Shown here: positions 1 through 64,000 of the stretch, one piece after another
Layout: the number at the start of each line of letters is the position of its first letter
Numbering within the stretch: position 1 is the stretch's first letter
Source: Escherichia phage JM10
Sequence record: PP400777
Strand: one strand, 5' to 3'
Length of the DNA stretch: 64,000 nt
Position numbers and translations under genes: made by a program
Notes under the pieces: generated by a model
What the model was told of the DNA's origin: nothing
Seen by the model: only the letters and a program-made list of their open reading frames with translations
Databases searched by the model: none

Positions 1-207
1 ATGAGGAAGTTTTCCTTTAGATACTAAAGACTTGAATGTTTCATGGTCATACGCAGGCAGAATACATTCGTCAATGGAAGAAGGACGATATTTCTGTTCT
101 AGAATGTGTTCTTTGGAATTGATAGTAATCATGTAATTTTCCTCATTATCATTAAACTGGAGGATTTCTCCTCCATAATCGTATCACAATAAACGTAAAG
201 CTTTGAC

Positions 208-894
208 TTAGAAGTCGTGAGTAGAATCGGCTTCCATCGCAATAACATAACTTACTTGAGAGCTTTCAAACTTAGCTGCAACTTTATCACCAGATCCCCA
301 CAACATTACTTTATAGTTACCTGGCTGGATTTTCATATTAGCCATATTGATTACGAAGTTAAAGTTATTAGAACCGTCATAATCAGTAAGAGTCAAAGAA
401 TACTTAGGACGAGTTAGTCCGGAATCTTCAACTTTATTATAGCCATTGATAACAATTTTACCATCTTTATTTGTAATAGCAATTGTATCAATCTGAAGAC
501 CACGTGAAACTCGAAGTAATTGTTGAAGGTCTTCGGCTTTAATTTCAGTAATCACAGAAGCCACTGGGAATTGAATTGGCTTATTAGGAAAAACAATGGT
601 GCTCTTGTCAGCGGCAGGCCAATAAACTGTGGAACGTGTATCTGCAATTTTAATATTGCCATCAGTGTGCATTGAAATTTCAGCATCATCAGACACTAGA
701 CTCAAAATGCTTAAGAAGCTATTCAAATCATAAAGTGCTACGTCAAAATCAATTTCATCAGAGATATTTGCTTCCGCATAAGTGGTGCCATTAACTGCAC
801 GAGTCATAATAAATTTACCTTGACTCAGCAGAATGCCGGAGTTAATAGAGGCAAAGTTTTTCAGAATAGCGATAGTATCTTTAGACAGTTTCAT
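208..894 (-). CDS. 45: sliding clamp, DNA polymerase processivity factor gp45
   Basis: 228 aa from the second Met (MKLSKDT...), colinear with my recollection of T4 gp45; AGGA RBS 7 nt upstream of ATG at 894; the ORF-track start at 909 is a TTG. Confidence 0.9.
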   Translation of the reverse strand: MKLSKDTIAILKNFASINSGILLSQGKFIMTRAVNGTTYAEANISDEIDFDVALYDLNSFLSILSLVSDDAEISMHTDGNIKIADTRSTVYWPAADKSTIVFPNKPIQFPVASVITEIKAEDLQQLLRVSRGLQIDTIAITNKDGKIVINGYNKVEDSGLTRPKYSLTLTDYDGSNNFNFVINMANMKIQPGNYKVMLWGSGDKVAAKFESSQVSYVIAMEADSTHDF

Positions 895-936
895 TTTATT
901 TCCTTTCAAGACAATTCAAAGTTTATAACAAATTTA

Positions 937-1353
937 TTATGCAGCAACCATCTGCTTTTTAATAGCTTCAGGCAGTGATTCAATATATTCTGGAATTTTA
1001 GAAGCAACAATTTCGCCAGCTGCAATTAGTTGTTCGTCGGCATCAACACAGTAGAAATCTTCAAGGCGTTCAGAACCGTCTTTATCAAGAACGATTTTAG
1101 CACCTGCTTCGATAGAATCTTTATAGTGCTTACGCATCAAATGAATCCACATATCAGACACATCGTTATCAATAAAACCATAAATCATAAAACGAGTTTC
1201 TTGTGGCAAAGATTGGAGTTTTTTAGCACTTGCGTCATCACAATGCAGGACCCATGCTTTACGAACACGATTATGGTTATGCGGGTTAGCGTCAGTACGG
1301 ATAGAAGTAACTTTCAGATCAGCAGCAGTGAAACCTTTAGCAGTAGTAAACAT
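937..1353 (-). CDS. rpbA: RNA polymerase-binding protein RpbA-like
   Basis: 138-aa ORF immediately downstream of gene 45, as in T4; assignment by position and size only. Confidence 0.6.
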   Translation of the reverse strand: MFTTAKGFTAADLKVTSIRTDANPHNHNRVRKAWVLHCDDASAKKLQSLPQETRFMIYGFIDNDVSDMWIHLMRKHYKDSIEAGAKIVLDKDGSERLEDFYCVDADEQLIAAGEIVASKIPEYIESLPEAIKKQMVAA

Positions 1354-1365
1354 ATTATTTCTCTC

Positions 1366-1554
1366 TTATTCGTAGAAGTCGGTAACTGTCCATGCGGAAT
1401 TGCGATTAGACATTATTTTATTATACTCATCTTTAAAAGCAGATTTGAGCATTTGTTCAGTAACAATATGTTCTTCACCTGAAAACGTATTGGTCAAAAC
1501 ATATTTTTTAATTTCAGGGACAACTAGAAGATGTTGGCCAGTTGAATACTCCAT
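1366..1554 (-). CDS. small protein at the gp45.2 position (62 aa)
   Basis: GGAG RBS 6 nt upstream of the internal ATG (MEYSTG...); 62 aa matches the T4 45.2 size; position between 46 and rpbA. Confidence 0.55.
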   Translation of the reverse strand: MEYSTGQHLLVVPEIKKYVLTNTFSGEEHIVTEQMLKSAFKDEYNKIMSNRNSAWTVTDFYE

Positions 1555-1571
1555 GTTGTTCTCCATTTAAT

Positions 1572-1610
1572 TTGATGTGGTCATTATAACCACATCATGT
1601 TAAAGCGTTT
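1572..1610 (-). promoter_or_regulatory. middle-type promoter candidate (MotA-box-like CGCTTTA 12 nt upstream of TATAAT, -10 flanked by 8-bp inverted repeat)
   Basis: Minus strand reads ataaaCGCTTTAacatGATGTGGT TATAAT gACCACATCa; precedes 45.2-rpbA-45. Confidence 0.4.
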
Positions 1611-3297
1611 ATGAAACAGTCATTACCGTAAATCGTCCAACTTTGCTCATTTGAAGATGTTGTCCATAAGCTTGTGGGTCATGGTCTCTGTGACTAATTA
1701 TAAACACGTTTGCATCGGTTAGAGAGTTAAGAATTGTTGAAATAGCTTTAATACCTTCAGAATCAGTCGCGGAATCCATGACTTCGTCCATAATTAATGT
1801 ATTGATTCTAACACCAGAGACCTTTTCAGCGATATCTCGCCATGTAAACAACAATGCGATATCGATACGTGCCTTTTCACCTTGACTAAATGAAGCATAA
1901 CTGAATTCTTCACGTCCACGTGATTTTATAGATTCATTGAATTCTTCGTCAATAGAAAACACATAATCAGCTTCCATGATTTTAAGATAATGGTTAATCT
2001 GCTTGTTGAACAGAGGCACATATTTTTTAATGATAGCACCTTTAATACCAGAATCTTTTAACATATCTGTGATAATACCACGATGGTATTTTTCAAGAAC
2101 GATATCCGATTTTGTTTTAATGATTTTATCAAGTTCTTTTTGAAGCAAAGCTATCTCATCGGCATGGTCGATAAATTCCGCCGAGGCTTGTTCTATTGCA
2201 GCTTTAACTTTCTTAGCTTTATCAATAGTGGCAATCATTGCTTGTTTCTTGGTACGAATATCAGATGCAAGGTCCTGTTTAGTCTTAACATTAGCTCTAT
2301 ATTCGTCCACTAGGACACTCAGATTATCTCTGTGACATGTAAGTTGCTCGAATGAGTGATTACATTCGTGAAGCTTATCGGTAATCTTAGAGACAATAGG
2401 ATCACCCTGGTGCAACTGCGATGCACAAGTAGGACATGTACCACCATCATGATACATCTTAATAACTTTGTTATACGAGTCAATTTTAGATTTAATCAAG
2501 AATGCTTCTTGTCCGATCTTGTTGAATGCCTCAGTAGGGTCTTCATCAAGAACGATATTAAGTAGACGCTCGTTAGCTTCTTCGATTTCTGCTTTTAATG
2601 AACGAGCTTCTTTGGCTAGGTCGTCATACATATTCTGTAGACGCGCTACATTATCACCAGATAATTTCTTTTGACGTTCGATATTCTCGTTATAAATCTT
2701 AATTTGTTGGATAATACCATCTTTCTTGGCATCGAGAACTTGTCCCTGGGAATTAAGTTCTCGAACTTGAGACTTATTGATTTTATCCATTTCAGCGAGT
2801 GTGCCGACTTCTAAAAGGTCTTCGACAAGTTTTCTACGAGCAGGGGTGCTAAGAGCCATGAAAGGGGTATACCCTGCCGTCCCAAGCACAACGATTTGTT
2901 TAAAAGACGCGTATGACATTCCGATGCTACGTTCAAATTCTTCTTGGAAGTCACGACTGCTGGCAGATTCATCGAGACGAACACCGTCAACGGAGATTTC
3001 GAAAATATTGGGCTTTTGGCCACGTCTAATGAAGTATTTTTTATCATCGAATTCCATCCAAAGCTCAACTAAGAGCTCTTTCTTGTTCGTGCTATTAATG
3101 ATTTGTCCTTTCTTAACATCACGAAATGGTTTACCGAAAAGTCCGAAAGTAATGGCTTCTAACATCGTAGATTTACCACCGCCATTTTTACCAGTGATTA
3201 ATGTCTTTTGGACTTTATCTAATTGGATATCAATAGGATTCCCACCTACCGACATGATGTTTTGATAACGAACACGATTTAATTTAAATGATTTCAT
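1609..3297 (-). CDS. 46: recombination endonuclease subunit gp46 (Rad50/SbcC-like ATPase)
   Basis: 562 aa; Walker A GKNGGGKST, zinc hook CPTC, ABC signature FSQGEKAR, Walker B LIMDEV. Confidence 0.9.
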   Translation of the reverse strand: MKSFKLNRVRYQNIMSVGGNPIDIQLDKVQKTLITGKNGGGKSTMLEAITFGLFGKPFRDVKKGQIINSTNKKELLVELWMEFDDKKYFIRRGQKPNIFEISVDGVRLDESASSRDFQEEFERSIGMSYASFKQIVVLGTAGYTPFMALSTPARRKLVEDLLEVGTLAEMDKINKSQVRELNSQGQVLDAKKDGIIQQIKIYNENIERQKKLSGDNVARLQNMYDDLAKEARSLKAEIEEANERLLNIVLDEDPTEAFNKIGQEAFLIKSKIDSYNKVIKMYHDGGTCPTCASQLHQGDPIVSKITDKLHECNHSFEQLTCHRDNLSVLVDEYRANVKTKQDLASDIRTKKQAMIATIDKAKKVKAAIEQASAEFIDHADEIALLQKELDKIIKTKSDIVLEKYHRGIITDMLKDSGIKGAIIKKYVPLFNKQINHYLKIMEADYVFSIDEEFNESIKSRGREEFSYASFSQGEKARIDIALLFTWRDIAEKVSGVRINTLIMDEVMDSATDSEGIKAISTILNSLTDANVFIISHRDHDPQAYGQHLQMSKVGRFTVMTVS

Positions 3298-3548
3298 ATG
3301 TATTCTCTTCGAATGAAGTCCTCTACATATTTTAACATGTCATCCCTATCAGCAAAATATTCATCTAGTTCTGCATACATAACAACACCTGGTGCGTACT
3401 CACAGGTAACATATATTGTTCCAAAGAAACGAGGAGTTGATTCCTCGTAATTCTCAGTCCATTCAACGATACCAATATAACCGTCACCAATACTAAATTC
3501 ATGACGATGGATTTCATAATCAGTCTTCGTCATTATACGCATCCTCAA
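3294..3548 (-). CDS. hypothetical protein (46.1 position)
   Basis: 84-aa ORF between genes 46 and 47; start overlaps the upstream stop. Confidence 0.5.
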   Translation of the reverse strand: MRMRIMTKTDYEIHRHEFSIGDGYIGIVEWTENYEESTPRFFGTIYVTCEYAPGVVMYAELDEYFADRDDMLKYVEDFIRREYI

Positions 3549-3774
3549 TACACGCTTCAGCCATTTTAAGAATAGAGCCGGGAGTATCGTTGTCCATTAT
3601 ATTAAAGCTAAATTCAATAGCCCAGTCGGTGCAGACATGAACTGCTTTAACTTCATTGCCTTCAACACGTAATGGTTCAATCCAATACTTGATAGTGTTC
3701 TCGAATCCATCATCTTTAACGTCTATTTCAACTTCAAGCCCAAGACCAGCATTATTAAATTCATCTAAAGTCAT
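3520..3774 (-). CDS. hypothetical protein (46.2 position)
   Basis: 84-aa acidic ORF; its start overlaps the gene 47 stop. Confidence 0.5.
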   Translation of the reverse strand: MTLDEFNNAGLGLEVEIDVKDDGFENTIKYWIEPLRVEGNEVKAVHVCTDWAIEFSFNIMDNDTPGSILKMAEACIEDAYNDED

Positions 3775-4790
3775 TGTGTCGCCTCAATATAAAGTTCGTT
3801 GGAATATTTGACCAGCGCTTCTCTGTCTTCGTCTGAGATATCTGGAATCGCGTCAATATATTCTTTAATGATATCTTGAAGTGATTTAATCTCGATTTCC
3901 TGGTCGTCATCAGATTCAACACTGTTATCAACTTTAGAAACCATACGAAGAGAGTGAACTACTTTTTCAAGTTCAGATTCAAACTTAGTCAACTCTGAAT
4001 CAATTTCTGATACTATAACACGTACGGCTAGATTAGTATAATCAGAATAATTGATTTTGCCTTTAAATGGATAAGTGATTCGTCGATGCCATGTTGTTTC
4101 ATTAGGAATAAATTCCATACGTTCAACATCAGTGTCAAATACCCAGAATCCGCGAGGGTCGTTCTCATCACCTGCAGTAAGGGTCCATGGTGTCCCAATA
4201 TATTTGACGTTAGCCGCTTCAGAGATTGTGTGGAAGTGGCCGGACCAGACTTGTTTATAGGTCTTTAAGAAATCAGGTTCAAGCCCGTGAGACTTCATCC
4301 CTTTATAGAAATAAAAGCCATTCAGTTCCCAATGACCAACACAATACGCGGCAGAAGAAGTCTTGATGTGCTCTAAGATTTCACCTGTATTTTCTTCGCA
4401 CATCCATGGAACGATATCAATCAGACATCCGTCAAAATCTACAGTAGTCGGATGCTCGTAAATAGTAAAGTTTTCAAATTGAGTTAACAATTCAGAAACA
4501 GTGTTAGGTGTTATTGTATTCTTAAACGCCATGTCATGGTTTCCTATCGTGACATGAACGTGAATGCCTGCTTTAGAAATCATATCAACGATTTCACGAT
4601 TGAATTCCATTGTACGATGTGTTATTGCTTTACGGACGTCAAACCAATCACCGTACTGAATCCAAGTTTTAATCCCGTGTTTCTTAGAGTATTCAATTGC
4701 TTGACGAATACCGTCACGTTGAATATCTTGAACCCATGGGTCGTCTTGTTTGACTCCGATATGGAAGTCGCCTAAGTGCAAAATTTTCAT
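3771..4790 (-). CDS. 47: recombination endonuclease subunit gp47 (Mre11/SbcD-like phosphoesterase)
   Basis: 339 aa; calcineurin-like motifs LHLGDFH and GNHD. Confidence 0.9.
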   Translation of the reverse strand: MKILHLGDFHIGVKQDDPWVQDIQRDGIRQAIEYSKKHGIKTWIQYGDWFDVRKAITHRTMEFNREIVDMISKAGIHVHVTIGNHDMAFKNTITPNTVSELLTQFENFTIYEHPTTVDFDGCLIDIVPWMCEENTGEILEHIKTSSAAYCVGHWELNGFYFYKGMKSHGLEPDFLKTYKQVWSGHFHTISEAANVKYIGTPWTLTAGDENDPRGFWVFDTDVERMEFIPNETTWHRRITYPFKGKINYSDYTNLAVRVIVSEIDSELTKFESELEKVVHSLRMVSKVDNSVESDDDQEIEIKSLQDIIKEYIDAIPDISDEDREALVKYSNELYIEATQ

Positions 4791-4834
4791 ATTATTTCCT
4801 CATTAGTTAATTCATTCTATCATCCGTTTATAAA

Positions 4835-4860
4835 GCAAAAAAGGAACTCCGAAGAGTTCC
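4835..4860 (-). terminator. rho-independent terminator candidate
   Basis: Minus strand GGAACTC-TTCG-GAGTTCC hairpin followed by TTTTTTGC; sits upstream of gene 47. Confidence 0.55.
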
Positions 4861-5072
4861 TATCCACATAGTACACCGTACAAAGGCTCATTTGAACTTT
4901 TAAATCGAATGGGCTTGTATGTAATAGTTCCTTCGGCTTTAGCTTTATCGTAAGACTCTTTAAAACGTCTCATTCTTTCTGCTTTGCCTTTACGGATTTT
5001 ATCGAAATTTTCAGAGGTCAGGTCGTTCGTCATGCATAATCATCTCTCAGAAAATACCTAAACCGATTTCTC

Positions 5073-5294
5073 TCATCGTTTCCACCATTTCTTAACTTGA
5101 AATGAATCAACCCACACGAGTTGTTTTGGGTCAGCCTTTACAATAGGCGGACAAATTTCTGTAATAGAACCGTCGTGATATTCCTTTTCAGAGATTTTAA
5201 CACAAAGAGGACCTCCCAATTTAAGGGTGAACCCTGCGTTCAGCTTCAGACGTTTAAACTTTGTTTGAACTAGCGCCATTAATGATGTCCTCAA
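5073..5294 (-). CDS. hypothetical protein
   Basis: 73-aa ORF in the 47-55 interval; true start may be the internal Met at 5279. Confidence 0.35.
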   Translation of the reverse strand: MRTSLMALVQTKFKRLKLNAGFTLKLGGPLCVKISEKEYHDGSITEICPPIVKADPKQLVWVDSFQVKKWWKR

Positions 5295-5577
5295 TAGCCT
5301 GACGTGTAGTAACCCACTGGATTTTAATTAACTTGTCATTATATGGTTGTCGTAGAATATCCCGAGATTTCTTAATAGCATATTCGTAAGCTTCGAAGTT
5401 GTTTTTAATTGCTGCTTCTTGAGCATGAGCATAAAGACGGTTTAGTTCAAAACGATTCTTTTTAAGAATCTTTTCGGATTTTTTACGTGCTTCAGCTTCA
5501 TTTTTCTTTTGGATTTCTTGTAGCATTTTAGCTACTGCATCTTCTGCTTCTTTATTTTCAATAATCTCGGTAGTCAT
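5254..5577 (-). CDS. hypothetical protein (47.1 position), Lys/Glu-rich
   Basis: 107-aa ORF; no recognisable motif. Confidence 0.5.
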   Translation of the reverse strand: MTTEIIENKEAEDAVAKMLQEIQKKNEAEARKKSEKILKKNRFELNRLYAHAQEAAIKNNFEAYEYAIKKSRDILRQPYNDKLIKIQWVTTRQAIEDIINGASSNKV

Positions 5578-5578
5578 A

Positions 5579-5794
5579 TTATCTCATTAAATTAAAATAA
5601 AAACGTCCATCCTCTTCAATACAGAACTCATACTCAACCGGAGTCCCATTTATCGAAAATGACACGTCATGTGGGTTCAAAGGGTCGATGTCAAAATTAA
5701 TTTTAAATTCACGACCCAACAATTTTACCAAATAAGGGATTGCTTCGTCAAAAGGTTCTTCTAAGTAGTTAGAGATGTCAATTGTCATCCTCAT
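5579..5794 (-). CDS. hypothetical small protein
   Basis: ORF-track ORF 5579..5872 overlaps the gene 55 3' end; trimmed to the internal ATG at 5794. No clear RBS. Confidence 0.3.
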
Positions 5795-6353
5795 ATAAAA
5801 AATCCAAACTAGGCGAATCGCTAACAACTTCCTTCTTTTCAGCCCCAGGAGCTTTATAAGCGGATTCTTCATAACGCGTCATTTTATCGTAGATGTCTTG
5901 AATAAACGTTTCATCTACCAACGCTACCATATCATCGTCATGACTGTCGTAGACATTATGAACGAAGTAACTATATTTCTTTGCAACTTCCTTACGTTCT
6001 TTTTTGATACGTTGGACAAAAGCATTAAAACAAGCTCGAGTTATGTATGCATGTGGGTTATTGTACTTAGTTTCGTCGAAATTATGAAGTCCCTTAATAG
6101 AGGCTTCAATACCATCTGCAATCATCTCCTGCTTCCAAGACTGGGTATATCCTGAAAAGTTGAAACGTTTGGACAGGCCTTCGGCGATAAGCATAATTGC
6201 TAAACCGATGGTATCATTCTGACGAATAATTTTGTTTGGGTCTTTATTATTTAAGAGCTCCTTTTTCCACTCGATTATAGCGGCGAGAAGCTCTTTATTA
6301 TTCACATAGTTATTTTTATGTTTTTGTTCAGTCATAAGTACCTCTTGGCTCAA
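5778..6353 (-). CDS. 55: late-transcription sigma factor gp55
   Basis: 191 aa colinear with my recollection of T4 gp55 (…[32 protein letters not shown]…). Confidence 0.9.
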
Positions 6354-6490
6354 TTCATAGGTCTATTATATCATAATATTTAGAGACCTATCTTAAAGCA
6401 CGAGATACTATCAAAGATACGTAACTTTCATAAAGTTGTCGACTTAAAATTCACTAAACTTTTCTTCGGTTATAGCGATTCAAGATAGTT

Positions 6491-6718
6491 TCATTCTATT
6501 TCCTTTGCTGCAAATAAGGCAGCATCCAACGAATCAAATTGGTCAACAAAATCAATATTTAACGCATCGTCAACCGTAGCATATAACCACCATTGTTTGA
6601 ATTCATATTCAAGAATAAATCCAGGACCTTCAATCTGAGGAAGACCTAGGCTATTTGTACCAACTTCGTAACCAGCTAGACGCAGGTCATTAATCAAAGT
6701 TTCTGTTAATACGCTCAT
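6491..6718 (-). CDS. hypothetical protein
   Basis: 75-aa ORF, acidic. Confidence 0.45.
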   Translation of the reverse strand: MSVLTETLINDLRLAGYEVGTNSLGLPQIEGPGFILEYEFKQWWLYATVDDALNIDFVDQFDSLDAALFAAKEIE

Positions 6719-7047
6719 TTTGCCGCCTTAACAATTTTCAGGTCAACGAATTTTTTCTTACGCTGATTTTTCATACGACGGATAGTCTTTTCAGAGATTT
6801 CATGTTTCTGATAAGCTTTAGATTCAACACCAAATGCAGCAACGTCAAATTCAGAAAGAATATATTGTACTAGAATTTCGCGAATAGAATTACGTCCAAT
6901 TTTCTGGTCGTGTTTTTGCATGATTTCATAAAGACGGAATTCCCACGCGTCAAGAACTTGAGGAGTAACAATATTGCCGGATTCCAGAAGAGCAACAACT
7001 TTATCGAAAGCGAAAGAATTAACTACGTTTTTGATTTTAGTAGACAT
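6715..7047 (-). CDS. hypothetical protein
   Basis: Start moved to the internal ATG (MSTKIKNV) preceded by GAGGAAAATAAT; the annotated first ATG lies inside the promoter -10 element. Confidence 0.5.
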   Translation of the reverse strand: MSTKIKNVVNSFAFDKVVALLESGNIVTPQVLDAWEFRLYEIMQKHDQKIGRNSIREILVQYILSEFDVAAFGVESKAYQKHEISEKTIRRMKNQRKKKFVDLKIVKAAK

Positions 7048-7075
7048 ATTATTTTCCTCGGTTATTTTATTATCC

Positions 7076-7114
7076 AATGAGAGCATTATACTCTGCTCTC
7101 AAGAGTTTGTAAAT
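7076..7114 (-). promoter_or_regulatory. early promoter candidate with flanking inverted repeat (PeSL-like); duplicate copy at 35062-35100
   Basis: Minus strand gaTTTACAaactcttGAGAGCAgag TATAAT GCTCTCattgg; 45-bp near-identical copy at 35053-35100. Confidence 0.5.
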
Positions 7115-7116
7115 CG

Positions 7117-7329
7117 TTATCCGAACTTTTTAGCGCCTTTCCAGCCTTCGTACATAACTGCACAAGTCAGTAGTACAGCGTGCTGGCATTCTTTGTATTT
7201 GTAAATCCAGAACCAGCGTAAGAAGTCTTCATCCTCAACACCGTTGAGTTTCATATTGGCAAAGAATTCGGCACGTTCTTCACGAAGCTTTTGCGATAAC
7301 ATAGATTCAGGATTCATTTTGTGTTCCAC
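7117..7329 (-). CDS. hypothetical protein
   Basis: 70-aa ORF. Confidence 0.45.
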   Translation of the reverse strand: MEHKMNPESMLSQKLREERAEFFANMKLNGVEDEDFLRWFWIYKYKECQHAVLLTCAVMYEGWKGAKKFG

Positions 7330-7448
7330 GCCCCATTTTCATCGATGAACTTAATCCAGTCATTTACAGACCATTTAGTTGTATCACCCTTTGAATTAAC
7401 ATTTAAAGTATATAATCCATGCTTAAAAAGCATTCGTTTTATATTCAT
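7314..7448 (-). CDS. hypothetical small protein
   Basis: 44 aa from the internal ATG preceded by GAGGAA; the longer ORF-track version overlaps the upstream gene. Confidence 0.35.
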   Translation of the reverse strand: MNIKRMLFKHGLYTLNVNSKGDTTKWSVNDWIKFIDENGAWNTK

Positions 7449-7455
7449 AATTTCC

Positions 7456-7749
7456 TCAACTGTAACGATAACATTCGTTAGCTTTACGTTTGGCTTCAGT
7501 ATGAGAAGTATTATAATCATAATCTTCTTTACTGTAAACATCTTTTTTCAACTTACGAACTTCTTTGCGGAGTTGTCGATTCATTTCGTTCTTGACTTCA
7601 GAATCAACGCCTTTCATACGTTTCCATTTATCTGAGCGGAAAATGTTTTCAACCATGTCTTTGTGGCTAACACCGTCAGGAGCTTTACGTTTACCAAAAT
7701 AGTCATAATCACGAACTTTCAAATCTTTACGACGATACGTTTTACCCAT
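7456..7749 (-). CDS. hypothetical basic protein
   Basis: Start at MGKTYRRK preceded by GAGGT; Lys/Arg-rich. Confidence 0.45.
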   Translation of the reverse strand: MGKTYRRKDLKVRDYDYFGKRKAPDGVSHKDMVENIFRSDKWKRMKGVDSEVKNEMNRQLRKEVRKLKKDVYSKEDYDYNTSHTEAKRKANECYRYS

Positions 7750-7756
7750 AAGTACC

Positions 7757-8005
7757 TCAGAGGTTGATTGATACAACGCGTTTGATAAAATTCACTTCAC
7801 TTACTGAAAGGTCTTTAAGACCGATTGATTCTAAACGCTGAATAAAAGTCAACATTGGGATATAGTCCCAATGTGTTTTAGACGTTTGATAAGTACGGAC
7901 GCCATTAGCAATTTCAACGTTCAAATCGGAAATGGTAACGAATACCGGTCGCTCATCATTAACTTTAAGGGTTAGAACAACTTTCTTTGAATCTAAACTA
8001 ATCAT
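7757..8005 (-). CDS. hypothetical protein
   Basis: 82-aa ORF. Confidence 0.5.
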   Translation of the reverse strand: MISLDSKKVVLTLKVNDERPVFVTISDLNVEIANGVRTYQTSKTHWDYIPMLTFIQRLESIGLKDLSVSEVNFIKRVVSINL

Positions 8006-8184
8006 GGCTTAATTTCCTTCGCAATTGAACAGAAGATACCACGGTCACAAAGCATTTCACCAATTTCTGGATATTTGATTGAACGGTACCAAACATCCAG
8101 GCTTGAAACTCTGGTTATCTGTACTGCATTACCGTTGACAGAATAGTACTGGTCAACCTTAATTTCTTTATCTTCAATTGTCAT
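8002..8184 (-). CDS. hypothetical small protein
   Basis: Start at the internal ATG (MTIEDKEIKV) with a strong GAGGAAA RBS; a promoter-like GTTTAC-17-TAAGAT lies upstream at about 8196-8246. Confidence 0.45.
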   Translation of the reverse strand: MTIEDKEIKVDQYYSVNGNAVQITRVSSLDVWYRSIKYPEIGEMLCDRGIFCSIAKEIKP

Positions 8185-8349
8185 TTTATTTTCCTCTATA
8201 GTAGATGGTTTAATCTTAACACATCTATTGAGGATGTAAACTGTTTTATGAAAATATTTTTGTTTTGAGAGGGGCACAAGGAGATAGTGAAGTGAAGATT
8301 CCAATGGATTATATTAGAAATGAGATAAAGAAGACCAGGCGGCACCTGG

Positions 8350-8658
8350 TCAATCTTCTATGATATCAGAGTCATATCCTAATGAAATCAAGGACTTTTT
8401 AAACTCTGCAATATTCTTTTGTTTCTTATCATTTAAAAATATGACAGGATAACGAATATTAAGTGAAGTGAATCCTGCACGTTTAGCAAGAGATACGATT
8501 AAAGGACGGTCATATTCAATCTTACCATTATTAGTGAGGACTTTATAAAATGTATAAGGAGCATTGAGTTCCTTTAAAAGTTTTGTAACAGTATAACATC
8601 CTGGACAACGTCCAACTTCTTCAGGGATGCCATAAATTTCAATCTTGTTGTGTTCCAC
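8350..8658 (-). CDS. nrdH: glutaredoxin-like protein NrdH
   Basis: 102 aa with CPGC active-site-like motif; lies upstream of nrdG/nrdD as in T4. Confidence 0.75.
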   Translation of the reverse strand: MEHNKIEIYGIPEEVGRCPGCYTVTKLLKELNAPYTFYKVLTNNGKIEYDRPLIVSLAKRAGFTSLNIRYPVIFLNDKKQKNIAEFKKSLISLGYDSDIIED

Positions 8659-8660
8659 AA

Positions 8661-8873
8661 TTATTCCTTGCCAAGAACAGAATTCAGTTTATTAGTAATT
8701 TTGTCCAAACGTTCATTGAATTCGCTGGAGGATAAACCCTTTTCCGGAGAAATTAAACTAATCATGAAAAATACAACAGTAAAAGGAATAAGAAAAATAG
8801 CTCCAACTGCCATAAACAAAAAGAACGTTACAGTTGTAAGAAAATCAGCTAAACCTTTACGAAATTTATACAT
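8661..8873 (-). CDS. small membrane protein
   Basis: 70 aa with one long hydrophobic segment. Confidence 0.45.
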   Translation of the reverse strand: MYKFRKGLADFLTTVTFFLFMAVGAIFLIPFTVVFFMISLISPEKGLSSSEFNERLDKITNKLNSVLGKE

Positions 8874-8983
8874 ATTTACCCTTAATTAACTAAGCATTGA
8901 TAAGCACTAAACTATATTGCGAATAAAATTCTGGACCAAAACGAAAAATCATATCATTTATAGTATCCATAATGTAATTCAAT

Positions 8984-9454
8984 TTAATCATGTTTCCACA
9001 CCCCATCAGTATTTGACCAAAGTCGCTGATTATCTGATCCTCGCCACAGCTTTTTAGTCGGAAGATTTTTCTCATACTTCCCATCAATAATAACATCAAC
9101 ATATTTAAGCATTTCTAGTTGTTTAATATCTTCAAACTTATATCCTGTCCACAACCAAATGCTTTTATTTGGATAAAGATTTTTAATAGTTTGAACCACA
9201 GAGTGAATCACATCTCTGTTATCAGGATAGAGAGGGTCACCTCCGGTTATAGTCAATCCTTCTATATAATCATTATTCAAACATTCAATTAATTGTTCTA
9301 GTGTTTCACCAGTGAATGGAATACCATTTCTAGCATTCCATGTTGATTTATTATAACACCCTTCGCATTTATGCAAACAACCTGTGACGAAAAGAACGAC
9401 CCTGCAACCAGGGCCATTCACAAAATCGCAAGGATAAAATCTATCATAATTCAT
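8984..9454 (-). CDS. nrdG: anaerobic ribonucleotide reductase activating protein NrdG (radical SAM)
   Basis: 156 aa; radical-SAM cysteine cluster CLHKCEGCYN. Confidence 0.9.
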   Translation of the reverse strand: MNYDRFYPCDFVNGPGCRVVLFVTGCLHKCEGCYNKSTWNARNGIPFTGETLEQLIECLNNDYIEGLTITGGDPLYPDNRDVIHSVVQTIKNLYPNKSIWLWTGYKFEDIKQLEMLKYVDVIIDGKYEKNLPTKKLWRGSDNQRLWSNTDGVWKHD

Positions 9455-10730
9455 TGGTGTTTAACCCTATGCATGATTTCTTTATTTTTACCAAGATTAA
9501 ATCCGCGTTCGTTCGGATTTCCCAAATAACCGCATGTTCTTCTTATGGTGTTCATCTTTTTAGGATCACTTTCTCCACAAACTGAACAAACAAATCCGTT
9601 TTCAGTAGGAGTCATTTCATGGGTACTTCCACATGTAAAACATTTATCTACTGGCATATTAACACCAAAATAATCTAAATGTTGTGCAGCATAATCCCAG
9701 ACAGCCTCAAGTCCCTTTAAATTGTTTTTCATATCTGGAAGTTCAACATAAGAAATGTGACCACCTGTCGCAATGAAATGATATGGCGCTTCACGAGAAA
9801 TCTTTTCAAACGGAGTAATATTTTCTTCTACTGAAACATGGAAACTGTTAGTGTACCAGCCTTTATCGGTGACATCCTTTACACTTCCATATTTTTCTGT
9901 ATCAAGTTTACAGAAGCGATAACAAAGGTTTTCAGCAGGAGTAGAATATAAACTAAAAGCAAATCCAGTTCTTTCAGACCACTGTTTAAGATGAGCATTC
10001 ATTTTAGTTAAAATTTCTTGTCCAATATCACGACCGACAAGAATATTCAATTCGTGAATACCGATGTATCCCAAAGACACTGAACTTCTACCGTTTTTAA
10101 ATAACTCAATTATGTCGTCATCAGGTTTAAGACGAACCCCGAATGCACCTTCTTGGTAAAGAATAGGAGCTACAGTTGCTTTAACACCCTTTAAAGAACT
10201 AATTCTACACATCAAGGCTTCAAAACACAGATCCATTCGTTCATTAAATAGCTCAACAAATTTCTGTTCATTGAACTGTGTTCCAATATAAGAATCTAAC
10301 GCAATACGAGGAAGATTCAATGTTACAACACCAAGATTATTACGTCCGTCAAGAATTTCATTTCCAGTTGAATCTTTCCATACACTCAAGAAACTACGAC
10401 AGCCCATTGGAGAAACTGGAACTGAAGAACCAGTAATAGCTTTATTATTCTTAGCTGAAATAATATCAGGATACATCCTTTTGCTTGCGCACTCTAAAGC
10501 AAGTTGCTTAATGTCGTAATTCGGATCGTCTTTATAAAGATTAACGCCTTCTTCAACGAACATAACAAGCTTAGGGAAAATAGGAGTTATCCCATCACGT
10601 CCAAGACCTTTAATACGATTTTTCAGAATTGCTTTCTGAATCATTCGTTCGGTCCAGTCAGTTCCCGTACCAAATGTAATTGTTACAAAAGGAGTCTGTC
10701 CGTTTGAACTGAAAAGTGTATTTACTTCAT
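9451..10730 (-). CDS. nrdD: anaerobic ribonucleoside-triphosphate reductase NrdD, exon 2 (C-terminal part)
   Basis: Ends with glycyl-radical motif RRTCGYLG; joined to exon 1 (11776..12313) it gives a 605-aa product reading …DAFQAYE-Y-EVNTLFSSNGQ…. Confidence 0.85.
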
Positions 10731-11775
10731 CATTATATTCAGCATGAGTCGCAAATTCATGCCCGTTTATATGAAACAACAAAATTTGGATAGTCCATAG
10801 ATATGCAACGTTCTTTTATAGTGCTAGGATGAAAATTTAGCGCTTTAGCTGCTTCTATATAAGACGTATACTTAATACCGTCAACAACCACATATTCAGG
10901 AACTTTATGAATAGTAGTCTTAATACTCAAAACAAGAGGATGAGTTTCGACTTCACTTTCAGTGCAATTTAAATATTCCGCTGCTTTTTTAAAACTTCTA
11001 AAAGTTTTATTTTTAAGCTTTATCGATACTTGTTTTTTACTTTTTCGACTATTGATATTATTTTGCACATGTTCCTTAGATCTTCCGTTTTTAGCATAAT
11101 ATTCAGCTACAGAAGATTTTATATTGTTTTTATGAGATTCGGATAACACTTTACCCTTATGAGCATCTCTTAATTTTTGAATATGTTCTTCAGTATCCGG
11201 ATGCTTATAAAACTTTTTACCGCCTATGGATTTATTTAAACATTTTTTGCTATAAAAATATTTACGTATGACCTCTTCTTCATGTTTTAATGCATCTTTA
11301 TAACTATCAAATGTTTTTAAAATTATCCATTTAGTAGGTGTATCAGTTTTTAAGCGTTCATTTATATACTTAGATGACGTTGTGTAAGTTTTCCAGTTTG
11401 TGGGCTTGTTTTTAATTGTTCTAAATTTTTTATAACCGATATAAATGTCGCCATTAGAAAACTTAACTAAGTATGTAAATGCGTCTTTATCTTTTATTTT
11501 AGTACAACGTCTTTTTATCCATTTCATTGTTTCACCTCGTATTCATAAGATAATCTTATTTATACAAGATGACTGCTGCATGTCGCCATGCAGATTAGAC
11601 TATATCTTCATCTTTCGATGCCGGCCGTTTCGAATAGCATTAGCTTCTATTCTACACCGCTACATTCATCACGGTTAGTCGTTAGGCATTTAGTTCAAAA
11701 GAACATTTAGCACGGGATTGTCTACTAGAGAGGTTCCCCGTTTAGACCGGTTTTACATGAGCCTGAATTAAATTA
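10731..11775 (-). mobile_element. group I self-splicing intron in nrdD carrying a homing endonuclease ORF
   Basis: Conserved group I core on the minus strand (TCTAAACGGGGAACCTCTCTAGTAGACAATCCCGTGCTAAAT, AAATGCCTAACGACTA); P1 pairing of exon UAUGAGU with IGS GCUCAUG gives U-G at the 5' splice site; intron ends …GAATATAATG. Confidence 0.8.
10757..11527 (-). CDS. intron-encoded GIY-YIG homing endonuclease (I-TevII-like)
   Basis: 256 aa; GIY-YIG-like N-terminus (YLVKFSNGDIYIGY), NUMOD3-like basic repeats, I-TevI-like C-terminal DNA-binding module. Confidence 0.8.
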   Translation of the reverse strand: MKWIKRRCTKIKDKDAFTYLVKFSNGDIYIGYKKFRTIKNKPTNWKTYTTSSKYINERLKTDTPTKWIILKTFDSYKDALKHEEEVIRKYFYSKKCLNKSIGGKKFYKHPDTEEHIQKLRDAHKGKVLSESHKNNIKSSVAEYYAKNGRSKEHVQNNINSRKSKKQVSIKLKNKTFRSFKKAAEYLNCTESEVETHPLVLSIKTTIHKVPEYVVVDGIKYTSYIEAAKALNFHPSTIKERCISMDYPNFVVSYKRA

Positions 11776-12313
11776 ACTCATACGCCTGGAATGCATCGTA
11801 TACATCTTTTTCTGTTTTAGATTGAGCATAATTCAACGCATCAGCGATTTGCCATTTTTCTGCATCCTCAATATGTTTTGCATAGGTGCGTTTAACATAA
11901 GGAGAAAGAACTTTATCTACATTCGCAAATGTAGTTCCGCCATACTGGTGTGAAGCAACTTGTGCGGTAATTTGTGCCATAATTGCAGTAGCAACACCAA
12001 TAGATTTAGGCGTTTCAATTTGAGCATTGCCTAATTTAAATCCATTCTCAAGCATCCCCTTTAAATCGACTAAACAGCAATTGGTAAACGGAAGAGCAGG
12101 AGAATAATCAATATCATGCATGTGAATGATTCCACTTTCATGCGCATTCATAATAAAAGACGGGACCATATTTTTGGCAATGTGCTTAGACACAATACCA
12201 GCCATAAGGTCCCGTTGAGTTGGAAAAACACGAGAATCTTTATTAGCATTCTCGTTTAAAAGATCTTTATTAGTTTTATGAATCAGTCCTTCAATTTCTT
12301 TTTCAATTTTCAT
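11776..12313 (-). CDS. nrdD: anaerobic ribonucleoside-triphosphate reductase NrdD, exon 1 (N-terminal part)
   Basis: N-terminal 179 codons; the in-frame stop at 11768 lies in the intron just past the 5' splice site. Confidence 0.85.
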
Positions 12314-12783
12314 TTTAAACTCTTTCTAAGCTGCTTTTTGAATGAAGCTATTAATTGTGTTTTAGTATCAGATTCATTATATTCAAATCCTCTTTGAAGC
12401 ATCTCAGCCATCATTTCCTCTTTACCTAGTCTTGAGAACTCTTTAGTTTTGTCTGGAACAAAATTAGGATGGATATTATTATCAGAATAATCTTGTTTCA
12501 AATAAGCAAGAAGAGCTTCAAGCCATTCGAGGTAGTCAACATCACGTCCTTTAAGACCGGAACGGTTGAACTTATGCTTCATTTGACCTTCTGCTGCGTT
12601 GCACAGATTACAGAGTAATCCACGAACTCTACCGGCTTTTGGCCCGTTTAATTCGTGGTCGTGGTCAAGATGGTTACCTTGAACATCAGGGTCTAATTCA
12701 CGGTGGCAAATAGGACACTTACCGTTCTGTGCATCATAAAATTTTTGTTTTTCTTCTTTATATTTTGCGCCTGATAATAACAT
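12310..12783 (-). CDS. 49: endonuclease VII (Holliday junction resolvase) gp49
   Basis: 157 aa; zinc-binding CPIC…CNLCN; colinear with my recollection of T4 endo VII. Confidence 0.9.
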   Translation of the reverse strand: MLLSGAKYKEEKQKFYDAQNGKCPICHRELDPDVQGNHLDHDHELNGPKAGRVRGLLCNLCNAAEGQMKHKFNRSGLKGRDVDYLEWLEALLAYLKQDYSDNNIHPNFVPDKTKEFSRLGKEEMMAEMLQRGFEYNESDTKTQLIASFKKQLRKSLK

Positions 12784-12822
12784 GATAAACCCTTACCTTA
12801 AATAGATAAGGGTATTTATAAT

Positions 12823-12993
12823 TTAGTAAACGTTATAAAAGTTACGATGAGAACGTTTAGCTTTGCGAAGCTGACGTTTAGTAGGACGAACTGTAAATGG
12901 TTGTCCAGAGAAAAAATTCGGATCGGTTTTAATAAGCAAATACCAATCATGCTTGCCATTTTTTAATAAACGGTACAATAATTTAACTTGCAT
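12823..12993 (-). CDS. hypothetical small basic protein
   Basis: Start at the internal ATG preceded by GGAAGAG; the ORF-track start is TTG. Confidence 0.35.
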   Translation of the reverse strand: MQVKLLYRLLKNGKHDWYLLIKTDPNFFSGQPFTVRPTKRQLRKAKRSHRNFYNVY

Positions 12994-13121
12994 AATAATC
13001 TCTTCCCATTTCCATGTCAATTAATTCATTTATTGAAGGCTCATCATAACATGTTTCTTCGTCGTTGTAAACTGTTTCGACGTCTGGCTCGACAGTCTCC
13101 CATCGAGCCGAATACCACGGT

Positions 13122-13457
13122 TTAACCGCGGAGTTTATTGAGCTCTTCATAATCAATCCAGGATTCTAGTCCGGATGGCAAAGCTGATTCAATGTTCCAC
13201 AGAAGCTCTTCGATGGCTTGTAGGCGATTATATTCTTCAACAGTAATAGTAACCATTGTTTCAGGCTTTTTAACCAACATGTCATTCATCAGAATATACA
13301 GGTCTTCACAAACAGCCGGGTCGTCCCATGTCCATATTTCAGCATCTCGAACCAATGAAGTCGGAATCGAATTTAAAACTTCAAGCTTAGTAGGAGCGTC
13401 AGGGCCAAGAAGAGTTGCTACAAATTTATATGCTTTGGCGAAATCAATATTGTTCAT
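13122..13457 (-). CDS. hypothetical protein
   Basis: 111-aa ORF; start overlaps the nrdC stop. Confidence 0.5.
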   Translation of the reverse strand: MNNIDFAKAYKFVATLLGPDAPTKLEVLNSIPTSLVRDAEIWTWDDPAVCEDLYILMNDMLVKKPETMVTITVEEYNRLQAIEELLWNIESALPSGLESWIDYEELNKLRG

Positions 13458-13717
13458 TTAAAATATTCTCGCAGTTGGTCAAATCCACCAATATGACTTC
13501 CGTCAGGAGCAAACACTTGAGGCATAGTCAATCCGACTTGTGATTCACGCCCAAGCTTAACCAGAAGCTCAGCAATTTTCTCATCATCGAACACACCTTT
13601 TTCTGGCATAACATTAATGAATTCGAACGGCTGTTTCTTAACAGCCAGCAATCGTTTCGCATTATCACAATAAATGCATTTATGAATAGTAGAGTCATAA
13701 CCGTACACTTTAAACAT
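13454..13717 (-). CDS. nrdC: thioredoxin/glutaredoxin NrdC
   Basis: 87 aa from MFKVYGYD…; CIYC active site. Confidence 0.85.
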   Translation of the reverse strand: MFKVYGYDSTIHKCIYCDNAKRLLAVKKQPFEFINVMPEKGVFDDEKIAELLVKLGRESQVGLTMPQVFAPDGSHIGGFDQLREYFK

Positions 13718-14123
13718 TATTTTTCCTTTCATCGATTAAATATGCAACACCAAATACAATACATGTAATAAAACCTGTGATACCGATAGAGAACATCAAC
13801 ACTGTACCAAAGAACCAAATCAGGTTATCTTTAGTAGTTTGTTTGATATCCATCTCACGAATTTCTATAGCTATCGTATCACCTTTATTCAGAAGCGTAT
13901 AAAATGATGGAGATACATGCCTGTCAAAAACTCGTCCTTGTTCATCTTTATAAACTGCAATAAATTCTAATTTAGAATATTTTCCTGTAGATTGTCCTGA
14001 GATTAGCTCTACTACCTCCACAGGAATTACTTTAGTTTCCATATAAGTATTCTGGCTGTTCCAAATGAATGGAATAATGGCAAAAACTAAAGCTGCGATA
14101 AAACAACGAAGGCTATATCTCAT
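13710..14123 (-). CDS. membrane protein
   Basis: 137 aa with N-terminal and C-terminal hydrophobic segments. Confidence 0.5.
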   Translation of the reverse strand: MRYSLRCFIAALVFAIIPFIWNSQNTYMETKVIPVEVVELISGQSTGKYSKLEFIAVYKDEQGRVFDRHVSPSFYTLLNKGDTIAIEIREMDIKQTTKDNLIWFFGTVLMFSIGITGFITCIVFGVAYLIDERKNNV

Positions 14124-14428
14124 TATAATGTTCTCTCAAATTTGTGGAAGCATTTACGACATTTCAATTTCAAGTTATCAGTGGTCCAGTTAACCAGTTG
14201 GACTTGGATAGTTCCACATTCCGGACATGGGTGTTTTGCTGCCGATTTGGCAGCATTTTCACGTCGTTCAACCATTTTCATTATTTCGTCCCATGCCGGA
14301 GGAACGAACTCTTCTTCACCGTGGATTTTATTTCTCTGAACAAATTCAATCTTTGAACTATCGTCAATAAACTTAACCAAGCGGTGACTAGTGTTCATAT
14401 CAATATCCTCTAAAAGACGTAGGTTCAT
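14123..14428 (-). CDS. zinc-ribbon protein
   Basis: 101 aa; CPECG…CRKC motif. Confidence 0.5.
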   Translation of the reverse strand: MNLRLLEDIDMNTSHRLVKFIDDSSKIEFVQRNKIHGEEEFVPPAWDEIMKMVERRENAAKSAAKHPCPECGTIQVQLVNWTTDNLKLKCRKCFHKFERTL

Positions 14429-15378
14429 TATAACACCTCAATGGCATTTCGTAAACCATCCGCTTTCGCATTCAGAGCTTTTAACGATTTAGTCTGTTCT
14501 TTAATCTGAGCTTCGACTTCTTTCAGACGAGATTTGAGATATTCGCGTTCTTCTCTTAAGTTATCAACTTTTTCTGCTTTAGGCTCTTTAATAGGCTTAG
14601 GTTTATACGTATTAGGGTTCTTCAGCTTAATTTGAATACGAGAACTGAATAACATTGAACCGTTATCTTCGGATTCGTCGAACGTTTCAACAACATCCAT
14701 AGTCTCTAACAATGTAATAAGTTTATAAGACAACGAACGAACGGTTTTGTTATGCTTATTAATTTCTTCGGCTTTCATGGTACCGAGATTACGTGAGTAG
14801 TAATAAGGAACCTGGATATCAATTGACAATGATGCGTTACCATTACCAGTTGGTTTGAATACTGCAGTAACCCAATCTTTAACATGAACTTTATTTGTAC
14901 GACCATCACCGCCTGTGAATAATTTACGAGAATGTTTAAAAAGCATATTCACTTGGTTATTGAATTCACAAGCAAATTTATCAGCAAATTTAGTTTCAGG
15001 AATGGTAGAGAACCAATCAGCCAAATGAGCCTTTTTAACATCATTAACAATAGTGAATTCAACCAAATCGGTTTTAGATGTCACAGATTTAATAAAGCTC
15101 GGCTTCATAAAGTTTTTGATGTTATCACGAGCTACAGTAGAAGATAATAAACGAGAACGTTTGAACCATTGAAGCAGTGTCCCTAATGAATGAGAATATG
15201 CATTCTGAGTATCTTTACAGATATGATTTTCTTGGCCTGTGTATGTACCAAAATCGCGAAGAATACCACTTACTACATCTCGGTGTGGAACATCAAATCC
15301 TAGTGCACCAGAAGCGCGCTGAGCATGAACGTTAGCGATAAGACCGGCAAAGTATTCAATGTAATGTGAACGTGTCAT
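14428..15378 (-). CDS. hypothetical protein (nrdC.x region), coiled-coil C-terminus
   Basis: 316-aa ORF with long uninterrupted frame. Confidence 0.6.
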   Translation of the reverse strand: MTRSHYIEYFAGLIANVHAQRASGALGFDVPHRDVVSGILRDFGTYTGQENHICKDTQNAYSHSLGTLLQWFKRSRLLSSTVARDNIKNFMKPSFIKSVTSKTDLVEFTIVNDVKKAHLADWFSTIPETKFADKFACEFNNQVNMLFKHSRKLFTGGDGRTNKVHVKDWVTAVFKPTGNGNASLSIDIQVPYYYSRNLGTMKAEEINKHNKTVRSLSYKLITLLETMDVVETFDESEDNGSMLFSSRIQIKLKNPNTYKPKPIKEPKAEKVDNLREEREYLKSRLKEVEAQIKEQTKSLKALNAKADGLRNAIEVL

Positions 15379-15435
15379 AATATTTTCCTCTCGTTAAGAT
15401 AGAAAGATTATACTCCAACCATCCTTGGTTGTACA

Positions 15436-16431
15436 TCATTCCTTAAGAAGTTTTACTACCTGAATAAGATTAGCTCGTTCTGTTTTATTTTTACCATTTA
15501 AGCCTGCTAATCGTGAGATTTCATAGTCAGTCTGTTGAATAGTTACATTAAGTTCGTTAATCAAAGCTTCAAAGTATTTGATTTGCTCAGCATGTTTTGA
15601 TTCAAATTTCTGAACCGGAATAACGTCTTGGTTCAGTTCATCAATAAGGTCTTTAAGAGCATCTTCTTGGTTGATATCATATTCAACTTCTTTTATTTCT
15701 TCAGCGAGCTCGTCTTTATATCTAACGTCTTTTAGTCCTGGTGCTGGTCCTGAAATCTCTTCTTTAAGAGTACAAACATATCCAATACGGTATCCAATGC
15801 CGTCTCGCTTGATATCAACTTCGTCGATAAATCCACAATGTTTAAGACCGGAGCCGATTAGGTCAAAATATCCTTGACGTCGTCCTTCAAACGTTACACG
15901 AACTACTAAAACGGTTTTACCTGCAACCTTTTGAAGCTCGCATTTATAAAAGTCTGTTGAACCTGAATAACGCGGATGAGTTTTAAAGTTCATCTGACGA
16001 TCTAGACCCATTTGTAAGCGTGCTGATACAGCCAGAAAACGTGTTTGGTTCTCGTTAAGATGAGCAACAATCCATTTCAAAGGCATTTTACCCTGTTCAC
16101 GACCGAACAAATCAGTACGTCCTAAATTACGCAGGATATTGTTAGAGTTAATCATCGACAGAATGTTAAGTTTATTCAGCGCGCTGAAGATTCCATCGGC
16201 CATTGATTTTCCGTAACCTTTACACGCTTTAATAAGTGCTCGCGGTAGATTAGTATAGATTTCAGGCGGCATATGAAAATCAAATTTACTAACCAGTAAT
16301 TGATGAACTTGGATAGCAATTTGTTCATAATTAAGTGCTCTGCGATCGTTATGGTCTTTAAACCACACTTTAATCTGTGAAGCACATAAACCGTTAATTT
16401 CATGTTTTACCGCATCAGATGTAATGCTCAT
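15436..16431 (-). CDS. hypothetical protein (nrdC.x region)
   Basis: 331-aa ORF; GAGGAA RBS. Confidence 0.6.
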   Translation of the reverse strand: MSITSDAVKHEINGLCASQIKVWFKDHNDRRALNYEQIAIQVHQLLVSKFDFHMPPEIYTNLPRALIKACKGYGKSMADGIFSALNKLNILSMINSNNILRNLGRTDLFGREQGKMPLKWIVAHLNENQTRFLAVSARLQMGLDRQMNFKTHPRYSGSTDFYKCELQKVAGKTVLVVRVTFEGRRQGYFDLIGSGLKHCGFIDEVDIKRDGIGYRIGYVCTLKEEISGPAPGLKDVRYKDELAEEIKEVEYDINQEDALKDLIDELNQDVIPVQKFESKHAEQIKYFEALINELNVTIQQTDYEISRLAGLNGKNKTERANLIQVVKLLKE

Positions 16432-16461
16432 AACTATTTCCTCAGATTGAATTGGAACTCA

Positions 16462-16496
16462 AAACCATTATAACCCGTCCTTGGGTAAAGCGTTTA
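16462..16496 (-). promoter_or_regulatory. middle-type promoter candidate (MotA-box-like CGCTTTA + TATAAT)
   Basis: Minus strand ataaaCGCTTTAcccaaggacgggt TATAAT; the 12-mer ataaacgcttta is also found at 1599-1610. Confidence 0.4.
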
Positions 16497-17021
16497 TGCG
16501 TGAACCGTCTTTAAACGTTCTTCAAATTTCCGAAGAGTACTAATACGTTCTGCTTTCTGTTTTGTATAGTTTGCAATACGTTCTGAAGTGAGAGCGTATC
16601 GTTCGTTTACTGTTTCTTTCATGAAGTCAGGGATTTCACGAGAAGCTTTAATTTCATCAAACTTATCGAGTACTGCCTGGTCTTCAGCGATTAAATTTTC
16701 GTACATCTCGATATCTTTCTTGATAAACTCGATATCTTCCTGGGTTACTTTGGATAAATGAGATGCTTTATCCTTTTTGTACTGCTCGTTAGTTTCACGA
16801 GACCAGAATAATGTACGTTTTTTGTTAGTGTTTTTGTAGACTTCCACAATTCCAACCGAATCGATGATAACAATCCAATTCCAGCGAGATTTGAAAATCT
16901 GACCTCCGTCCACGGTAATCTCGTTACCATAAGCAACGTCATTAAAGAACTTGCTTTGTGCTTCAGATTTAAATTTACCGTCGTTATAATTTACCAGGTT
17001 GAAAATATCTTTAGCGTTCAT
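16494..17021 (-). CDS. hypothetical protein
   Basis: 175 aa; GGAGGT RBS. Confidence 0.55.
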   Translation of the reverse strand: MNAKDIFNLVNYNDGKFKSEAQSKFFNDVAYGNEITVDGGQIFKSRWNWIVIIDSVGIVEVYKNTNKKRTLFWSRETNEQYKKDKASHLSKVTQEDIEFIKKDIEMYENLIAEDQAVLDKFDEIKASREIPDFMKETVNERYALTSERIANYTKQKAERISTLRKFEERLKTVHA

Positions 17022-17037
17022 GTTTTACCTCCAGTAG

Positions 17038-17077
17038 TTGATAGGTCTATAATAACATAACCGTAGACCTTGTAAAC
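17038..17077 (-). promoter_or_regulatory. PeSL-like early promoter + stem-loop cassette
   Basis: Minus strand GTTTAC-17-TATTAT with inverted repeat AGGTCTA/TAGACCT, then GGAGG RBS. Confidence 0.45.
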
Positions 17078-17079
17078 AA

Positions 17080-17367
17080 CTAAAAGAAACTTTTTTCGGT
17101 ATTTTTTCCACTGAACCAAACAGACTTCGGGATTTTTTGTAATTTTTCAGATTTAAGTTTCTCTTCCTGTTCTTTCTTATATACACCCTTGTCGTACTGG
17201 AGCATCTCTATGGCATTCTTTTGCAAACGATCTAAGGTAATTAAGGCTTTAGTTTTTCCTTTCAAGGAAGAGTCCTGGCGAACCTCCTCACTATATTGCA
17301 TCGTAGAACTAACCATACGATGAGCATAGAGTTCGACTGCGGCTTTAATTTTTTGCATAAAATCCAT
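17080..17367 (-). CDS. hypothetical protein
   Basis: 95 aa; GAGGA RBS. Confidence 0.45.
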   Translation of the reverse strand: MDFMQKIKAAVELYAHRMVSSTMQYSEEVRQDSSLKGKTKALITLDRLQKNAIEMLQYDKGVYKKEQEEKLKSEKLQKIPKSVWFSGKNTEKSFF

Positions 17368-17505
17368 AACATATCCTCTTTGATTTGTACATCATTATTT
17401 TTAAATATTTCTATGCCCTCAGTAGGTTCCTGGTGTCCTTCTTTGAGGTAAGCCATATGATTATTCATCTTTATGGCTTTTGTTACCTCAGAACTTCCTA
17501 TAAGC

Positions 17506-18507
17506 TTATTTCAGTAAAGTTACTTCAGAGATTTCCTCCCAACCATCTTTATCAGTTGAAATAAAATCTGCTACATAAAGAGCCGTACGTAATGATACAT
17601 TGCGAAGACGAGATACGTTAGCCTTCATCCAGGACAATGCTTTATACGTTTCTGCATCCGTCAGACCACGTTTCTGCATCATGTCAGTAGATAATATTAC
17701 ATCTTCAACTCGAACCATAATCTCTTCATTAGAGTGTACTCCAAGGTCCAAATACACTGAACGAGATACTAAAGCTTGAAGGTGTGGAGCAAGTTTAGAA
17801 CCGCGTTCTAACTCTTTATCGATATCAACGTTTGTAATGAAAACGATAGTACCTTCAAACTCAAATTCTTTATCAATACCCTTATCATCGAGATAAGATG
17901 ACGCAGTGCTCCAACAAACTTTGCGTTTATCTCCGGTATCTAATGCTGCTTTAAGAAGGTTCAAGATGTCCATATCTGAGAATACGTCAACGTCGTCGAT
18001 TAAGAGAACGCTGTCTGCATCACGGTTGAGCCAAAGTTGTTCGTAAAGGCCGATACCAGAGATTTTACCATTAATGCTTTTGTATTTGATGAAACCATTA
18101 TCATTAGCATTATTAAGCGCTTTATCCAGAGAATACGTCTTACCAATACCGGCTGCACCTGAAATAATGAGTGAACGAATTTTGCCATCAATAATGCCAT
18201 TCGTCATCATGTTCATTACTTTAAAGCGTTTGTTGATACGAGTTTTCATATCTTCAGTGCTTTCAACAACTGCAACCGGTGACGTCTCAACTCCTTCCAT
18301 TACGATGTCTGATTTGAAGACCCATACTCCACGTTCAGAACCATCAATCATAACGAAAATTTTACCATCACCTAAGTGGGAACATTCAGGATTAAGCTTT
18401 GCCGGGAACCAGGTCTTTGTGGCGACATAAGAACCAGAGATTTCGTTATTACGGTAGATACCTTTTTTGATTTGAACGTTGAACATTTTATTCTCCAATT
18501 TACTCAT
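17506..18507 (-). CDS. P-loop NTPase (AAA-like ATPase)
   Basis: 333 aa; Walker A GAAGIGKT and Walker B LLIDDVD. Confidence 0.65.
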   Translation of the reverse strand: MSKLENKMFNVQIKKGIYRNNEISGSYVATKTWFPAKLNPECSHLGDGKIFVMIDGSERGVWVFKSDIVMEGVETSPVAVVESTEDMKTRINKRFKVMNMMTNGIIDGKIRSLIISGAAGIGKTYSLDKALNNANDNGFIKYKSINGKISGIGLYEQLWLNRDADSVLLIDDVDVFSDMDILNLLKAALDTGDKRKVCWSTASSYLDDKGIDKEFEFEGTIVFITNVDIDKELERGSKLAPHLQALVSRSVYLDLGVHSNEEIMVRVEDVILSTDMMQKRGLTDAETYKALSWMKANVSRLRNVSLRTALYVADFISTDKDGWEEISEVTLLK

Positions 18508-18515
18508 TTCGTTTC

Positions 18516-18554
18516 GATAGGTCTATAATAACATGTTTAAAGCAAAAGTAAACA
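18516..18554 (-). promoter_or_regulatory. PeSL-like early promoter cassette
   Basis: Minus strand GTTTAC-17-TATTAT-AGACCTATC, upstream of the ATPase gene. Confidence 0.4.
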
Positions 18555-18555
18555 A

Positions 18556-18774
18556 TTATTTGCGACGAGATTTTTTGGTAAGAGGTTGAAAGAACACTGC
18601 TTTACCGGCTGGGGTTAAGGTGACTCGTAACGCATTACCGATTCCTAAGGATGCTTTAACTAGACCTTTAGCTTTCAGTTCACCGAATGCTTGACGTTGG
18701 TCTGCATCACGAGTGTTAACCATAAGACCTTTATCACCAGTTTCACGAATCATTTCTAACATTTTGGTTTTCAT
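18556..18774 (-). CDS. hypothetical small protein
   Basis: 72 aa from the internal ATG with a strong GAGGAG RBS. Confidence 0.5.
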   Translation of the reverse strand: MKTKMLEMIRETGDKGLMVNTRDADQRQAFGELKAKGLVKASLGIGNALRVTLTPAGKAVFFQPLTKKSRRK

Positions 18775-18791
18775 TTTGTTCTCCTCTTGTT

Positions 18792-18830
18792 TTGATAGGT
18801 CTATAATAACATATCCTAAAAGCATGTACA
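18792..18830 (-). promoter_or_regulatory. PeSL-like early promoter cassette
   Basis: Minus strand TGTACA-17-TATTAT-AGACCTATCAA. Confidence 0.4.
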
Positions 18831-18849
18831 CTACTTTTTAAAAATATTT

Positions 18850-18877
18850 TGACCCCCTAAAGGGACCCGAAGGTCCC
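18850..18877 (-). terminator. terminator-like hairpin
   Basis: Minus strand GGGACC-TTCG-GGTCCC followed by TTT; downstream of 18883..19164. Confidence 0.4.
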
Positions 18878-18882
18878 CACAT

Positions 18883-19164
18883 TTACTTATCGCACTTAGC
18901 AACATAATTAGGCATATCACAGAATACGGAGCGAGTAACTACTCGACCCTTTGACCATGCTTCAGTTGCTTGTCCGGCCGTGCTATTAATATAGCTTGAT
19001 TTAATGTTCTCAATACCCTGAGAATGTGATGCATTTACCGAACCATTAGAAGGCCCAGAAGTCTGGTTACCACCAGCTCCTGTACTACCGTTGGCTGCAC
19101 CCGTGGTAGCACCAACAGAGAATGCCATCATTACTGCGAATAAACCAATTACTAATTTTTTCAT
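18883..19164 (-). CDS. secreted Gly/Ser/Asn-rich protein (signal peptide)
   Basis: 93 aa; N-terminal MKKLVIGLFAVMMAFSVGA, two C-terminal Cys; a TATAAATA late-promoter match lies 33 nt upstream. Confidence 0.55.
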   Translation of the reverse strand: MKKLVIGLFAVMMAFSVGATTGAANGSTGAGGNQTSGPSNGSVNASHSQGIENIKSSYINSTAGQATEAWSKGRVVTRSVFCDMPNYVAKCDK

Positions 19165-19195
19165 ATTTACCTCAAGTTAATGGTTATTTATCTAT

Positions 19196-20182
19196 TTATT
19201 TATAGTAAGAATTATGATTTTCGAGATAGACTTGCTCAAGGAAATCATCCCAGAAACTCATATCTACTTTTTGTTGCATACCATTCTTGGCAGCTTGTTC
19301 CGATGCTTGTTCAACTTGGTCAACGATATCTTCTAGGAATTCTTGTACAGTTTTAAACGTATGTTTACCAAGCTTAACATCGAGAATAAATGGAGCATCC
19401 TGAAGTGGGTAAACCAGGTCGCCGGTTTTGTAAATTTCCAATAATTGAAGTCCACCACGACATGCATGACTCAATGCTTTCCAGTCAATACCTTCGTTGG
19501 CTTCAGCCTTACGAGCACGTTCGCCATAGTTCTCTTCCAGTTTAACCAGGATGGCATTGAACTCTTTATTGGTTAACGTATCTTGGAATTTACGGTCTAA
19601 CAGATTATAGAATGTTTGCTTACCTGTTTTCTCGTTTTCGGTTTCAACCCACGAAGCAAATTCACCTACAGGCAGAACATTCTTCATATGTGATAAACGA
19701 ATTACTGCACCATTATCAAAGTATTGTCCCCATTCATTAGAACGTTTAAGGGCTTGACGAAGAACAGCCAGTCGAGAACCCTTGACACCGTATTTAGAAG
19801 CTTGCTTACGGACATACCCTAAATAAGATTTCATGTTAGTGGTATAGAAACGAGACCTGTTATCTTGAATATACTTCCATACATCAGGCAAATCAGATTT
19901 AACTACTAGACTTTGTGGAGTGTGAAGCATATCTAATGCGACGGTTTCACCATCCGCAGCTAGTTTAAAGAAATATTTGAGACTATATAACTCATGGTCC
20001 ACGTCGTCTTTTGTGTTCTTAGAAGATGTGTTATTCGTGTTCTTGCTCATGTGTTCTTTAACGTTACCGGACAAGATATCACGAGCATGAGGGACATAAA
20101 TTTCTTTAAAATCGACGTCAGATTCAGGAGTAGACGTTCCATAAAGGTGGCTACCAAAGTAAGCCTTAACAATCGTTTTCAT
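19196..20182 (-). CDS. nucleotidyltransferase-fold protein (Pol-beta superfamily-like)
   Basis: 328 aa; N-terminal FGSHLYGTSTPESDVDF fits the G[SG]x(9-13)DxD minimal NTase signature. Confidence 0.6.
   Translation of the reverse strand: MKTIVKAYFGSHLYGTSTPESDVDFKEIYVPHARDILSGNVKEHMSKNTNNTSSKNTKDDVDHELYSLKYFFKLAADGETVALDMLHTPQSLVVKSDLPDVWKYIQDNRSRFYTTNMKSYLGYVRKQASKYGVKGSRLAVLRQALKRSNEWGQYFDNGAVIRLSHMKNVLPVGEFASWVETENEKTGKQTFYNLLDRKFQDTLTNKEFNAILVKLEENYGERARKAEANEGIDWKALSHACRGGLQLLEIYKTGDLVYPLQDAPFILDVKLGKHTFKTVQEFLEDIVDQVEQASEQAAKNGMQQKVDMSFWDDFLEQVYLENHNSYYK
19197..19204 (-). promoter_or_regulatory. late promoter candidate (TATAAATA)
   Basis: Exact TATAAATA on the minus strand, inside the 3' end of the upstream ORF. 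Confidence 0.45.
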
Positions 20183-20580
20183 TATTTAGCCTTATATTCA
20201 AGAGTAGGACAGACTTTTTCTTTACGAGCTTTAAGGTATTCACCTATTAATGATTTCTTACGTTCAATAGGCTCAAGTCCATTTTTAATTCGTTCTTGGT
20301 TTTGCGCAATGAGCTCAATTTCTTTATAATATTTTCTGTCGTTATATTTGTCTAACAACCAAGACGGACCAATTACTAACCCGGTAGCAATAAAATCCAT
20401 GACTGCTACAATTAAAATGCCTAAACCAATTGAAGCCGGAACTAATGTCCATAGACTGCTAAAAACAAAGAATTTAGTTAAAATTTCCTGGCAAATGATT
20501 GTGACTGCTGCTAAAATCACAAATCCAATAATTGAAGCAGCCAATACCGGGATTAACGTTTTCCAAAAATAAGCACACAA
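20182..20580 (-). CDS. membrane protein
   Basis: 132 aa with about three hydrophobic helices. Confidence 0.5.
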   Translation of the reverse strand: MCAYFWKTLIPVLAASIIGFVILAAVTIICQEILTKFFVFSSLWTLVPASIGLGILIVAVMDFIATGLVIGPSWLLDKYNDRKYYKEIELIAQNQERIKNGLEPIERKKSLIGEYLKARKEKVCPTLEYKAK

Positions 20581-20664
20581 CGTTTTCGGACGATTCTATG
20601 TACTATTGAACGCGGTATAAAGTTTAAAGTGCCAAGAGTTTTCATTGATAATCATAATAATTCC

Positions 20665-21207
20665 TTATTTCAAAGTTGGGATAATAGAATCGAGATAAGC
20701 TTTAAGAGCAACTGCCTCATCTTTGTCTAATGTAATGATATGTTGACGAAGGTCATCAATTTGGCGAATAACTACGACATCACCATCTTCATAAGAAGGA
20801 TTAACGCCTAGGACTGTTGTATAGTCAGGGCGGTCCTGATTTGTAATAAAAGCATTACGGCATTTAGCCCATTGAAGTTTGGCCTTTTTGGCTGTTTCAG
20901 ATTCCATGAATTCTTTCACCTTAGTGACAAATGTTTTCCAATTATTAATAGAAAAACATTCATCTTCGGTTTCGATATTAACCCCACTATAAAGTCCGTG
21001 ATAAAAACGAACTTGAAGGTCTTCATCAATGTTAATTACAGATGCATGACCCGGTGGATTGAGTTTCAAAATCTTGTCTAGTTCCATAGGAAGAATAGTA
21101 ACAACATCATCTTCTTGCGTCAGAACGTACGCATAACCACGTTTTTCGATACATAAATCACCAAACAACTCAGTCGTTTCAATTACAGTTTTCATATTAT
21201 TCACCAA
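20665..21207 (-). CDS. hypothetical protein
   Basis: 180-aa ORF. Confidence 0.55.
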   Translation of the reverse strand: MVNNMKTVIETTELFGDLCIEKRGYAYVLTQEDDVVTILPMELDKILKLNPPGHASVINIDEDLQVRFYHGLYSGVNIETEDECFSINNWKTFVTKVKEFMESETAKKAKLQWAKCRNAFITNQDRPDYTTVLGVNPSYEDGDVVVIRQIDDLRQHIITLDKDEAVALKAYLDSIIPTLK

Positions 21208-21296
21208 TTAAAGTTTCAACAAAATTCACCAAATCATTCTGACGAGCATCAACCTGATTTCTATAAAAATTAAATAAGATTAGCTTGTTCACAGGT

Positions 21297-21406
21297 CATT
21301 TTACCATACTCGCTTCAATAAGATTCATTACACCATTTACCATGTTATACGTAAACATCGGATAATTGTATTGTATCACAACGTATACGATAAGCAAAAG
21401 TTTCAT
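21297..21406 (-). CDS. candidate small hydrophobic peptide (36 aa)
   Basis: Not in the ORF track; GGAG RBS 6 nt upstream of ATG and a PeSL-like promoter upstream; MKLLLIVYVV…. Confidence 0.3.
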
Positions 21407-21423
21407 TTTGTTCTCCATTTGTT

Positions 21424-21466
21424 TTGGTAGGACTACTATAACATAGTCCTACCAAGTTGTAAACTA
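21424..21466 (-). promoter_or_regulatory. PeSL-like early promoter + stem-loop cassette
   Basis: Minus strand GTTTAC-17-TTATAGT with 10-bp inverted repeat GGTAGGACTA/TAGTCCTACC. Confidence 0.45.
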
Positions 21467-21670
21467 CCGATTGTGTTTTAAATGTTGATAAAGTTCTTCA
21501 ACTTGTTTAGGGTCCAAAACAATTAAGTCATTTTCTTGACGAAGATAAATCCATCCCTTATCCCCAGGACCATTTTTACAAAACATCACCACCATATCAT
21601 CATCTTTAGCGCTTTCAGGTAAAAGTTCAAGTACACCGTCTTCAGATTTTCCAGTATAATCGTAAAGCAT
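21464..21670 (-). CDS. hypothetical small protein
   Basis: 68 aa from the internal ATG with GAGGA RBS. Confidence 0.4.
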   Translation of the reverse strand: MLYDYTGKSEDGVLELLPESAKDDDMVVMFCKNGPGDKGWIYLRQENDLIVLDPKQVEELYQHLKHNR

Positions 21671-21677
21671 AATATCC

Positions 21678-21857
21678 TCACATAATCTCGTTAACATACA
21701 TTTGCAATTCGGTGTGGGCGTCAGCCATCTTTTTCATAGCTCTGTTAATGTCGATGTCTCCATCTTCGCAACCATGAGCATTTTCCCAATCAGATACCGC
21801 ATTAGCGTACTCTTCAATCAAAAACATTAACTTAGAAATTTTTTCTTTACGTGACAT
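21678..21857 (-). CDS. hypothetical small protein
   Basis: 59 aa from MSRKEK…; GAGGAGA RBS; promoter cassette immediately upstream. Confidence 0.4.
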   Translation of the reverse strand: MSRKEKISKLMFLIEEYANAVSDWENAHGCEDGDIDINRAMKKMADAHTELQMYVNEIM

Positions 21858-21861
21858 AACG

Positions 21862-21914
21862 TTCTCCTCTAGTAAGTAAGGTTTACTATAACACAACCTG
21901 AGGAGAAGTAAACT
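21862..21914 (-). promoter_or_regulatory. PeSL-like early promoter; RBS is complementary to the -35/-10 spacer
   Basis: Minus strand GTTTAC-TTCTCCTCaggttgtgt-TATAGT…GAGGAGAA. Confidence 0.45.
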
Positions 21915-21924
21915 GATAGATGCC

Positions 21925-21951
21925 AAAAAGCCCCAACCTTTCGGAAGGGGC
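21925..21951 (-). terminator. rho-independent terminator
   Basis: Minus strand GCCCCTTCCGAAAGGTTGGGGC followed by TTTTT; downstream of rI; identical hairpin at 36551-36572. Confidence 0.6.
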
Positions 21952-21958
21952 TAGTAAA

Positions 21959-22261
21959 TTAGATAGATGTAGGCTCTAATTTTATTTTCATGAACTCAGC
22001 AAATTGTCTGGCAGTTTTTATGCCTTGTTCATGACATTCAAATGCATCATCACAGGGGCTATTTTTGTAATGCTTTGCCATATACTTATAGAATTTTTCA
22101 GAATTCTCGACATTTTGAATTTCAAACAAAGTATATACGTTTTTAATCCCTGATTCCATAAAGTTATCAAAATATGGGTCGATATATGCAGTACCAACGA
22201 TAGGAGTTGTTGCTGCAAAAAACCACAGCATCGCCATGACAGCTATCGCTCTTAAGGCCAT
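21959..22261 (-). CDS. rI: lysis inhibition regulator RI-like (signal-anchored periplasmic protein)
   Basis: 100 aa; resembles my recollection of T4 RI (…DPYFDNFMESGIKNVY…); located next to tk. Confidence 0.7.
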   Translation of the reverse strand: MALRAIAVMAMLWFFAATTPIVGTAYIDPYFDNFMESGIKNVYTLFEIQNVENSEKFYKYMAKHYKNSPCDDAFECHEQGIKTARQFAEFMKIKLEPTSI

Positions 22262-22273
22262 ATAGGCCTCCTG

Positions 22274-22486
22274 TTAATTTTGGCCAGTATTTATTTTTCG
22301 CCTTTGGACGGCCTTAACATCTGTGAGGTATTTTTCCAGCTTGCGCTTGCGTGTATAATCAGCTTTAGAACCAGTTTGACGGATATCCTCGTTTAAATGA
22401 GAAATAGAATGTCCTAATTCTCTTCGGATTTCATCCAATTGGGTTACAGTAAGATTACGAAGTTGTCTTTCGTTTAATTGCTGCAT
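22274..22486 (-). CDS. hypothetical protein (rI.1 position)
   Basis: 70-aa ORF between rI and tk. Confidence 0.5.
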
Positions 22487-22513
22487 ATATACCTCTTGGT
22501 TAGATATTAGTAT

Positions 22514-23095
22514 TTATAACAACCCTGTCAAATCATTCCAATGCTTCCGGCATAATGACACGTATCTATCGGTATCACCAATTTCAATTTGACTGCCATC
22601 TGTAATTGGAAGTCCGTCTTCCGTGACTCTAGCTACCATTGTGGCCTTTTTACCGCAATGACAGACACCTTTAAGTTCAACAAGCTTATCGGCAATAGCC
22701 ATTAATGCTTGAGAACCTTCAAATAGATTACCTTTAAAATCTGTTCGTAGTCCATATGCCATTACCGGCACATTGTATACGTCAACAATACGACTAAGTT
22801 GATACACCTTTTCAGTAGTTAAGAACTGAGCTTCGTCAACAAATACACAATGAATATCCTTTTGTGCTGCAGCCCATTTATAGAATTCAAAGATATCCAT
22901 GTCTTTTGTAATTATATTGGCATCCTGACGAATACCAATACGAGAGACTATTTCACCTTTTGAATCACGAGTATCAATAGCCGGTTTAAGAACTAATACA
23001 CCCATGCCACGTTCTTTATAGTTATGTGCGGCAGTAAGTAATGAAGCAGACTTACCGGCGTTCATAGCGGCATATGTAAAAATTAAACTAGCCAT
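22514..23095 (-). CDS. tk: thymidine kinase
   Basis: 193 aa; P-loop AAMNAGKS and C-terminal zinc cysteines. Confidence 0.9.
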   Translation of the reverse strand: MASLIFTYAAMNAGKSASLLTAAHNYKERGMGVLVLKPAIDTRDSKGEIVSRIGIRQDANIITKDMDIFEFYKWAAAQKDIHCVFVDEAQFLTTEKVYQLSRIVDVYNVPVMAYGLRTDFKGNLFEGSQALMAIADKLVELKGVCHCGKKATMVARVTEDGLPITDGSQIEIGDTDRYVSLCRKHWNDLTGLL

Positions 23096-23104
23096 AAGAG
23101 TCCC

Positions 23105-23287
23105 TTATAGTGAATTCACGTAGTCAATGAGTTCTTGTTCTTTCCTGTCAAATGATTCCATCAATGCGTGATATTCTTCGTCCGTCAAAGGAGCATATTC
23201 ATCGTACGCATTGGTGGCTGCTTGTTCATCCAATAGGTCATGGATAAGTTCGAACAGTTTAGCTTTCTCTTCTTTAGTTAATTTCAT
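23105..23287 (-). CDS. hypothetical acidic protein
   Basis: 60-aa ORF. Confidence 0.4.
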   Translation of the reverse strand: MKLTKEEKAKLFELIHDLLDEQAATNAYDEYAPLTDEEYHALMESFDRKEQELIDYVNSL

Positions 23288-23778
23288 TTAGGTTCCAAAT
23301 CAACAATCACAATTTCTAGTTTAGTGGAATACGTATCTAAAATCTCTTCGATGACATCCCAGTTTCCACCACCAATACCTGCACCAATTCTTGGCATATA
23401 AATTACAGGCTTTGTTATCTTATTCTTTCCGAATTCATTTAATTCTATTATACAATTCATTAAAGCAGAGTACTCAAAATTAGGTCCCGGCTCAAACTGT
23501 GTATAAAGATTAAAGCAATAAGCTTTATGGGTCTTAAAATATTTTTCATAAACCGAATAAGACCCGAGTTTAGACTCATCTCCGAATTCGGTTTGAAGTT
23601 TATCGGCTTCCAGAATTTTTGGATAAGCCTTTGCTAATTGTCCTGCTACACCAGCGCCCATTGTATGAAAACAATTACACCCATGCGCAATATTATTACC
23701 TTTAGAAAACAGGGCGACAATATCGCCCTTGATATAGTTTTTAATCACTTGCTGCAAGTCCTCTAGTATAAGAGTCAA
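23284..23778 (-). CDS. macro-domain protein (ADP-ribose binding/processing fold)
   Basis: 164 aa; macro-like motifs NIAHGCNCFHTMGAGVAGQL and IYMPRIGAGIGGGNW. Confidence 0.6.
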   Translation of the reverse strand: MTLILEDLQQVIKNYIKGDIVALFSKGNNIAHGCNCFHTMGAGVAGQLAKAYPKILEADKLQTEFGDESKLGSYSVYEKYFKTHKAYCFNLYTQFEPGPNFEYSALMNCIIELNEFGKNKITKPVIYMPRIGAGIGGGNWDVIEEILDTYSTKLEIVIVDLEPK

Positions 23779-24088
23779 CTAGGCGGTCCACCATAGAATT
23801 GCATGCTGCCTTATCTTTAGGTTCCGCCACCGAGCATTCTAATATTTGCCATTTTTTATAGTATCTTTTAATTAAGGTAGACGCCTTGAACCTACTAGAC
23901 GCCCCATCTTTTTCTCCGTCTTTATACGCATATAACAATTTTTGTGAAAAATCTACTTTACACTCTTGACTTTTACCACAATAATCAGACGCCGTTCTGT
24001 TTGTATACTCCGTTACATCAGTATATGTAGTATTAGCAAGAGCGTTAAATGAAACCAAGCCAACTATTAAAGCCAACATTTTGGTCAT
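23741..24088 (-). CDS. secreted protein (signal peptide)
   Basis: 115 aa; N-terminal MTKMLALIVGLVSFNALA. Confidence 0.5.
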   Translation of the reverse strand: MTKMLALIVGLVSFNALANTTYTDVTEYTNRTASDYCGKSQECKVDFSQKLLYAYKDGEKDGASSRFKASTLIKRYYKKWQILECSVAEPKDKAACNSMVDRLVDSYTRGLAASD

Positions 24089-24627
24089 TCTTTTATTTCC
24101 AGTAGTTTATTTGATTTAAGGTAATTAGCCTTTTCTAGGACTTCAGAAGCATATTTACTTCCAGCACTTGTCTTCCATCCTGCATTATATGAGGATATAG
24201 CTTTTCTTATATCCCCGTTATGTATATTTAACCAATAAGAAAATTCGATATAAGCCCATCTGGCTGAATTAGACCGCTTAGATAGCATTTTCTTAATTTG
24301 GGCATCAGTCATATTATAACCAAGCTGGTTAATTCTTGCCCTCATTGTCGGTAGATAATTTTGGAACATTCCATACGCATGGTGACCTTTCTTATCTTTA
24401 AGATTAATACCGGCAGATGATTCCTGCCATAGTATTGCGGCCATTATGTATCCAAGTCCTTTCTTATGCATATTTTCATGCGTTTTAAATTTTCCGTCCT
24501 TAGAAAACTGTTCCCCAAACTGATAAGCATAATTCAAGTTATCGAGTTGGACATTACTAAAAGTATGCTCGGAGCTATGTGCTGATAATGAAAGAGCAAA
24601 TAGACCAGCGAGTAGTGCTTTTCTCAT
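24085..24627 (-). CDS. lytic transglycosylase-like secreted protein (vs.1-like)
   Basis: 180 aa; signal peptide; SLT-like motif WQESSAG…AYGMFQ. Confidence 0.6.
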   Translation of the reverse strand: MRKALLAGLFALSLSAHSSEHTFSNVQLDNLNYAYQFGEQFSKDGKFKTHENMHKKGLGYIMAAILWQESSAGINLKDKKGHHAYGMFQNYLPTMRARINQLGYNMTDAQIKKMLSKRSNSARWAYIEFSYWLNIHNGDIRKAISSYNAGWKTSAGSKYASEVLEKANYLKSNKLLEIKE

Positions 24628-24635
24628 GTTTACCT

Positions 24636-25094
24636 CTAGATTTTAATCACTGCTTTAGAAGCTTTTCCTGGTAGTCGTTTATTGTTAATAATAGCCATTC
24701 TGCATTGAAGAGACTTCATTTTGAATGCTGGATTTTCGCGACAAACTGTAAGTCCTAACCAAAGATTTCCATCAGTTATTTCTAAACGGCCTGGGCGATA
24801 TTCGACACCTTCGACAAAATCTTCATCAACATCTGGACGTGCCGGCATTGATAAAAATTCTGCAACTTCTTTAACATGATTTTTTACTTTATGAAATAAT
24901 TCAAAAACGTAATTCTCATCTATTTCTCTCTGGATGGCACGATCTAAGAGATGTTGAGAATACTTGATATGAAAGCCTGGTAGTCCAAGAGACTTTGCAG
25001 CATCTTTTATACTGGCATTTATTTTGCGGAACTCCGTTTCAAAGATTCGACGGAGTTTATTACGGCGGATAAAAACGTCTGAATTGATAGTCAT
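24636..25094 (-). CDS. regB: endoribonuclease RegB-like
   Basis: 152 aa; position and size match T4 regB and the sequence resembles my recollection of it. Confidence 0.7.
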   Translation of the reverse strand: MTINSDVFIRRNKLRRIFETEFRKINASIKDAAKSLGLPGFHIKYSQHLLDRAIQREIDENYVFELFHKVKNHVKEVAEFLSMPARPDVDEDFVEGVEYRPGRLEITDGNLWLGLTVCRENPAFKMKSLQCRMAIINNKRLPGKASKAVIKI

Positions 25095-25100
25095 TTTGAT

Positions 25101-25153
25101 TTCTCCTCTAGTTGACAGGTCTATAGTAACACAACTAGAGGAGAAGTAAACTA
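25101..25153 (-). promoter_or_regulatory. PeSL-like early promoter with 13-bp inverted repeat pairing the spacer to the RBS
   Basis: Minus strand GTTTAC-tTCTCCTCTAGTTGtgt-TACTAT-agacctgt-CAACTAGAGGAGAaatcaaaATG. Confidence 0.5.
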
Positions 25154-25155
25154 CT

Positions 25156-25371
25156 TTATTGATAAAATGGAGTTAAAGCCCAAGATTCTTTAGATACTAT
25201 ATTGGCGAAATGCCTCATCTCTTCGATTTGGCGACGACGCTGGTCAGCATAGTCTTCTTCGCCTTCTTCCTTACAATCTTCAAGGTCTTCTTCAAGATAC
25301 TTTAAGTATTCACTACAAATTTTGTTGACCTTTTCTTGAAAGTCCAATAACCCAGTAATAGTAGAAGCCAT
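25156..25371 (-). CDS. hypothetical acidic protein
   Basis: 71-aa ORF. Confidence 0.45.
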   Translation of the reverse strand: MASTITGLLDFQEKVNKICSEYLKYLEEDLEDCKEEGEEDYADQRRRQIEEMRHFANIVSKESWALTPFYQ

Positions 25372-25636
25372 TAGTATTTTTCCTCAGGTCGAAATACTGC
25401 ACGACATGCCCACATGCTGGCTTCTTTTAGATGTTGCTTAGCATACTTAAGAGCCTGCACTGCATCCATATCTTCTTTGGTTTGTTGCTCTGTTTCATTT
25501 TCTTTCAAGATATATGCTTCTTCAATCAGAGCATCAAACAACAATCCAAGACGGACTTCGGCATCTTTAATAGCGTTCACTTTACCGATTTTATCATCGG
25601 TATGCGGCTTGTAGCCTTTGATGTCTTCAATCGACA
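25371..25636 (-). CDS. hypothetical protein
   Basis: 88 aa from the internal ATG with GAGGAA RBS; trimmed from ORF-track 25371..25805. Confidence 0.35.
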
Positions 25637-25851
25637 TAAGGAATTTCCTCATCAGTGGCAAGGTCATATTCGACCAATTGGATAGGCTCATTAATACCAT
25701 ATCCACGTACAGTGATATCAGTTGACGGATATTTTCCAGTAATATCACCCGTTCTAAATGCTTCAATGAATGATTGCTCGCCTGAGCAACTAAACCAGGC
25801 GGCAAAACATTTTAAAACATCTTCAGACCCTTCTATAATCAATTTAGCCAT
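25627..25851 (-). CDS. hypothetical protein
   Basis: 74-aa ORF abutting the GrcA-like gene. Confidence 0.4.
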   Translation of the reverse strand: MAKLIIEGSEDVLKCFAAWFSCSGEQSFIEAFRTGDITGKYPSTDITVRGYGINEPIQLVEYDLATDEEIPYVD

Positions 25852-26213
25852 TATAGACTCTCAGTAAAGGTACGAGCGATAACGTCGCGCTGCTGTTCCG
25901 GAGTCAGAGAGTTAAAGCGAACTGCATAACCGGATACACGGATGGTCAGCTGCGGATATTTTTCCGGATGCTTAACTGCATCTTCCAGAGTTTCACGACG
26001 CAGAACGTTAACGTTCAGATGTTGACCACCTTCAATTTTAACTTTAGGTTGATGTTCAATTTCAATTTCACGGGCATGCAAACCGTAGAAAATTTCCGGG
26101 TCTACAATAGCGTCTTCTTTAAAAGTCTTAGAGACAATAATCCGGGCTTGAGTACCGTCTTCAAAATAAATAGTGCCTTTATGCGCACCTTCAAGAATTT
26201 GATATGCTTTCAT
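25851..26213 (-). CDS. autonomous glycyl radical cofactor (GrcA/YfiD-like; T4 Y06I-type)
   Basis: 120 aa; glycyl-radical motif [13 protein letters not shown] in a C-terminal segment that appears near-identical to my recollection of E. coli GrcA. Confidence 0.8.
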
Positions 26214-26219
26214 ATAACC

Positions 26220-26528
26220 TCAATTAGAAAATAAATTTATCCAAGTTTTTTCTTTAATCAAAAATGGGTCGGAATTAAACGCCATTAAACTTTGAGTGAT
26301 TAATCCCTTAAATGGCCCATCAATAAATTCCATTTTGAAATGCGGAATACTAGTCATCAACCGTGCATTAGGAGCAGTACAAAGAACCTGCTGCCCTGCG
26401 AACGGACCTTTAGTCAAACGATATCGTTTAGGTTTAAAATGGTAAATCTCGTAATTTTCTACAAGAGCCCTTTTATTGCATACTGGGCTGTTATAACAAT
26501 ATTCAAAAACTTCAATAGTGGTCATCAT
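26220..26528 (-). CDS. hypothetical protein
   Basis: 102 aa from MMTTIEVF…; start overlaps the upstream stop. Confidence 0.4.
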   Translation of the reverse strand: MMTTIEVFEYCYNSPVCNKRALVENYEIYHFKPKRYRLTKGPFAGQQVLCTAPNARLMTSIPHFKMEFIDGPFKGLITQSLMAFNSDPFLIKEKTWINLFSN

Positions 26529-27064
26529 TGCATTCCAATCACAAAAAATTGAGGACGAGCAATACCGCCGATGCAATATTTGCTTTTGCAACAGTGTTGG
26601 ACTGTTTTAATATGGACATTGTAAATCTTATCCATATCAGGAGCTTTAATAGGCTCGTCAATTATGTACAGAATACGAGAAAGCGTTAATCCACGGAATT
26701 TAGAACCTTCATTGCCAATAAAACTACGAACAGAATCAGTAAATAAACGGAATCGAATATCATCGCTAGAATAACGAGAAAATTCTTTTTTAATGTTGCC
26801 AGCAGAAATTTTAGCATAAGCTGAAGTATTAGAAAGAACAATAACAGTTCCGCCATCATACAACCAATTAGCAGCGAAGTTAGTCACAGCAATTGATTTA
26901 CCTGATTGTCTGCCGCCGTCTAAACGAAGTGTACAGTACTGCTTGAGTACATCTTCAAATGGTGGGACATAACCGTTCTTACAAATTTCTTCTACTCTAG
27001 CATCAGAATGGTGTGTAAAAGCATTCATCAGGGATAGATAAGGTCCAGTTAAAAATGTTCTCAT
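26525..27064 (-). CDS. hypothetical P-loop-like protein
   Basis: 179 aa; GGRQSGKS Walker-A-like motif. Confidence 0.45.
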   Translation of the reverse strand: MRTFLTGPYLSLMNAFTHHSDARVEEICKNGYVPPFEDVLKQYCTLRLDGGRQSGKSIAVTNFAANWLYDGGTVIVLSNTSAYAKISAGNIKKEFSRYSSDDIRFRLFTDSVRSFIGNEGSKFRGLTLSRILYIIDEPIKAPDMDKIYNVHIKTVQHCCKSKYCIGGIARPQFFVIGMQ

Positions 27065-27130
27065 TTAGTTTCTCTTTTAGGTTGGGCCATTCCGTGGCGC
27101 ATGAATTGTCCATTTCTGTATTTACCCCTC

Positions 27131-27176
27131 CAAGTAATTATGAATATACTATCACAATTCTAGGAGAAAGTAAACT
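27131..27176 (-). promoter_or_regulatory. PeSL-like early promoter cassette
   Basis: Minus strand GTTTAC-17-TAGTAT…cttggagg. Confidence 0.4.
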
Positions 27177-27177
27177 G

Positions 27178-27480
27178 TTATTTACCTTTAATTACTTTAG
27201 CTGCTTCGATAGCCGCTTGCTGAAGGTCATCCATAGACATACCGAATTTAGAAGCAAAGTTATCAATTTTCTTTTCGACAGCATTCAAAGGCTTTGCCTG
27301 TTTACCTTCATTAGCGCCAGGAAGAGCGAGAATACGCTCTTTGTCAATATAAAGGCTTACAAGTTTCTTACGGTCTTTATCGGACAAATCATGAAATGAA
27401 TGGGCCTTTTTATTTATAGCGGCTTCTAATTTACCTGCACTCACTCGCGCTTCAGTAATAAATTCTTGATAGGTTTTCAT
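27178..27480 (-). CDS. ipII: prohead internal protein II-like (capsid targeting sequence)
   Basis: 100 aa starting MKTYQEFITEA; colinear with my recollection of T4 IPII. Confidence 0.7.
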   Translation of the reverse strand: MKTYQEFITEARVSAGKLEAAINKKAHSFHDLSDKDRKKLVSLYIDKERILALPGANEGKQAKPLNAVEKKIDNFASKFGMSMDDLQQAAIEAAKVIKGK

Positions 27481-27507
27481 GTGTTTCCTTGTTTGTTTTG
27501 ATAGAGT

Positions 27508-27538
27508 AATTATACCATATTAATACTTAAGCGTAAAC
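27508..27538 (-). promoter_or_regulatory. early promoter candidate (GTTTAC -35, TATAAT -10)
   Basis: Minus strand GTTTAC-17 nt-GTATAAT, then AGGAAA RBS and the ipII ATG. Confidence 0.5.
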
Positions 27539-27618
27539 CGTTTAAGCTTTACCGCCAGAAATAATTCCGAAGTTGTTAAAATCATATCCAATATCGTCAA
27601 CATCTACTTTAGGACTTG

Positions 27619-27804
27619 CTACAACATAAGCAATTTCACTACGTTTTGCATAGGTGTTTTGATTTCTTTACCATCGCCACCTAAGAAAGAATACCCATTA
27701 CGTTTTAATGAGCCAAAGTCTTCCGCATCACCAATGAAAGCTTTAACTTTAAATTTAGGACCTTTGGCATCTGCTTCAACGATAAATTCTTGATACATTT
27801 TCAT
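27619..27804 (-). pseudogene. internal protein-like ORF with CTS, apparently truncated or frameshifted
   Basis: 61 aa starting MKMYQEFIVEA; an alternative frame continues to 27542, suggesting a frameshift near 27640-27670. Confidence 0.35.
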
Positions 27805-27917
27805 TTTTCCTTAGTAAATTGATTTACCAAAGTATTTGTACCAAGTCGGGCGTTGAGCAATTTTTTATCTAAGCGTGCTTGACTTATCGCAATGGACGCT
27901 TCGGACGGGTCATAATT

Positions 27918-27970
27918 TCCTCCAAGTAGTTGATGAATGTATAGTATCAAAACCCTTGGAGGAAGTAAAC
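27918..27970 (-). promoter_or_regulatory. PeSL-like early promoter with 9-bp inverted repeat flanking -10
   Basis: Minus strand GTTTAC-tTCCTCCAAGggttttg-ATACTAT-…CTTGGAGGAaatt ATG. Confidence 0.45.
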
Positions 27971-27971
27971 A

Positions 27972-28253
27972 CTATTTTTCTGAAGCGCCTGAAATATATT
28001 TTTCAAGACGTTGTTTCATCAGCGAGCCGTTCTTAGCAATTTCTTCCGGTTTATCGCACATACGCAACAAGGCTTCAAGCTTAACGATATCACTGGTGCG
28101 CTCAAATTTGCGAGTATCTATCTTACTAGCAAGTTCAGAAATACGTGCTAATAGACTTTCAGCTTCAACCAAAGCTGCACCTAGCTTAGTTGCAAATGTG
28201 TCAGTAGCTTCGTTAAGAATAGATTCTGATAAAAATTCACTATATGTTTTCAT
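27972..28253 (-). CDS. internal protein-like (CTS-bearing)
   Basis: [10 protein letters not shown]… from the ATG overlapping the e stop (ATGA); the ORF-track start five codons upstream is inside e. Confidence 0.55.
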
Positions 28254-28738
28254 ATATACGCTTTCCAAGTTCCTGTTTTAAATGTTGAGATTACGCGTTT
28301 CGCGCGATTAGGTGTCTGACGATACCATTTAGATTGGGCTAGATTTACTGCCGCCTCGTCCCAACGTTTCTGTTGAAGCATACGAAGAGAATTAGTAAAA
28401 CCGGCGACGCCTGCTACACCCATTTGGAAGACCATATTGACCAATGCACATCGACGAACCGCATCTAAAGAATCATATACCGGTTTAAGTTTAGCATTAC
28501 CCAAGATTCCGCGAACGGCTTTATCAACGTCTTCATTAAATAGCTTTTCAGCCTCATCAAGGGTAATTGTACCGTTGCATTTACGACCGATAATTCTGTC
28601 AAGTTCAGCTTTAGCTACGGCTAAAGACGGGTTCTTTGTTACTAAATGGCCTATGCCAATCGTCCAAAAGCCTTCAGTGTCTTTATATAAAGTCAGTCTA
28701 AGACCTTCGTCATTACGAAGCATTTCAAATATATTCAT
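28250..28738 (-). CDS. e: lysozyme (endolysin) e
   Basis: 162 aa from MNIFEMLR…; catalytic EGLRL…YKDTEG…TIGIGH region as in T4 lysozyme. Confidence 0.9.
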
Positions 28739-28770
28739 AATACCTCCCACGTTTATAGGAGGTATTTATT
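28739..28770 (-). promoter_or_regulatory. RBS-sequestering hairpin upstream of e with embedded late-promoter-like elements
   Basis: Minus strand AATAAATA-CCTCC-TATAAACG-TGGGAGG-tatt-ATG; CCTCC pairs with the GGAGG Shine-Dalgarno. Confidence 0.5.
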
Positions 28771-28772
28771 AC

Positions 28773-29231
28773 TTATAGGAGGGTAGTGAGCACCTTATAT
28801 AATGATTTGCCCATTACATATTCCCATTGAGAAGGTTTAATTAAAGCGAATGCATCAAATTCAGGAATCTGTCGTCCGTCTGGGAATGTATGATAGGAAT
28901 TACAAACACTGTTTCTGAATTGCTCGTGCTCTACAGGGATGGTATATTGGAACAGATGAATATTCTTATTGTCTGAGTAATGATGTTCACCTAGGTCTTT
29001 CAGGAAGGCAGGGTCATATTGTGTAAACCCAGTTTCTTCTTCGCATTCACGAATAGCGGCTTCAATAGGAGATTCGCCAGGTTCGACACGGCCTTTAGGA
29101 ATATCCCACCGATGGGCTAATGCACCTTTAGGACGAGAACCAGTTACACGCCCCATGAATAATTCTTTATCTTTGGTAAGGAAAATAATACCGGCTGATA
29201 GTTCTTTCACTTTATTTTTCTTACTCATCAT
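28773..29231 (-). CDS. nudE: Nudix hydrolase NudE
   Basis: 152 aa; Nudix box GRVEPGESPIEAAIRECEEETG. Confidence 0.8.
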   Translation of the reverse strand: MMSKKNKVKELSAGIIFLTKDKELFMGRVTGSRPKGALAHRWDIPKGRVEPGESPIEAAIRECEEETGFTQYDPAFLKDLGEHHYSDNKNIHLFQYTIPVEHEQFRNSVCNSYHTFPDGRQIPEFDAFALIKPSQWEYVMGKSLYKVLTTLL

Positions 29232-29457
29232 CTCGGTCCAATGATTTGGCCATTAATTCGGACATAAATTCTTCAAGGCGCGTTTCTTTAGATGGACTTT
29301 CACTATTAGAGATCGCAAGTTTGTAATCTGCAATAGGACAGAACATATCAAGGTCCATATTAAGGTCGTCTTTGATTTTTTCTTCTGACACATCTTTATC
29401 GTATGTGTACAGATAACTATCACATGATTCTGATTTAATGTAAATTGCTATACTCAT
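29221..29457 (-). CDS. hypothetical acidic protein
   Basis: 78 aa from MSIAIYIK…; its ATG overlaps the stop of the upstream gene. Confidence 0.4.
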   Translation of the reverse strand: MSIAIYIKSESCDSYLYTYDKDVSEEKIKDDLNMDLDMFCPIADYKLAISNSESPSKETRLEEFMSELMAKSLDRDDE

Positions 29458-29945
29458 CTCAAATTCCTGCATTCGGTAATAAAACGTTCAACTTCATTAT
29501 TCTTGGCTTTTATCTTGTCTTTATGTTCTTGTAAACTACTTTTAATAAGATTAATAATGATGCCTACAGTACCTCCACCAATAATACCACCAATAATACT
29601 TACAATAGTAGATGATAATAAGATAGCGATAATATCTAGTACAGCAAAGGCACTTACTTTAGTACTAAAAAACCATACCGACGGTACAAATATAATCCAT
29701 CCTGTTATCCATTGGCACTTATTGAAAAACTTTTCAAGCTCAGCTTGGGTTGTTCGTATTACTTCATCGATAGGTTGATATCCATTAATGTATCTGTTCA
29801 CGATAATACCTGCTGGTTTGTCGATTTTAAATGCTTGACAATGGTGTTTCACTAAGTAGGATGGACATCCTGTCCAATCTACTGAATAGTATGAAATACC
29901 TTCGTCGCCATCGCCCATGTTTGACCAGTGAATTTTCTGTATCAT
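29454..29945 (-). CDS. membrane protein with C-terminal E-x-F-I-x-E-C-R junction motif
   Basis: 163 aa; C-terminal hydrophobic and Gly-rich segment, ends …ERFITECRNLR. Confidence 0.5.
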   Translation of the reverse strand: MIQKIHWSNMGDGDEGISYYSVDWTGCPSYLVKHHCQAFKIDKPAGIIVNRYINGYQPIDEVIRTTQAELEKFFNKCQWITGWIIFVPSVWFFSTKVSAFAVLDIIAILLSSTIVSIIGGIIGGGTVGIIINLIKSSLQEHKDKIKAKNNEVERFITECRNLR

Positions 29946-30631
29946 TACCAGCCTTCCATAGGGAATTCCAGATAAACTTGGGCATTGACACGAATTTCAT
30001 TGGTAATCTTTTTAACTCGGTCTGTACTACGAGATACACGTCCGAACCAACGCCATCCGTTACTAATTGCACGAGAACCAGTGTGCCATGTTTGCCAATC
30101 AAACTGAAGAAGAGTACGATCTGGAGCTTCCCATTTCTCTAGTTCACCTTTTTCAATTTTTTCGAGGACTTCTTTGTGCCACTGACGATAGATAAGTTCG
30201 CCATCAGGAATCTGACTGAACTCTGCAGTTCCTGTTGCAAAATGAGTAGGACACACATCAGCGTTAACAAGACCAAGAATATGTTCAGACAAATAGCGAG
30301 GATTGTCATAGTCAGGTTGTCCTGCAGTAATAAAGTGTTGACCAACTGGAATATCAGGGCGAGGAACATCATCATGGTGATATCCAGGAATAGCAGGGTA
30401 CCAGCCAGGCATCAGCATGTGGACTCGTGAATCAAATACTACATCCGAGTCTTTCCAATCGTCAGGAAGATTTTGGATAAAGCTACGAGTAATTGGGCCG
30501 CCATTATCAAAAGCAAAATTTAAATCGCAGTTAAAGAACATAGGCTCGTTTTTAATCTGGTCGTTTTTAATCGCATGAGCAAAACCACCTACTGCACGAG
30601 CTTGACTATTAAACACTTTAGAACTATTCAT
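29945..30631 (-). CDS. hypothetical protein
   Basis: 228 aa; GAGGAAAA RBS; His/Asp-rich segment GYHHDDVP; no family assigned. Confidence 0.6.
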   Translation of the reverse strand: MNSSKVFNSQARAVGGFAHAIKNDQIKNEPMFFNCDLNFAFDNGGPITRSFIQNLPDDWKDSDVVFDSRVHMLMPGWYPAIPGYHHDDVPRPDIPVGQHFITAGQPDYDNPRYLSEHILGLVNADVCPTHFATGTAEFSQIPDGELIYRQWHKEVLEKIEKGELEKWEAPDRTLLQFDWQTWHTGSRAISNGWRWFGRVSRSTDRVKKITNEIRVNAQVYLEFPMEGW

Positions 30632-30632
30632 A

Positions 30633-30938
30633 TTATTTTCCTCGGCATTCTTTAATGAAATTTTCTAGATTGGTAGATTCAATAGCTTTTTTACGAGCTT
30701 CTGCGTGTTCTTCTTCGGACAATTTACATTTATAATTGACCCAGACATTATGGTCAAAACTAGTCGTGGCATATAATAACAAAGCTCCGACGAATAATAA
30801 AAACGGTGATAAGAATACAAAACCAGGAACACCATCCATACTGTAAGCCTTTTGTAATACTGCAACAGAAAGAGCTACGTAAAAAGGTGTTGCAAATATT
30901 GTAAAAAGACCGATTCGATTGGTTTCGCCTAATTTCAT
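30633..30938 (-). CDS. small membrane protein ending ENFIKECRGK
   Basis: 101 aa with two hydrophobic helices; GAGGAGAA RBS. Confidence 0.55.
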   Translation of the reverse strand: MKLGETNRIGLFTIFATPFYVALSVAVLQKAYSMDGVPGFVFLSPFLLFVGALLLYATTSFDHNVWVNYKCKLSEEEHAEARKKAIESTNLENFIKECRGK

Positions 30939-30957
30939 AATATTCTCCTCATGTTTT

Positions 30958-30996
30958 AATAGGACTACTATAACATAGTCCTATAATTGTGTAAAC
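30958..30996 (-). promoter_or_regulatory. PeSL-like early promoter + stem-loop cassette
   Basis: Minus strand GTTTAC-17-TTATAGT with inverted repeat TAGGACTA/TAGTCCTA. Confidence 0.45.
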
Positions 30997-31008
30997 AGTT
31001 TTGCGAAA

Positions 31009-31965
31009 TTATTTGAAAGGTTTTACAATATTGAAATTTTGTTTGAAACGTTTGACGTAATCATCATGTCCTAAGCTTTGGTACATACTTACTACTTTGC
31101 TGTAGTTTTCCCAGGCATACTCACGGAACCAACCGGAGGTTATGCTTGTACAGACTTTTTCCAATGCCATCATGAAACTGGCTTCAGGGTTAATTTTAAA
31201 GTCATTAGGAATCTGAGAACGTTCTAATGCTAGTACACATGATTCTTCATATACACCGGCCAATTTGACCATTTCTGGTAACGATTCGAACTTCTCGCGT
31301 GAGGTCATTACTTCAGAACCATCTTTCATGTAAAATGTATAAGCCGGACGGTCTGTTAGTGCAATGGCTTCGTGAATAGTATCGTGGTCATATGTATAGA
31401 TGTCATCTTTAAAGAACGCACTTTTAGAAGTGTCAAGAACCGGGTGAGCATAGTTCAAGGTTTCTTTCTGGCGTTTCAGCATAATTTCGGTAAGTTCATC
31501 GTTCAGTGTAACACCTTTACCACGAAGATACTGAATATGGTTCATAGTCTTTAAAAAGAATGGATTATTTTTCTTGAAACGATGAGACATCTTAATTGCA
31601 AGACATATCTCAGGAGTTGCCCAGTAAAACCCGTTCAAACGGTCTTTAGTCAAATTTTTCTTGGCGTATTTTAAAAGGTCATAAGAAGACGTGAAATCTT
31701 CAGGAGTGAGTTCACCGACTAATTCACGGACATTAGTGATTGCCGGAACAATATATGCTTCAAAATGAGTTTCGCGTCCATTATGGAAGCATTTGAAAAC
31801 TTGGACATCAGGGTTATCTTGGTGAACATATACACCCATCATTTGATTTTTGAATGCATTCCAAGAACATTGGTCCGCAATAAAGTCCCAATCACTATTT
31901 TTAATAGCGCTAGAATCAATAAGACCGTGATAGTGAAGTGCACGAGAACCAATAACCAACATCAT
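31009..31965 (-). CDS. hypothetical protein (weak nucleotidyltransferase-like N-terminus)
   Basis: 318 aa; N-terminal IGSRALHYHG…NSDWDF weakly resembles a GS…DxD motif. Confidence 0.55.
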   Translation of the reverse strand: MMLVIGSRALHYHGLIDSSAIKNSDWDFIADQCSWNAFKNQMMGVYVHQDNPDVQVFKCFHNGRETHFEAYIVPAITNVRELVGELTPEDFTSSYDLLKYAKKNLTKDRLNGFYWATPEICLAIKMSHRFKKNNPFFLKTMNHIQYLRGKGVTLNDELTEIMLKRQKETLNYAHPVLDTSKSAFFKDDIYTYDHDTIHEAIALTDRPAYTFYMKDGSEVMTSREKFESLPEMVKLAGVYEESCVLALERSQIPNDFKINPEASFMMALEKVCTSITSGWFREYAWENYSKVVSMYQSLGHDDYVKRFKQNFNIVKPFK

Positions 31966-32033
31966 AATATTTTCCTCGGATTAATTCATTAACTTAAATT
32001 TCACGACATGCGATATCATATTCATCCCAGAGG

Positions 32034-32246
32034 TCATCGTGTGAAGCCTCTACCAATGGAACGATTGTACCCGTTTATGTCTTCATTATAAGGGCAAATT
32101 GTACAGTGCGCATCTTCGAATCGGATGCCTTTATGTTCAGATTTTTTATAACGCATATCGAATATCTTTGCAAACTTTTCACGAGTAATGGTTTTAGCAA
32201 CCACTTTGGTTCCGATACTTTCGTAATAAATCATTGTGGACTCCAT
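32034..32246 (-). CDS. hypothetical small protein
   Basis: 70-aa ORF with CTIC motif. Confidence 0.4.
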   Translation of the reverse strand: MESTMIYYESIGTKVVAKTITREKFAKIFDMRYKKSEHKGIRFEDAHCTICPYNEDINGYNRSIGRGFTR

Positions 32247-32251
32247 TTAAT

Positions 32252-32293
32252 TTGATAGAACTACTATAACATAGCCCTATCTTGTTGTAAACT
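32252..32293 (-). promoter_or_regulatory. PeSL-like early promoter + stem-loop cassette
   Basis: Minus strand GTTTAC-17-TTATAGTAGTTCTATCAA. Confidence 0.45.
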
Positions 32294-32296
32294 GTT

Positions 32297-32494
32297 TTAG
32301 CAAGAATAACTAGATGATACCCAGCCTTGAACAGTAATACTATTATTTGATAACGAGATTGCGTCCTGGAGATTCAGACCTGCGTTATCTTCAATCCATA
32401 ATATAACTTCTTCGCGTTCTTCTGTTGCAATTTGGAACAGGTTTTCCAGAGCAGCTACTGCCGTACGTACAGCGCAATCTAATTCACGAGACAT
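32297..32494 (-). CDS. small protein, W-V-S-S-S-x-x-C C-terminal family (member 3)
   Basis: 65 aa ending QGWVSSSYSC. Confidence 0.45.
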   Translation of the reverse strand: MSRELDCAVRTAVAALENLFQIATEEREEVILWIEDNAGLNLQDAISLSNNSITVQGWVSSSYSC

Positions 32495-32503
32495 ATGATT
32501 TCC

Positions 32504-32776
32504 TTAACAAGTGTGAGAAGACGCGACCCAACCACCAGTTTCGAGGCTAAGGTTGTAGTCGTATTGGTAAACGTCAGCCCATTCAGCATAGCCGTTTTTT
32601 GTACAACGTTCAAGATCGGCTTTAAGATGTCCGGGTGAATGATAGGTTCCACCCATACCATAAGCTGGGTACAAGTCGAATGTTGTGTTTTGTTTATCAG
32701 CAATTTCTTTGGCAGCCTCAATAGCTGCATAGATTTTTGCTACAGCTTCAGCCAGTTCGGTTTGTTCTTTAGACAT
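32504..32776 (-). CDS. small protein, W-V-S-S-S-x-x-C C-terminal family (member 2)
   Basis: 90 aa ending GGWVASSHTC; AAGGAA RBS. Confidence 0.5.
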   Translation of the reverse strand: MSKEQTELAEAVAKIYAAIEAAKEIADKQNTTFDLYPAYGMGGTYHSPGHLKADLERCTKNGYAEWADVYQYDYNLSLETGGWVASSHTC

Positions 32777-32785
32777 AATGATTCC

Positions 32786-33091
32786 TTAGCACAACGCAGA
32801 AGACGAAACCCAAGCACCTTCAGTAATAACGTAACCATTACCTTCACGCTTAACATCGCCACCATTATTTTCAATTTCATTTTTCATCCACTGGGATACG
32901 ATTTCACCCTTAGGATAATAAGTACGACCGCTACCATAATCACCTACAGAAAATGATACGGCATATTGGTCTGCGATCTTTGTTGCTTCTTCTTCGATAC
33001 GTTCAGCTTGATTCAGAAGTTTATAAATTGCATCTGAAGCGGATTTGGCATCATTAAACTCTGGTACTTTAATTTCAATAATCTTACTCAT
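32786..33091 (-). CDS. small protein, W-V-S-S-S-x-x-C C-terminal family (member 1)
   Basis: 101 aa ending GAWVSSSALC; its ATG overlaps the upstream stop. Confidence 0.5.
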   Translation of the reverse strand: MSKIIEIKVPEFNDAKSASDAIYKLLNQAERIEEEATKIADQYAVSFSVGDYGSGRTYYPKGEIVSQWMKNEIENNGGDVKREGNGYVITEGAWVSSSALC

Positions 33092-33447
33092 TTTCTACAT
33101 TCCTTAATAAAGTTTTCGATTGTTTCATTTTCACGTCTAGCTAGGAGTTCATTATAACTAATCATTTGAGAAGCGTAAACCTTTTTATTTTTCTTGTTAT
33201 GGTTTATAAAATCGTAGTAAAAATAGACTACAGTACAAAATGATGCGATGGATGCAAAGGCTTGGGTATACCGTAAGTCCTGCCATTGGTCTGTGAATCC
33301 ACCAGTGTTCCCTATAAATCCTAACACAACGCCGTCAATAAGAAATCCAACTAATCCAAAGGCAAATCCCATGCCAATACTCATAATAAAAATTAGAATG
33401 TTCTCACCAAGAGAAGGCCATACGGTTAAGAGTTGAGGCTTTTGCAT
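33088..33447 (-). CDS. membrane protein ending ENFIKECRK
   Basis: 119 aa with two or three hydrophobic helices. Confidence 0.5.
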   Translation of the reverse strand: MQKPQLLTVWPSLGENILIFIMSIGMGFAFGLVGFLIDGVVLGFIGNTGGFTDQWQDLRYTQAFASIASFCTVVYFYYDFINHNKKNKKVYASQMISYNELLARRENETIENFIKECRK

Positions 33448-33821
33448 CTTATTTCCTTAACGAATTCCATAGCTTCTTCATATTCATACTTTTTAACAGC
33501 TTCATCATACTGAGCTTGGGCTTTTGCGCACTGAACTTTCCATTCTCTTAATCGGGCTCTGTGATGACGACCTTGGTGCCAATATCCTACCCAATTAATA
33601 GGCATTAATAAAAATGGTACAATAAACGACCCGGCTATAATAAGTAAAAACACTGCATCAGACGATATAACTTCACTAGAATCTAAAACAGCTCCTATAA
33701 TCATAAAGATTAAAAATGCTAAAGCTAAAATAGGGCCAAATAGTACTTCATTTGGAATTAATTTACGCTTGTATTCATACGCCAAGGGTTTAATTGGCAT
33801 GTACAGGGTTGGCTTTGACAT
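33426..33821 (-). CDS. membrane protein
   Basis: Start uncertain (ATG at 33821 or 33800); the ORF-track start is TTG inside the upstream gene. Confidence 0.4.
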   Translation of the reverse strand: MSKPTLYMPIKPLAYEYKRKLIPNEVLFGPILALAFLIFMIIGAVLDSSEVISSDAVFLLIIAGSFIVPFLLMPINWVGYWHQGRHHRARLREWKVQCAKAQAQYDEAVKKYEYEEAMEFVKEIRCKSLNS

Positions 33822-34386
33822 ATTCTCTACATTCCATAATAAATTGCTCAAGGATTAAATTGTTAGTGAAATTAGGACTAACAACCATGGTTTCATAAAG
33901 CGCATCAATAGCACTTAAAGCATCAACTCTTTTAAGCAAAGGCTTGCCTTCATACATAGTTTCAGAATCGATGATTAACGTAAAGTAATATTTTTTATTA
34001 TCGACTAGAACTTCTGTATCGATATAAAACATATTAGACCTCAGAAGCTTATCTCTAAAACCATAATAATCTTCAGAGCGTTCGCTGATATATTCCAATT
34101 CAGTGTTTAAACAACAAACAGACCATGTAGGAGCAACGAAATCAGTGAATCTAATATCATGGTCTGCAACTAGTTTAGCAATAGCTCCGATATCATGAAT
34201 CATAATACCTGGGGCTAATAAAGATTTTCGGTGATTTGCATATTCAGTTGTCTCATAAGAAGACGACCAGTACCATTTACGTCCAGTTGCAACATATCGT
34301 AATGAATCAACTAAAGACGTAGGTGGATTTACCTTATCTCGGAACTCTTCGAACATTGAGTCAATATCATTATTTTGGTTTCGCAT
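33790..34386 (-). CDS. hypothetical protein ending …FIMECREYVKANPVHAN
   Basis: 198 aa from the ATG with a strong AAAGGAG RBS. Confidence 0.55.
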   Translation of the reverse strand: MRNQNNDIDSMFEEFRDKVNPPTSLVDSLRYVATGRKWYWSSSYETTEYANHRKSLLAPGIMIHDIGAIAKLVADHDIRFTDFVAPTWSVCCLNTELEYISERSEDYYGFRDKLLRSNMFYIDTEVLVDNKKYYFTLIIDSETMYEGKPLLKRVDALSAIDALYETMVVSPNFTNNLILEQFIMECREYVKANPVHAN

Positions 34387-34435
34387 GTTAACTCCTTTAT
34401 TATCCAAAAGGAGGACCGGAGTCCTCCGTATTATT

Positions 34436-35029
34436 TTATTTCAAAGAGTTAATATATTCTTGTACATCAGCAGAAGTGGTTTCTACACCAGCTGGAGTGC
34501 CATTGAACGTTTCAACACGAGTCAGAGTGTCTTCGATATCAACCTTAGTCAGTGCAGCGATTTCAATTACATCATCAGCCGTAGAGATACCAAGGGCATT
34601 GGCTGCTCGAGTTTCACGAATGTATTCGAGTTTGATTGCCAGGTTCTGACGAGCATCGTCAAGTTCAACCACCTTACGAGCAATTTCAATTCGCATAGCG
34701 GCATACCCATCAGCTTTTGTATTAAGTTGTTCGGCAGTTCTACGATACAGAAGACCAAGCTTAGCATGCATGGTAACATCTTGTCCTTCAGCCAGGAGCT
34801 TACGAATTTCACGTTCCTTAGAAGCGGCTTGCTTGTTCTTTTCATTAACAAGTTCGCGAATACGTTTTTCTTCATTAATAGATTTAACAGAAGCCGTTTT
34901 TAGTTCTTTGATTTGGGTAATCAACTTATCTGCAGCTGCGTTATACTGTTCTTCGACAGTCAGATTTTTAGCCATAGCAGTACCAAGTTTAGTGCGGATG
35001 AATTCGACAAGTTTCTTCAGTGTGTTCAT
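34436..35029 (-). CDS. coiled-coil protein
   Basis: 197 aa from the ATG with AAAGGT RBS; heptad-rich; shares its promoter/5'UTR with the gene at 6715..7047. Confidence 0.55.
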
Positions 35030-35061
35030 ATTATTACCTTTCAATTGGTGGTTTATTATCC

Positions 35062-35100
35062 AACGAGAGCATTATACTCTGCTCTCAAGAGTTTGTAAAT
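35062..35100 (-). promoter_or_regulatory. early promoter candidate, duplicate of 7076-7114
   Basis: 45 bp with 1 mismatch to 7065-7110: TTTACA-17-TATAAT with inverted repeat GAGAGCA/TGCTCTC. Confidence 0.5.
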
Positions 35101-35327
35101 TATTTTTTAATCAAATTGACATAAAACTTGGCGTCTTCGGGGTGCATGCCTTCGCAGTATTCTTCAACCATGAACTTCTTAACAGCTTCATAAGGACCAC
35201 TCAGATTAAGCTCAGTTGTCCAGAACTTGGAATCTTGGACTGAATCGATACGAACTTCAGGGTGTCGGTTGCGAATAACTTCTTCGGTGTATTCATAATC
35301 AACGACATCAATACTAACTTTAGCCAT
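35100..35327 (-). CDS. hypothetical acidic protein
   Basis: 75-aa ORF. Confidence 0.5.
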   Translation of the reverse strand: MAKVSIDVVDYEYTEEVIRNRHPEVRIDSVQDSKFWTTELNLSGPYEAVKKFMVEEYCEGMHPEDAKFYVNLIKK

Positions 35328-35342
35328 TTTGTGTTCCTCGTA

Positions 35343-35388
35343 TTTTGATAGGACTACTATAACATAAACTTACTTAGATGTAAATTAT
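35343..35388 (-). promoter_or_regulatory. PeSL-like early promoter + stem-loop cassette
   Basis: Minus strand ATTTAC-17-TTATAGTAGTCCTATCAA. Confidence 0.4.
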
Positions 35389-35538
35389 TTCAACGTCACC
35401 TTTAGCTGCTTTATAACCTTCGGCCCAAGATACAACAGAGTTTTTATCTGAGGATTCAAATTCAGGCATTGGACTTTCACCAATATTCACACAGTATGTT
35501 TCTTCATTTTCATCGAACCAAATAATTAAAGTAGTCAT
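35374..35538 (-). CDS. candidate small protein (54 aa)
   Basis: Not in the ORF track (under 60 aa); AGGAG RBS; PeSL-like promoter upstream. Confidence 0.35.
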   Translation of the reverse strand: MTTLIIWFDENEETYCVNIGESPMPEFESSDKNSVVSWAEGYKAAKGDVEIIYI

Positions 35539-35557
35539 TTTGTTTACTCCTCTGTAG

Positions 35558-35600
35558 TTGATAAGTCTATAGTATCACCGTCCTTGGTGCTTGTACATCA
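35558..35600 (-). promoter_or_regulatory. PeSL-like early promoter cassette
   Basis: Minus strand aatgatgTACAAg-…-TACTATAGACTTATCAA. Confidence 0.4.
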
Positions 35601-35606
35601 TTATTT

Positions 35607-35912
35607 TTAATTTTTCCAACTTAACAACTTGTAGTGTCCTTCATTCATACGTGGTTTATCCCAAGAAATACTAATATATGATTCACCGTCAATAGAAGTC
35701 GCCGGGTTTTTCTCTACCGTAAGACCTTCACTTTCCAGCCATTCGATAGTATTTGCGCATAAATCAGAAGAACACCTCATCGGGAACCGGCAAGATTTTT
35801 CACCTTTAGCTGCAGTGTTATACATCTTTTCTAAAATACGCTTTTGCACGTTTTTAAAAATAGTTTCAGCAGATTCTTCAGATTTTTTATTCAGTTCAGT
35901 GTAAAGACTCAT
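35607..35912 (-). CDS. hypothetical protein
   Basis: 101 aa; CRFPMRCSSDLC cysteine cluster. Confidence 0.5.
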   Translation of the reverse strand: MSLYTELNKKSEESAETIFKNVQKRILEKMYNTAAKGEKSCRFPMRCSSDLCANTIEWLESEGLTVEKNPATSIDGESYISISWDKPRMNEGHYKLLSWKN

Positions 35913-35929
35913 AATATTTTCCTCTGTGG

Positions 35930-35969
35930 TTGATAAGTCTATAATATCATGTCCTTAGAAGAAGTAAAC
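35930..35969 (-). promoter_or_regulatory. PeSL-like early promoter cassette
   Basis: Minus strand GTTTAC-17-ATATTATAGACTTATCAA. Confidence 0.4.
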
Positions 35970-36002
35970 AACTTTATGAAATATTTTTATGCCCTAGATA
36001 CC

Positions 36003-36029
36003 AAAAAGCCCCAACCATAAGGAAGGGGC
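36003..36029 (-). terminator. rho-independent terminator
   Basis: Minus strand GCCCCTTCCTTATGGTTGGGGC followed by TTTTT. Confidence 0.55.
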
Positions 36030-36035
36030 ATTCTA

Positions 36036-36500
36036 TTATTTAATTTGTTTAGCAGACCAGATACGGTCTTTAATAAGTTTTTGGATATCTTCAACATACT
36101 CAAGGCTATGAGCGTGAGGATTATCTTTGAAGCTATGTGCTCGTGCCAGTTTCTGGCCTTCTGTTTTGATTACTAAAAGCTCTTTAAGAATTGCTTCATA
36201 CTTAGAAATAATTCCTTTGGCGATATTTTTTTCTTGAGCTGCTTTAGGGTCTGCTTTTGGCGCAGGTGCTTTACCTGTAGCTTTCTGGAACAATTCACCT
36301 GATGCAGCTAGGCTTTTAAAAACTCGGCTAACAGTATTAGCATTAGTAAAACCTTCGGCTTTAAAATCTCTAATAAAACGGAAACGTTCTTCATCAGAGG
36401 CGTCTTTGTAAGAATATTTACCTGCTTGAATTGCTGCAATCGCAGCGGCTTTTACATCTGAACTAGATTGTTCAGTCAAAAATTCAGCGTATGATTTCAT
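36036..36500 (-). CDS. internal protein-like (CTS-bearing), 154 aa
   Basis: Starts MKSYAEFLTEQ (CTS-like); AGGAAAAG RBS; an AATAAATAG late-promoter-like element lies upstream. Confidence 0.55.
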   Translation of the reverse strand: MKSYAEFLTEQSSSDVKAAAIAAIQAGKYSYKDASDEERFRFIRDFKAEGFTNANTVSRVFKSLAASGELFQKATGKAPAPKADPKAAQEKNIAKGIISKYEAILKELLVIKTEGQKLARAHSFKDNPHAHSLEYVEDIQKLIKDRIWSAKQIK

Positions 36501-36545
36501 GTTGCTTTTCCTAAGTTAATTAACTTATCTATTTATTATTATGCC

Positions 36546-36572
36546 AAAAAGCCCCAACCTTTCGGAAGGGGC
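36546..36572 (-). terminator. rho-independent terminator downstream of the tRNA/stable-RNA cluster
   Basis: Same hairpin as 21930-21951, followed by TTTTT on the minus strand. Confidence 0.6.
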
Positions 36573-36614
36573 TATATACCTTGTCGGGGTTCCACCTGCT
36601 AAGGCAAGTGTTTG

Positions 36615-36707
36615 TACGAAACGCCGGGATTCGAACCCGGTTATTAAGCAGTTGACGCTACTCAATATTTTTAAAAGGCCATATCTCGACCATATCCGAA
36701 CGTTCCG
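36615..36707 (-). ncRNA. tRNA-like element / candidate stable RNA
   Basis: Canonical T-arm CCGGG-TTCGAAT-CCCGG and 7-bp acceptor pairing (CGGAACG/CGTTTCG), but 93 nt long and no clean D or anticodon arm could be folded by eye. Confidence 0.3.
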
Positions 36708-36880
36708 TCAAAAACGCTACTCGGCTTACGGCAAAGATATTTCCTCGAATCGATAATTCGGTGCGCCGTTTCTGCTGTGATGTAAGGGGATATTAACAAA
36801 TCATAAAGATTTATTAAGACCAGTCCTTACTCAGGGAACATCAGTCCGACGACTTACCGGTAGCGACCCGGCTTCTTATT

Positions 36881-36957
36881 TGGTCGAGGCAGAAGGATTC
36901 TAACCTTCAACCTACGGATTAGAAATCCGTTGCTCTATACAATTGAGCTATGCCTCG
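36881..36957 (-). tRNA. tRNA-Arg (anticodon UCU)
   Basis: Cloverleaf read by eye: acceptor CGAGGCA/TGCCTCG, D stem GCTC/GAGC, anticodon loop TTTCTAA, T arm GAAGG-TTAGAAT-CCTTC, CCA encoded. Confidence 0.8.
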
Positions 36958-36963
36958 AATATA

Positions 36964-37037
36964 TGACCCAGACCAGATTCGAACTGGTAACCTTTCCCTT
37001 ATGAGGGGACTGCTGCTAACCATTGAGCTACAGGGCC
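36964..37037 (-). tRNA. tRNA-Ile2/Met-like (anticodon CAU)
   Basis: Acceptor GGCCCTG/CTGGGTC, anticodon loop CTCATAA, T arm ACCAG-TTCGAAT-CTGGT; the D stem is imperfect as read. Confidence 0.6.
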
Positions 37038-37158
37038 TAAATAACTTTCTATTATGAAAGGCACTTTAGAGTACCTTTGGTAATAGAGGGTATGAATTAA
37101 TAATAACACATAATTCTTAAAGCAAATCAATCATTTTAACAGTTGGCAAAACGATTTC

Positions 37159-37443
37159 TCACCATATTTTGTATGTGTTCTGAATGCAATCAAGTCCTAA
37201 AGGATTCTTGAAAATATCATATTCAAGAGGGCCTTTTTCTGTTTCAATAAAGAAATCAAAGTTCACTGTATTAAATTTACGGTCTTCCCATAGTAATTTG
37301 ACCTGTGAAGACGAACGGTCGATATAAACCTTTTCAACCTCAAAGTTAGTCAGAATACCGTAGTCATTAACTAGTGCTTTAGCTGCACGTTGATCGCTTT
37401 CGTATCCATTCTCAACGGATTTTACCTTAGCGTAAAGAATCAT
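37159..37443 (-). CDS. hypothetical protein
   Basis: 94-aa ORF. Confidence 0.5.
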   Translation of the reverse strand: MILYAKVKSVENGYESDQRAAKALVNDYGILTNFEVEKVYIDRSSSQVKLLWEDRKFNTVNFDFFIETEKGPLEYDIFKNPLGLDCIQNTYKIW

Positions 37444-37802
37444 GAATGTTCCACCATTTCAAAGGTATGAGCATCAACAATATGATACCAGTCAAAATTT
37501 TCTTCTGCGTTTTTATAAATTTCGCGAAGAGCCTCAACAGTTTTTCCTGTAGCAACAAGGTCGTCAATACCGCCAAGAGGATAACAGTCATAACCAGCAA
37601 ACAGAAGGAAATTAATAGTTTCTGTAGGTTCTGGATGCAGAACACCGTTATCGTCTACCACTTCAAAGAAAGTGTAAGAAGGAGTACAAGTTTTAATCCA
37701 AGCCCATGCTTGAGCCGCTGAATCAAATGGTCTGCGTATCAAACGACAATCAGGGTCTTTAGAAGGATTTGCTTCAAAATCCGCATATACGTGATATTTC
37801 AT
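37440..37802 (-). CDS. hypothetical protein
   Basis: 120 aa from MKYHVYADFE…; GGTGA RBS. Confidence 0.5.
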   Translation of the reverse strand: MKYHVYADFEANPSKDPDCRLIRRPFDSAAQAWAWIKTCTPSYTFFEVVDDNGVLHPEPTETINFLLFAGYDCYPLGGIDDLVATGKTVEALREIYKNAEENFDWYHIVDAHTFEMVEHS

Positions 37803-37803
37803 T

Positions 37804-38010
37804 TTACTCACCTTTTGCAATTTTATCCATAACGATAGCGATTAAGCCGATTAGAAATGCTACTACCAACGAGATAGAGTTTTCAGTTGTTGTCAGTAGT
37901 CCACAAATGAATCCTACAAACATCGAAAAACTAAAAGCCATTGAAGCAATTACTACAGCAACATTACGAATCAGTTCAGCGCGTTTCATTTTATTTCTCC
38001 ATTTACTCAT
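37804..38010 (-). CDS. small membrane protein
   Basis: 68 aa with two hydrophobic helices. Confidence 0.45.
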   Translation of the reverse strand: MSKWRNKMKRAELIRNVAVVIASMAFSFSMFVGFICGLLTTTENSISLVVAFLIGLIAIVMDKIAKGE

Positions 38011-38015
38011 TTGTT

Positions 38016-38058
38016 TTGATAGGACTACTATAACATAGCCCTATAGGCTTGTATACCT
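38016..38058 (-). promoter_or_regulatory. PeSL-like early promoter + stem-loop cassette
   Basis: Minus strand GTATAC-…-TTATAGTAGTCCTATCAA. Confidence 0.4.
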
Positions 38059-38322
38059 TTATTTCAAATATATTGCGTATTTTTTATAGCCACCAGGCTC
38101 GTGTCGAAGACCTTTATCATTCGCAAAACGTTGAATGTTATTGAACTGATTTTCATCAAGTTCGGATGTGTCAAATATGAAAAAGTTTCGTTTGTTACCA
38201 AGCGTGATATGCGGAGTTAAGTCAATGTTATACAAATTAAGAATATCAGCAATAACCTGATTGACCGCTTTGTTAATTTTCACACCAGACGATTCTGAGA
38301 TGAATTCGTTGAAAGTTTTCAT
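38059..38322 (-). CDS. internal protein-like (CTS-bearing)
   Basis: CTS-like MKTFNEFISES begins at the fifth codon of the ORF-track ORF; no clear SD at either ATG. Confidence 0.5.
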   Translation of the reverse strand: MKTFNEFISESSGVKINKAVNQVIADILNLYNIDLTPHITLGNKRNFFIFDTSELDENQFNNIQRFANDKGLRHEPGGYKKYAIYLK

Positions 38323-38342
38323 TTTAGGTTCCATTTGGTTGT

Positions 38343-38386
38343 TTTGATAGGACTACTATAACATAGTCCTACCATGATGTAAACTA
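38343..38386 (-). promoter_or_regulatory. PeSL-like early promoter + stem-loop cassette
   Basis: Minus strand GTTTAC-17-TTATAGT with inverted repeat GGTAGGACTA/TAGTCCTACC; near-identical to the 21424-21466 copy. Confidence 0.45.
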
Positions 38387-38695
38387 TTTTATGCCTTTAG
38401 ATGAAATAGTATTCTGGCGTTTGACCCCAGTTTGTGAAAAATCATGGTTATCAATTTGGTCAACTCGCATAACACCAAATGCGGATTTAATTTTGGCTTT
38501 TGAACCTTTTTTGATACTAATTATCATATAAGTATCATTTTTCTTATATTCGAAATTTGTTACTTCAACGCCTTGATTAGAAATTGACTTAATAATAGCA
38601 TTAGCGTATTCATCATCTAACGGACCGGTGGTGTTAATAATAAAATTTTTATCGGCTTTAGTAGCTTCAGCGATAAACTCTTGATAGGTTTTCAT
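38384..38695 (-). CDS. internal protein I-like (CTS-bearing)
   Basis: 103 aa starting MKTYQEFIAEA; sits upstream of 57B as T4 ipI does. Confidence 0.6.
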   Translation of the reverse strand: MKTYQEFIAEATKADKNFIINTTGPLDDEYANAIIKSISNQGVEVTNFEYKKNDTYMIISIKKGSKAKIKSAFGVMRVDQIDNHDFSQTGVKRQNTISSKGIK

Positions 38696-38718
38696 TTTAT
38701 TTCCTTGAGGTTGTTTAT

Positions 38719-38760
38719 TTGATAGGATGATAGTAACACACCATCATCCTTATGTAAACT
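38719..38760 (-). promoter_or_regulatory. PeSL-like early promoter + stem-loop cassette
   Basis: Minus strand GTTTAC-17-TTACTAT with inverted repeat GGATGAT/ATCATCC, then AGGAAA RBS. Confidence 0.45.
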
Positions 38761-38772
38761 GTTTTGTGAAAA

Positions 38773-39458
<686 letters not shown>

Positions 39459-39462
39459 TTTA

Positions 39463-40197
39463 TTACCTTAAGATTGTTTCAATTTTAGAATAAAGCTCTT
39501 CTAAAGAGCCGTCGTTTGTAATAACTAAATCGCCTTCTTCAATAGGCAACCCAGCTTCTGTAATATGTTTATCAGTGGATTCCGTACCAGAGCGAACCAC
39601 ATGAATAACTGTAGCACCCATCGCTCTAGCGGTTTCCATTTCATGGACTTGGCGTGTATCGGTTACAATATAGTAATCGAAATCACTTCCAATATAATCC
39701 ATATAGTTTAATGCAAAAAGCTTAACCCAATACATACGGTCAAATAAATTAACGACAACATCCGTACCGAGGGCTTGCATAAGACGGCGGACTGACCATG
39801 TGTCGTTGATATTATTTATAGCTTCACGCAGGACTTCATATGGTTTAATATCTAGATACGAATATCCGCCTTCTAACGATGATAATACTTTAACATTATT
39901 AATCGGTAAATATTGACTTTGCAAATAAATTAGCGCTTCTTCCAATAATTCAATAACATCCAACTTATTGAGATTTAATGGTGTTTCACGGTCATATCCA
40001 ATGCCTTCAAAGTATTCGTATTTCAACTCTGTGAATACATCAGGATTTTCAGCATGCCTACGTCCCCAGGCTATTGCTAGAGCGTCTTTAATTGGATACG
40101 CTAATTGGTATTTTACGGATTTAAAGTTTGAATTGATGTAATCAGCAGTAGTGTCTTTACCGCTACGTTTGATGCCACTTAAAAAGATTAGCTCCAT
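39463..40197 (-). CDS. 1: deoxynucleoside monophosphate kinase gp1
   Basis: 244 aa; P-loop LSGIKRSGKDT; colinear with my recollection of T4 gp1. Confidence 0.9.
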   Translation of the reverse strand: MELIFLSGIKRSGKDTTADYINSNFKSVKYQLAYPIKDALAIAWGRRHAENPDVFTELKYEYFEGIGYDRETPLNLNKLDVIELLEEALIYLQSQYLPINNVKVLSSLEGGYSYLDIKPYEVLREAINNINDTWSVRRLMQALGTDVVVNLFDRMYWVKLFALNYMDYIGSDFDYYIVTDTRQVHEMETARAMGATVIHVVRSGTESTDKHITEAGLPIEEGDLVITNDGSLEELYSKIETILR

Positions 40198-40250
40198 AGG
40201 TTTTCCTCATATAATTTATGAGTGATTATAACATACGGAGCTAGAAGCGA

Positions 40251-40841
40251 TTAACGCAAGGAAGGGTGTCTAGAAATGGATTTAGATTCGACCGCTTGAC
40301 GTGGTTGTTGAGATACAATGACTTCACCATCTTTTTCTATCGTCATATACGCATAGTGAATAGTTGCTACGCACGTAACGGCCGGGTCAGAATCTTCAGT
40401 GTAACTAAATTCAATTTCGCTCAGATCGGAAATCCATGGTTTATAGAAATTCGCCGTCAAAACTACTTCAGTCTTATTGTTGTTTAAAATGTGCAAAGTA
40501 ACAAACTCAGGGCCATCGGAGTGTGCAGTATTATGTCCGGTTATATAGTTATTAGTGCTGAGCATCCATTTATACATGTTCATCCAGGACGTCATGTCTT
40601 CATCAACTATAAATCGTACAACAAAAGGGTCATATTCAAATGTGGTGCCTGCACGCATTGCACGTCCTAACCCCATTGTGCCTGTCACAGTTTCAACAAC
40701 AGGAATTCTCACACCTGGCAACGGTGCCGTTTGGGCATTGAGCACAAAACCTGAAGTTCGTGTACTATCTGGGATATCCACAACAAAGTTTGTTATATTT
40801 GTTTGGTTAAAAATCTGTCTCGTTGGACGAGTCATAAGCAC
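40251..40841 (-). CDS. 3: tail completion / sheath stabilizer protein gp3
   Basis: 196-aa ORF between genes 2 and 1 as in T4; assigned mainly by synteny. Confidence 0.65.
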   Translation of the reverse strand: MLMTRPTRQIFNQTNITNFVVDIPDSTRTSGFVLNAQTAPLPGVRIPVVETVTGTMGLGRAMRAGTTFEYDPFVVRFIVDEDMTSWMNMYKWMLSTNNYITGHNTAHSDGPEFVTLHILNNNKTEVVLTANFYKPWISDLSEIEFSYTEDSDPAVTCVATIHYAYMTIEKDGEVIVSQQPRQAVESKSISRHPSLR

Positions 40842-40937
40842 CTCAAAAACGCTTTAATAAAAATGCAGTATAATGGTTTTAGGTCTCTTCCATTAATCTG
40901 GTTCAACAGAATATCAGAAGAACGGAAGAGAATAGAA

Positions 40938-41759
40938 TTAAGATTTCCAAACAGTATTCGCAGAGAAACGTTTTCCTTTTGACATAAACTGCTGAGTAGG
41001 TAACATGATTATGTTAGCCCAGTCTTTAGGAGCTATTTCTGTTATTGTTCCTCTAATGTGGCCTGGCAAGTATGCTTTAATCATTTTGTCAGCACCTTGA
41101 AATCCTTTCACCTTGCTCCAGTCTATCTTCAACTTTGTGTTATTAGTAATAGTAGTTGTGCTAGCATATTGCTTCAGCAATTCTTCAAGAAACTGTTGTC
41201 GTGCTTTAGGTGGGATATAGTGCAAGTTTAACCCATACATCAAATTATGTTTACCTAATCCTAAATAAATAATCAAAGGATATCTGTCCCAGTATGGCAG
41301 AGTATCTTTATGTTTAGCATCATACACGTAAGTATAAATTTTGCCTGGCGTAGGCTTGACTACTTTATGACCTTTTACACTTTTCTTAATTGTTTCAACA
41401 AACCACTTAGATGATTTGTTGTTTACTGCTGCGCCTTCATTTCTAATCTTTTCTCGTATTGAACTGCGAAACGAGTTTATCATCAGAAGTTGACGTTCTT
41501 GCTTATTGAGTTTATTTTTAGGTTTAGATTCAAGCGTTTCAATTTTCTGTGCAGTCTTAATAGATGATGCATATCTAGACATTGCAGATGTAAACGACGA
41601 GTATTTTATTCCTTTTGATTCTGCAAATGCTTTTGCAGTGATTCCTTTCTCTTTAGCTTTCTTGTATTCTAATCCTATCTCAATCCATTTTCTTTCATTC
41701 ATAGACTGAGCAATCTTAGGGGCTTGTACGCCTTCAGATATAATTTGGAATATGCTCAT
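40938..41759 (-). CDS. 2: DNA end protector protein gp2
   Basis: 273 aa (T4 gp2 is about 274 aa); basic protein; synteny 4-2-3. Confidence 0.75.
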
Positions 41760-41761
41760 AA

Positions 41762-42211
41762 TTACCCCTTGTATCCGAGTTTTCTAAGACCATCTTCGGT
41801 TAGAACTCGAAATTTTATATTTCTCTTTTCAGCAACAGCTGAGGCAGCTTTCCATTTGTCGCAGTTCACAGACCAGGTATATATTTCATTCATATAACGT
41901 TTCTTTGCTGCAGTCGTAAGATTTGCAGGCTTAATAGGTGGTTGAGTTTCTTTCTTTGGTTTTATTTCTACAAAGAACTCTTGACCTGATGCATCTTTCA
42001 TCCATATGTCCATATAGTATCGACGTTTCTTACCTTCAGCATTACAAAAATATGGAATTACTGCTGTTTCACTACCCCATGCAATAATTTCTGGATTTTT
42101 ATCCAACCATTCGAAAAAGAATTTTTCCCAGTTTGAACGATACGTTATTTTGGTATGGTCTCCACGGTATTTTTTTAAATTTTTTGGGACCCATTTACCA
42201 GAGTAGGCCAT
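41762..42211 (-). CDS. 4: head completion protein gp4
   Basis: 149 aa from [11 protein letters not shown]… with AAGGAGG RBS; the ORF-track N-terminal extension is rejected. Confidence 0.8.
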
Positions 42212-42222
42212 GTTGTCCTCCT

Positions 42223-42230
42223 TATAAATA
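42223..42230 (+). promoter_or_regulatory. late promoter (TATAAATA) for gene 53
   Basis: Exact TATAAATA 43 nt upstream of the gene 53 start. Confidence 0.6.
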
Positions 42231-42237
42231 GTATTAT

Positions 42238-42245
42238 TATTTATA
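42238..42245 (-). promoter_or_regulatory. late promoter (TATAAATA) for genes 4-2-3
   Basis: Exact TATAAATA on the minus strand 27 nt upstream of the gene 4 ATG; divergent from the gene 53 promoter. Confidence 0.6.
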
Positions 42246-42272
42246 CCAATTTCATATTGGAAGGAGACTATC

Positions 42273-42848
42273 TTGTTATTTACATTCTTCGACCCAATAG
42301 GATATAGTGCTAAAACAGTTGATAAGAATGCACCTACTATTCCTATGACAGACATATTTCGTAACTATAAAGAGTACTTTAAGCGTGTTGCTGCCAATTA
42401 TAGATTACGTTCTTATTATATTAAAGGCTCTCCACGTCCTGAAGAACTAGCAAACATAATTTATGGCAACCCTCAATTATACTGGGTCCTTTTGATGTGT
42501 AATGATAACTATGATCCGTATTATGGTTGGATTACATCTCAGGAAGCAGCGTATCAAGCTTCTATTCAGAAATATGCTAATGCAGGCGGCGACCAAATTC
42601 TTTACCATATTAATGAGAACCGTGAGAAATTTTACAATTTAGTTTCATATCCAGACGAGCCTTTAGTGTGGTACGATAAAGGTGATGAAGCTCGTAAGTA
42701 TCCGCAATATAAAGGACCTTTAGCTGCAGTAGATACTTATGAAGCGGCAGTATTAGATAATGAAAAACTTCGTAAAATAAAAATTGTTGCAAAAGAAGAT
42801 ATAAACTCGTTTATCACAGATTTGATTCGTGAGATGGAGATTGCATAA
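42273..42848 (+). CDS. 53: baseplate wedge subunit gp53
   Basis: 191 aa; apparent TTG start 5 nt after GGAAGGAGA; colinear with my recollection of T4 gp53. Confidence 0.85.
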   Translation: MLFTFFDPIGYSAKTVDKNAPTIPMTDIFRNYKEYFKRVAANYRLRSYYIKGSPRPEELANIIYGNPQLYWVLLMCNDNYDPYYGWITSQEAAYQASIQKYANAGGDQILYHINENREKFYNLVSYPDEPLVWYDKGDEARKYPQYKGPLAAVDTYEAAVLDNEKLRKIKIVAKEDINSFITDLIREMEIA

Positions 42849-44581
42849 TGGAAATGATTAGCAGTAGCCTTAATTGGTTCGTGGGTGTTGTCGAGGACAG
42901 AATGGACCCATTGAAACAAGGGCGTGTTCGAGTACGAGTCGTAGGCCTGCATCCAGCACAGAGAGCACAAGGTGATGTACAAGGTATTCCTACAGAAAAA
43001 CTTCCATGGATGACTGTTATTCAACCTATTACGTCTGCATCAATGTCAGGTATTGGTGGTTCTGTTACAGGTCCTGTTGAAGGAACTCGAGTATATGGTC
43101 ATTTCTTAGACAAATGGAAAACAAACGGGATCGTACTTGGTACATACGGCGGAATCGTACGTGAAAAGCCTAATAGACTTGAAGGTTTTTCGGACCCGAC
43201 AGGCCAGTATCCACGACGTTTAGGTAATGATACGAACGTATTAAACCAAGGTGGTGAAGCTGGTTATTATTCAAACTCTAACGTAATTCAAGATAACAAC
43301 TTGGATTATGGTATAAACCCAGACGATACAGATTTAGCAAATATTCCAGAAGATGATGACCCTAATTTTACAATAACAGAAATGTTACGTCGTGACGAAG
43401 GTCTTCGTGATAAAGTGTATTGGGACCATCTCGGATATCCTACCGTAGGTATTGGACACCTTATCGTAATTGAAAAGACCCGAGATATGTCTCGAATTAA
43501 TAAATTGTTATCTGATCAAGTAGGGCGTGAAGTAACAGGAAATCCCGGGACCATTACATTAGAAGAAGCAACAGCGTTATTTGAGAAGGACCTTGCTAAG
43601 ATGCAGAAAGACATTCGTTCTAATTCTAAAGTAGGTCCTGTTTATGCTAAAATGAACAGATCTCGCCAAATGGCATTAGAAAACATGTGCTTCCAAATGG
43701 GCGTTGGTGGTGTAGCAAAATTCAATACTATGCTTAAAGCAATGGCCGAAGGCGATTGGAAAACTGCATACAAATCTGGACGCGATTCATTATGGTTCCA
43801 ACAGACTAAAGGACGCGCTTCACGTGTAACAACAATTATTTTAACTGGTAACATGGAATCATACGGTGTTCCTGTTAAAACACCACCTTCACCAGGAGTT
43901 GGTGCTGATTTAGTTACTAGAAATACCAATCCAGAAGACCCAGCCGGTCCTCCTGTTCCATTAGATTCACGCATCCTTTTTAAAGAACCGGAATCAAGTT
44001 ATCGTGGTGAGTATCCATACGTTCATGCTATGGAAACAGAAAGTGGTCATATCCAAGAATTTGACGATACTCCAGGTAATGAACGTTATCGCTTAGTTCA
44101 TCCAACAGGGTCATATGAGGAAGTTTCTCCGTCTGGGCGTCGTACTCGTAAAACTGTAGAAGACCTTTTTGACATCACTAATGGTGATGGAAACTTCTTG
44201 ATTTCTGGCGATAAGCTTGTTAACGTTGGTGCTAATGAAATATATTATAACATGGCAGACCGCCTCCATCAAATAGACGGCAATGACACAATCTTTATTC
44301 GTGGTAACCAATCTAAAACTGTTGAAGGCGATGGAACTCTTTACGTTAAGGGTAATATCAAAATAGTTGTTGACGGAAATGCAGATATTCTTGTTAAAGG
44401 CGATGCTAAAACTCAGGTCGAAGGGAATCATGATTACACTGTCAACGGAAACGTTAAATGGACCGTTAATGGTAATGTTGATATGACTGTTGCCGGGGAT
44501 TGGGCAGAAACAATGTCTACAATGAGCTCAGTAGCTTCAGGACAATACACTGTTGACGGATCTCGTATTGATATTGGGTAA
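42848..44581 (+). CDS. 5: baseplate hub subunit and tail lysozyme gp5
   Basis: 577 aa; internal lysozyme domain (…DEGLRDKVYWDHLGYPTVGIGH…) and C-terminal VxGxxxxx beta-helix repeats. Confidence 0.9.
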   Translation: MEMISSSLNWFVGVVEDRMDPLKQGRVRVRVVGLHPAQRAQGDVQGIPTEKLPWMTVIQPITSASMSGIGGSVTGPVEGTRVYGHFLDKWKTNGIVLGTYGGIVREKPNRLEGFSDPTGQYPRRLGNDTNVLNQGGEAGYYSNSNVIQDNNLDYGINPDDTDLANIPEDDDPNFTITEMLRRDEGLRDKVYWDHLGYPTVGIGHLIVIEKTRDMSRINKLLSDQVGREVTGNPGTITLEEATALFEKDLAKMQKDIRSNSKVGPVYAKMNRSRQMALENMCFQMGVGGVAKFNTMLKAMAEGDWKTAYKSGRDSLWFQQTKGRASRVTTIILTGNMESYGVPVKTPPSPGVGADLVTRNTNPEDPAGPPVPLDSRILFKEPESSYRGEYPYVHAMETESGHIQEFDDTPGNERYRLVHPTGSYEEVSPSGRRTRKTVEDLFDITNGDGNFLISGDKLVNVGANEIYYNMADRLHQIDGNDTIFIRGNQSKTVEGDGTLYVKGNIKIVVDGNADILVKGDAKTQVEGNHDYTVNGNVKWTVNGNVDMTVAGDWAETMSTMSSVASGQYTVDGSRIDIG

Positions 44582-44584
44582 TAT

Positions 44585-45100
44585 ATGGCACAAATACTTC
44601 CTTTAAATACCGACTTAGGAGAAGACATGGAAGGGGCGTCTATTGACGTCCTTTTTACTCCACAGTTAGAAACATCCGAAACTTTAGTGTCAATAAATAT
44701 AACAGATTATGAACCGACACAAGGCATTACGGTAGATGGTAATCGTTTATATGGAACATATGAAAGTGTGTTTAGCTTTTCTTCGGATGCATTGAAATAC
44801 CGATTAAATGATGATTTTGAAACCGCATCTTCATGGGATGATTTACCAAAAGATGAATCCACACAGTTATATTTGTGGAGGGCTCCTCAGAATCTTCGTA
44901 AAGTGTTTAGTTATACGGTTGAAATGATTTATAACTACCAAGAAGAAAGTTCATCAGGCGGTTCTAGAAGTGACTCTGGTACAGAACCTCCACCGGCTCC
45001 AGTACAAAAAACTCTTACTAAGGTTTATACAAAAACTATAGTAGGAAATTGGAGCAAATGGGCTCATCAATTACGAAACTATGTTTATGTGAGGCCGTGA
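44585..45100 (+). CDS. 5.1: gp5.1-like protein
   Basis: 171-aa ORF directly after gene 5. Confidence 0.6.
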
Positions 45101-45102
45101 AA

Positions 45103-45396
45103 ATGTCTGGCTTAAGTTACGACAAGTGCATTACAACAGGTCATGAAGCGTGGCCTCCTACTGTAATAAATGCTTCCCAATCTAAAGTGTTCACCGGCGG
45201 TATTCCTGTTCTTGTGGCAGGAGACCAAATAACACCTCATACAGAAATTAAAAAACCATACGAGACTCATGGAGGTGTTACTGAACCTCGTACATCTAAA
45301 GTATACGTCACCGGTAAAAAGGCCGTTCAAATGGCTGACCCAATTTCATGCGGGGATACTGTTTCTCAGGCCTCGTCAAAAGTCTTTATAAAATAG
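45103..45396 (+). CDS. 5.4: PAAR-repeat spike tip protein gp5.4
   Basis: 97 aa from MSGLSYDK…; Cys/His and Gly-rich PAAR-like repeats; ATG 2 nt after the 5.1 stop. Confidence 0.7.
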
Positions 45397-45404
45397 GAAT
45401 TAAA

Positions 45405-47378
45405 ATGGCAAACACTCCTGTAAATTATCAATTAACCCGAACAGCGAATGCTATTCCCGAGATTTTTATCGGGGGCACATTTGCCGAAATCAAACAGAAC
45501 ATTATCGAATGGCTTAATGGGCAGAATGAATTTCTTGATTATGATTTTGAAGGTTCACGCTTAAACGTATTGTGTGACCTTTTAGCATATAACACTCTTT
45601 ACATCCAACAGTTCAGTAATAGTGCAGTGTATGAAAGTTTTATGCGCACTGCAAACTTGCGTAGTTCTGTTGTACAAGCGGCTCAAGATAACGGATATCT
45701 ACCTTCATCTAAATCAGCAGCACAAACAGAAATTATGCTCACATGTACGGATGCATTAAATAGAAACTACATCACCATTCCACGTGGCACTCGTTTCTTA
45801 GCATACGCTAAAGATACTTCTGTTAACCCGTATAACTTTGTTTCTACCGAAGATGTCATTGTAGTTAAAGACAAAAATAACCAATATTTTCCACGTCTTC
45901 GATTAGCTCAGGGTCGTATTGTTCGCACTGAATTAACATTTGATAGATTAAAACCTATCATTATTCGTGATAAGAATATTGACCGTAATTTGGTTAAGTT
46001 GTATGTTGACGGAGCAGAATGGATTAACTGGACTCGTAAGTCGATGGTTCACGCTGGTTCTACGTCAACAATCTATTATATGCGTGAAACAGTTGATGGG
46101 AACACCGAATTTTATTTTGGTGAAGGCGAAATCTCTATTAACACATCAGAAGGTGCGTTAACATCTAACTATATTGGTGGTCTTAAACCTGTTCAGGGTT
46201 CTAAAATCGTAATTGAGTATATTTCTACTAATGGCGCAGATGCTAACGGTGCTGTAGGATTTTCTTATGCTGATACATTAGCTAATATCACGGTAATCGA
46301 TATTAACGAGAACCCTAGCAATAACCCAGACTTTGTTGGGGCTGACGGTGGCGGTGACCCTGAAGATATTGAACGTATCCGCGAATTAGGCACAATTAAA
46401 CGCGAAACTCAACAACGTTGTGTAACCGCTTCCGACTATGACACATTCGTCTCTGAGCGGTTTGGTTCTATTATTCAAGCGGTTCAAACATTCACAGATT
46501 CATCTAAACCAGGGTACGCATATATTGCTGCTAAGCCTAAATCCGGATTGTATTTGACTTCTGTCCAACGCGATGATATCAAAAACTATTTGAATGATTA
46601 TAACTTAGGGACTATTACACCTGTTGTTATTTCGCCTGATTATTTGTTTATCAAAATGAATATCAAAGTTACATACGCGTTGAATAAACTCCAAGAATCA
46701 GAACAATATCTTGAAGGGCAAATTATTAATAAAATTGACCGATATTATATTGAAGATGTAGAAATTTTTAACTCATCGTTTGCAAAATCTAAAATGCTAA
46801 CTTATGTCGATGATGCAGATATTTCTATTATTGGTTCTTCAGCTACCATTCAAATGGTTCGCGAAGTACAAAACTTCTATAAAACGCCTGAGGCCGGTAT
46901 TAAATACAATAATCAGATTAAAGATAGATCGATGGAATCTAATATATTCTCGTTTGATTCGCACAGACCTAATCCAGAAAATGCAAACGAAACTATTAAA
47001 TACGGTGTTCGCATAGTATCTTCTGACCGTAATGACCGTGGCATAGGTCAAGTTATTATTGGTCCATTTGCGGACGGTGATGTTGTTGAAAACGAAAATA
47101 TACAACCTTATACAGGTAATGATTTTAATAAACTTACTGTTACTGACGGACGAAACAAATATTATTCAATTGGTGAAGTGAATTATCCTGCCGATTCGAT
47201 TTATTGGAACATTGCTAAAATTGACCTCACTTCAGACCGTTTTGAAGTTCAAACAATTGAACTTTATTCCGACCCTGCAGATGATATTATTTTTACAAAG
47301 GATGGTTCTTTAATCGTATTCGAAAATGACTTACGTCCTCAGTACTTAACTATAGATTTGGAGCCTATTTCACAATGA
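45405..47378 (+). CDS. 6: baseplate wedge subunit gp6
   Basis: 657 aa from MANTPVNYQL…. Confidence 0.9.
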   Translation: MANTPVNYQLTRTANAIPEIFIGGTFAEIKQNIIEWLNGQNEFLDYDFEGSRLNVLCDLLAYNTLYIQQFSNSAVYESFMRTANLRSSVVQAAQDNGYLPSSKSAAQTEIMLTCTDALNRNYITIPRGTRFLAYAKDTSVNPYNFVSTEDVIVVKDKNNQYFPRLRLAQGRIVRTELTFDRLKPIIIRDKNIDRNLVKLYVDGAEWINWTRKSMVHAGSTSTIYYMRETVDGNTEFYFGEGEISINTSEGALTSNYIGGLKPVQGSKIVIEYISTNGADANGAVGFSYADTLANITVIDINENPSNNPDFVGADGGGDPEDIERIRELGTIKRETQQRCVTASDYDTFVSERFGSIIQAVQTFTDSSKPGYAYIAAKPKSGLYLTSVQRDDIKNYLNDYNLGTITPVVISPDYLFIKMNIKVTYALNKLQESEQYLEGQIINKIDRYYIEDVEIFNSSFAKSKMLTYVDDADISIIGSSATIQMVREVQNFYKTPEAGIKYNNQIKDRSMESNIFSFDSHRPNPENANETIKYGVRIVSSDRNDRGIGQVIIGPFADGDVVENENIQPYTGNDFNKLTVTDGRNKYYSIGEVNYPADSIYWNIAKIDLTSDRFEVQTIELYSDPADDIIFTKDGSLIVFENDLRPQYLTIDLEPISQ

Positions 47379-50300
47379 CAGTAAAAGCGCCAGCAGTCAC
47401 AAGTCTCAGAATATCCAAGTTGTCCGCTAACCAAGTTCAAATACGCTGGGATGACGTTGGTGCTAATTTCTACTATTTCGTAGAAATCGCTGAGACTAAA
47501 ACGGCAGACGGGGAAATAATTCCCCCTGCCAACTACAGATGGATAAATTTAGGATATACTCCTAATAGCAACTGGTTCGAAAGTAGCTTAGACCCATTAA
47601 CTTCTTATATTATTCGTGTATCAACTGCAGCCGAAGGCTTCGAGAGATCTGATTGGGTATATACCGAAATATTTGAATCATTTCAGACTAACGCGTATAC
47701 ATTTCAACATATGATTGAAATGCAATTGGCTAACACTTTTATTAGAGAAAAATTTACAAATAATAACATGGCTTATGTCGATTTTAATAACGACACTATA
47801 ATGGCAGCTCTAATGAATGAATCATTCCAATTTAGCCCTGCTTATGCGGATATTTCATCTATTAAAAATTTCATTATTGGCGAAAATGAGTATCATGAAA
47901 TTCAAGGTTCGATTCAACAGGTGTGTCATGATATAAACCGTGTTTATTTGATGGAATCCGAAGGAATTCTTTATTTGTTTGAACGGTATCAGCCTGTGGT
48001 TAAAGTCTCTAATGATAAGGGACAAACCTGGAAATCGGTTAAATTGTTTAATGACCGTGTAGGGTATCCTGTATCAAGAACAGTGTATTACCAGACAGAT
48101 TACACCACGTATGTTCTTGGGTATGATAAATTATTTTACGGTCGTAAATCAACAGACGTTCGATGGTCTGCTGATGATGTGAGATTTAGTTCCCAAGATA
48201 TAACATTTGCTAAAATTGGCGACCAATTAAATTTAGGATTTGATGTAGAAATATTTGGTAACTATGCATCATTACCTGCTAACGTATCACGTATTGCAGA
48301 AGCTATCGTTTGCAATGACGATTATGTATATGTCGCTGCTCGAGATAAAGTTCGTTTTATTAAAACTAGTAATGCCCCTATTGATTCAGACCCGTTATCT
48401 CCGACATATTCCGAACGTTTGTTTGAACAAGAAACATTTAACATCACAGGTAACCCTAAGGCAGTTTGCTATAAAATGGATTCTGTCGGTGGTAAAATAT
48501 TTGCACTGATTATCGGTGAAGTTGTTAATCTTAATGACGACCCGAGGACCACTCCTATTGTTGATTCTGCTGATAAGGGTGTTTATGTTCTAGACCATGA
48601 TGCTGGCACATTTAAACGTGTGTTTGGTAATACTGAAGAAGAACGCCGTCGTATTGAACCTGGGTACACCAGTATGTCTACTGATGGTGTTGAGTTATCT
48701 ATTTCATCTAGTAATTTTAAATTTCTAGAATCAGATATTGTTGATGACCAAAAAACACAAGTCAAGTACGGTTTAACTGGTGCTGTTAAATATGAGTATC
48801 CTCGCGAATGGTTGGCTGATAAACATTATCATATGATGGCATTTATTTCAACTGAAGACTCTCAATGGGAATCGTTCACTCCTCAACCGATGGAATACTA
48901 TGCTGAGCCATTCTTTAGTTATTCTAGAAAGTCTGGTACTCGATGTTGGATTAATAACTCAGACAAGGCCGTTGTAATTTATTCTGATTTACTTTACACT
49001 AAGGTTATTGAGAATCATCCACTTAGTTCTTCAGACCGTGAAGTTCATGAATATTGGAAGGACGGTGACTGTACAATAGTGATGCCTAACGTAGATTTCA
49101 CCGGATTTAAAAAATATGCATCCGGCATGATTTTCTATAAATCGTCAGGTGAGATTATTTCTTATTATGATTTTAGTTATCGTGTTAGAGATAATGTTTC
49201 TATAATTTGGAAGCCTACTAATATATTCTTAACAGCATCGTTACAAAACCAAGAAAAAGATACCACATGGACTCCTGTAGAAGAGAACGGTATTGCAGAC
49301 CCAGATTTACGTCCATTGCTCACTACAATGATGCCGGAGTCTTATCTTTTAGATAATACAAACTTCGAAGCATTCTGCGAGGCTTATATTCAGTATCTTT
49401 CTGATGGTTATGGGACCCATTATAATAACCTTTTGAATCTTATTAAAAATCAATATCCGCGAGAAGAACATGCGTGGGAATATTTATGGTCCGAGATTTA
49501 TAAACGAAACATTTACTTAAACGCCGAAAAACGCGATTTAGTGTCTCGTTTCTTTGAATCAAGAAGTTATGACTTCTATTCAACTAAAGGAACTGAAGCA
49601 TCATATAAATTCTTGTTTAAAGTGCTTTATAACGAAGATGTTGAAATTGAAATTGAATCTAGTTCCGGGACCGAATATGATATCATCATTGAATCTGATT
49701 CGTTGACAGAAGATTTGGTCGGACAAACCATATACACCGCTACAGGACGTTGTAATGTGACGTATATCGAGAGAAGTTACTCTAAAGGTAAATTACAATG
49801 GACTGTAACAATTCACAACCTCTTAGGTCGTTTAATCCAAGGACAGGAAGTTAAAGCTGAAAGACTCCCGGGTTTTGAAGGTGAAATTGTTCGTGGTATT
49901 AAAGGTAAAGAGCTTTCTCAGAACAACATCGATTACATAAATCGTGGTAGAGCATACTACGTAATGAAGATTAAATCTAAACTTCCATCATCTCGTTGGA
50001 AATCAGACGTATTACGTTTTGTTCATCCGGTTGGATTTGGATTTATCGCAATTACCCTTCTCACAATGTTTATTAACACCGGATTAACACTTAAACATGT
50101 TGAAACCATTATTAATAAATACAAAAACTATAAGTGGGATTCTGGATTACCGACTAAATATGCAGGCCGAGTGGCTAAATTAGACCCACAAGGAAATGTT
50201 GAGTTTGACCCTATTACAGGTAAAGCGATATATGAAATAGGCCCTATGGCTGGTCAAGATTATCCATTGCCTGAAGATTATAACGCTGAAAACAATAACT

Positions 50301-50473
50301 CCATATTTCAAGGTCAACTTCCATCGGAACGACGTAAACTGATGAGCCCATTATTTGATGCGTCCGGAACAACATTCTCTAGATTTAGAGATTTGGTTGA
50401 ACAACGGTTAATCGATAATGTAGGAAATCCAAGAGACCCCGTGAATCCACCACAGGTTAAATTAGATGAATGA
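47375..50473 (+). CDS. 7: baseplate wedge initiator gp7
   Basis: 1032 aa, the same length as T4 gp7. Confidence 0.9.
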   Translation: MTVKAPAVTSLRISKLSANQVQIRWDDVGANFYYFVEIAETKTADGEIIPPANYRWINLGYTPNSNWFESSLDPLTSYIIRVSTAAEGFERSDWVYTEIFESFQTNAYTFQHMIEMQLANTFIREKFTNNNMAYVDFNNDTIMAALMNESFQFSPAYADISSIKNFIIGENEYHEIQGSIQQVCHDINRVYLMESEGILYLFERYQPVVKVSNDKGQTWKSVKLFNDRVGYPVSRTVYYQTDYTTYVLGYDKLFYGRKSTDVRWSADDVRFSSQDITFAKIGDQLNLGFDVEIFGNYASLPANVSRIAEAIVCNDDYVYVAARDKVRFIKTSNAPIDSDPLSPTYSERLFEQETFNITGNPKAVCYKMDSVGGKIFALIIGEVVNLNDDPRTTPIVDSADKGVYVLDHDAGTFKRVFGNTEEERRRIEPGYTSMSTDGVELSISSSNFKFLESDIVDDQKTQVKYGLTGAVKYEYPREWLADKHYHMMAFISTEDSQWESFTPQPMEYYAEPFFSYSRKSGTRCWINNSDKAVVIYSDLLYTKVIENHPLSSSDREVHEYWKDGDCTIVMPNVDFTGFKKYASGMIFYKSSGEIISYYDFSYRVRDNVSIIWKPTNIFLTASLQNQEKDTTWTPVEENGIADPDLRPLLTTMMPESYLLDNTNFEAFCEAYIQYLSDGYGTHYNNLLNLIKNQYPREEHAWEYLWSEIYKRNIYLNAEKRDLVSRFFESRSYDFYSTKGTEASYKFLFKVLYNEDVEIEIESSSGTEYDIIIESDSLTEDLVGQTIYTATGRCNVTYIERSYSKGKLQWTVTIHNLLGRLIQGQEVKAERLPGFEGEIVRGIKGKELSQNNIDYINRGRAYYVMKIKSKLPSSRWKSDVLRFVHPVGFGFIAITLLTMFINTGLTLKHVETIINKYKNYKWDSGLPTKYAGRVAKLDPQGNVEFDPITGKAIYEIGPMAGQDYPLPEDYNAENNNSIFQGQLPSERRKLMSPLFDASGTTFSRFRDLVEQRLIDNVGNPRDPVNPPQVKLDE

Positions 50474-51470
50474 TTCAAGTGTTATCTATCGTGCAATAGT
50501 TACATCAAAATTTAGAACAGAGAAAATGCTGAATTTTTACAATTCAGTTGGGGATGGAGATGATAAGAACTCCATTTATATTACGTTTGGACGTTCAGAG
50601 CCTTGGGCGTCAAATGAAAATGAGGTGGGCTTCGCCCCACCTTATCCTACAGATTCTGTTCTTGGTGTTACTGATATGTGGACCCATATGATGGGTACCG
50701 TTAAAGTTTTACCTTCAATGTTAGATTCTGTTATTCCTAGACGTGATTGGGGAGATGTGCGATATCCAGACCCTTACACGTTTAGAATTAACGATATAGT
50801 CGCATGTAATACTGCTCCGTACAACGCGACAGAAGTTGGAGCTGGTTGGTTAATTTACCGTTGTTTAGATGTCCCTGACGTAGGGCTCTGTTCAATAGAA
50901 TCTTTAGATAATAAAGATGAATGTCTTAAATTGGGTGGTAAATGGACTCCATCTGTTCGTTCTATGTCTCCTCCTGAAGGCAGAGGCGATGCTAATGGGG
51001 TTATCGAAACCGGTGATGGATATATTTGGGAATATCTTTATGAGATTCCTGCCGATGTGTCAATTAACCGTTGCACTAATGAATATCTTGTAGTTCCATG
51101 GCCGGAAGAAATTAAAGAAGACCCCACCCGTTGGGGATATGAAAATAACTTAACTTGGCAACAAGATGACTACGGTTTGATTTACCGTGTTAAAGCTAAT
51201 ACGATGCGGTTTAAAGCATATTTTGATTCTGTTTATTTCCCTGAGGCAGCTTTGCCTGGTAACAAGGGTTTTAGACAGATATCAATTATCGCAAACCCGT
51301 TAGAAGCTAAGAAAAATCCAAATGACCCTAATGTTAAAGCAGAAAAGGATTATTACGACCCTAGAGATCTGCAACGTCATTCTGGTGAAATGATTTATAT
51401 GGAAAACCGACCACCTGTTATTATGGCAATGGACCAAACAGAAGAAATTAACATTTTGTTTATGTTTTAA
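50466..51470 (+). CDS. 8: baseplate wedge subunit gp8
   Basis: 334 aa, as in T4. Confidence 0.9.
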   Translation: MNDSSVIYRAIVTSKFRTEKMLNFYNSVGDGDDKNSIYITFGRSEPWASNENEVGFAPPYPTDSVLGVTDMWTHMMGTVKVLPSMLDSVIPRRDWGDVRYPDPYTFRINDIVACNTAPYNATEVGAGWLIYRCLDVPDVGLCSIESLDNKDECLKLGGKWTPSVRSMSPPEGRGDANGVIETGDGYIWEYLYEIPADVSINRCTNEYLVVPWPEEIKEDPTRWGYENNLTWQQDDYGLIYRVKANTMRFKAYFDSVYFPEAALPGNKGFRQISIIANPLEAKKNPNDPNVKAEKDYYDPRDLQRHSGEMIYMENRPPVIMAMDQTEEINILFMF

Positions 51471-51473
51471 TTA

Positions 51474-51497
51474 GGGAGCCTTCGGGCTCCCATTTTT
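51474..51497 (+). terminator. rho-independent terminator after gene 8
   Basis: GGGAGCC-TTCG-GGCTCCC hairpin followed by ATTTTT. Confidence 0.6.
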
Positions 51498-51502
51498 GTA
51501 TC

Positions 51503-51510
51503 TATAAATA
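51503..51510 (+). promoter_or_regulatory. late promoter (TATAAATA) for gene 9
   Basis: Exact TATAAATA 33 nt upstream of the gene 9 ATG. Confidence 0.6.
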
Positions 51511-51542
51511 GAATATAATATCGGACAACAAAAGGCAGAATT

Positions 51543-52415
51543 ATGGCATTTTTTAAGCAAACTCCTAAACAATTAATCGATACCGGCGAAATTGGTAATG
51601 CCTCAACAGGTGATATCTTATTCGACGGTGGTAATAAAATAAATGACGATATCAACGCTATTTACAATGCATTTGGCGATCAACGTAAAATGGCCGTAGC
51701 AGATGGAACCGGACCTACAGGTCAAACTATTCATGCCACAGGATATTATCAAAAAGGAAAGGCGGTCGATTATCAAACTCCTATTAAACCAGGCACTATG
51801 CATGATATTGATGCTTCTGATGGCGGTGTGATTGTTATTATTGACCGTCCTGAATTAGGTGACTCTGTAGAATTCATAAACTCTAATGGGTCTATTTCTG
51901 TTAACAATCCTTTAAGTATCCAAGTAACCGATGGTTCAATTAAAGGTGTTCTTAATAATCTTGTTATTTCCATCCCTTATACCCATGTTGTTCTTCGTTG
52001 TGTTGAACTTAATGGGACAACTTCAGTATGGAATTATTCTACTGATAGCATGTTTGGGCAGAAAGAATCTCCTGTCGATGGGACTTGGAGTCTTACAGGA
52101 AACACAGTTTCTATTCCTCTGTTTTATCGCACAGATTATAACACGGCTAAATTGCTTGTTACATGCCAATCCGCTGACGGTAGAAAAATAAAAACATGCG
52201 AAATAAATATTCTAATAGATACAATTAACTCAGAAGTTCTTTCTACCGAATTTGCAGTAATGCGAGTTGGTAATGTAGATGAAACCGACGAGATTGCTAA
52301 TATTAGCTTTAGTATTATTAACAACTTTGCTACTATGACGATTACATCCGATATTATTGGATTACGTTCGGCAGTTAAAATTATCTCAACTCAGAAAATT
52401 GGGGTCGCTCAATAA
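51543..52415 (+). CDS. 9: baseplate wedge tail fiber connector gp9
   Basis: 290 aa; N-terminus …KQLIDTGEIGNASTGDILFDGGNKIN… as in T4 gp9. Confidence 0.9.
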   Translation: MAFFKQTPKQLIDTGEIGNASTGDILFDGGNKINDDINAIYNAFGDQRKMAVADGTGPTGQTIHATGYYQKGKAVDYQTPIKPGTMHDIDASDGGVIVIIDRPELGDSVEFINSNGSISVNNPLSIQVTDGSIKGVLNNLVISIPYTHVVLRCVELNGTTSVWNYSTDSMFGQKESPVDGTWSLTGNTVSIPLFYRTDYNTAKLLVTCQSADGRKIKTCEINILIDTINSEVLSTEFAVMRVGNVDETDEIANISFSIINNFATMTITSDIIGLRSAVKIISTQKIGVAQ

Positions 52416-54220
52416 TGAAACAAAATATTAAAATTGGTAACGTCGTTGATGACGGACAAGGCGATTACCTTCGTCGAGGTGGTGAAAAAATAAATGAGAA
52501 CTTTGACGAAATCTATTATGAATTAGGTGATGGTGAAGTTCCTTATGCCGCTGGCGCATGGAAGACTTATGATGCGGCTGATGGTCTTAATCTTAAGGCT
52601 GCTTGGGGTAAATCTTATGCAATTAATACTACTTCTGGACGAGTTTCGGTAAATCTTCCTAAAGGGACAATTGCAGACTATAATAAAGTTATTCGTGCTC
52701 GTGACGTATTTGCAACTTGGAACATTAACCCTGTTACTTTAATTCCGGCAAACGGAGACACGATTAAAGGTTCTTCATCTCCGGTAGAAATTAACGTTCA
52801 GTTCTCTGACTTAGAATTAGTTTATTGTGCTCCTGGACGTTGGGAATACATCAAGAACAAACAAATTGACAAAATAGTTAGCTCTGACATTAGTAACGTT
52901 GCTCGTAGAGAATATCTGGTTGAAACCCAAGGTCAGACCGATTTCATGGATGTTTTTAATGGAACATCTTATAACGTTAACAACATTCGCGTAAAACATC
53001 GTGGCAACGAATTGTATTATGGTGATGTATTCAGTGATAATAGTGATTTTGGTTCTCCAGGCGCTAATCCTGGTGAACTGGTTGCACTCGATGGATTTAA
53101 TATTAGATTACGCCAACCATGTAATGTTGGGGACACTGTACAAATTGAGACATTTCTAGATGGCGTTTCTCAGTGGCGTAGTTCATATACTCGTCGACAA
53201 GTTCGCATTTTAGATAGTAAATTGACTGCTAAAAAGTCTATTGATGGAAGTATTTACGTCACTGATTTGAGTACGTTCCGGTCTATTCCATTTACAGCAT
53301 TTGGTATTAATCCTACAGAACCACCTAACCCGAATTCATTAGAAGTTCGCTTCAATGGTATTCTCCAAGAATTAGCTGGTACTGTTGGAACTCCTATTTT
53401 CCGTTGTGAAGGTGTGGATGCTGATTCTGAAGAGTCATGCGCTAATCTCGGTGGGACATGGACTCAATCGTATACAGATTATGCGATTGAATATACTGAT
53501 AATATCCCTAGCGCAATTCTGTTTGACCGTCAATTTGAAGACCAAGACATTATTACCATCACATGGTTTAATAACGATTTAGGAACTCTTCTTGAAATGG
53601 AAGAAATTCTTGATGTCGCTGATGAGAAATATGTTTCTCAAGGGTCTAACATTGAAATTACTGGTGACGTTGCATTAACCGATTTCGATAAAATTGGATG
53701 GCCTAATGTAGAACCTGTTCCTAAGTATGAACGTGAATTCTCGACTATCTCAGCAATATTTGACACAATTTATCCTGTTGGGACTATTTACGAAAATGCT
53801 GTTAACCCTAATAATCCGGCAACTTATTTAGGTTTTGGTTCGTGGAAAATTTGGGGACAAGGCAAAGTATTAGCAGGTTGGAATGACGACGCGTCGGATC
53901 CTAATTTTGCATTAAATAATAATGACCTTGACGTCAATGGTAACCCTACTCATACCGCAGGTGGTACCGTTGGTGTAACAACCATCACATTAGAAAATGC
54001 TGATTTACCAGCTACACAAACCGATGAAAAGGTTCTTATTTCTGATGATAATGGTACAGTAATTATAGGCGGTTGCCAATACGACCCGGATGCAGAAGGT
54101 CCTATTTACACTAAATATCGTGAAGACCATGCAAAGACTAACGGATCTCATGTTCCAGCGCGTTCTATAACTAATATTCAGCCATCTATAACTGTATACC
54201 GTTGGGTAAGGATTGCATAA
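52415..54220 (+). CDS. 10: baseplate wedge subunit and tail pin gp10
   Basis: 601 aa (T4 gp10 is about 602 aa). Confidence 0.9.
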
Positions 54221-54879
54221 TGACTGTACTTAATACAAAGGCGGGAGTTATTTCCCGTCATGCTGATTTTTTGAATTACAGAAAAAATCCAGCTCAAATT
54301 GATGTTTTAAACAACCAAGCTGTAGGTTCCGTGACTATTTCTCAGTTAGCTCGCGGTTTTTATGATGCTAACGTAGAATCTGCAATAAATGATGTCCATA
54401 ATATGGCACGAGCTGATATTGGTACTGTTGTCACAAACACTTCAGGCATATCGCCTGAAGGTACAGCACAAGTTGATTATTGGACTTTTTCTGGTGATGT
54501 TCTCGACGATACTTTGGCCCCTGGAACGCCGGTCGTTATTAACGTATTTGGACTTGCTGTTAAAGCAACAATCGGTATGACTGATAACGAATTAACGGCA
54601 CAAGTTCGTATAGCTTTACAAGAAGCCATTGCTAATCAAATCGCTATTTCTTCTTATAGAGACCATCCGTCCGAAGGTAATAAACTTCAGGTGACATATT
54701 TAGATAACCAACGTCATGTGTTGCCAACATATGCTTCGTTTGGTGTAACAATTTCGCAAGAAATTTTGTCTGAAGCAAAATCCGGATACGGAACATGGAA
54801 TTTATTGGGTGCCCAAACGGTTACTCTTGATAACCATGATACTCCTACCGTTTTCTACCACTTTGTGAGAGCCTCATGA
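54220..54879 (+). CDS. 11: baseplate wedge subunit and tail pin gp11
   Basis: 219 aa from [10 protein letters not shown]…; ATG overlaps the gene 10 stop (TAATG). Confidence 0.9.
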
Positions 54880-56459
54880 GTAATAACAATACATACCAAC
54901 ACGTTTCAAATGAATCTATTTACGTTGAATTCGACCCCGTAGGGTCGAATTTTCCAGATACAGTCACTAATGTCCAAGCCGCATTAGCTGCCATTTCTCC
55001 TTCAGGTGTTAATGGCGTACCGGAAGCAACAACTACTACACCTGGAATTATTCAAATAGCTACTCCACAAGAAGTTATTGATGGATTAGATAATAGTAAA
55101 GCTGTTACTCCGGCAACACTGAATGCTCGTCTACAATATCCTAATGCAACCGAAACTCAATATGGCTTAACTCGTTATGCTACTGAAGATGAAGCAGTAA
55201 CCGGAACTATTGACGATGCATCAATTACTCCGCTTAAATTGAATCAAAAAATAGACAATGTATTTCAGACAAAAGTGTCAACAGAAGCAACAAATGGTGT
55301 AATTAAAATTTCAACTTCTGCTGCGGCATTAGCTGGTTCTGACGATACAACGGCAATGACCCCGTTAAAAACACAACAATTAGCAATTAAACTTATTTCA
55401 CAAATTGCTCCAAATAATAGTGACGCCACCGAATCTATTACCGGTGTTGTTCGTTTGGCTACAGTTGCTCAAGCACAACAAGGCACCCTGCGTGAAGGCT
55501 ATGCAATTTCACCTTATACCTTTATGAATTCAGTAGCATCAGAAACTAATAAAGGTGTCGTTAAACTAGGGACACAGACTGAAGTAAATAGTAACAACTC
55601 TTCAGTTGTAGTGACTGGCGCAACATTAAACGGGCGTGGGGCTACAACTTCTTTACGTGGAGTTGTTCGTTTAACTACACAAGCGGGTAGCCAATCAGGT
55701 GGTGATGGTTCTTCTGCCCTTGCTTGGAATGCTGATGTTATCCACCAACGAGGTGGACAAACTATTAATGGCACGCTTCGCATTAATAATACGTTGACGG
55801 TTGGTTCTGGTGGAGCTAATATAACTGGTAATGTCAATATGACCGGTGGTTATATTCAAGGCAATCGTATTGTGACTCAAAATGAATTAGACCGAATTCT
55901 TCCAGTTGGCGCTATTACAATGTGGGCTGCAGATAGTTTACCGAGTTCTGACTGGCGCTTCTGTCACGGTGGGACCGTTTCTGCTTCAGAATGTCCGGTA
56001 TATGCTTCCAGAATTGGGACACGATATGGTGGTAGCTCTTCTAACCCAGGCTTGCCTGATATGCGTGGATTATTTGTTCGCGGCTCAGGTCGTGGTAACC
56101 ATTTAACTAACCCTAATGTTAATGGTAATGACCAATTCGGTAAACCTCGTCTGGCGGTAGGTTGTACCGGTGGATATGTTGGTGAAGTGCAAAAACAACA
56201 GATGTCATATCATAAGCATGCTGGTGGTTTTGGTGAACATGACGATTCCGGTGCATTTGGTAATACTCGTCGTTCAAACTTTGTTGGTACTCGTAAAGGA
56301 CTTGACTGGGATAACCGTTCATATTTTACTAACGAAGGATATGAAATTGATCCAGCGTCTCAGCGTAACTCTAAATATACCATGAATCGTCCAGAATTAA
56401 TTGGAAATGAAACTCGTCCATGGAATATTTCTTTAAACTATATTATTAAGGTAAAATAA
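54876..56459 (+). CDS. 12: short tail fiber protein gp12
   Basis: 527 aa, as in T4. Confidence 0.9.
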
Positions 56460-57907
56460 TGGCTGATATAACTCTGGTAGATTTACCATATGTTGACGGC
56501 CCGCCAGACGCGGGTCAGAGTCGTATTGAATGGATTAAAAACGATGAAGAAATAACAGGTGCTGACACAAAATACGGTTCTGAAGGTGTAATGAACCGTC
56601 CTATTGTTGAAGTTCAACGTAACGTAGAAGCGTTAGATGTTAATATTAAAACTATAGCATCTTCTTTGAATACGGCCAATGAAGATATCAAAGTTATTCA
56701 AGGTATTTTAGATGTTTCTGGGGATGTTGATGCTCTTGCACAGATAGGTCAGAACACCCAAGATATTGATGTCATTAAAGTCACAGTTCAAACCCATGCT
56801 AGTGAATTGAATGATTTGAATGAACATATTGATGCGAATACTGATGATATTGGTGTTTATAATCAGGAAACAGATTCAGTTTATAGAACGGTTCGTAATG
56901 ACCTGCTTTGGATTAAAAATGAATTAGGACAATATACTGGTCAAGATATTAATGGGGTTCCTACTCCAGGAAATGATAGCACTGGTATGAAACGCCGTAT
57001 TATGACTAATAGCTCTGTAATTGTTGACCACGGTGTTCGATTAACTGATTTAGAAACTAAATTTGCTGATTCTGATGTTGGCTCTTTAACTCTTGAAGTT
57101 GAACACTTGCGCGAAGAAATGGGGCCTCGTACTTCTTTCACTACTCCAGTGTTTAGTCGTCTTTCCGGTATTGATTTAACTTTGTCGCGTCAAAATGCTG
57201 ACTTGGATGGCATTAAACAGTCTATTGGGTATCCTAATACGACTTCTATTATTACTACAACTAATGCGAATAGTTCAGCAATAAACGACATTAATCTTGA
57301 GCTCAATCAATCCGGTGGTATTAAACCTCGTTTGACTACAGTAGAAACTGCCATTGGCGCTGATGATTTGCCTACTACAATCCAAGGACGTATTAAACTC
57401 AATACTGATGCTATCGGAGCATTGAACACTGTTGTCGGCTCTGATTCTTCGTCAGGATTGCGTTTTAATGTGTCATGGTTAAATAACGTAGTCGGTGTTG
57501 ACGCTTCAGGTGGTAAACCGGAACCAGACGGCTCTTTGCTTTATCGTACTCGAGAGCTTGAAGGAACTATCGGTGGGCTGAGTAATGACATTCAGAACAT
57601 TCAAACTGATGTTGGGACTAATTCCACAGGAATTAAGGGTTCTGTAAACACATTAAATACTCTTATAAATGGCACCAACCCAAATGGTTCAACTGTTGAA
57701 GAACGCGGTATATTGCCTACAGTTAAAAGTCATGATACGACAATTAATGGTTTAACTTCTAGAATTGCTACTCTTGAAACTGATTTGGCCGCTGCAGAAG
57801 CTGAAATTCAAACTCTTAAGGACGCTGGATATATTGAAGATGCTCCTTCAGACGGTAAATTCTATGTTCGCAAAGATGGTGCATGGGTTGAACTTCCTAC
57901 AGCTTAA
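56459..57907 (+). CDS. wac: fibritin (whisker) Wac
   Basis: 482 aa coiled-coil protein with foldon-like C-terminus …GYIEDAPSDGKFYVRKDGAWVELPTA. Confidence 0.85.
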   Translation: MADITLVDLPYVDGPPDAGQSRIEWIKNDEEITGADTKYGSEGVMNRPIVEVQRNVEALDVNIKTIASSLNTANEDIKVIQGILDVSGDVDALAQIGQNTQDIDVIKVTVQTHASELNDLNEHIDANTDDIGVYNQETDSVYRTVRNDLLWIKNELGQYTGQDINGVPTPGNDSTGMKRRIMTNSSVIVDHGVRLTDLETKFADSDVGSLTLEVEHLREEMGPRTSFTTPVFSRLSGIDLTLSRQNADLDGIKQSIGYPNTTSIITTTNANSSAINDINLELNQSGGIKPRLTTVETAIGADDLPTTIQGRIKLNTDAIGALNTVVGSDSSSGLRFNVSWLNNVVGVDASGGKPEPDGSLLYRTRELEGTIGGLSNDIQNIQTDVGTNSTGIKGSVNTLNTLINGTNPNGSTVEERGILPTVKSHDTTINGLTSRIATLETDLAAAEAEIQTLKDAGYIEDAPSDGKFYVRKDGAWVELPTA

Positions 57908-57913
57908 TGAAAA

Positions 57914-57934
57914 GGGCCTTCGGGCCCTAAAGGA
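57914..57934 (+). terminator. terminator-like hairpin after wac
   Basis: GGGCC-TTCG-GGCCC hairpin; weak U tract. Confidence 0.4.
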
Positions 57935-57939
57935 TTTAT

Positions 57940-58866
57940 ATGTCAGGTTATAATGCACAAAACCCTAAAGAATTAAAGGATGTAATATTACGTCGTTTAG
58001 GCGCTCCTATTGTAAATGTTGAATTAACTACAGACCAAATTTATGATTGTATTTCACGAGCGTTAGAACTTTATGGCGAATACCATTTTGACGGGTTGAA
58101 TAAAGGTTTCCATGTATTTTTTGTTGATGACGAAGAAAAATACCGTCACGGCGTATTTGATATGCGTGGTTCTAACGTATTTGCTGTAACAAGAATTATA
58201 AGAACAAATGTTGGCTCTATTACTTCAATGGACGGTAATGCAACTTATCCATGGTTCACTGATTTCCTTTTGGGGATGGCAGGTGTTTCAGGTGGTATGG
58301 GTAGTAATTGTGGTAAATTCTACGGCCCAAACGCTTTTGGCGCTGACCTCGGGTATTATTCTCAATTAGTATCTTATATGGGTATGCTTCAAGATATGAT
58401 TGCTCCTATTCCGGATTTTTGGTTTAACTCTGCAAACGAGCAATTAAAAGTAATGGGTAACTTTAGACAGAAAGATGTCATTATCGTTGAATCGTATGTT
58501 CGCTCTTATATCGAGACCCATAAGATGGTAGGAAATACAGTAGGGTACGGTCAGGTAGGTCCTCGTGATTCATGGTCTATTTCTGAACGTTATGATAATC
58601 CAGACAATAATTTGGTCGGACGTCGAGTTGGTGAAGATCCTGCAACTAAACAAGGCGCATATAACAACCGCTGGGTTAAAGATTATGCAACTGCATTAGC
58701 TAAAGAGCTTAATGGACAAATTCTTGCTAAACATCAAGGTATGATGTTACCAGGTGGCGTCACTGTTGATGGTGTTCGATTAATTGAAGAAGCTCGTTTA
58801 GAGAAAGAAGCTTTACGAGAAGAGTTATATTTACTGGACCCTCCTGCAGGTATTTTGGTAGGTTAA
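57940..58866 (+). CDS. 13: neck protein gp13
   Basis: 308 aa (T4 gp13 is about 309 aa); synteny wac-13. Confidence 0.85.
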
Positions 58867-58867
58867 T

Positions 58868-59503
58868 ATGGCAACATACTACAGATTGTATATTACAACA
58901 TTTGAAACATCCACCGGTATAAAGATTTATGGTGGTAAACACAAATCAGTTTACGAAGACCCTTCAAAAGACCCTTATACTGGGTCTGGTACCTTTATAC
59001 GAAGAGCCAAAAGAAAATACGGTCCGTCTTGTATAAAAGAAATTATATGGTCTAAGCCATTTGAATCTAAAGCTCTAATGGATGAAGCTGAAGAGTTACT
59101 GGTAGATGAATTATCCATTTTAGAAAATTGCGCAAATCTTGTTAAAGGGGGTGCAGGCGGAAGGTCGTATATTAACCCAGAAGATAATCCATCTATAGGA
59201 CAAAAACGTTCAGTCCAATCTAAAAAGAAAATGTCTGACGCCGCGAAATCAAGAAAATGGACTGAAGAAGGGTTAAGAAAACGTAAAGAATCTACAGCAA
59301 GAATGTGGAAAGATTTCAAACATAGACATCCTGATTTTTCTGGTTCAAAAAATCCAGCAGCTCGAAAAGTTAGTGTAAATGGTAAAATATTTAACACCTG
59401 CAAAGAATGTGGTGAAGAATTTAATATCACATCAAGCGCGGTTATAGGCCGATGCAAAAACAACAAACCTAAATGGGCAGGATGGAATTATGTCGACGTA
59501 TAA
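58868..59503 (+). CDS. free-standing GIY-YIG-type homing endonuclease-like protein (Seg-like)
   Basis: 211 aa; GIY-YIG-like [24 protein letters not shown]3-like basic repeats, Cys pair and I-TevI-like C-terminal module; 3' end overlaps the gene 14 start by 14 nt. Confidence 0.65.
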
Positions 59504-60254
59504 TTCAAATTTATTTGCAAAGTTAGAAAATCGAGAAGGCTATTCTAAAACTAATGAAACCGAGATTTTAAACAAATACGTGAACTTCAACAAATACGAA
59601 AATAGTCAAACCCTAGCTGATGTTCTAGTGGCAGAAAGCATACAGATGCGCGGTATTGAATGTTTTTATGTTCCGCGTGAATATGTTGCCGTGGACCTTA
59701 TCTTTGGTGAGGACCTTAAAAATAAATTTACTAAAGCATGGAAATTTGCTGCATATCTGAACTCTTTTGAAGGTTATGAAGGAGCGAAATCGTTCTTCAG
59801 CAACTTCGGAATGCAAGTTCAAGACGAAGTTACATTATCTATTAACCCGGGTCTTTTCAAACACCAGGTCAACAATCAGGAGCCCAAGGAAGGTGATTTA
59901 ATATACTTCCCAATGGACAACAGTTTGTTTGAGATTAACTGGGTTGAACCATATGACCCATTCTATCAAGTAGGTAAAAATGCGATTCGTAAAATTACTG
60001 CAGGCAAGTTTATTTACTCTGGCGAAGAAATCAATCCGGTGCTTCAGAAAAATGAAGGTATCAATATACCTGAATTTAGTGACTTGGAACTTAACCATGT
60101 TAGAAATCTTGACGGTATCCATGACATTAATATCGATGAATATTCTGAAGTTGAGCAAATCAATTCAGAGGCAAGTGAATACGTTGAGCCGTATGTAGTA
60201 GTTAACAACCGTGGTAGACAAAATTCACCGTTTGACGACGGGTTTATGAATTAA
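59490..60254 (+). CDS. 14: neck protein gp14
   Basis: 254 aa (T4 gp14 is about 256 aa). Confidence 0.85.
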
Positions 60255-60303
60255 TAAATAGATAAGATAAAGCAAACACCGGTCGAAAGGCCGGTTAGGA
60301 GAA

Positions 60304-61128
60304 ATGATGTTTGGTTATTTTTACAACTCGTCGTTCAGGCGATATATCACAATGATGGGCGATTTGTTTTCAAATATCCAAGTTAACCGTCAATTGTCTA
60401 CAGGCAATAAATTAATTAGAGTTCCTATTACGTATGCATCTAAAGAGCACTTTATGATGAAACTTAATAAATGGACCTCTATAAACTCACAAGAAGATGT
60501 GGCTAAAGTCGAAACTATTCTACCACGTATAAATCTCCAAATGGTGGATTTCGTTTATAACCCAACGTTTAAAACGAATATATTGAATAACTCTCTTTTG
60601 AGTAAATCGACTAAGGATATTGTAGACCAATACAACCCATCACCAATTAAAATGATTTTTGAACTGAGCATCTTTACTCGTTATGAAGATGATATGTTCC
60701 AAATCGTTGAGCAAATTATTCCATATTTTCAGCCGCATTTTAATACGACTATGATTGAGCAATATGGGCAGGATATTCCATTTGAAAGGGATATTAAAGT
60801 CGTATGGATGGCAGCAGCAATGGATGAACAAATAGACGGTGATAATTTATCTCGTCGACGTTTAGAGTGGTCATTAACATTTGAAGTAAATGGATGGATG
60901 TATCCTCCGGTAGGCGCAGCTGAAGGCCTTATTAAAACGACTTATCTTGATTTTCATGCTAATGAACGAGACCTTCAAACAGCCGCCAGTGTTTTTGAAT
61001 CAGTTGATACAGAAATTAAACCGAGAGACGTTGAAGCACAAGATTGGAATGGCGAAGTTGAACAAACTTATACTCATGATATTCCAATCCCGACTCCACC
61101 AACCCCTCCTGGTCCTAGAAAACAATAA
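60304..61128 (+). CDS. 15: tail sheath stabilizer and completion protein gp15
   Basis: 274 aa; AGGAGA RBS. Confidence 0.85.
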   Translation: MMFGYFYNSSFRRYITMMGDLFSNIQVNRQLSTGNKLIRVPITYASKEHFMMKLNKWTSINSQEDVAKVETILPRINLQMVDFVYNPTFKTNILNNSLLSKSTKDIVDQYNPSPIKMIFELSIFTRYEDDMFQIVEQIIPYFQPHFNTTMIEQYGQDIPFERDIKVVWMAAAMDEQIDGDNLSRRRLEWSLTFEVNGWMYPPVGAAEGLIKTTYLDFHANERDLQTAASVFESVDTEIKPRDVEAQDWNGEVEQTYTHDIPIPTPPTPPGPRKQ

Positions 61129-63454
<2,326 letters not shown>

Positions 63455-63481
63455 AAATAAAGCAAATTAAGAGGAATTAAA

Positions 63482-64000
63482 ATGTCACTTCTCTCTCCGG
63501 GCGTTGAGCTCAAAGAAACTACCGTACAGAGTACTGTAGTTAATAACTCCACTGGTACTGCTGCCCTGGCTGGAAAATTCCAATGGGGACCTGCATTCCA
63601 GATTAAACAAATCACTGATGAAGTTGCATTGGTTGATATGTTTGGTACTCCTAATACGGATACAGCAGATTATTTCATGTCTGCTATGAACTTCCTTCAA
63701 TATGGTAATGACCTTCGTGTTGTACGCGCAGTTGATCGTGATACTGCTAAGAACTCATCTCCTGTAGCAGGCAATATTGAATTCACAATCTCTGCTGCTG
63801 GTAGTAACTATGCGGTTGGTGATAAAATTATCGTTAAGTATTTGACCGAAACTGTTGAAGCAGATGGTTATGTCACTTCAGTTGATGTCGATGGTAAAAT
63901 TCGTAACATTTATATCCCAACCGGTAAAATTATTGCTCGTGCAAAAGAAATTAATGAATATCCGGCATTGGGTTCTAACTGGACCGCCGAAGTTGCCAGT
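63482..64000 (+). CDS. 18: tail sheath protein gp18 (5' partial; runs off the window)
   Basis: AAGAGGAA RBS then MSLLSPGVELKETTVQSTVVNNSTGTAALAGKFQWGPAFQIK…; no stop before the window end. Confidence 0.85.
   Translation, partial: MSLLSPGVELKETTVQSTVVNNSTGTAALAGKFQWGPAFQIKQITDEVALVDMFGTPNTDTADYFMSAMNFLQYGNDLRVVRAVDRDTAKNSSPVAGNIEFTISAAGSNYAVGDKIIVKYLTETVEADGYVTSVDVDGKIRNIYIPTGKIIARAKEINEYPALGSNWTAEVAS

Follow-up and report, generated by a model that had tools for sequence, protein, structure and literature searches.

In phage T4, the alpha-glucosyltransferase gene a-gt lies between genes 47 and 55, and the question raised by the present locus is what has become of this gene in a T4-like phage whose corresponding interval is far shorter. 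A previous sequence-only reading of the DNA had stated that T4 places an a-gt gene of about 400 aa here, which is correct (400 aa in NC_000866), and had left it undecided whether the phage glucosylates its DNA differently, does not glucosylate it at all, or encodes the gene elsewhere in its genome. Throughout, the window denotes the whole 64-kb stretch of DNA that was analysed.

According to the ORF listing and the raw sequence, the gap between gene 47 and gene 55 spans 987 bp (4791-5777), reaching from the gene 47 start codon to the gene 55 stop codon. Its lower edge is formed by gene 47 (3771-4790, minus strand; 339 aa), encoding an SbcD-like recombination endonuclease subunit, whose position and annotation are as in RB69 and JM17 and whose counterparts in related loci match the Metallophos family of Pfam. 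At the upper edge lies gene 55 (5778-6335, minus strand), encoding the late sigma factor (185 aa from ATG), which is annotated as gene 55 in RB69, JM17, and T4. The gap contains four tightly packed minus-strand ORFs and one terminator, and the previous statement that only small ORFs of 57-107 aa and a terminator are found here is borne out by ORFs of 57, 68, 107, and 71 aa together with a single UUCG hairpin. Non-coding DNA amounts to just 69 nt (4791-4859) plus 39 nt (5034-5072), which leaves no room for a 400-aa gene; between the first small ORF, a homologue of a-gt.2, and gene 47, where an a-gt-type protein of ~400 aa would be expected, there are only those 69 nt.

The four ORFs belong to the families of T4 a-gt.2, a-gt.3, a-gt.4, and a-gt.5 and follow one another in that order, with E values from 2e-28 to 9e-19 in BLASTP comparisons with the T4 proteins and with Pfam and PHROG matches above cut-off. 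The a-gt.2 homologue (4860-5033, minus strand; 57 aa) shares 75% amino acid identity with its T4 counterpart and matches Pfam DUF5486 (E = 4.5e-28) and phrog_2140, whereas the a-gt.3 homologue (5073-5279, minus strand; 71% identity; phrog_1648, E = 2e-34) encodes 68 aa from an ATG, the length also annotated in RB69, or 73 aa from an upstream TTG. The a-gt.4 homologue (5254-5577, minus strand; 107 aa) is 61% identical to the T4 protein and matches Pfam DUF2654 (E = 1.4e-27), and the a-gt.5 homologue (5579-5794, minus strand; 71 aa; 47% identity; Pfam DUF5491, E = 5.8e-13) has a start that overlaps the 3′ end of gene 55. The ORF corresponding to a-gt.4 has been described in six divergent T4-like genomes as conserved and functionally uncharacterised (PMC1524935), and a literature search on the functions of a-gt.2 to a-gt.5 returned nothing past "conserved, unknown". 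Since these four genes persist in a locus that has no a-gt, they are unlikely to depend on glucosylation, their names notwithstanding.

Comparison with T4 shows what is missing. The T4 order is 47, 47.1, a-gt, mobB, a-gt.2, a-gt.3, a-gt.4, a-gt.5, and 55, and the interval measures about 3.15 kb in T4 versus 0.99 kb in the window. Gene 47, a-gt.2 to a-gt.5, and gene 55 occur in the same order in both, the small proteins being 47-75% identical, while T4 has an additional ~2.2 kb comprising mobB, a-gt, and 47.1, for none of which a tblastn match was obtained in the window.

The identity of the phage places this difference in context. The window shares 96-99% nucleotide identity with genomes of Mosigvirus (RB69-like phages) over queries of 3-25 kb, namely the locus and two 25-kb stretches, and its gene order is colinear with theirs, which assigns it to this genus. 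Fourteen relatives were used for closer comparison: RB69, JM17, and twelve contigs of genomic or metagenomic origin whose encoded gp46 or RpbA is identical to that of the window. Positions 1-6412 of the window are colinear with all of them, gapless at the locus, and 97-98.5% identical, and the arrangement of genes 47 and 55 without a-gt is present in RB69, JM17, and 12/12 contigs, that is, in every Mosigvirus relative examined. In RB69 and other members of the genus (JM17, JS09, Bas46/Bas47, and NicPhage), the gene order and the 69-nt spacer with its terminator and predicted promoter are as in the window, with 97.5-99% nucleotide identity across the locus and point differences only, and in the RB69 record these ORFs already bear the names a-gt.2 to a-gt.5. 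A missing a-gt is the expected and published signature of RB69-type phages; it is real but ordinary, and already known. T4-like genomes are mosaic, and no single record matches the whole window: no record in the phage collection is identical to it, and an exact-protein look-up of the window's gp45 returned none. NicPhage is the best match to positions 39001-64000 (98.5%).

Away from the locus, the window differs from RB69 in two respects: its nrdD contains a group I intron that carries a homing endonuclease, and RB69ORF072c is absent. The nrdD gene is split by an insert at 10738-11777 (minus strand) with an intron core at 11576-11811 (Rfam Intron_gpI, 70.9 bits), and the intron ORF (10757-11527) encodes a GIY-YIG homing endonuclease that is 56% identical to T4 I-TevII; the DNA of this region is 72% identical to the nrdD intron region of T4. 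RB69, JM17, and all ten retrieved loci spanning this part of nrdD lack the insert, of roughly 1 kb, and encode an uninterrupted 605-aa NrdD; nrdD is also split in some other Mosigvirus records (F27, G2285, and SQ17). In RB69 and most related contigs, RB69ORF072c (DUF7200, 89 aa) is located between gene 55 and 55.1; it is missing at window positions 6336-6490, as it is in JM17, and RB69 has ~185 bp more than the window at this point.

The spacer between a-gt.2 and gene 47 contains the terminator and a predicted promoter. An intrinsic terminator follows a-gt.2 (4836-4861, minus strand), in which an 8-bp stem (AGGAACTC / GAGTTCCT) closed by a UUCG loop (4861-4842) precedes a run of T; the stop codon of a-gt.2 runs into the hairpin, whose folding energy is -13.9 kcal/mol (z = -4.1 relative to shuffled sequences). 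The consensus of MotA-dependent middle promoters is (a/t)(a/t)(a/t)TGCTTtA located 12 +/- 1 bp upstream of a -10 element TAtaaT (PMC2988021), and positions 4814-4840 (minus strand) fit it in both box and spacing, with a MotA box TTTTGCTTTA at 4840-4831 that is a perfect match, an 11-nt spacer, and a -10 element TAGAAT at 4819-4814. We infer from this sequence that the element may serve as a MotA-type middle promoter for gene 47. In the 64-kb window, the strict MotA pattern has only three matches on the minus strand and none on the plus strand. A second predicted middle promoter of this type (37127-37099, minus strand; ATTTGCTTTA, 12 nt, TATTAT) lies just upstream of two tRNA genes (36884-36957 and 36964-37037; tRNA-Arg and tRNA-Met in the RB69 annotation) and probably corresponds to the middle promoter of the tRNA region in T4.

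The 78-nt junction also bears on whether the missing a-gt might be a deletion or an assembly artefact private to this sequence. In RB69 and the 12 independent contigs, the junction varies only in T-run length and at a single base of the -10 element, and matches to the region at 95% identity or more occur in 134 phage records; a junction shared so widely therefore excludes such a private origin, in favour of which nothing was found and to which we attach practically no probability. An exact-pattern scan of IMG/VR for the junction matched only 2 contigs, too few to be informative. The T run of the terminator (window 4836-4842) comprises between 6 and 11 T in Mosigvirus junctions that are otherwise identical (in comparison with the loci L007, L010, and L017), representing a homopolymer length polymorphism within a regulatory element.

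If a-gt is missing from its usual slot, it could in principle reside elsewhere. Searches by tblastn with T4 a-gt and b-gt, for which T4 served as the positive control, gave no match with E <= 0.01, whether against the window, against the complete RB69 genome, or against the 43-kb JM17 locus and the 12 contigs, so that the 64 kb available for the present phage conform to a Mosigvirus without a homologue of either gene. T4 gp42 matched only RB69 p048, a thymidylate-synthase-like protein with 25% identity. A T4-type glucosyltransferase (a-gt, b-gt, or ba-gt) that has moved outside the window could draw on the about 100 kb of genome located there and on the mosaic nature of T4-like genomes noted above, but the complete RB69 genome contains no match to a-gt or b-gt, and a published BlastP search of RB69 for a-gt, b-gt, and ba-gt homologues was likewise negative (Thomas et al. 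2018, PMC6024577). Furthermore, the modified base of this lineage is 5-hydroxycytosine, not hydroxymethylcytosine, and, with a gene-42 counterpart just 25% identical to T4 gp42, the substrate of a-gt would be missing. We therefore regard a relocated glucosyltransferase as very improbable.

The chemistry of the lineage has been worked out in RB69, whose DNA carries arabinose and in which ORF003c was put forward as a candidate transferase (PMC6024577). The base is 5-hydroxycytosine bearing one or two arabinofuranoses (Lee et al. 2026, PMC13326640). In the same work, gp48 was identified as the 5-hydroxy-dCMP synthase and gp159 as the kinase that phosphorylates its product to the diphosphate, gp46:47 and gp3 were proposed to act as the arabinosyltransferases, two in number, while synthesis of the activated sugar was tentatively assigned to gp51, gp52:53, and gp55 (PMC13326640). 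The Mosigvirus member NicPhage has the same arabinosyl-5-hydroxycytosine chemistry as RB69 (PMC13390438). NicPhage DNA is reported to withstand most type II restriction enzymes but to be cleaved by BrxU, an enzyme of the GmrSD family.

The stretch between uvsX and gene 43, which holds b-gt and 42 in T4, contains arabinosylation genes in RB69 and JM17: a nucleotide kinase, the gp46:47 transferase, a ThyA-like gene, a U32-like gene, a HAD phosphatase, a 561-aa nucleotidyltransferase/kinase, and an arabinose-5-phosphate isomerase. The second RB69 transferase, gp3, is encoded between rIIA.1 and gene 39. An arabinosylation cluster is present in every close relative checked: the isomerase, the 561-aa nucleotidyltransferase/kinase, the HAD phosphatase, and the U32-like gene are found just beyond gene 43 in 14/14 relatives, and the thymidylate-synthase-like gene, which lies farther out, was reached in RB69, JM17, and half of the contigs (6/12). 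The arabinosyltransferase genes themselves were seen in RB69 and JM17 only, the 12 contigs covering the cluster as far as the retrieved DNA extends. In the JM17 locus (L005; 7802-8563 and 16541-17432), a GIY-YIG homing endonuclease gene is located inside the cluster, between the gp51 and gp52:53 homologues, and two extra ORFs that are absent from the window lie between gene 45 and rpbA.

Because the window begins at gene 45, the modification cluster of the present phage would lie ~5-12 kb and more past its left end. Relative to the RB69/DLP3 arabinosyl-5-hydroxycytosine system (gp3, gp45-gp55, and gp159), the window shares the kinase, and the synthase, sugar-activation, and transferase genes are located outside it. 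This kinase, the product of gene 1 (39463-40197, minus strand), is a dNMP kinase of the RB69 type (Pfam DNMK, E = 2.6e-96; 95% identical to RB69 gp159) and represents the sole known component of the pathway inside the window. By analogy with relatives that are 97-98.5% identical, the present phage would possess the same arabinosylation cluster and the same DNA chemistry.

The same data address the possibility that the DNA is not glycosylated at all, the transferases having been lost and the cytosine being either a bare modified base or unmodified. No transferase gene was found in the window, as this reading would predict, but 14/14 close relatives keep at least the gene 43-adjacent part of the sugar-activation cluster that was reached, the number of records with homologues of gp3 is similar to that with 47-55 loci of the Mosigvirus type, and the window retains a dNMP kinase 95% identical to RB69 gp159. 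A loss of glycosylation consequently appears highly unlikely.

A DNA glycosyltransferase might also have gone unrecognised among the a-gt-sized ORFs of the window, the candidates being 31009-31965 (318 aa) and 14428-15378 (316 aa). In Pfam searches, the a-gt-sized window ORFs matched an AAA ATPase, an RlaP-type nucleotidyltransferase, DUF7275/DUF7277, or nothing, and no glycosyltransferase domain was detected among them; this negative result is weak because the true arabinosyltransferases of RB69 and JM17, used as controls, give no Pfam match either. The 318-aa protein (minus strand), of the RB69ORF134c type, contains DUF7277 and DUF7275, belongs to phrog_2141, and is of unknown function. A PDB sequence search with it yielded nothing meaningful, and its single-sequence AlphaFold model (mean pLDDT 38.8) is too poor to judge the fold. 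The candidates, then, have no known function, a genuine transferase could be just as invisible to Pfam, and structure prediction gives no guidance for the 318-aa ORF. Against this, the 318-aa family extends over 733 phage records, from Straboviridae to phages of Pseudomonas, Ralstonia, Streptomyces, and Gordonia, and its presence in such unrelated hosts and phages with unrelated DNA chemistry argues against a modification-specific role. The 316-aa ORF and a 331-aa ORF appear, from their position on the RB69 map, to be nrdC.5 and nrdC.6, which also occur in T4, and tblastn of the window with a-gt, b-gt, and RB69 gp3 gave only chance-level matches. Moreover, two transferases already explain the mono- and di-arabinosyl products (PMC13326640). 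A hidden transferase in the window is accordingly given very little credence.

Overall, the present phage is very probably an RB69-like (Mosigvirus) relative of T4 without a-gt that carries arabinosylated 5-hydroxycytosine instead of glucosyl-hydroxymethylcytosine, the RB69-like group having no a-gt because its cytosines are decorated with arabinose by enzymes encoded elsewhere. Among the three options left by the sequence-only reading, different modification, and not with glucose, is the one that agrees with the Mosigvirus affiliation, the lack of a-gt and b-gt homologues in the window and RB69, and the published arabinosyl-5-hydroxycytosine, which is ascribed to unrelated-looking GT-B transferases (PMC6024577, PMC13326640, PMC13390438); a relocated a-gt does not, and "elsewhere" applies only to functional analogues. 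In the proposed pathway, hydroxymethylcytosine would not be glucosylated in this phage, and cytosine would be replaced by 5-hydroxycytosine, by analogy with RB69 and NicPhage. 5-Hydroxy-dCMP would be made as a mononucleotide by the thymidylate-synthase-like synthase and then phosphorylated by the dNMP kinase encoded by gene 1, and two putative GT-B arabinosyltransferases would add one or two arabinofuranoses from a nucleotide-activated donor, proposed to be UDP-arabinose. The other pathway genes would be placed between uvsX and gene 43 and between rIIA and gene 39. At the locus itself, the slot between a-gt.2 and gene 47 is empty in Mosigvirus, with Tequatrovirus and Jiaodavirus keeping a-gt there; a-gt.2 to a-gt.5 remain, and a single hairpin with its predicted MotA-type promoter joins a-gt.2 directly to gene 47.

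How this arrangement came about may be reflected in the junction. T4 has two terminator-plus-middle-promoter cassettes, one after a-gt.2 and one after a-gt, which flank mobB/a-gt and whose predicted start sites coincide with the mapped PmobB (38682) and P47 (36576), whereas the window has one cassette and no module. The T4 hairpin after a-gt.2 also has a UUCG loop, and its stem differs from that of the window by base changes that preserve pairing (GGAGC/GCTCC). Homology between the window and T4 extends from a-gt.2 through the hairpin as far as the MotA box. In local alignments, the left half of the window cassette clearly resembles the a-gt.2-side cassette of T4 (0/500 shuffles as good), whereas the resemblance of the right half to the 47.1-side cassette is marginal (12 of 500 shuffles align as well) and that to the mobB-side cassette is not significant (71/500). 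These alignments are no more than suggestive of a hybrid Mosigvirus cassette, with a left part like the a-gt.2-side copy and a right part like the 47.1-side copy of T4.

PeSL terminator/promoter cassettes have been proposed to drive module exchange in T4-like phages (PMC2839356, PMC4122927). Like them, the window element has a stem-loop terminator directly before a predicted promoter, at the edge of a module found in some related phages and missing from others; unlike them, its promoter is of the MotA-dependent middle type and not an early promoter. We tentatively consider that the single cassette upstream of gene 47 could be a scar left when an exchangeable module, consisting of a-gt alone or together with mobB and bracketed in Tequatrovirus by two cassette copies, was lost or acquired. 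The middle-promoter cassettes would then have recombined in a PeSL-like manner, and the replacement of b-gt/42 by the arabinosylation cluster may have accompanied this event; the scenario is conceivable, albeit somewhat doubtful.

Homologues of a-gt occur in 657 phage records. In about 500 of them, from Tequatrovirus, identity is at least 90%, and in about 143, mostly from Klebsiella phages, it is 60-80%; in both RB27 and the Jiaodavirus Klebsiella phage Mineola, the gene occupies exactly the T4 slot between a-gt.2 and 47. RB69 gp3 homologues were found in 211 records, comprising 155 at 95% identity or more and 56 in Acinetobacter phages at about 43%. The number of gp3 records at this higher level (155) is close to that of records matching the window's 47-55 region at 90% or more (~153). 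From these record distributions, glucose-type and arabinose-type modification appear to divide along genus lines.

The chemistry and genes of this lineage were published between 2018 and 2026, and the present addition is a tidy description of the junction only. Which restriction, CRISPR, and type IV systems are able to attack a phage depends on the sugar carried by its cytosines, so recognising whether a phage is of the arabinose or the glucose type is useful for phage therapy and engineering.

Follow-up and report, generated by a model that had tools for sequence, protein, structure and literature searches.

Why two short stretches of DNA lying 28 kb apart in the genome of a T4-like phage, each in front of a different gene, should be nearly identical is the question raised by a 64,000-nucleotide stretch of Escherichia phage JM10 (PP400777), the whole of which is referred to here as the window. 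The original prediction held that positions 7065-7110 and 35053-35100 are the same save for one base; our analyses confirmed this and placed the true limits slightly wider. Alignment, pattern search, a repeat finder (which filed the pair as family D12, 98%), and an ungapped scan agreed on two 49-nt direct repeats on the minus strand, copy A at 7066-7114 and copy B at 35052-35100, identical at 48 of 49 positions and 27,986 bp apart. The sole mismatch is at 7078 (T on the plus strand, A on the minus strand) versus 35064 (C and G, respectively), and outside the 49 nt the similarity ends sharply on either side in the alignment. With up to three mismatches allowed, the 35-nt core occurred at exactly two places in the window, on one strand, and had no match in 100 dinucleotide shuffles. 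The ungapped 49-mer scan found no third copy in the window at a score of at least 31/49; other scores of 29 to 30/49 were only palindromic self-matches of A and B on the opposite strand, and the remaining early promoters of the window all fell under the 29/49 reporting threshold. The reading we favor, with a probability of about 0.8, is that each copy is a cassette of the PeSL type, in which a strong host-sigma-70 early promoter is fused to a stem-loop spanning the -10 box. Cassettes of this kind have already been described (Arbiol et al. 2010; Comeau et al. 2014), and A and B are a clean Mosigvirus example of them and no surprise.

The window is 97 to 98% identical to the Mosigvirus coliphages (the RB69/JS09/PhAPEC2 group of T4-like phages) and collinear with PhAPEC2 from 34.8 to 100.7 kb. 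According to the annotations of PhAPEC2 and RB69, copy A lies between homologs of T4 55.3 (7117-7317) and 55.2 (6715-7047; 110 aa, PHROG 1475), and copy B lies between an Frd.3-like gene (35100-35327) and a homolog of T4 e.6 (34436-35029; 197 aa, PHROG 1203), all four genes being on the minus strand. At each site the cassette occupies the whole space between two small early genes, from the first one's stop codon to the ribosome-binding site (RBS) of the second. The products of the 55.2-like and e.6-like genes belong to different PHROGs and gave no BLASTP alignment with each other; the repeat, the promoter match described below, and this gene comparison together support the claim that a promoter and the start of a leader are duplicated directly 5' of genes with unrelated products. 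The T4 gene 55.2 encodes a topoisomerase I inhibitor and belongs to the early transcripts (PMC4396842), in keeping with an early promoter ahead of the 55.2-like gene.

An Rfam search of the whole window at the gathering threshold returned nothing at either site and only two tRNAs (36884-37037, minus strand); three tRNA genes are annotated at the corresponding place in PhAPEC2, and the region aligns at only 80%. Identity to PhAPEC2 is just 80 to 86% across 38673-58878, by collinearity the ipI-to-baseplate/neck region, against 95 to 97% in the flanking blocks, so that, compared with its nearest relatives, the genome is a mosaic. The nrdD gene is in two open reading frames (ORFs) (9451-10782 and 11768-12313), split by an insertion of ~1 kb that PhAPEC2 does not have; it carries a 256-aa ORF (10757-11527, minus strand) with a GIY-YIG-like motif (GDIYIGY), likely a homing endonuclease, and no group I intron was found in it at the Rfam gathering score. 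The pin gene for a Lon protease inhibitor (PhAPEC2 46869-47282) is apparently absent from the window, where an alignment gap at 12819-12834 stands against PhAPEC2 46869-47295.

The minus-strand sequence of each copy is a-TTTACA-AACTCTTGAGAGCAGAG-TATAAT-GCTCTC-(A/G)-TTGGATAATAAA. TTTACA-N17-TATAAT matches the sigma-70 consensus at 11 of 12 positions and is the best or joint-best match in each region, with the -35 box at 7108-7113 and the -10 box at 7085-7090 in copy A and at 35094-35099 and 35071-35076, respectively, in copy B. The stop codon of the upstream gene is 3 nt from the -35 box in A and 0 nt from it in B, where the TAA of the Frd.3-like gene lies directly against the hexamer. Neither site has a TGn extended -10, and an UP-like A-tract upstream of the -35 box is clear only at site B (ttgattaaaaaataa), the corresponding sequence at site A (aaaaagttcggataacga) being just partly AT-rich. 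From this layout, A and B are predicted to be sigma-70 early promoters of the T4 type. They resemble the T4 early promoters reviewed by Hinton (2010; PMC2988021) in their near-consensus hexamers, 17-nt spacer, extra conserved positions (conservation in T4 early promoters extends well beyond the -35 and -10 hexamers), and association with immediate-early genes. The "uber" T4 early promoter of that review combines excellent -35 and -10 boxes with a TGn extended -10 and an UP element; of these, A and B both have the boxes, neither has the TGn, and only B has a clear UP-like tract.

Spacing from the -10 box puts the predicted transcription start 7 nt downstream, at 7078 (A) in copy A and at 35064 (G) in copy B, and this predicted start base is the only position at which the copies differ. 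GCTCTC lies between the -10 box and the expected start; the earlier idea that both 5' untranslated regions begin with GCTCTC is therefore probably wrong, the leaders most likely opening with (A/G)UUGGAUAAUAAA, that is, (A/G)TTGGATAATAAA in the repeat, and GCUCUC probably lying upstream of the transcript. The copies part 12 nt past the polymorphic base, and a Shine-Dalgarno sequence (SD) and ATG follow 19 to 25 nt beyond the repeat. The 12-mer TTGGATAATAAA has one further exact match, at 34396-34407 (minus strand), after the e.6 terminator and running into the SD of e.5, so that e.6 and its terminator are flanked by a 12-mer direct repeat. The window holds three exact and two one-mismatch matches to this 12-mer, against 1.4 expected by chance; the repeat around e.6 is possibly the scar of a cassette insertion.

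An 8-bp inverted repeat, TGAGAGCA/TGCTCTCA, brackets the -10 box in both copies. In copy A the hairpin occupies 7078-7101 (minus strand), with arms at 7101-7094 and 7085-7078 and an 8-nt loop, GAGTATAA, that contains most of the -10 hexamer; in copy B (35064-35087, minus strand) the arms are the same except that the A-to-G difference at 35064 makes the outermost pair U.G. Four of the eight pairs are G-C. The core hairpin has a folding energy of -11.9 kcal/mol (z = -4.3), and none of 200 shuffles was as stable. Transcripts from the predicted start would not include the 5' arm, and the whole hairpin would thus be present only in read-through RNA from 55.3 or Frd.3. An intrinsic (Rho-independent) terminator was considered and not accepted: the hairpin is followed by AUUGGAUAAUAAA, with no U-run, and a terminator scan of both strands did not call it at either site and did call the e.6 terminator at 34410-34427. 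Strong intrinsic termination is for these reasons doubtful here, unlike at the GC-rich PeSL of RB49.

The promoters of T4 e, soc, 49, and I-TevI also lie inside a hairpin of which only read-through RNA has both arms; there, the promoter is a late one and the 3' arm masks the RBS. A and B have the promoter inside the hairpin in the same way, but theirs is early and the 3' arm is clear of the SD, ending ~20 to 25 nt before it, which makes translational masking unlikely and led us to reject it for this pair. Three other early promoters on the minus strand (25150, 27969, and 21912) have a spacer that, just past the -35 box, is complementary to the SD region of their own gene (TCTCCTCTAGTTG...CAACTAGAGGAGA and TTCCTCCAAG...CTTGGAGGAA are examples), an arrangement like that of e, soc, and 49 but at early promoters; here, read-through RNA would mask the RBS and promoter-proximal RNA would not.

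Relatives of the element are widespread. By blastn, 755 phage records matched, with three or four places in many Mosigvirus records and one in T4-like phages. PhAPEC2 has four members, before 55.2, e.6, ndd, and an ORF of the pseT region: the 55.2 and e.6 copies are identical to each other at 49 of 49 positions, the ndd copy has a TGTACA -35 box and the same stem, and the fourth, before an RB69ORF231c-like gene beside pseT.1, has the stem GGGAGC/GCTCCT. The single copy of a T4-like phage precedes a motB-like gene, has the stem GGGACC/GGTCCT, and is 84% identical over 50 nt. RB69 and mar005p1 carry a variant at site A with a TATACA -35 box and a stem, GAGAGA/TCTCTC, that is again compensatory. 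IMG/VR contigs of ~170.5 kb carrying family copies are presumably of the JS98 group; taken together, the T4-like and these inferred JS98-like phages have copies before the motB-like gene, 55.2, and ndd.

The copies of a given genome are not equally alike in all groups. The stems of the 55.2, ndd, and motB copies differ in JS98-like contigs (GGGACC, GGGGTC, and GGGGCC), whereas in Mosigvirus the stem GAGAGC is common to the 55.2, e.6, and ndd copies. The contrast suggests that copies have been homogenized in the Mosigvirus lineage, perhaps by gene conversion; strong purifying selection on the ancestral sequence could also account for the near-identity of A and B. Strict concerted evolution as a universal rule was rejected, as sites A and B differ from each other at 4 to 7 positions in mar005p1 and RB69.

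The variation among relatives also tells what is conserved in the stem. IMG/VR was scanned with the pattern AACTCT-N7-AGAGTATAAT, in which neither arm is fixed and which replaced an earlier pattern with a fixed inner stem that had found only 10 loci; matches that also had a T[TG]TACA -35 box were taken as family members. The 16 distinct family sequences found in this way have 6 to 7 of the 7 arm positions paired, compared with a mean of 2.46 of 7 in 28 nonfamily matches to the same fixed motif. When 17 variants were aligned, 97.8% of cells were paired, with compensatory changes at five of the eight pairs (G-C to C-G, G-C to A-U, C-G to A-U, and others). In 500 shuffles the observed pairing score was never reached, and moving the partner by 1 to 3 columns reduced pairing to 35 to 54%. 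The family shows no variation in the spacer AACTCT or the loop AGAGTATAAT. The stem is thus under selection for pairing and not for sequence. On the sense strand, the 17 variants have 15 G.U cells against 2 C.A cells, an imbalance that favors folding of the sense strand, as RNA or as nontemplate DNA.

Stems over the -10 box are not confined to this family. A looser scan of the window found ~26 early-type promoters on the minus strand that are followed by an SD and ATG; they lie within 1-39 kb, nearly all of them between 7 and 39 kb, and 46% of these 26 promoters have a hairpin of -6 kcal/mol or lower over the -10 box, compared with 18.5% of random windows (Mann-Whitney p = 0.0013). Many have stems over the -10 box that are unrelated to those of A and B, at 21463, 30995, 32291, and 38383 (TAGGACTAT/GTAGTCCTA), at 38758 (AGGATGATGGTG/TACTATCATCCT), and at 17076 (AGGTCTA/TAGACCT). 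The number of such promoters also qualifies the proposal that the repeat implies coregulation of its two genes: a common promoter does imply the same expression class (immediate-early, host sigma-70), but with ~26 early-type promoters on the same strand such coregulation does not set the pair apart. A 34-nt GC-rich terminator hairpin of the form GCCCC...GGGGC followed by a T-run, on the minus strand, occurs at 21920-21953 and, 100% identical and 14.6 kb away, at 36541-36574, with an 82% match at 35998-36031; the one at 21920 lies directly upstream of an early promoter's -35 box, as in classic PeSLs whose stem-loop precedes the promoter.

Three other views of the -10 stem were weighed against the PeSL reading. 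That the stem might be more than a passive attenuator is suggested by compensatory changes across the T4, RB69, and apparently JS98 groups and by the restriction of G.U pairs to the sense strand; it might then be a single-strand structure that controls the promoter or an RNA tag on read-through transcripts, and we consider this unlikely. As an example, a cruciform or nontemplate hairpin in injected, supercoiled DNA could present the TATAAT loop to sigma-70; alternatively, a structure-specific factor could recognize the stem and contribute to the unexplained shut-off of T4 early promoters, or, as another possibility, an RNA tag could give read-through transcripts a fate different from that of promoter-proximal ones. 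We see very little likelihood that the palindrome is an operator at which a dimeric phage or host protein switches a subfamily of promoters (55.2, e.6, ndd, and others) together. The inverted repeat does overlap the -10 box and the start site, the classic operator position, the same repeat stands at four genes in Mosigvirus genomes, and the mechanism of early-promoter shut-off in T4 is unsettled (PMC2988021), but selection for pairing rather than for sequence argues against a site for a sequence-specific protein. The arms vary among relatives (GAGAGC, GGGAGC, GGGACC, GGGGTC, and GAGAGA) while compensatory changes keep them paired, which is the signature of a folded strand; G.U pairs are found on one strand only; and other early promoters in the window have unrelated stems at the same position. 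It is just as hard to credit that the element is simply a very strong promoter, kept by its contacts with RNA polymerase, in which the inverted repeat is incidental and without function. The conservation of T4 early promoters well past the hexamers (PMC2988021) and the invariant spacer and loop of the family would suit such a view, but at five of the eight stem pairs both partners have changed with complementarity kept, the shuffled and slid controls are far below the observed pairing, and nonfamily matches to the fixed motif do not have the complementarity.

The PeSL reading also fits what has happened to neighboring genes. RB69 and mar005p1 have an extra gene, ORF075c, between 55.3 and 55.2 that the window does not have, and ORF075c comes with its own promoter and stem-loop (TGTACAA-cgATAGGGAAGAcatgt-TATTAT-CTTCCTAT). 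The window aligns to RB69 on either side of the ~297-nt ORF075c segment and switches on the common T(T/G/A)TACAA of the site A -35 box, so that an indel of a small gene is bounded, at base-pair resolution, by the -35 hexamer of the cassette; such a breakpoint is the outcome predicted for recombination between two neighboring PeSLs. In 400 nt at site A, 6 of the 12 mismatches between the window and mar005p1 fall inside the 49-nt element (p = 0.0013), and site B of the window is identical to that of RB69 at 49 of 49 positions, from which the site A cassette looks like an exchanged patch; the ungapped comparison of the window with RB69 in the 55.2 gene was used only up to ~177 nt, where the frames shift. 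Among JS98-like IMG/VR contigs, one combination of upstream gene and promoter leads into three different genes; in one IMG/VR contig the e.6 promoter is preceded by a different gene, and in another an ndd.1-like gene lies between two family copies spaced 412 nt apart. Contigs L006/L007 and L008 encode, downstream of the same promoter copy, proteins of 160 and 153 aa whose C-terminal halves are almost identical and whose N-terminal halves are unrelated, which points to one recombination endpoint inside the gene and the other at the promoter.

Compared with PhAPEC2, indels of ~1 kb and ~0.2 kb, at 15407-15433 and 35356-35532, are likewise bounded by overlapping promoter sequence. At the first, which stands against PhAPEC2 49895-50889, a ~1-kb RB69p097-like gene of PhAPEC2 is missing from the window, and the two alignment blocks share 27 nt located exactly at the early promoter at 15435. 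At the second, ~250 nt upstream of site B, the PhAPEC2 blocks overlap by 37 nt of promoter-like sequence, and the window has a 54-aa ORF (35374-35538) with none in PhAPEC2, apparently the counterpart of the 54-aa RB69ORF145c, which is at the equivalent position in RB69. The notion of a recombination hotspot accordingly stands for local events of a few hundred base pairs, whose breakpoints the elements mark, and not for events of 28 kb.

Inversion of the 28 kb between the copies, as had been proposed, is impossible, because the pattern search shows A and B to be in direct orientation. A deletion is unsupported: the interval holds nrdD/G, 49 (endonuclease VII), nrdC, rI, tk, vs, regB, denV, e (lysozyme), nudE, and small genes (49, e, and ~70 others in all), packaging and lysis in T4 depend on genes 49 and e, and a T4 genome, being packaged by the headful, can neither lose 28 kb with essential genes nor gain 28 kb. 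When two synthetic 449-nt chimeras representing the deletion-type and duplication-type A x B junctions were compared with 50,697 phage records, no record matched at least 80% of either query at a single place. That the pair is an active hotspot deleting, duplicating, or inverting the interval is thus largely refuted for viable genomes and finds next to no credence with us, even though the near-perfect homology, at 49 bp, comes near the length reported to suffice for recombination in T4 (Singer et al. 1982, as cited in a passage of PMC2839356) and recombination between PeSLs has been demonstrated, according to the same source, for neighboring elements.

In the passages of Arbiol et al. (2010; PMC2839356) that we draw on, a PeSL runs from the upstream stop codon, in AT-rich sequence, via sigma-70 -35 and -10 boxes to the SD and ATG; its stem-loop is mostly between the boxes or overlaps the -10 box, G-T pairs are noted, and five subclasses are distinguished. 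PeSLs are described there as concentrated in hyperplastic regions and as recombining into mini-circles, with promoter activity shown and terminator activity shown for one GC-rich stem. The corresponding passages of Comeau et al. (2014; PMC4122927) report PeSLs in PST/T4 with the promoter TTTACW-N17-TAYWAT and AT-richer stems. A and B have a sigma-70 promoter with ~17-nt spacing, a stable stem-loop over the -10 box, a span from stop codon to SD and ATG, and repetition among small genes beside indels; judged by such sequence-level features, they would pass as PeSLs in every respect except a clear AT-rich tract at site A. As far as those passages of the two papers go, they are like PeSLs in being intergenic stop-to-ATG cassettes with a stem-loop on the -10 box that includes G-T pairs, in being repeated, and in marking indel breakpoints. 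Within the same passages, PeSLs are formally described for RB49/phi1, PST/T4, and nt-1/KVP40 and not for the RB69/PhAPEC2 group; the polyG/polyC stems of RB49 PeSLs were shown to terminate, whereas the stem of A and B is short and mixed with no U-run; and PeSLs flank one ORF, whereas A and B are 28 kb apart. A passage of PMC2839356 discusses comparable early-promoter/stem-loop repeats from T-even phages (Repoila et al. 1994), which are T4-type early promoters with weaker, AT-richer stem-loops and proposed targets of gene shuffling; on that account they flank the internal-protein (IP) loci, while A and B are at the 55.2 and e.6 loci. The term "inverted repeat" has no occurrence in the review of T4 early promoters by Hinton (2010; PMC2988021).

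Under the PeSL reading, E. coli RNA polymerase would start, just after infection, at the A or G 7 nt past the -10 box, giving immediate-early transcription of the 55.2-like gene from site A and of the e.6-like gene from site B, in transcripts without the 5' arm. Read-through transcripts would hold both arms and might fold, directly past the stop codon of the upstream gene, into a hairpin of about -12 kcal/mol, probably an attenuator, a pause site, or a stabilizer of the 3' end that would insulate neighboring gene modules from each other. As a ~50-bp sequence that recurs in the genome and in related phages, the cassette might also serve as portable homology, which the T4 recombination machinery could use to insert, delete, and swap the small genes it flanks and to homogenize copies by gene conversion; the last would explain an identity of 48/49 at a distance of 28 kb.

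By themselves, cassettes A and B open no new question, and they add a well-documented Mosigvirus example to the PeSL concept. For annotators, they offer an explanation of 50-bp repeats that are nearly identical yet lie tens of kilobases from each other in T4-like genomes: these are regulatory cassettes and neither assembly errors nor the ends of mobile elements. The most useful by-products of the analysis are the base-level indel breakpoint at the -35 box and the covariation of the -10 stem, the latter from an unbiased test, new with respect to the passages of PMC2839356 and PMC4122927 considered here, in which the stem is under selection in three groups of T4-like phages.

Follow-up and report, generated by a model that had tools for sequence, protein, structure and literature searches.

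A diverged relative of the T4 nrdD (sunY) intron with an I-TevII-like endonuclease gene in Escherichia phage JM10

The nrdD gene of Escherichia phage JM10, which encodes the anaerobic ribonucleotide reductase, is split by an intervening sequence of 1045 nt which very probably is a functional, mobile, self-splicing group I intron of the T4 IA2 type, located at the site of the T4 nrdD (sunY) intron. Judged by sequence comparison, it is clearly a separate, diverged second lineage at that site. The window, i.e. the whole stretch of DNA analysed (64,000 nt of sequence record PP400777), is from a Tequatrovirus (T4-like phage). The element is of a well-known kind and does not change how elements of this sort are understood; its diverged version appears to be undescribed so far, as a literature search, itself of limited scope, found no description of the variant.

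The interrupted gene is laid out as follows, with positions given in the window:
11776..12313, minus strand: nrdD exon 1, 538 nt, codons 1-179 and the first base of codon 180 (open reading frame list, T4 alignment)
12313..11768, minus strand: open reading frame of exon 1, which runs two codons (L-I-stop) past the exon end at 11776 into the intron (open reading frame list)
11775-10731, minus strand: nrdD intron, 1045 nt
9451..10730, minus strand: nrdD exon 2, 1280 nt, remainder of codon 180 to codon 605 and stop (open reading frame list)

The NrdD frame had been described in the initial annotation as split into 11776-12313 and 9451-10730, and all of these coordinates hold. The start codon of nrdD (ATG at 12313) and the stop of gene 49, which encodes an endonuclease VII homologue, overlap, as do the nrdD stop and the nrdG start (ATGA). 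Joining 11776 to 10730, the junction that had been proposed to restore the frame, indeed gives 1818 nt encoding a complete NrdD of 605 aa that reads ...DAFQAYEYEVNTLFSSNGQ...; the spliced RNA would be expected to read ...UAUGAGU/AUGAAGUA... (GAGU/AUGAAG) across the junction. The joined protein is identical to spliced T4 NrdD in 599 of 606 positions (99%), is matched end to end by Pfam NRDD (572 bits) and contains Gly580 in RRTCGY, so that the gene was correctly named nrdD. At the nucleotide level, exon 1 is 93.1% identical to T4 exon 1 (exons overall 93-95%; tblastn and alignment).

Most of the GenBank records listed give nrdD as two genes around a "homing endonuclease" or "hypothetical protein". 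Such records could be read literally: on either side of a free-standing endonuclease gene, each half of NrdD would be translated on its own, and the halves would form a two-piece enzyme without splicing, for which phage Aeh1 nrdA, split by mobE, offers a precedent according to the citing passage in PMC3653736. We give this reading almost no credence: the exon 2 frame lacks an ATG start, and the only start codon in frame is a TTG that belongs to the 3' part of the intron; codon 180 is itself broken, behind its first base; both coding ends border exactly on a complete group I ribozyme; and in T4 the homologous sequence is spliced out as an intron.

The intron has only one possible pair of boundaries in the DNA: intronless alleles (T2 and 20 from IMG/VR) align across the junction without gaps, and sliding of the boundary would require other bases than the T and the G with which the intron begins and ends. 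The T2-like intronless junction sequence is CTTATGAAT/ATGAAGTAAATACTCTCTTTAG. Pairwise alignment with T4 (NC_000866) revealed that the previously deduced junctions are the exact homologues of those of the T4 nrdD intron: the insertion nucleotide is identical, and the exons have 538 and 1280 nt in both phages. That T4 carries an nrdD intron with I-TevII, as stated in the initial annotation, is borne out by the RefSeq T4 record, which gives nrdD as a two-piece join around I-TevII.

Three lines of evidence, Rfam, a custom covariance model (R1) and covariation, agree with the initial annotation that the intervening sequence is a group I intron. Rfam RF00028 matched the intron at 11811..11576 over the full model length with 70.9 bits (gathering score 50, E 1e-17); the T4 nrdD intron, used as positive control, scored 105.3 bits and the ORF-less td intron 72.7 bits. 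An Rfam scan of the whole window at the gathering threshold reported two tRNAs only and not the intron, but since a sub-window scan with laxer filters reports it, the miss is a filter artefact and not absence. Model R1 scored 199.5 bits on the intron, its only match, and thus found no other group I core in the window. The features of the core are:
11573..11756, minus strand: ribozyme core (Rfam RF00028, model R1, covariation)
11750-11745 with 11626-11621, minus strand: P3
11741-11736 with 11717-11712, minus strand: P4
11731-11721, minus strand: P5
11711-11686, minus strand: P6/P6a
11680-11676 with 11602-11598, minus strand: P7
11675-11656, minus strand: P7.1
11652-11632, minus strand: P7.2
11620-11609, minus strand: P8
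11597-11594, minus strand: J7/9
11593-11576, minus strand: P9

Covariation was analysed over 52 distinct relatives. In these sequences 95.0% of pair cells were paired, a percentage inflated by the fitting of the alignment to the model, compared to 59.6% in shuffles and 37-42% in slid controls, and changes on both sides were seen in 42 of 42 pairs; P7 is invariant among the relatives and, therefore, uninformative either way. Between window and T4, compensatory substitutions change P3, P6a, P7.1, P7.2, P9.0, the 3' hairpin and the hairpin at the endonuclease gene's ribosome-binding site. According to these comparisons, every ribozyme helix is intact, and the differences from T4 are compensatory and not disruptive.

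The elements that would define the splice sites were found as well:
11776..11782, minus strand: 5' strand of P1, the last 7 exon bases, U-AUGAGU (fold, allele table)
11756..11762, minus strand: internal guide sequence GCUCAUG, 3' strand of P1, intron nt 14-20, identical in the T4 nrdD intron
11764..11767, minus strand: predicted P10 guide UUCA, intron nt 9-12
10731..10733, minus strand: last three intron bases A-U-G, of which the terminal G (10731) is the 3' splice site
10741..10763, minus strand: 3'-terminal hairpin (P9.2-like), GCAUGA-AUUUGCGAC-UCAUGC (folds, alignments)

P1, formed by AUGAGU and GCUCAU with U(-1) opposite G14, is the minimum-free-energy fold of that stretch. The 5' splice site is indicated by a U·G wobble to which U(-1) at 11776 contributes, and its placement after GAGU, proposed before, is supported by both the fold and the homology to T4; likewise, base 10731 is the terminal G that had been noted before. 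The P10 guide is complementary to UGAA at +2..+5 of exon 2 (10729..10726), with which it would pair. A comparison of the introns of the window, T4 nrdD, td and a 140-kb contig (L037) predicts a P9.0 of AU (10733-10732) with AU of J7/9 (11595-11594). A long-range pairing of L7.1 (AAUGU) with the bases preceding the 3' splice site, which fits T4 (ACAUU), was rejected since it loses one pair in the window and overlaps with P9.0. Exon base -2 (11777), which pairs with C15 in P1, is G in 6 of 6 intron-bearing alleles and in none of the 21 intronless ones, all of which have A; by this comparison it is co-adapted to the guide sequence.

Since nrdD is dispensable in aerobic laboratory growth, the viability of the phage is no proof of splicing. 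A dead relic that no longer splices and disrupts nrdD could thus be tolerated, the anaerobic reductase being dispensable, and the Rfam score is indeed below that of T4 (70.9 vs 105.3 bits). However, with all helices intact and the changes relative to T4 compensatory, with the U·G pair of P1, P10, P9.0 and the terminal G all present, with both exons open and 99% identical to T4 NrdD in protein sequence, and with exon base -2 co-adapted to the guide, we consider a relic very improbable.

The intron contains a homing endonuclease gene with its own putative control region:
10757..11527, minus strand: homing endonuclease gene, 771 nt, 256 aa, downstream of P9 (open reading frame list)
11557..11564, minus strand: T4 late promoter consensus TATAAATA, upstream of the endonuclease open reading frame in the 5' arm of the hairpin below
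11533..11571, minus strand: ribosome-binding-site hairpin, which pairs the Shine-Dalgarno sequence GAGG (11538-11535) (fold)

The product is 56% identical (72% positives) to I-TevII over 256/258 aa (E 1e-101), as expected from the initial annotation as I-TevII-like. Its N-terminal part is barely above the cutoff of Pfam SegE_GIY-YIG (PF19835; 26.6 bits, cutoff 25) and far below that of canonical GIY-YIG (PF01541; 10.3 vs 22.6 bits), its C-terminal DNA-binding module matches NUMOD1 (25.3 bits, cutoff 22.8), and PHROG 314, homing endonuclease, was hit with E 4e-29. The motifs TYL...YIG, HEE and LNKS are common to the window endonuclease and I-TevII. A PDB sequence search with the endonuclease matched no solved structure, and in a MAFFT alignment with I-TevI the N-terminal parts matched so poorly that neither the catalytic Arg nor the catalytic Glu could be placed; accordingly, we make no claims about single residues. 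By homology, the 256-aa open reading frame probably encodes a GIY-YIG/NUMOD1 homing endonuclease, diverged from its relative I-TevII. The 5' arm of the 3'-terminal hairpin includes the stop codon TGA (10759-10757) of this frame.

The ribosome-binding-site hairpin has a free energy of -17.3 kcal/mol (z -6.3), compared to -10.8 kcal/mol for the T4 counterpart, than which it is 12 nt longer. Window-type and T4-type introns share no identical run longer than the 19-nt TATGAATACGAGGTGAAAC (11547-11529), which lies in the 3' arm of the hairpin and extends 4 nt downstream of it to 11529. Just before TATGAATACGAGGTGAAAC, CTTATGAATA copies the intronless junction sequence and is a putative operator. 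The TATAAATA motif is annotated as late promoter in the near-identical phage SA20RB, and a late promoter for the intron endonuclease is an arrangement described for T4 (PMC2988022).

The window-type intron was found in ~43 GenBank phages (Tequatrovirus), JK45, SP21535 and N2 among them. Relatives of the endonuclease fall into 44 phage records at 95% identity or more and about 24 at 56%, with none between, and the open reading frame of the window is conserved to 99-100% in about 40 phages, which were isolated independently, in several countries and on several hosts. Phage 215Ecol030PP has a deletion of 566 nt inside the open reading frame, which leaves an intron of 479 nt with the ribozyme and both ends intact, and in a few records the endonuclease open reading frame is in two pieces. 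Each intron type is linked to its own synonymous exon flanks: at +8..+20 of exon 2 the window type has synonymous differences from both T4 and the intronless alleles. I-TevII cleaves 13/15 nt downstream of the insertion site. Intronless alleles with window-type flanks, the footprint of precise intron loss, were not found; type-specific flanks that never occur without the intron are as expected from co-conversion during homing, and the linkage suggests homing with co-conversion.

These data bear on the question of whether the intron is still mobile. The decay seen in 215Ecol030PP and in the records with a two-piece open reading frame, together with the score far below the canonical GIY-YIG cutoff, would fit a ribozyme that splices next to an inactive or decaying endonuclease, i.e. 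an immobile intron that is inherited only vertically, like T4 nrdB with a truncated I-TevIII. We regard this as improbable: in the window the open reading frame is intact (256 aa) and 99.6-100% identical in ~40 phages, its promoter, Shine-Dalgarno sequence and hairpin are conserved, including the longest T4-identical run, the intron-linked flanks suggest homing with co-conversion, and an enzyme with the same atypical motif, I-TevII, appears as active in Table 1 of PMC2988022.

For the preferred reading, a functional and mobile intron, we propose the following course of events. P1 would arise when the last exon bases AUGAGU anneal to the guide GCUCAU, its U·G being positioned at the splice site; the P3-P9 core would fold, and a guanosine bound in P7 would attack after U(-1). 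P9.0, P10 and the 3'-terminal hairpin would then bring the distant terminal G, which lies ~830 nt downstream of P9 and beyond the open reading frame, into the active site, and ligation of the exons would yield the 605-aa NrdD. The endonuclease would be expressed in the late phase of infection from its own TATAAATA promoter, whose transcripts would be devoid of the 5' arm of the hairpin by which the ribosome-binding site is otherwise masked; a regulatory model of this kind has been presented for I-TevI and I-TevII as well as for I-TevIII (PMC2988022). In mixed infections the endonuclease would, by homology, cut intronless nrdD near the insertion site, and repair would copy the intron and a short tract of the flanking exon into the recipient.

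In practice, the junctions allow a correct joined nrdD coding sequence to be given in ~43 GenBank Tequatrovirus genomes. Routine Rfam scanning of a long sequence does not report the intron under the default filters. For intron homing, the introns of T4 serve as the textbook model; a relative of I-TevII with 56% identity at the same site, together with co-converted flanks, makes a natural pair for the study of endonuclease/target co-evolution.

The T4 nrdD intron, which is self-splicing and mobile through I-TevII (PMC2988022, PMC1865063), is the closest known system. Like the intron of the window it is inserted after base 1 of codon 180, has the guide GCUCAU and the same set of helices, including P7.1 and P7.2 and without P2, and contains a full-length homologous endonuclease gene after P9, so that the 3' splice site is remote in both; the 3' hairpin, the late promoter and the hairpin masking the ribosome-binding site are shared, too. 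It has 1033 nt compared to 1045 nt, and blastn covered 97% of the window intron with 66% identity. Identity amounts to 68% (nt) in the ribozyme and 62% (nt) or 56% (aa) in the endonuclease gene, whereas the exons are 93-95% identical (nt), which together with the bimodal distribution argues for a sister lineage and not for a copy of the T4 intron. The sequences of P3, P6a, P7.1, P7.2, P8, P9.0 and the 3' hairpin differ: at the same place, T4 has the hairpin GUAGAG-AAGUAGCGAA-CUCUAC, with all stem pairs replaced, P9.0 is UU/AA instead of AU/AU, a compensatory change, and P10 is UCA/UGA instead of UUCA/UGAA. The synonymous exon flanks are different as well.

The P4-P6 domain of the window is td-like; the T4-type nrdD intron differs there at ~17 positions. 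The segment shared with the td intron is:
11676..11746, minus strand: td-identical segment, intron nt 30-100, 71/71 nt

These 71 consecutive bases, which phages HMD-9 and N2 have unchanged in their ORF-less td intron, span the end of the 5' strand of P3, P4-P6a and the 5' strand of P7. The td intron belongs to the same family by covariance model and is similar in J7/9 and in the 3' tail (UGAAYAUAAUG), but it resides in another host gene with another guide sequence and P1, has P2, lacks the long L7.1, and its 3' hairpin is GAUAAG-AUUAACGAC-CUUAUC. When present, the td open reading frame is in P6a and encodes I-TevI, which is 24% identical to the window endonuclease in a poor alignment. The identity of 71 nt would be a natural example of a domain exchange between introns, which to our knowledge was previously seen only in laboratory crosses of T4. 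It is conceivable, though rather doubtful, that two lineages compete for one nucleotide of nrdD, that the window-type intron is a natural chimera that exchanged P4-P6 with the td intron inside a phage genome, and that the specificity of its endonuclease has drifted from that of I-TevII, matching the flanks at +8..+20. In this reading, the exchange may also account for the absence of I-TevI, lost or never acquired, from the td intron of ~34 phages. If this were true, either intron, window-type or T4-type, could shut out or displace the other in mixed infections.

Further relatives are the nrdD introns of Vequintavirus, Vibrio phages and metagenomes, which belong to the same ribozyme family (covariance matches of 70-125 bits), share the host gene and often bear an endonuclease. 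Unlike the intron of the window, they are inserted at NrdD aa ~282-289, at ~268/307 or at +7 nt, have their open reading frames in P6, and not after P9, or none, and encode unrelated endonucleases (a winged-helix protein, classical GIY-YIG). The nrdD intron of L037 and L039, both 140-kb contigs, has a very similar 3' tail; a position at the T4 site, suggested by a tblastn start at aa 179, was rejected in favour of a predicted junction 7 nt downstream. Finally, the nrdB intron of T4 and RB3 (I-TevIII) is, like that of the window, a group I intron of T-even phages that interrupts a gene for ribonucleotide reductase, but the gene is a different one, the endonuclease is of the HNH and not the GIY-YIG type, and its open reading frame is in a different loop. 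Its endonuclease is subject to decay by deletion (PMC1865063, PMC2988022), which parallels 215Ecol030PP, the deletion derivative of the window lineage.

The phage is a member of the genus Tequatrovirus (T4-like), and a 1.3-kb query around the intron matched 820 phage records, 43 of them at 99% or more over the full length. The nrdD frame had been described as split by an insert of 1045 nt, removal of which restores a 605-aa NrdD, and both statements were borne out by the reading frames and by intronless alleles.

Reading frames of the nrdD region
12313 to a stop at 11768, minus strand: exon 1 reading frame, running two codons beyond 11776
11527..10757, minus strand: intron reading frame, 771 nt
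resuming after the intron and ending at 9451, minus strand: remainder of the nrdD frame

Joining 11776 to 10730 gave 1818 nt; the encoded 605-aa protein reads DAFQAYEYEVNTLFSSNGQ in the junction region, is identical to spliced T4 NrdD at 599 of 606 positions, is covered end to end by Pfam NRDD (572 bits) and has its glycyl-radical glycine at residue 580. Intronless alleles (T2 and 20 IMG/VR contigs) aligned across the junction without a gap. Inserted after base 1 of codon 180, the intron occupies precisely 11775..10731 (1045 nt), and since its first and last bases (T and G) differ from the adjoining exon bases, the DNA boundaries cannot slide. The nrdD stop and nrdG start overlap (ATGA, 9451-9454); unlike in T4 and phage SA20RB, the homing endonuclease gene mobC is absent between nrdD and nrdG in the window.

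With default filters and the gathering threshold, an Rfam scan of the whole 64-kb window returned two tRNAs only and missed the intron. These are the only tRNA genes of the window, Arg(tct) and Met(cat), at 36881-37037 (minus strand) with 6 nt between them; the T4 cluster has eight. With laxer filters, a scan of the 1.3-kb sub-window 10600-11900 detected the Rfam group I intron RF00028 over its full model length at 11811..11576 (70.9 bits, E 1e-17). The Rfam search proposed in the initial annotation thus yields a hit above the gathering score of 50 bits, in the sub-window scan only. Among the controls, the T4 nrdD intron reached 105.3 bits, an ORF-less td intron 72.7 bits and a window-type intron with a natural internal deletion 70.9 bits. 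Helices P3, P4, P5, P6, P6a, P7.1, P7.2, P8 and P9 were drawn by hand, and a covariance model of the ribozyme core (R1), built from five sequences, was run on the window and on 35 loci taken from phage records and from metagenomes scanned for a conserved core pattern. This search found 61 cores, a single one of which lies in the window (11756..11573, 199.5 bits). Standard pairs occupied 95.0% of the pair cells of the alignment versus 59.6% in shuffles, a figure that favours the structure because the sequences had been aligned by fitting them to the model, although the margin over the controls is still large. Both sides had changed in all 42 pairs, and pairing fell to 37-42% when partners were slid; P7, tested as a pseudoknot, was invariant and hence uninformative. 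Both models and the covariation confirm the group I core in the insert.

The proposed 5' splice site after GAGU agrees with a predicted P1 helix, in which the exon end AUGAGU pairs with intron nt 14-19 (GCUCAU), U(-1) with G14 and G(-2) with C15; this pairing is also the minimum-free-energy fold. Exon position -2 is G in 6/6 intron-bearing alleles examined and A in 21/21 intronless alleles (synonymous GAA), a linkage that lends P1 independent support. A candidate P10 would join intron nt 9-12 (UUCA) to bases +2..+5 of exon 2. The last intron base is G, as predicted, and the AU before it pairs with AU of J7/9 (P9.0), where T4 has UU and AA, a compensatory change. The last 35 nt hold a hairpin with the stem GCAUGA/UCAUGC, which is wholly replaced in T4 (GUAGAG/CUCUAC) and td (GAUAAG/CUUAUC). 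Homology and covariation together argue that the intron is probably spliced.

The intron ORF had been called I-TevII-like, and its 256-aa product indeed aligns over its whole length with I-TevII (258 aa) at 56% identity and 72% similarity (E 1e-101). Among the Pfam models, SegE_GIY-YIG (26.6 bits, cutoff 25) and NUMOD1 (25.3 bits, cutoff 22.8) recognise it, and the canonical GIY-YIG model does not reach its cutoff; the product was assigned to PHROG 314, homing endonuclease. A tblastn search of 50,697 phage records was bimodal, with 44 records at 95% identity or more and about 24 (T4 and close relatives) at 56%; none fell between the groups and all else was weak, partial, seg-like matches (<35%). 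Therefore, the window carries a second, discrete lineage of nrdD intron and endonuclease. The ORF is preceded by a late-promoter motif, TATAAATA (11564-11557), and by a hairpin of high predicted stability (-17.3 kcal/mol, z -6.3) in which the Shine-Dalgarno GAGG is paired; T4 has a shorter version (-10.8 kcal/mol). Late transcripts of I-TevI, II and III begin inside such a hairpin, which frees the ribosome-binding site (PMC2988022), and the predicted promoter and hairpin match this scheme. The two types of nrdD intron share no identical run longer than the 19-nt TATGAATACGAGGTGAAAC at the Shine-Dalgarno sequence (11529-11547), and the CT before it in the window creates CTTATGAATA (11541-11550), the exact intronless junction sequence. 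These enzymes were proposed to bind an operator resembling their own homing site (PMC2988022), and CTTATGAATA may be a putative operator for autorepression. By homology, cleavage and regulation would follow the same lines.

In the phage collection, the junction region is uninterrupted in 619 records, about 43 carry the window-type intron and about 25 the T4-type intron with I-TevII. Synonymous exon flanks are specific to each intron type.

Exon flanks of the nrdD alleles
Window-type: upstream CAGGCGTATGAGT; downstream ATGAAGTAAATACACTTTTCAG
T4-type: upstream CAAGCTTATGAGT; downstream ATGAAGTGAACACGTTATTCAG
Intronless, T2-like: upstream CAAGCTTATGAAT; downstream ATGAAGTAAATACTCTCTTTAG

Because the exon differences at +8..+20 fall where I-TevII cuts (13/15 nt downstream), the two endonucleases may prefer different targets. 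The window-type flank was not found in intronless records (best match 91.8% over 61 nt), and such linkage of flank and intron would be expected if flanks are co-converted during homing (PMC2988022). In phage 215Ecol030PP (PP328843.1, locus L024, 1148-1626) the window-type intron has shrunk naturally to 479 nt: an internal deletion of 566 nt took out most of the endonuclease ORF and spared the ribozyme, the promoter/hairpin and the 3' end, the kind of decay that homing endonuclease genes usually undergo. Most records listed (e.g. OL960581, MK962757, KR269718) give nrdD as two separate CDSs, the second beginning at an internal or TTG codon, and OL960581 labels the P9 hairpin region a rho-independent terminator; none of the inspected GenBank records with this intron annotates an intron or a joined CDS.

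Over intron nt 30-100 (11746..11676, minus strand), which take in P4, P5, P6, P6a and the P7 5' strand, 71/71 bases agree with those of the td intron that lacks an ORF in phage HMD-9 (td locus L028, about 1985-2055; also ON645936, phage N2). Identity to the ORF-bearing td intron is 42/42 up to the I-TevI insertion point; the T4-type nrdD intron, in contrast, differs at about 17 positions of the segment. Outside it, the core of the window intron resembles the td core at only about 70-75%. Matches to the ORF-less td intron at 99% or more occur in 34 records, one of them being phage N2, whose nrdD bears the window-type intron as well. The P6a hairpin of this td intron, GUUC-UUUU-GAAC, is not derived by mere deletion from the P6a of td introns that bear I-TevI. 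The simplest reading would be that a td and an nrdD intron exchanged sequence within one genome, in either direction, and the mosaic suggests natural domain exchange between them.

Related ribozymes interrupt nrdD near aa 282-289 in Vequintavirus and Vibrio phages and near aa 268/307 in metagenomic contigs; the family also occurs in td and a terminase gene. In two 140-kb metagenome contigs (L037, 2415-3560, and L039; minus strand), a distant nrdD (30-45% aa identity) is interrupted 7 nt past the T4 site by an intron that carries a classical GIY-YIG ORF in P6 and ends in a 3' tail, GCGACUCUAGCUGAAUAUAAAUG, close to that of the window intron; a second, ORF-less intron lies near aa 268/307. Four human gut metagenome contigs have two to six cores each (six in L055, five in L048); in them nrdD is interrupted near aa 277/289, with a further split near aa 446 in L041, L053 and L055 (all but L048).

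RefSeq annotates T4 nrdD as a two-piece join around I-TevII, in line with the counterpart named initially, and in the locus alignment insertion point and exon lengths equal those of the window, which upholds the deduced junctions.

Nucleotide identity to T4
Exon 1: 93.1%
Exon 2: 95.0%
5' ribozyme part: 68.1%
Endonuclease ORF: 62.3%

The earlier observation and its interpretation were both right. As a T-even group I intron that carries a homing endonuclease, the element belongs to an ordinary kind. A literature search of limited coverage found no description of a diverged nrdD intron lineage, and the window intron is apparently an undescribed, diverged sister lineage of the T4 nrdD intron. Differences between the two are compensatory in P3 (CCGGUC/GGCCGG in the window, UCUGCC/GGCAGA in T4), P6a (GUUC/GAAC and CAGC/GCUG), P7.1, P7.2 and the 3' and ribosome-binding-site hairpins, a pattern as would be expected from selection on a working ribozyme.

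Follow-up and report, generated by a model that had tools for sequence, protein, structure and literature searches.

A small orphan gene with a predicted late promoter and a predicted export signal between nrdC.11 and nrdC.10 of a Mosigvirus

The window, by which we mean the whole stretch of 64,000 nucleotides from Escherichia phage JM10 (PP400777) analysed here, comes from a Mosigvirus, an RB69-group T4-like member of the Straboviridae, and the region under study is 96-98% identical to Mosigvirus genomes. On the minus strand, which carries all the features of the locus described below, the gene order is tk, rI.1, rI, mobD.1, a membrane protein gene, nrdC.11, ORF93, ORF72 and nrdC.10. ORF93 (18883..19164), recognized as an open reading frame and by homology and dN/dS, comprises 93 codons plus a stop and belongs to the phrog_2243 family, whose members include VR7ORF099c and JS09_085. 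Its ATG at 19164 is preceded at 5 nt by the Shine-Dalgarno sequence GAGG (19170..19173). Upstream lies nrdC.11, identified by homology as a nucleotidyltransferase gene (19196..20182). On the other side are ORF72 (18556..18774), which homology places in the RB69ORF102c family (phrog_6001), and nrdC.10, an AAA ATPase gene that ends at 17506. ORF72 is a neighbouring cassette that varies independently and is absent in SA79RD.

Directly behind ORF93, the terminator-like hairpin reported by the initial annotation is indeed present: a UUCG-tetraloop structure, GGGGACC-UUCG-GGUCCCU, at 18861..18878, evident from the sequence and matching a terminator annotated in OL960576. Its U-tract is short (UUU, then A), so that the termination efficiency is uncertain, and its fold energy is no better than that of shuffled sequences (z = -0.83). 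The hairpin is the positional equivalent of one found directly behind nrdC.11 in T4 and RB69; the stem sequence differs among T4, RB69, the window, VR7 and 04086, and the pairing is kept in each of them. It is followed by an early-type promoter at 18830-18803, recognized by its pattern (TGTACA N16 TATTAT with TG) and by a repeat copy at 18503-18561, and the pair makes up a cassette boundary of the PeSL type.

ORF93 is thus inserted between the nrdC.11 stop codon and the hairpin/terminator that belongs to nrdC.11 itself, and this slot is variable. In T4 and RB69, nrdC.11 ends with TAT-AAA-TGA, and the UUCG hairpin and the next gene's promoter come directly behind it, an arrangement shared at the nrdC.11 end by PhAPEC2, phiC120 and PHB12. 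The slot holds only ORF72 in RB69, only ORF93 in SA79RD, and both genes in the window and in G2469. On either side of ORF72 stand two copies of the early promoter, contained in 59-nt direct repeats (18503-18561 and 18781-18839) that are 71% identical. SA79RD, without ORF72, carries a hybrid promoter copy, as expected from recombination between the 59-nt copies. Such PeSL (promoter-early stem-loop) shuffling has been described for the hyperplastic regions of T4-type genomes (Arbiol et al. 2010; Comeau et al. 2014; PMC2839356, PMC4122927). The locus resembles the ORFans bounded by these elements in that the boundary consists of a stem-loop with an early promoter behind it, a further copy of the promoter stands nearby, and single small ORFs come and go between close relatives in exactly this slot. 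It differs from them in that ORF93 lacks an early promoter, is situated on the upstream side of the stem-loop and would depend on read-through and a late promoter; moreover, the repeated element here flanks ORF72 and not ORF93. A foreign origin was rejected on composition, as the GC content of 0.39-0.41 is unremarkable next to ~0.38 in the flanks. No known RNA family was found at 17000-21000.

Two further details of this junction were recorded. Phages without ORF93 read TATAAAT-GATAAG-GGCC (positions 5320-5340 of one such locus), and those with ORF93 read TATAAAT, then ORF93 up to TGC, then GATAAG and TAAATGTGGGGACC (window 19190-19204 and 18883-18895); the shared GATAAG, which forms the last two codons of ORF93, may be a deletion scar or may be due to chance. 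VR7 and 04086 have an additional small basic ORF (VR7ORF100c, 2198-2422 of the VR7 locus; ~2240-2436 of the 04086 locus) that overlaps the nrdC.11 end and precedes the ORF93 homologue; it is absent from Mosigvirus.

We compared ORF93 with its homologues in VR7 (Gaprivervirus) and 04086 (Dhakavirus). Synonymous change is near-saturated in these comparisons, and dN/dS ranges from 0.08 to 0.25 over the whole gene and from 0.02 to 0.23 over the C-terminal 56 codons; by this codon-level measure, ORF93 is a real gene under purifying selection. A PHROGs search identified it as a full-length member of phrog_2243 (E = 1.2e-37), a family catalogued without an assigned function. By tblastn, the gene occurs in 102 phage records, all of them Escherichia or Shigella T-even relatives, with 82-97% identity to ~95 Mosigvirus records and 58-61% identity to VR7, VR25 and 04086. 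The family is accordingly confined to ~100 Mosigvirus genomes and a few Gaprivervirus and Dhakavirus genomes. An index of 5.8 billion proteins gave no matches beyond the T-even coliphage relatives, a profile of the C-terminal domain run against 1.84 billion representative proteins recovered only its own cluster, and IMG/VR yielded just 2 loci. Sequence searches of Pfam, NCBIfam, PADLOC and the PDB returned nothing above threshold for ORF93, and no literature report was found under the family's locus tags or phrog number. The nearest Pfam candidate, the YbgS-like family (PF13985), was rejected, since it scores 17.6 bits against a gathering threshold of 27 (E = 0.0047) and covers only the signal peptide and the low-complexity part. 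As far as these sequence searches reach, phrog_2243 is an orphan family.

Upstream of ORF93, an exact TATAAATA with zero mismatches lies at 19204-19197, overlapping the last codons of nrdC.11, TAT-AAA-TAA (Tyr-Lys-stop). The initial annotation had proposed an exact late promoter 33 nt upstream of a 93-aa ORF; the motif and the ORF are as described, and the spacing to the ATG comes to 32 nt, compared with 24-32 nt at the other sites in the window. We predict from its sequence and conservation that the motif is a gp55-dependent late promoter with its +1 at the A at 19191. The raw count of TATAAATA in the window is 10 versus 8.3 expected, which is not significant, so that the presence of the motif alone proves nothing. 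However, 7/10 of the occurrences end at a distance of 20-35 nt before an ORF of 60 aa or more that has a Shine-Dalgarno sequence and an ATG, versus 1.6% of random positions (binomial P = 3.7e-11), and the ORF93 site has the same geometry as the window's other late-promoter sites. The late sigma factor gp55 is itself encoded in the window (5778-6353, minus strand; phrog_234, E = 1.1e-67). Moreover, the GenBank record OL960576 (phage SA79RD) already carries both annotations, a T4 late promoter at the motif and a terminator at the hairpin. Taken with this annotation, the motif is predicted to fit a T4-type late promoter, in agreement with the earlier claim.

At 42223-42245, each strand carries an exact TATAAATA, with 8 nt between the two, an arrangement that resembles a pair of divergent late promoters; on the minus strand, the motif is 26 nt away from a downstream ATG that has the Shine-Dalgarno sequence GGAGG.

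The comparison of phages with and without the gene bears directly on whether this motif is a working promoter. TATAAATA, with TAA as the stop codon, is present in 10/10 of the ORF93-bearing Mosigvirus loci, whereas TATAAATG takes its place in 5/5 phages that lack ORF93, namely the four Mosigviruses RB69, PhAPEC2, phiC120 and PHB12, and T4. Because the Tyr-Lys codons force TATAAAT, only the last base of the motif is free; in the loci checked, this eighth base is invariably A where the ORF is present and G where it is missing. The loci with the ORF are closely related to one another and may all stem from one haplotype. Conversely, the motif could be a mere by-product of the Tyr-Lys-stop codons with no promoter function, in which case ORF93 would be the last cistron of the early/middle nrdC.11 transcript. 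This is suggested by the occurrence of TATAAATG at the same codons in T4 and RB69, which lack ORF93, by the chance-level motif count and by distant homologues that have no late promoter. We nevertheless consider it unlikely, given the exceptionless switch of the eighth base, the position of most of the window's TATAAATA sites before genes, and the fact that in T4 this octamer is the sole sequence element of a late promoter (PMC1524935). The late promoters reported by Nolan et al. 2006 all precede orthologues of T4 late genes. Against that pattern, a late promoter before ORF93, a non-T4 ORFan, is a mild exception that would not surprise a specialist.

The predicted protein falls into three parts. 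Residues 1-19 (19108..19164) are predicted to be a Sec signal peptide, MKKLVIGLFAVMMAFSVGA, that would be cleaved after V-G-A; the assignment comes from a heuristic and from the invariance of V17 and A19. Residues 20-37 (19054..19107) form a linker of 18 residues rich in Gly, Ser, Asn and Thr, delimited by alignments and an AlphaFold pLDDT below 50, whose length varies through indels even among close relatives. Residues 38-93 (18886..19053) make up a conserved C-terminal domain of 56 aa, delimited by alignments and dN/dS, which contains Cys82 and Cys91 and in which 40/56 columns are invariant across three genera. Therefore, the initial description of a low-complexity G/S/N-rich body applies to residues ~20-37 but not to residues 38-93, which constitute the conserved domain with the two cysteines.

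The signal peptide that was claimed at the same time fares well in the heuristic analysis. An MKK n-region is followed by the hydrophobic core LVIGLFAVMMAF and then by V-G-A|T, where V17 and A19 (positions -3 and -1, V-x-A) and the following Thr are invariant across three genera. The hydrophobic core spans 12-16 residues, or 8-12 under a strict count. In this heuristic test, the N-terminus has the charged n-region, the core of 7-15 residues and the small residues at -3/-1 of a Sec/SPase I signal. It contains no SPase II lipobox, and no cysteine precedes residue 82. ORF93's product is hence predicted from its sequence to be exported to the periplasm. In the proposed pathway, the Sec system would export the precursor and signal peptidase I would cut after V-G-A19, releasing a basic periplasmic protein of ~7.5 kDa (predicted pI ~8.7-9.1). 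Its N-terminal Gly/Ser tail would be flexible, and its C-terminal domain would be small, mostly helical and probably closed by a disulfide between Cys82 and Cys91. The AlphaFold models are unreliable (pLDDT 51 for the full length and 57 for the C-terminal domain) and give only a hint of a long helix followed by short helices.

The N-terminus might alternatively remain uncleaved, serving as an inner-membrane tether or as a SAR (signal-anchor-release) domain like that of T4 RI; the Gly/Ser stretch would then be the tether, and the C-terminal domain would lie in the periplasm. The N-terminus of T4 RI is a SAR domain and looks similar to that of ORF93. Such a topology would fit the uncharged run of 17-21 residues, which is rich in Gly, Ala and Ser, and the flexible linker placed directly behind the hydrophobic stretch. 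Yet the strict hydrophobic core reaches merely 8-12 residues, and the cross-genus invariance of V-x-A and of the next residue, Thr, is what a signal peptidase I site would lead one to expect. We therefore judge an uncleaved N-terminus to be rather improbable and retain the cleaved, exported form as our prediction.

Next to the export signal, the timing of expression is the point on which our reading departs from the initial annotation, which had described a specifically late protein. No terminator-like site was found between nrdC.11 and ORF93. The hairpin that comes directly behind nrdC.11 in T4 and RB69 stands downstream of ORF93 here, so that the pre-replicative nrdC.11 transcript would be expected to include ORF93. 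The ribosome-binding site of ORF93 would also be open in such a transcript: opening the Shine-Dalgarno-AUG region takes a predicted 2.8-4.0 kcal in read-through RNA, modelled with 60-200 nt of upstream sequence, versus 3.1 kcal in the late RNA, and sequestration of the ORF93 site in the read-through RNA was rejected on these values. By contrast, three positive controls from the same window are predicted to be sequestered, with 14.3-16.4 kcal in read-through RNA versus 3.2 kcal in late RNA for gene 49 and 11.5-12.5 versus 4.0 kcal for the homing endonuclease gene; for rI.1, the values of 6.0-7.1 versus 2.2 kcal correspond to a moderate predicted occlusion. Gating of the ribosome-binding site in read-through RNA has been documented for T4 e, 49, soc and I-TevI (PMC3014915). 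ORF93 is like these T4 genes, whose late promoters lie inside pre-replicative units, in having an exact TATAAATA ~25-32 nt before the start codon, in probably being reached also by early/middle read-through, and in belonging to a phage that encodes gp55. It differs in that their ribosome-binding sites are hidden in a hairpin present only in the read-through RNA, whereas that of ORF93 is predicted to stay open, and in that it is not an orthologue of any T4 gene.

The three control genes also carry late-promoter motifs in the window, all on the minus strand. The homing endonuclease gene (10757-11564; 256 aa, phrog_314) has an exact TATAAATA 29 nt upstream, with predicted late gating as in T4 I-TevI/mobE. 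Gene 49, encoding endonuclease VII (12310-12820), shows the arrangement known from T4, its TATAAATA likewise standing 29 nt upstream. rI.1 (phrog_1826) and the lysis inhibition gene rI (phrog_1246), at 21959-22518, stand behind an exact TATAAATA at 22511-22518.

The distant homologues also argue against late-only expression. In VR7, a VR25-matching contig and 04086, the homologue lacks TATAAATA and has in front of it a perfect TGCTT(C/T)A-N12-TAnnnT instead, the only match to this pattern in each of the three loci. The pattern is the MotA-box consensus of middle promoters (PMC2988021). No MotA-box pattern was found on the minus strand of the window between 19165 and 23441. Over both strands of the whole window, TGCTTYA-N11-13-TANNNT occurs 10 times versus 1.4 expected, and MotA-type middle promoters thus appear to be in use in this phage.

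In the most economical model, ORF93 would be transcribed before replication by read-through from nrdC.11 and translated from its accessible ribosome-binding site. After the onset of replication, gp55-RNA polymerase would start at the TATAAATA made by the Tyr-Lys-TAA end of nrdC.11, giving a leader of ~27 nt and prolonging ORF93 expression into the late period. With early read-through and a late start combined, the protein would probably be made throughout infection and not late only. A periplasmic lysis or superinfection factor that is silent early and switched on by the late promoter, so as to time lysis or to block superinfection, would accord with the exact TATAAATA at canonical spacing, with the predicted export and with the placement of rI.1 and rI, 3 kb upstream, likewise behind a late promoter. 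However, we regard such late-only expression as distinctly improbable, in view of the missing upstream terminator, of the lack of a sequestering structure like those of gene 49, the homing endonuclease gene and rI.1, and of the middle-type promoters without TATAAATA before the homologues in VR7, the VR25-matching contig and 04086; furthermore, the protein shows no similarity to RI, Spackle or other lysis families. Expression throughout infection consequently remains our preferred reading.

As for function, the reading that we hold to be reasonably probable overall is that ORF93 is an ordinary accessory Mosigvirus gene in the nrdC.11-nrdC.10 slot, expressed by read-through and late, with an exported product that acts on the envelope. 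No family, structure or defence-system match was obtained, so that the action on the cell envelope is proposed by analogy. The closest analogues are T4 RI (antiholin) and Spackle (gp61.3). They share with ORF93 a precursor of ~90-100 aa, a non-essential accessory character with a sporadic distribution in an accessory region, an N-terminal export signal and a small helical periplasmic domain with cysteines, the last two of which are predictions in the case of ORF93; they differ from it in having no detectable sequence similarity. Membership of the T4 RI family (phrog_1246) was rejected, because ORF93 matches phrog_2243 only and the rI orthologue is a separate gene at 21959-22261. Superinfection exclusion, resistance to lysis from without and modulation of lysis inhibition are known roles of small periplasmic T-even proteins. 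With low confidence, we name the same three as the likeliest envelope roles of the ORF93 product.

A bolder proposal is that phrog_2243 represents a new class of periplasmic effectors specific to E. coli-infecting T-even relatives and kept on late by a promoter derived from a stop codon. Members of such a class could serve as a receptor or injection blocker (superinfection exclusion), as an inhibitor of a host defence based in the envelope, or as a new holin/antiholin partner in lysis inhibition; we find this proposal doubtful. A microcin-like toxic peptide of the colicin V type, released at lysis or acting on the inner membrane from the periplasm, is barely credible, for although a Gly-rich region, an EAW motif and a C-terminal disulfide loop recall that architecture by eye, BLASTP against verified CvaC aligns an irrelevant segment (E = 7.8), the leader is of the Sec and not the double-glycine type, which together place ORF93 outside the class IIa microcins, the profile search gave no bacterial relatives and no immunity or export genes are adjacent.

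The accessory-gene reading would add one more envelope-targeted protein, by prediction, to the T-even repertoire, and the locus illustrates how one stop-codon base (TAA versus TGA) can provide an inserted cassette with a late promoter. ORF93 occurs sporadically among phages that are therapy candidates against E. coli, so that a role in superinfection exclusion or host range, if true, would be of practical use. At the level of the locus itself, this is a routine annotation-level feature and no discovery, as the promoter and the terminator are already public and the family is already catalogued.

Further upstream, two minus-strand genes at 23741-24088 and 24085-24627, which from the RB69 gene order appear to correspond to vs and vs.1, have the signal-peptide-like N-termini MTKMLALIVGLVSFNALA and MRKALLAGLFALSLSAHS, and exported proteins would thus not be unusual in this early region.

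Follow-up and report, generated by a model that had tools for sequence, protein, structure and literature searches.

The nrdC.11 gene of Escherichia phage JM10 encodes an RlaP-family nucleotidyltransferase with a possible role in RNA 3'-end restoration

Introduction

What is the substrate of the 328-residue nucleotidyltransferase (NTase) that Escherichia phage JM10 encodes among its early genes, and which process does it serve? We addressed this question in a window of 64,000 nucleotides, the whole stretch of record PP400777 that was analysed, to which coordinates refer unless a related locus is named. A sequence-only reading of the window had seen an NTase signature near the N-terminus of the protein, considered its function to be unknown, and suggested that it could modify nucleotides or RNA, or interfere with nucleotide-signalling defences of the host.

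The repair of PrrC-cut tRNA-Lys by the Pnkp and Rnl1 enzymes of T4 is the founding example of RNA repair. RlaP, a family to which we return below, was reportedly named by Burroughs and Aravind in 2016. Its members were predicted to replace, ahead of ligation, nucleotides that damaged RNA has lost (PMC7824862, PMC12776372). In a December 2025 preprint, the RlaP enzymes of Pseudomonas fluorescens and P. aeruginosa are described as adding one or two NMPs to an RNA 3'-OH, with a preference for Mn2+ and for the 5'-half of a nicked-tRNA mimic; they take all NTPs and dATP with little NTP specificity, and do not act on DNA or protein (PMC12776372). The same enzymes partly restore aminoacylation of a tRNA lacking one anticodon-loop nucleotide, and RlaP was proposed to be an antidote to nucleotide-excising nucleases such as RloC (PMC12776372), whose excision of a nucleotide has been proposed to defeat phage tRNA repair (PMC3458546).

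Results

The NTase gene of JM10 is the ortholog of T4 nrdC.11

The ORF list contains a complete coding sequence of 328 codons plus stop, with an ATG start, that fills the interval 19196..20182 exactly. The ORF is therefore real, and its strand, about which the sequence-only reading was silent, is minus; the corresponding plus-strand frame is interrupted by many stops. The protein begins with MKTIVKAYFGSHLYGTSTPESDVDFKEIYV, and the peptide quoted in the earlier reading corresponds to residues 9-30. The gene had been assigned to the nrdC-tk block, and this location is correct, with nrdC (glutaredoxin) at 13454..13732 and tk (thymidine kinase) at 22514..23095, both on the minus strand.

At the DNA level, identity to the Mosigvirus phages (Straboviridae) AlbertHofmann, mobillu, a20 and APCEc01 is 98-98.6%, and GenBank holds proteins of approximately 100% identity, some of them annotated 'putative nucleotidyltransferase'. 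Using tblastn, we found the protein in 1566 phage records, mostly T4-like. Amino acid identity is approximately 78% in T4-type phages, including 78% over residues 1-328 for the T2 entry 'nrdC.11: nucleotidyltransferase', approximately 65% in T4-likes of Klebsiella and Enterobacter, approximately 50% in those of Aeromonas and Acinetobacter, and approximately 30% in non-T4 phages such as Sinorhizobium phage phiN3. The T4/T2 NrdC.11 protein (38.9 kDa), encoded between nrdC and mobD, belongs to the same leftward early/middle unit and size class as the JM10 protein. Given 78% identity over the full length and the conserved position between nrdC and tk, the JM10 gene is the ortholog of T4/T2 nrdC.11, a gene carried by more than 1500 sequenced T4-like phages.

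'Unknown function' is therefore out of date for this gene, since its T4 counterpart is named an RlaP in the 2025 preprint, where T4 NrdC.11 is placed in PF10127, in SSN cluster 5, apart from the assayed enzymes in cluster 1a (PMC12776372). As this amounts to a published family assignment, the JM10 gene is an annotated, Pfam-classified gene that we have re-identified, already known in kind, and not a discovery. What the present analysis adds is that its clade departs from the characterised RlaPs beyond the catalytic domain, that genes of its type pair with canonical RlaP in bacterial RNA-repair loci, and that it is mislabelled in many database records. In numerous GenBank and UniProt entries the NTase is named 'thioredoxin', apparently from the locus name nrdC.11; the actual glutaredoxin/thioredoxin NrdC is the separate product of 13454-13732 on the minus strand.

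Upstream of the NTase gene lies an ORF for a 132-aa membrane protein (20182-20580, minus strand), whose stop overlaps the NTase ATG in a shared TAATG. This overlap indicates that the two genes are probably co-transcribed within a leftward early/middle unit, and they are possibly also translationally coupled. A sigma-70 and terminator scan around the gene returned 17 promoter-like sites where shuffled sequences gave an expectation of 19.5, and thus no excess; MotA-box-like sites are enriched in the window, with none directly upstream of the NTase gene. Since there is no outstanding promoter-like site, and no MotA-box-like site directly upstream, the gene looks like one cistron of a long leftward early/middle unit, and we do not claim a private promoter for it. 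The sole terminator-like hairpin in the neighbourhood (18867-18851, minus strand) lies 3' of the next small ORF.

The neighbours of the gene are the membrane protein, a small secreted protein, a P-loop ATPase and a y05I-like factor. The small protein, encoded directly downstream of the NTase (18883-19164, minus strand), has 93 residues, a signal-peptide-like N-terminus and a Gly/Ser/Asn-rich region; a YbgS-like match to it is weak and below threshold. The P-loop ATPase (17506-18507, minus strand; 333 aa) is nrdC.10-like, belongs to PHROG 1250 ('unknown function') and has weak matches to AAA_22, nSTAND3 and HTH_37. In 33 of 78 viral loci, a homolog of this ATPase is found one to four genes downstream of nrdC.11, through either functional linkage or plain synteny. 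The y05I-like putative transcription factor (20665-21207, minus strand; PF24449/PF24448) represents a conserved T4-group family. At the start of the NTase gene, where JM10 has the overlapping membrane-protein ORF, T4-type phages instead have the homing endonuclease gene mobD. The slot adjoining nrdC.11 is a recurrent homing-endonuclease site among relatives, as seen with a20_210, mobD of RB5 and RB59, and gp246 of phiN3 (19235-20017 in locus L002 and 8033-8659 in the phiN3 locus, L166); in the window this slot contains no homing endonuclease and is occupied by the 132-aa membrane-protein ORF only.

NrdC.11 has an intact Pol-beta NTase domain and an additional helical domain

The sole Pfam match of the protein is to PF10127 (RlaP, 'RNA repair pathway DNA polymerase beta family'), which scores 50.2 bits where the cut-off is 23 (E=3.7e-13). 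The match spans residues 6-136 only, corresponding to profile positions 23-144 of 249, and the same partial pattern is found in the homologs from phiN3 and Roseobacter phage DSS3P8. PHROG 388 ('nucleotidyltransferase') matches over the full length (E=2.8e-125). Searches of NCBIfam and PADLOC with the protein gave no matches, Pfam assigned the C-terminal 196 aa on their own to no family, and searches of PDB sequences with the protein and with an 89-sequence profile gave nothing relevant.

Searched exhaustively with HMMER, 1.84 billion cluster representatives (50% identity) yielded 3306 relatives at E<=1e-3, 746 of these at E<=1e-30. In an alignment of 89 representatives (33-52% identity), G10, S11, S21, D22, D24, D62, Y131, K235, R242 and G272 are invariant in 89/89, and D60, D84 and H239 nearly so; a second alignment agrees with this pattern. 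The G[SG]...DxD signature recognised in the sequence-only reading is thus genuine and not a chance match, as G10-S11 and D22-x-D24 are kept in all homologs examined in both alignments. The translation-checked codons of G10-S11, the G[SG] motif of the Pol-beta NTase fold, lie at 20150..20155, and those of D22-V23-D24, the metal-binding DxD at the start of a predicted strand (residues 23-30), at 20111..20119; the codon of D62, the third carboxylate, which falls in a strand predicted by AF2 at residues 61-67, is at 19997..19999 (all minus strand). By the pattern of the superfamily, D22, D24 and D62 would be the catalytic residues.

An AF2 model built on the 89-sequence alignment is confident, with a mean pLDDT of 88.7 and a pTM of 0.74. 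Its beta-alpha-beta core occupies residues 1-130 with pLDDT above 90, G10-S11 preceding a short helix, and this segment is delimited as the N-terminal NTase catalytic domain (19793..20182) by Pfam, hhalign and AF2 together. The middle region, residues 131-204 (19571..19792), is specific to the clade and consists of a long helix (135-154) and a three-stranded beta element (176-200), modelled at a lower pLDDT of 62-89. Residues 205-328 (19199..19570) form a C-terminal domain in which AF2 predicts helices over 205-327, ending in a terminal helix at 308-327, and which carries the invariant motif D233-W-K235-x3-H239-A-x-R242 (19457-19486) as well as K270/G272; all of these segments are on the minus strand. 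This domain is probably an NTP/RNA-binding domain. When the model was compared with the PDB using Foldseek, only weak matches to NTase folds were returned, the best at E=3.8e-3.

PF10127, PHROG 388 and a motif kept in homologs bear out the NTase fold proposed for the protein: the Pfam profile search places it in a Pol-beta NTase family and not in a non-NTase fold, the predicted structure has the expected core, and the additional C-terminal domain suspected from its length is present as the helical domain beyond that core. Fold, family, intact catalytic motif and orthology to T4 NrdC.11 are direct observations.

The more specific identities fared differently. CD-NTases, MNT antitoxins and aminoglycoside NTases had all been mentioned as relatives, and none of these is supported by Pfam or PADLOC matches. 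For CD-NTase/SMODS proteins there is no Pfam match at E<=0.01, no PADLOC match and no effector-like neighbour; for the antitoxin of MNT-HEPN pairs there is no such match in either resource; and for the aminoglycoside nucleotidyltransferases ANT(4')/KNTase there is no sequence-family match in Pfam. ANT(4') and the two-domain minimal NTases (PDB 3c18, LinB and AAD(9)) are 9-11% identical to the phage protein. [quoted passage not shown]

The NrdC.11 type diverges from canonical RlaP beyond the catalytic domain

Canonical RlaP, as exemplified by the P. fluorescens and P. aeruginosa proteins of the RtcB-RlaP-RtcA operon and by the phiKZ gp237-type proteins of jumbo phages, has approximately 255 aa, whereas proteins of the NrdC.11 type have approximately 310-340 aa. 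The canonical form matches the whole Pfam model (E=1.1e-77, profile positions 1-248 of 249), whereas the NrdC.11 type matches its first half only. When the two types were compared using hhalign, the alignment had a probability of 93% (E=2.5e-7) and was significant over residues 1-130 only, with G10, S11, D22, D24 and D62 of NrdC.11 on G30, S31, D42, D44 and D75 of canonical RlaP. The two types have in common the GS, the DxD, the third D (D62/D75) and an acidic residue (D84/E97), as well as, by prediction, an overall plan in which a helical domain follows the NTase domain; RNA-repair genes are neighbours of members of both types. In the crystal structure of P. fluorescens RlaP, the last helix of the C-terminal helical domain folds back against the NTase domain.

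Beyond this, the NrdC.11 type has an extra helix and beta element of approximately 75 aa (residues 131-204) without counterpart in canonical RlaP, and when the C-terminal halves were compared using hhalign, the alignment did not reach significance (1.7% probability). In a forced C-terminal alignment, itself non-significant, K235-x3-H239-A-x-R242 falls on the canonical invariant K152-x3-Y156-A-x-R159. We infer that the NrdC.11 type is a divergent paralog of RlaP with an insert of approximately 75 aa between the NTase and helical domains. Phages divide between the types by lineage, canonical RlaP being found in 81 records, mostly of jumbo phages (phiKZ-like and others), and the NrdC.11 type in the 1566, mostly T4-like, records described above; no T4-like phage occurs among the canonical-RlaP phage matches listed. 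Of the two PF10127 types, T4-like phages appear to have retained the long form alone.

Genes of the NrdC.11 type are linked to RNA-repair genes in bacteria and in some phages

A scan of one genome per bacterial and archaeal species yielded 80 loci from bacteria or metagenome-assembled genomes with full-length genes of the NrdC.11 type (34-52% identity over residues 1 to ~315-328), whose neighbours we identified by our own ORF calling followed by HMMs built from seeds in the same 80 loci. The commonest neighbour is a protein of approximately 255 aa with a match along the entire Pfam RlaP model. In 24/80 loci the NrdC.11-type gene has a canonical RlaP gene within 6 kb; of the 73 loci that extend far enough downstream, 19 have canonical RlaP directly after the NrdC.11-type gene, and the two genes often overlap by 4 nt (for example L111:1555-7743 and L150:5920-7784, among loci L086-L165). 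RtcB was found in 9 loci, Ro60/TROVE in 5, RtcA in 2 and HD in 2-3, such that 32/80 loci have at least one RNA-repair marker (RlaP, RtcB, Ro60, RtcA or HD). On a Nitrosospira contig (L111) the order is Ro60-RtcB-RtcA-NrdC.11type-RlaP. In a Pfam census of 124 same-strand neighbours, RlaP ranks first, followed by HD, RTC, Ro60 and AAA_33, amid unrelated families.

As both types are kept in tandem in bacteria, they are probably not redundant, and they are possibly interacting paralogs of PF10127. The occurrence of tandem, overlapping genes in RtcB/RtcA/Ro60 loci suggests that the pair forms a heterodimer or divides its labour, for example between different RNA ends or nucleotides. On this account the NrdC.11 type may be a functionally distinct sister of canonical RlaP, and not another copy of it, a reading that we consider less likely than not.

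In JM10 itself, no RNA ligase, pnk or tRNA gene was found in the neighbourhood of nrdC.11. The near-identical phage a20 encodes Rnl1, Rnl2 and Pnkp approximately 52-91 kb from nrdC.11 around the circular genome, and since both ligases seal a 3'-OH to a 5'-P, they are compatible with an enzyme that leaves a 3'-OH product. The 78 viral loci show mostly T4 synteny or heterogeneous neighbours (primase-helicase, PolA, UvrD and NAMPT/PRPP synthetase), with no general adjacency to ligases. In phiN3 (L166, 495-12101), the gene order is metallophosphoesterase, PF09414 RNA ligase with OB fold, NrdC.11 homolog (annotated NrdC.11 in its record), homing endonuclease, NUDIX and Rnl1-type PF09511 RNA ligase, such that the homolog lies between two ligase genes. 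The DSS3P8 homolog (L168, 4090-14742) lies inside an array of more than 20 tRNA genes, and in two metagenomic phage contigs the gene next to the homolog encodes a Metallophos or an HD_4 protein. Linkage of clade members to RNA ligases, to RtcB/RtcA/Ro60 and to tRNA genes is therefore observed directly.

Discussion

The reading that we prefer, with a probability of roughly 0.55, is that NrdC.11-type RlaP restores nucleotides at RNA 3'-ends, acting after Pnkp and before Rnl1 or Rnl2, and so rescues tRNAs that have lost a nucleotide to a host nuclease. The sequence-only reading had left open whether nucleotides or RNA would be modified, and membership in the RlaP family together with the RNA-repair neighbourhoods of relatives favours RNA. 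By transfer from the biochemistry of the Pseudomonas enzymes, the substrate would be an RNA 3'-end, and NrdC.11 would be a template-independent, two-metal (probably Mn2+) enzyme that uses NTPs to add one or two NMPs to damaged RNA at its 3'-OH. A host anticodon nuclease would cut a tRNA and excise a nucleotide, which in the case of RloC is the wobble base; phage Pnkp would heal the ends to 3'-OH and 5'-P; NrdC.11 would put the missing nucleotide or nucleotides back; and Rnl1 or Rnl2 would seal the break. Cooperation with Pnkp and the ligases, and a role in counter-defence, are likewise what we would expect of such an enzyme.

Several observations weigh against this proposal. All biochemistry of the family comes from the canonical short clade, which is homologous to NrdC.11 over the N-terminal ~130 aa only, and the presence of both types side by side in bacteria argues that they are not functionally equivalent. 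The JM10 gene is not beside an RNA ligase, pnk or tRNA gene, and most phage neighbourhoods are heterogeneous. We know of no RloC-type nuclease that restricts these phages. On laboratory hosts, T4 can dispense with nrdC.11-mobD.3 (PMC9825161), which leaves no phenotype to which a role could be anchored; this tolerance fits an accessory, host-dependent role.

The protein could add nucleotides to RNA 3'-ends for another purpose, such as the restoration of damaged tRNA 3'-CCA ends, in which case NrdC.11 would back up the host CCA-adding enzyme when toxins attack the acceptor end, or the tailing of host or phage RNAs to alter their stability. The evidence from PF10127, the invariant motif and the AF2 model applies equally to this alternative, the position of the DSS3P8 homolog among tRNA genes and not ligase genes and the missing ligase adjacency in T4-like phages speak for it, and the Pseudomonas enzymes, with their little NTP specificity, also label full-length tRNAs and rRNAs (PMC12776372). 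[quoted passage not shown] The acceptor might instead be a protein or a small molecule, for instance a host HEPN-type RNase or other defence protein that would be neutralised by AMPylation. MNT antitoxins, DrrA/GlnE and kanamycin NTase are all nucleotidylylating enzymes with a similar architecture of NTase plus helical domain. The substrates of kanamycin-type NTases are antibiotics, whereas nothing in the phage gene points to small-molecule substrates, and we regard nucleotidylylation of this kind as more improbable still.

Lowest in our estimation, and very improbable, is that the protein produces or imitates a nucleotide or oligonucleotide signal, like HalB or a CD-NTase, and so jams a host signalling defence such as Hailong or CBASS. 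The protein agrees with this idea at the level of the fold only: the ~127-residue catalytic core alone aligns with the oligodeoxyadenylate synthase HalB of Hailong, which is a host defence component with the partner channel HalA, whereas JM10 has no such partner or PADLOC signature. Pfam and PADLOC give the signalling role no support, and the phage already carries the anti-CBASS nuclease Acb1 (38773-39228, minus strand; PF23474, E=1.3e-58). The known counter of this phage to nucleotide-signalling defence is therefore not the NTase, and the action against such defences that had been put forward earlier finds nothing in its favour, with Acb1 encoded elsewhere in the window.

If, on the less likely reading of a functionally distinct sister of canonical RlaP, the long form alone restores excised anticodon-loop nucleotides, then it would be a missing third enzyme of the T4 Pnkp-Rnl1 tRNA repair pathway, and with NrdC.11 phages would counter nucleases such as RloC that excise the wobble base. 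By encoding an enzyme that restores nucleotides, a phage would close the loop between RloC and Pnkp/Rnl1 repair.

Other features of the window

A protein of 318 aa with DUF7277/DUF7275 (31009-31965, minus strand) belongs to a conserved T4-group family. The nrdD gene (9451-12313, minus strand) is interrupted, with exon 1 at 11768-12313 (NRDD profile positions 1-141) and exon 2 at 9451-10782. Within it lie a group I intron core (11576-11811, minus strand; Rfam RF00028, 70.9 bits), which was found in a local scan only and missed by the whole-window gathering scan, and an ORF for a GIY-YIG/NUMOD1 homing endonuclease (10757-11527, minus strand). In the sister phage a20, nrdD is uninterrupted and 1818 bp long.
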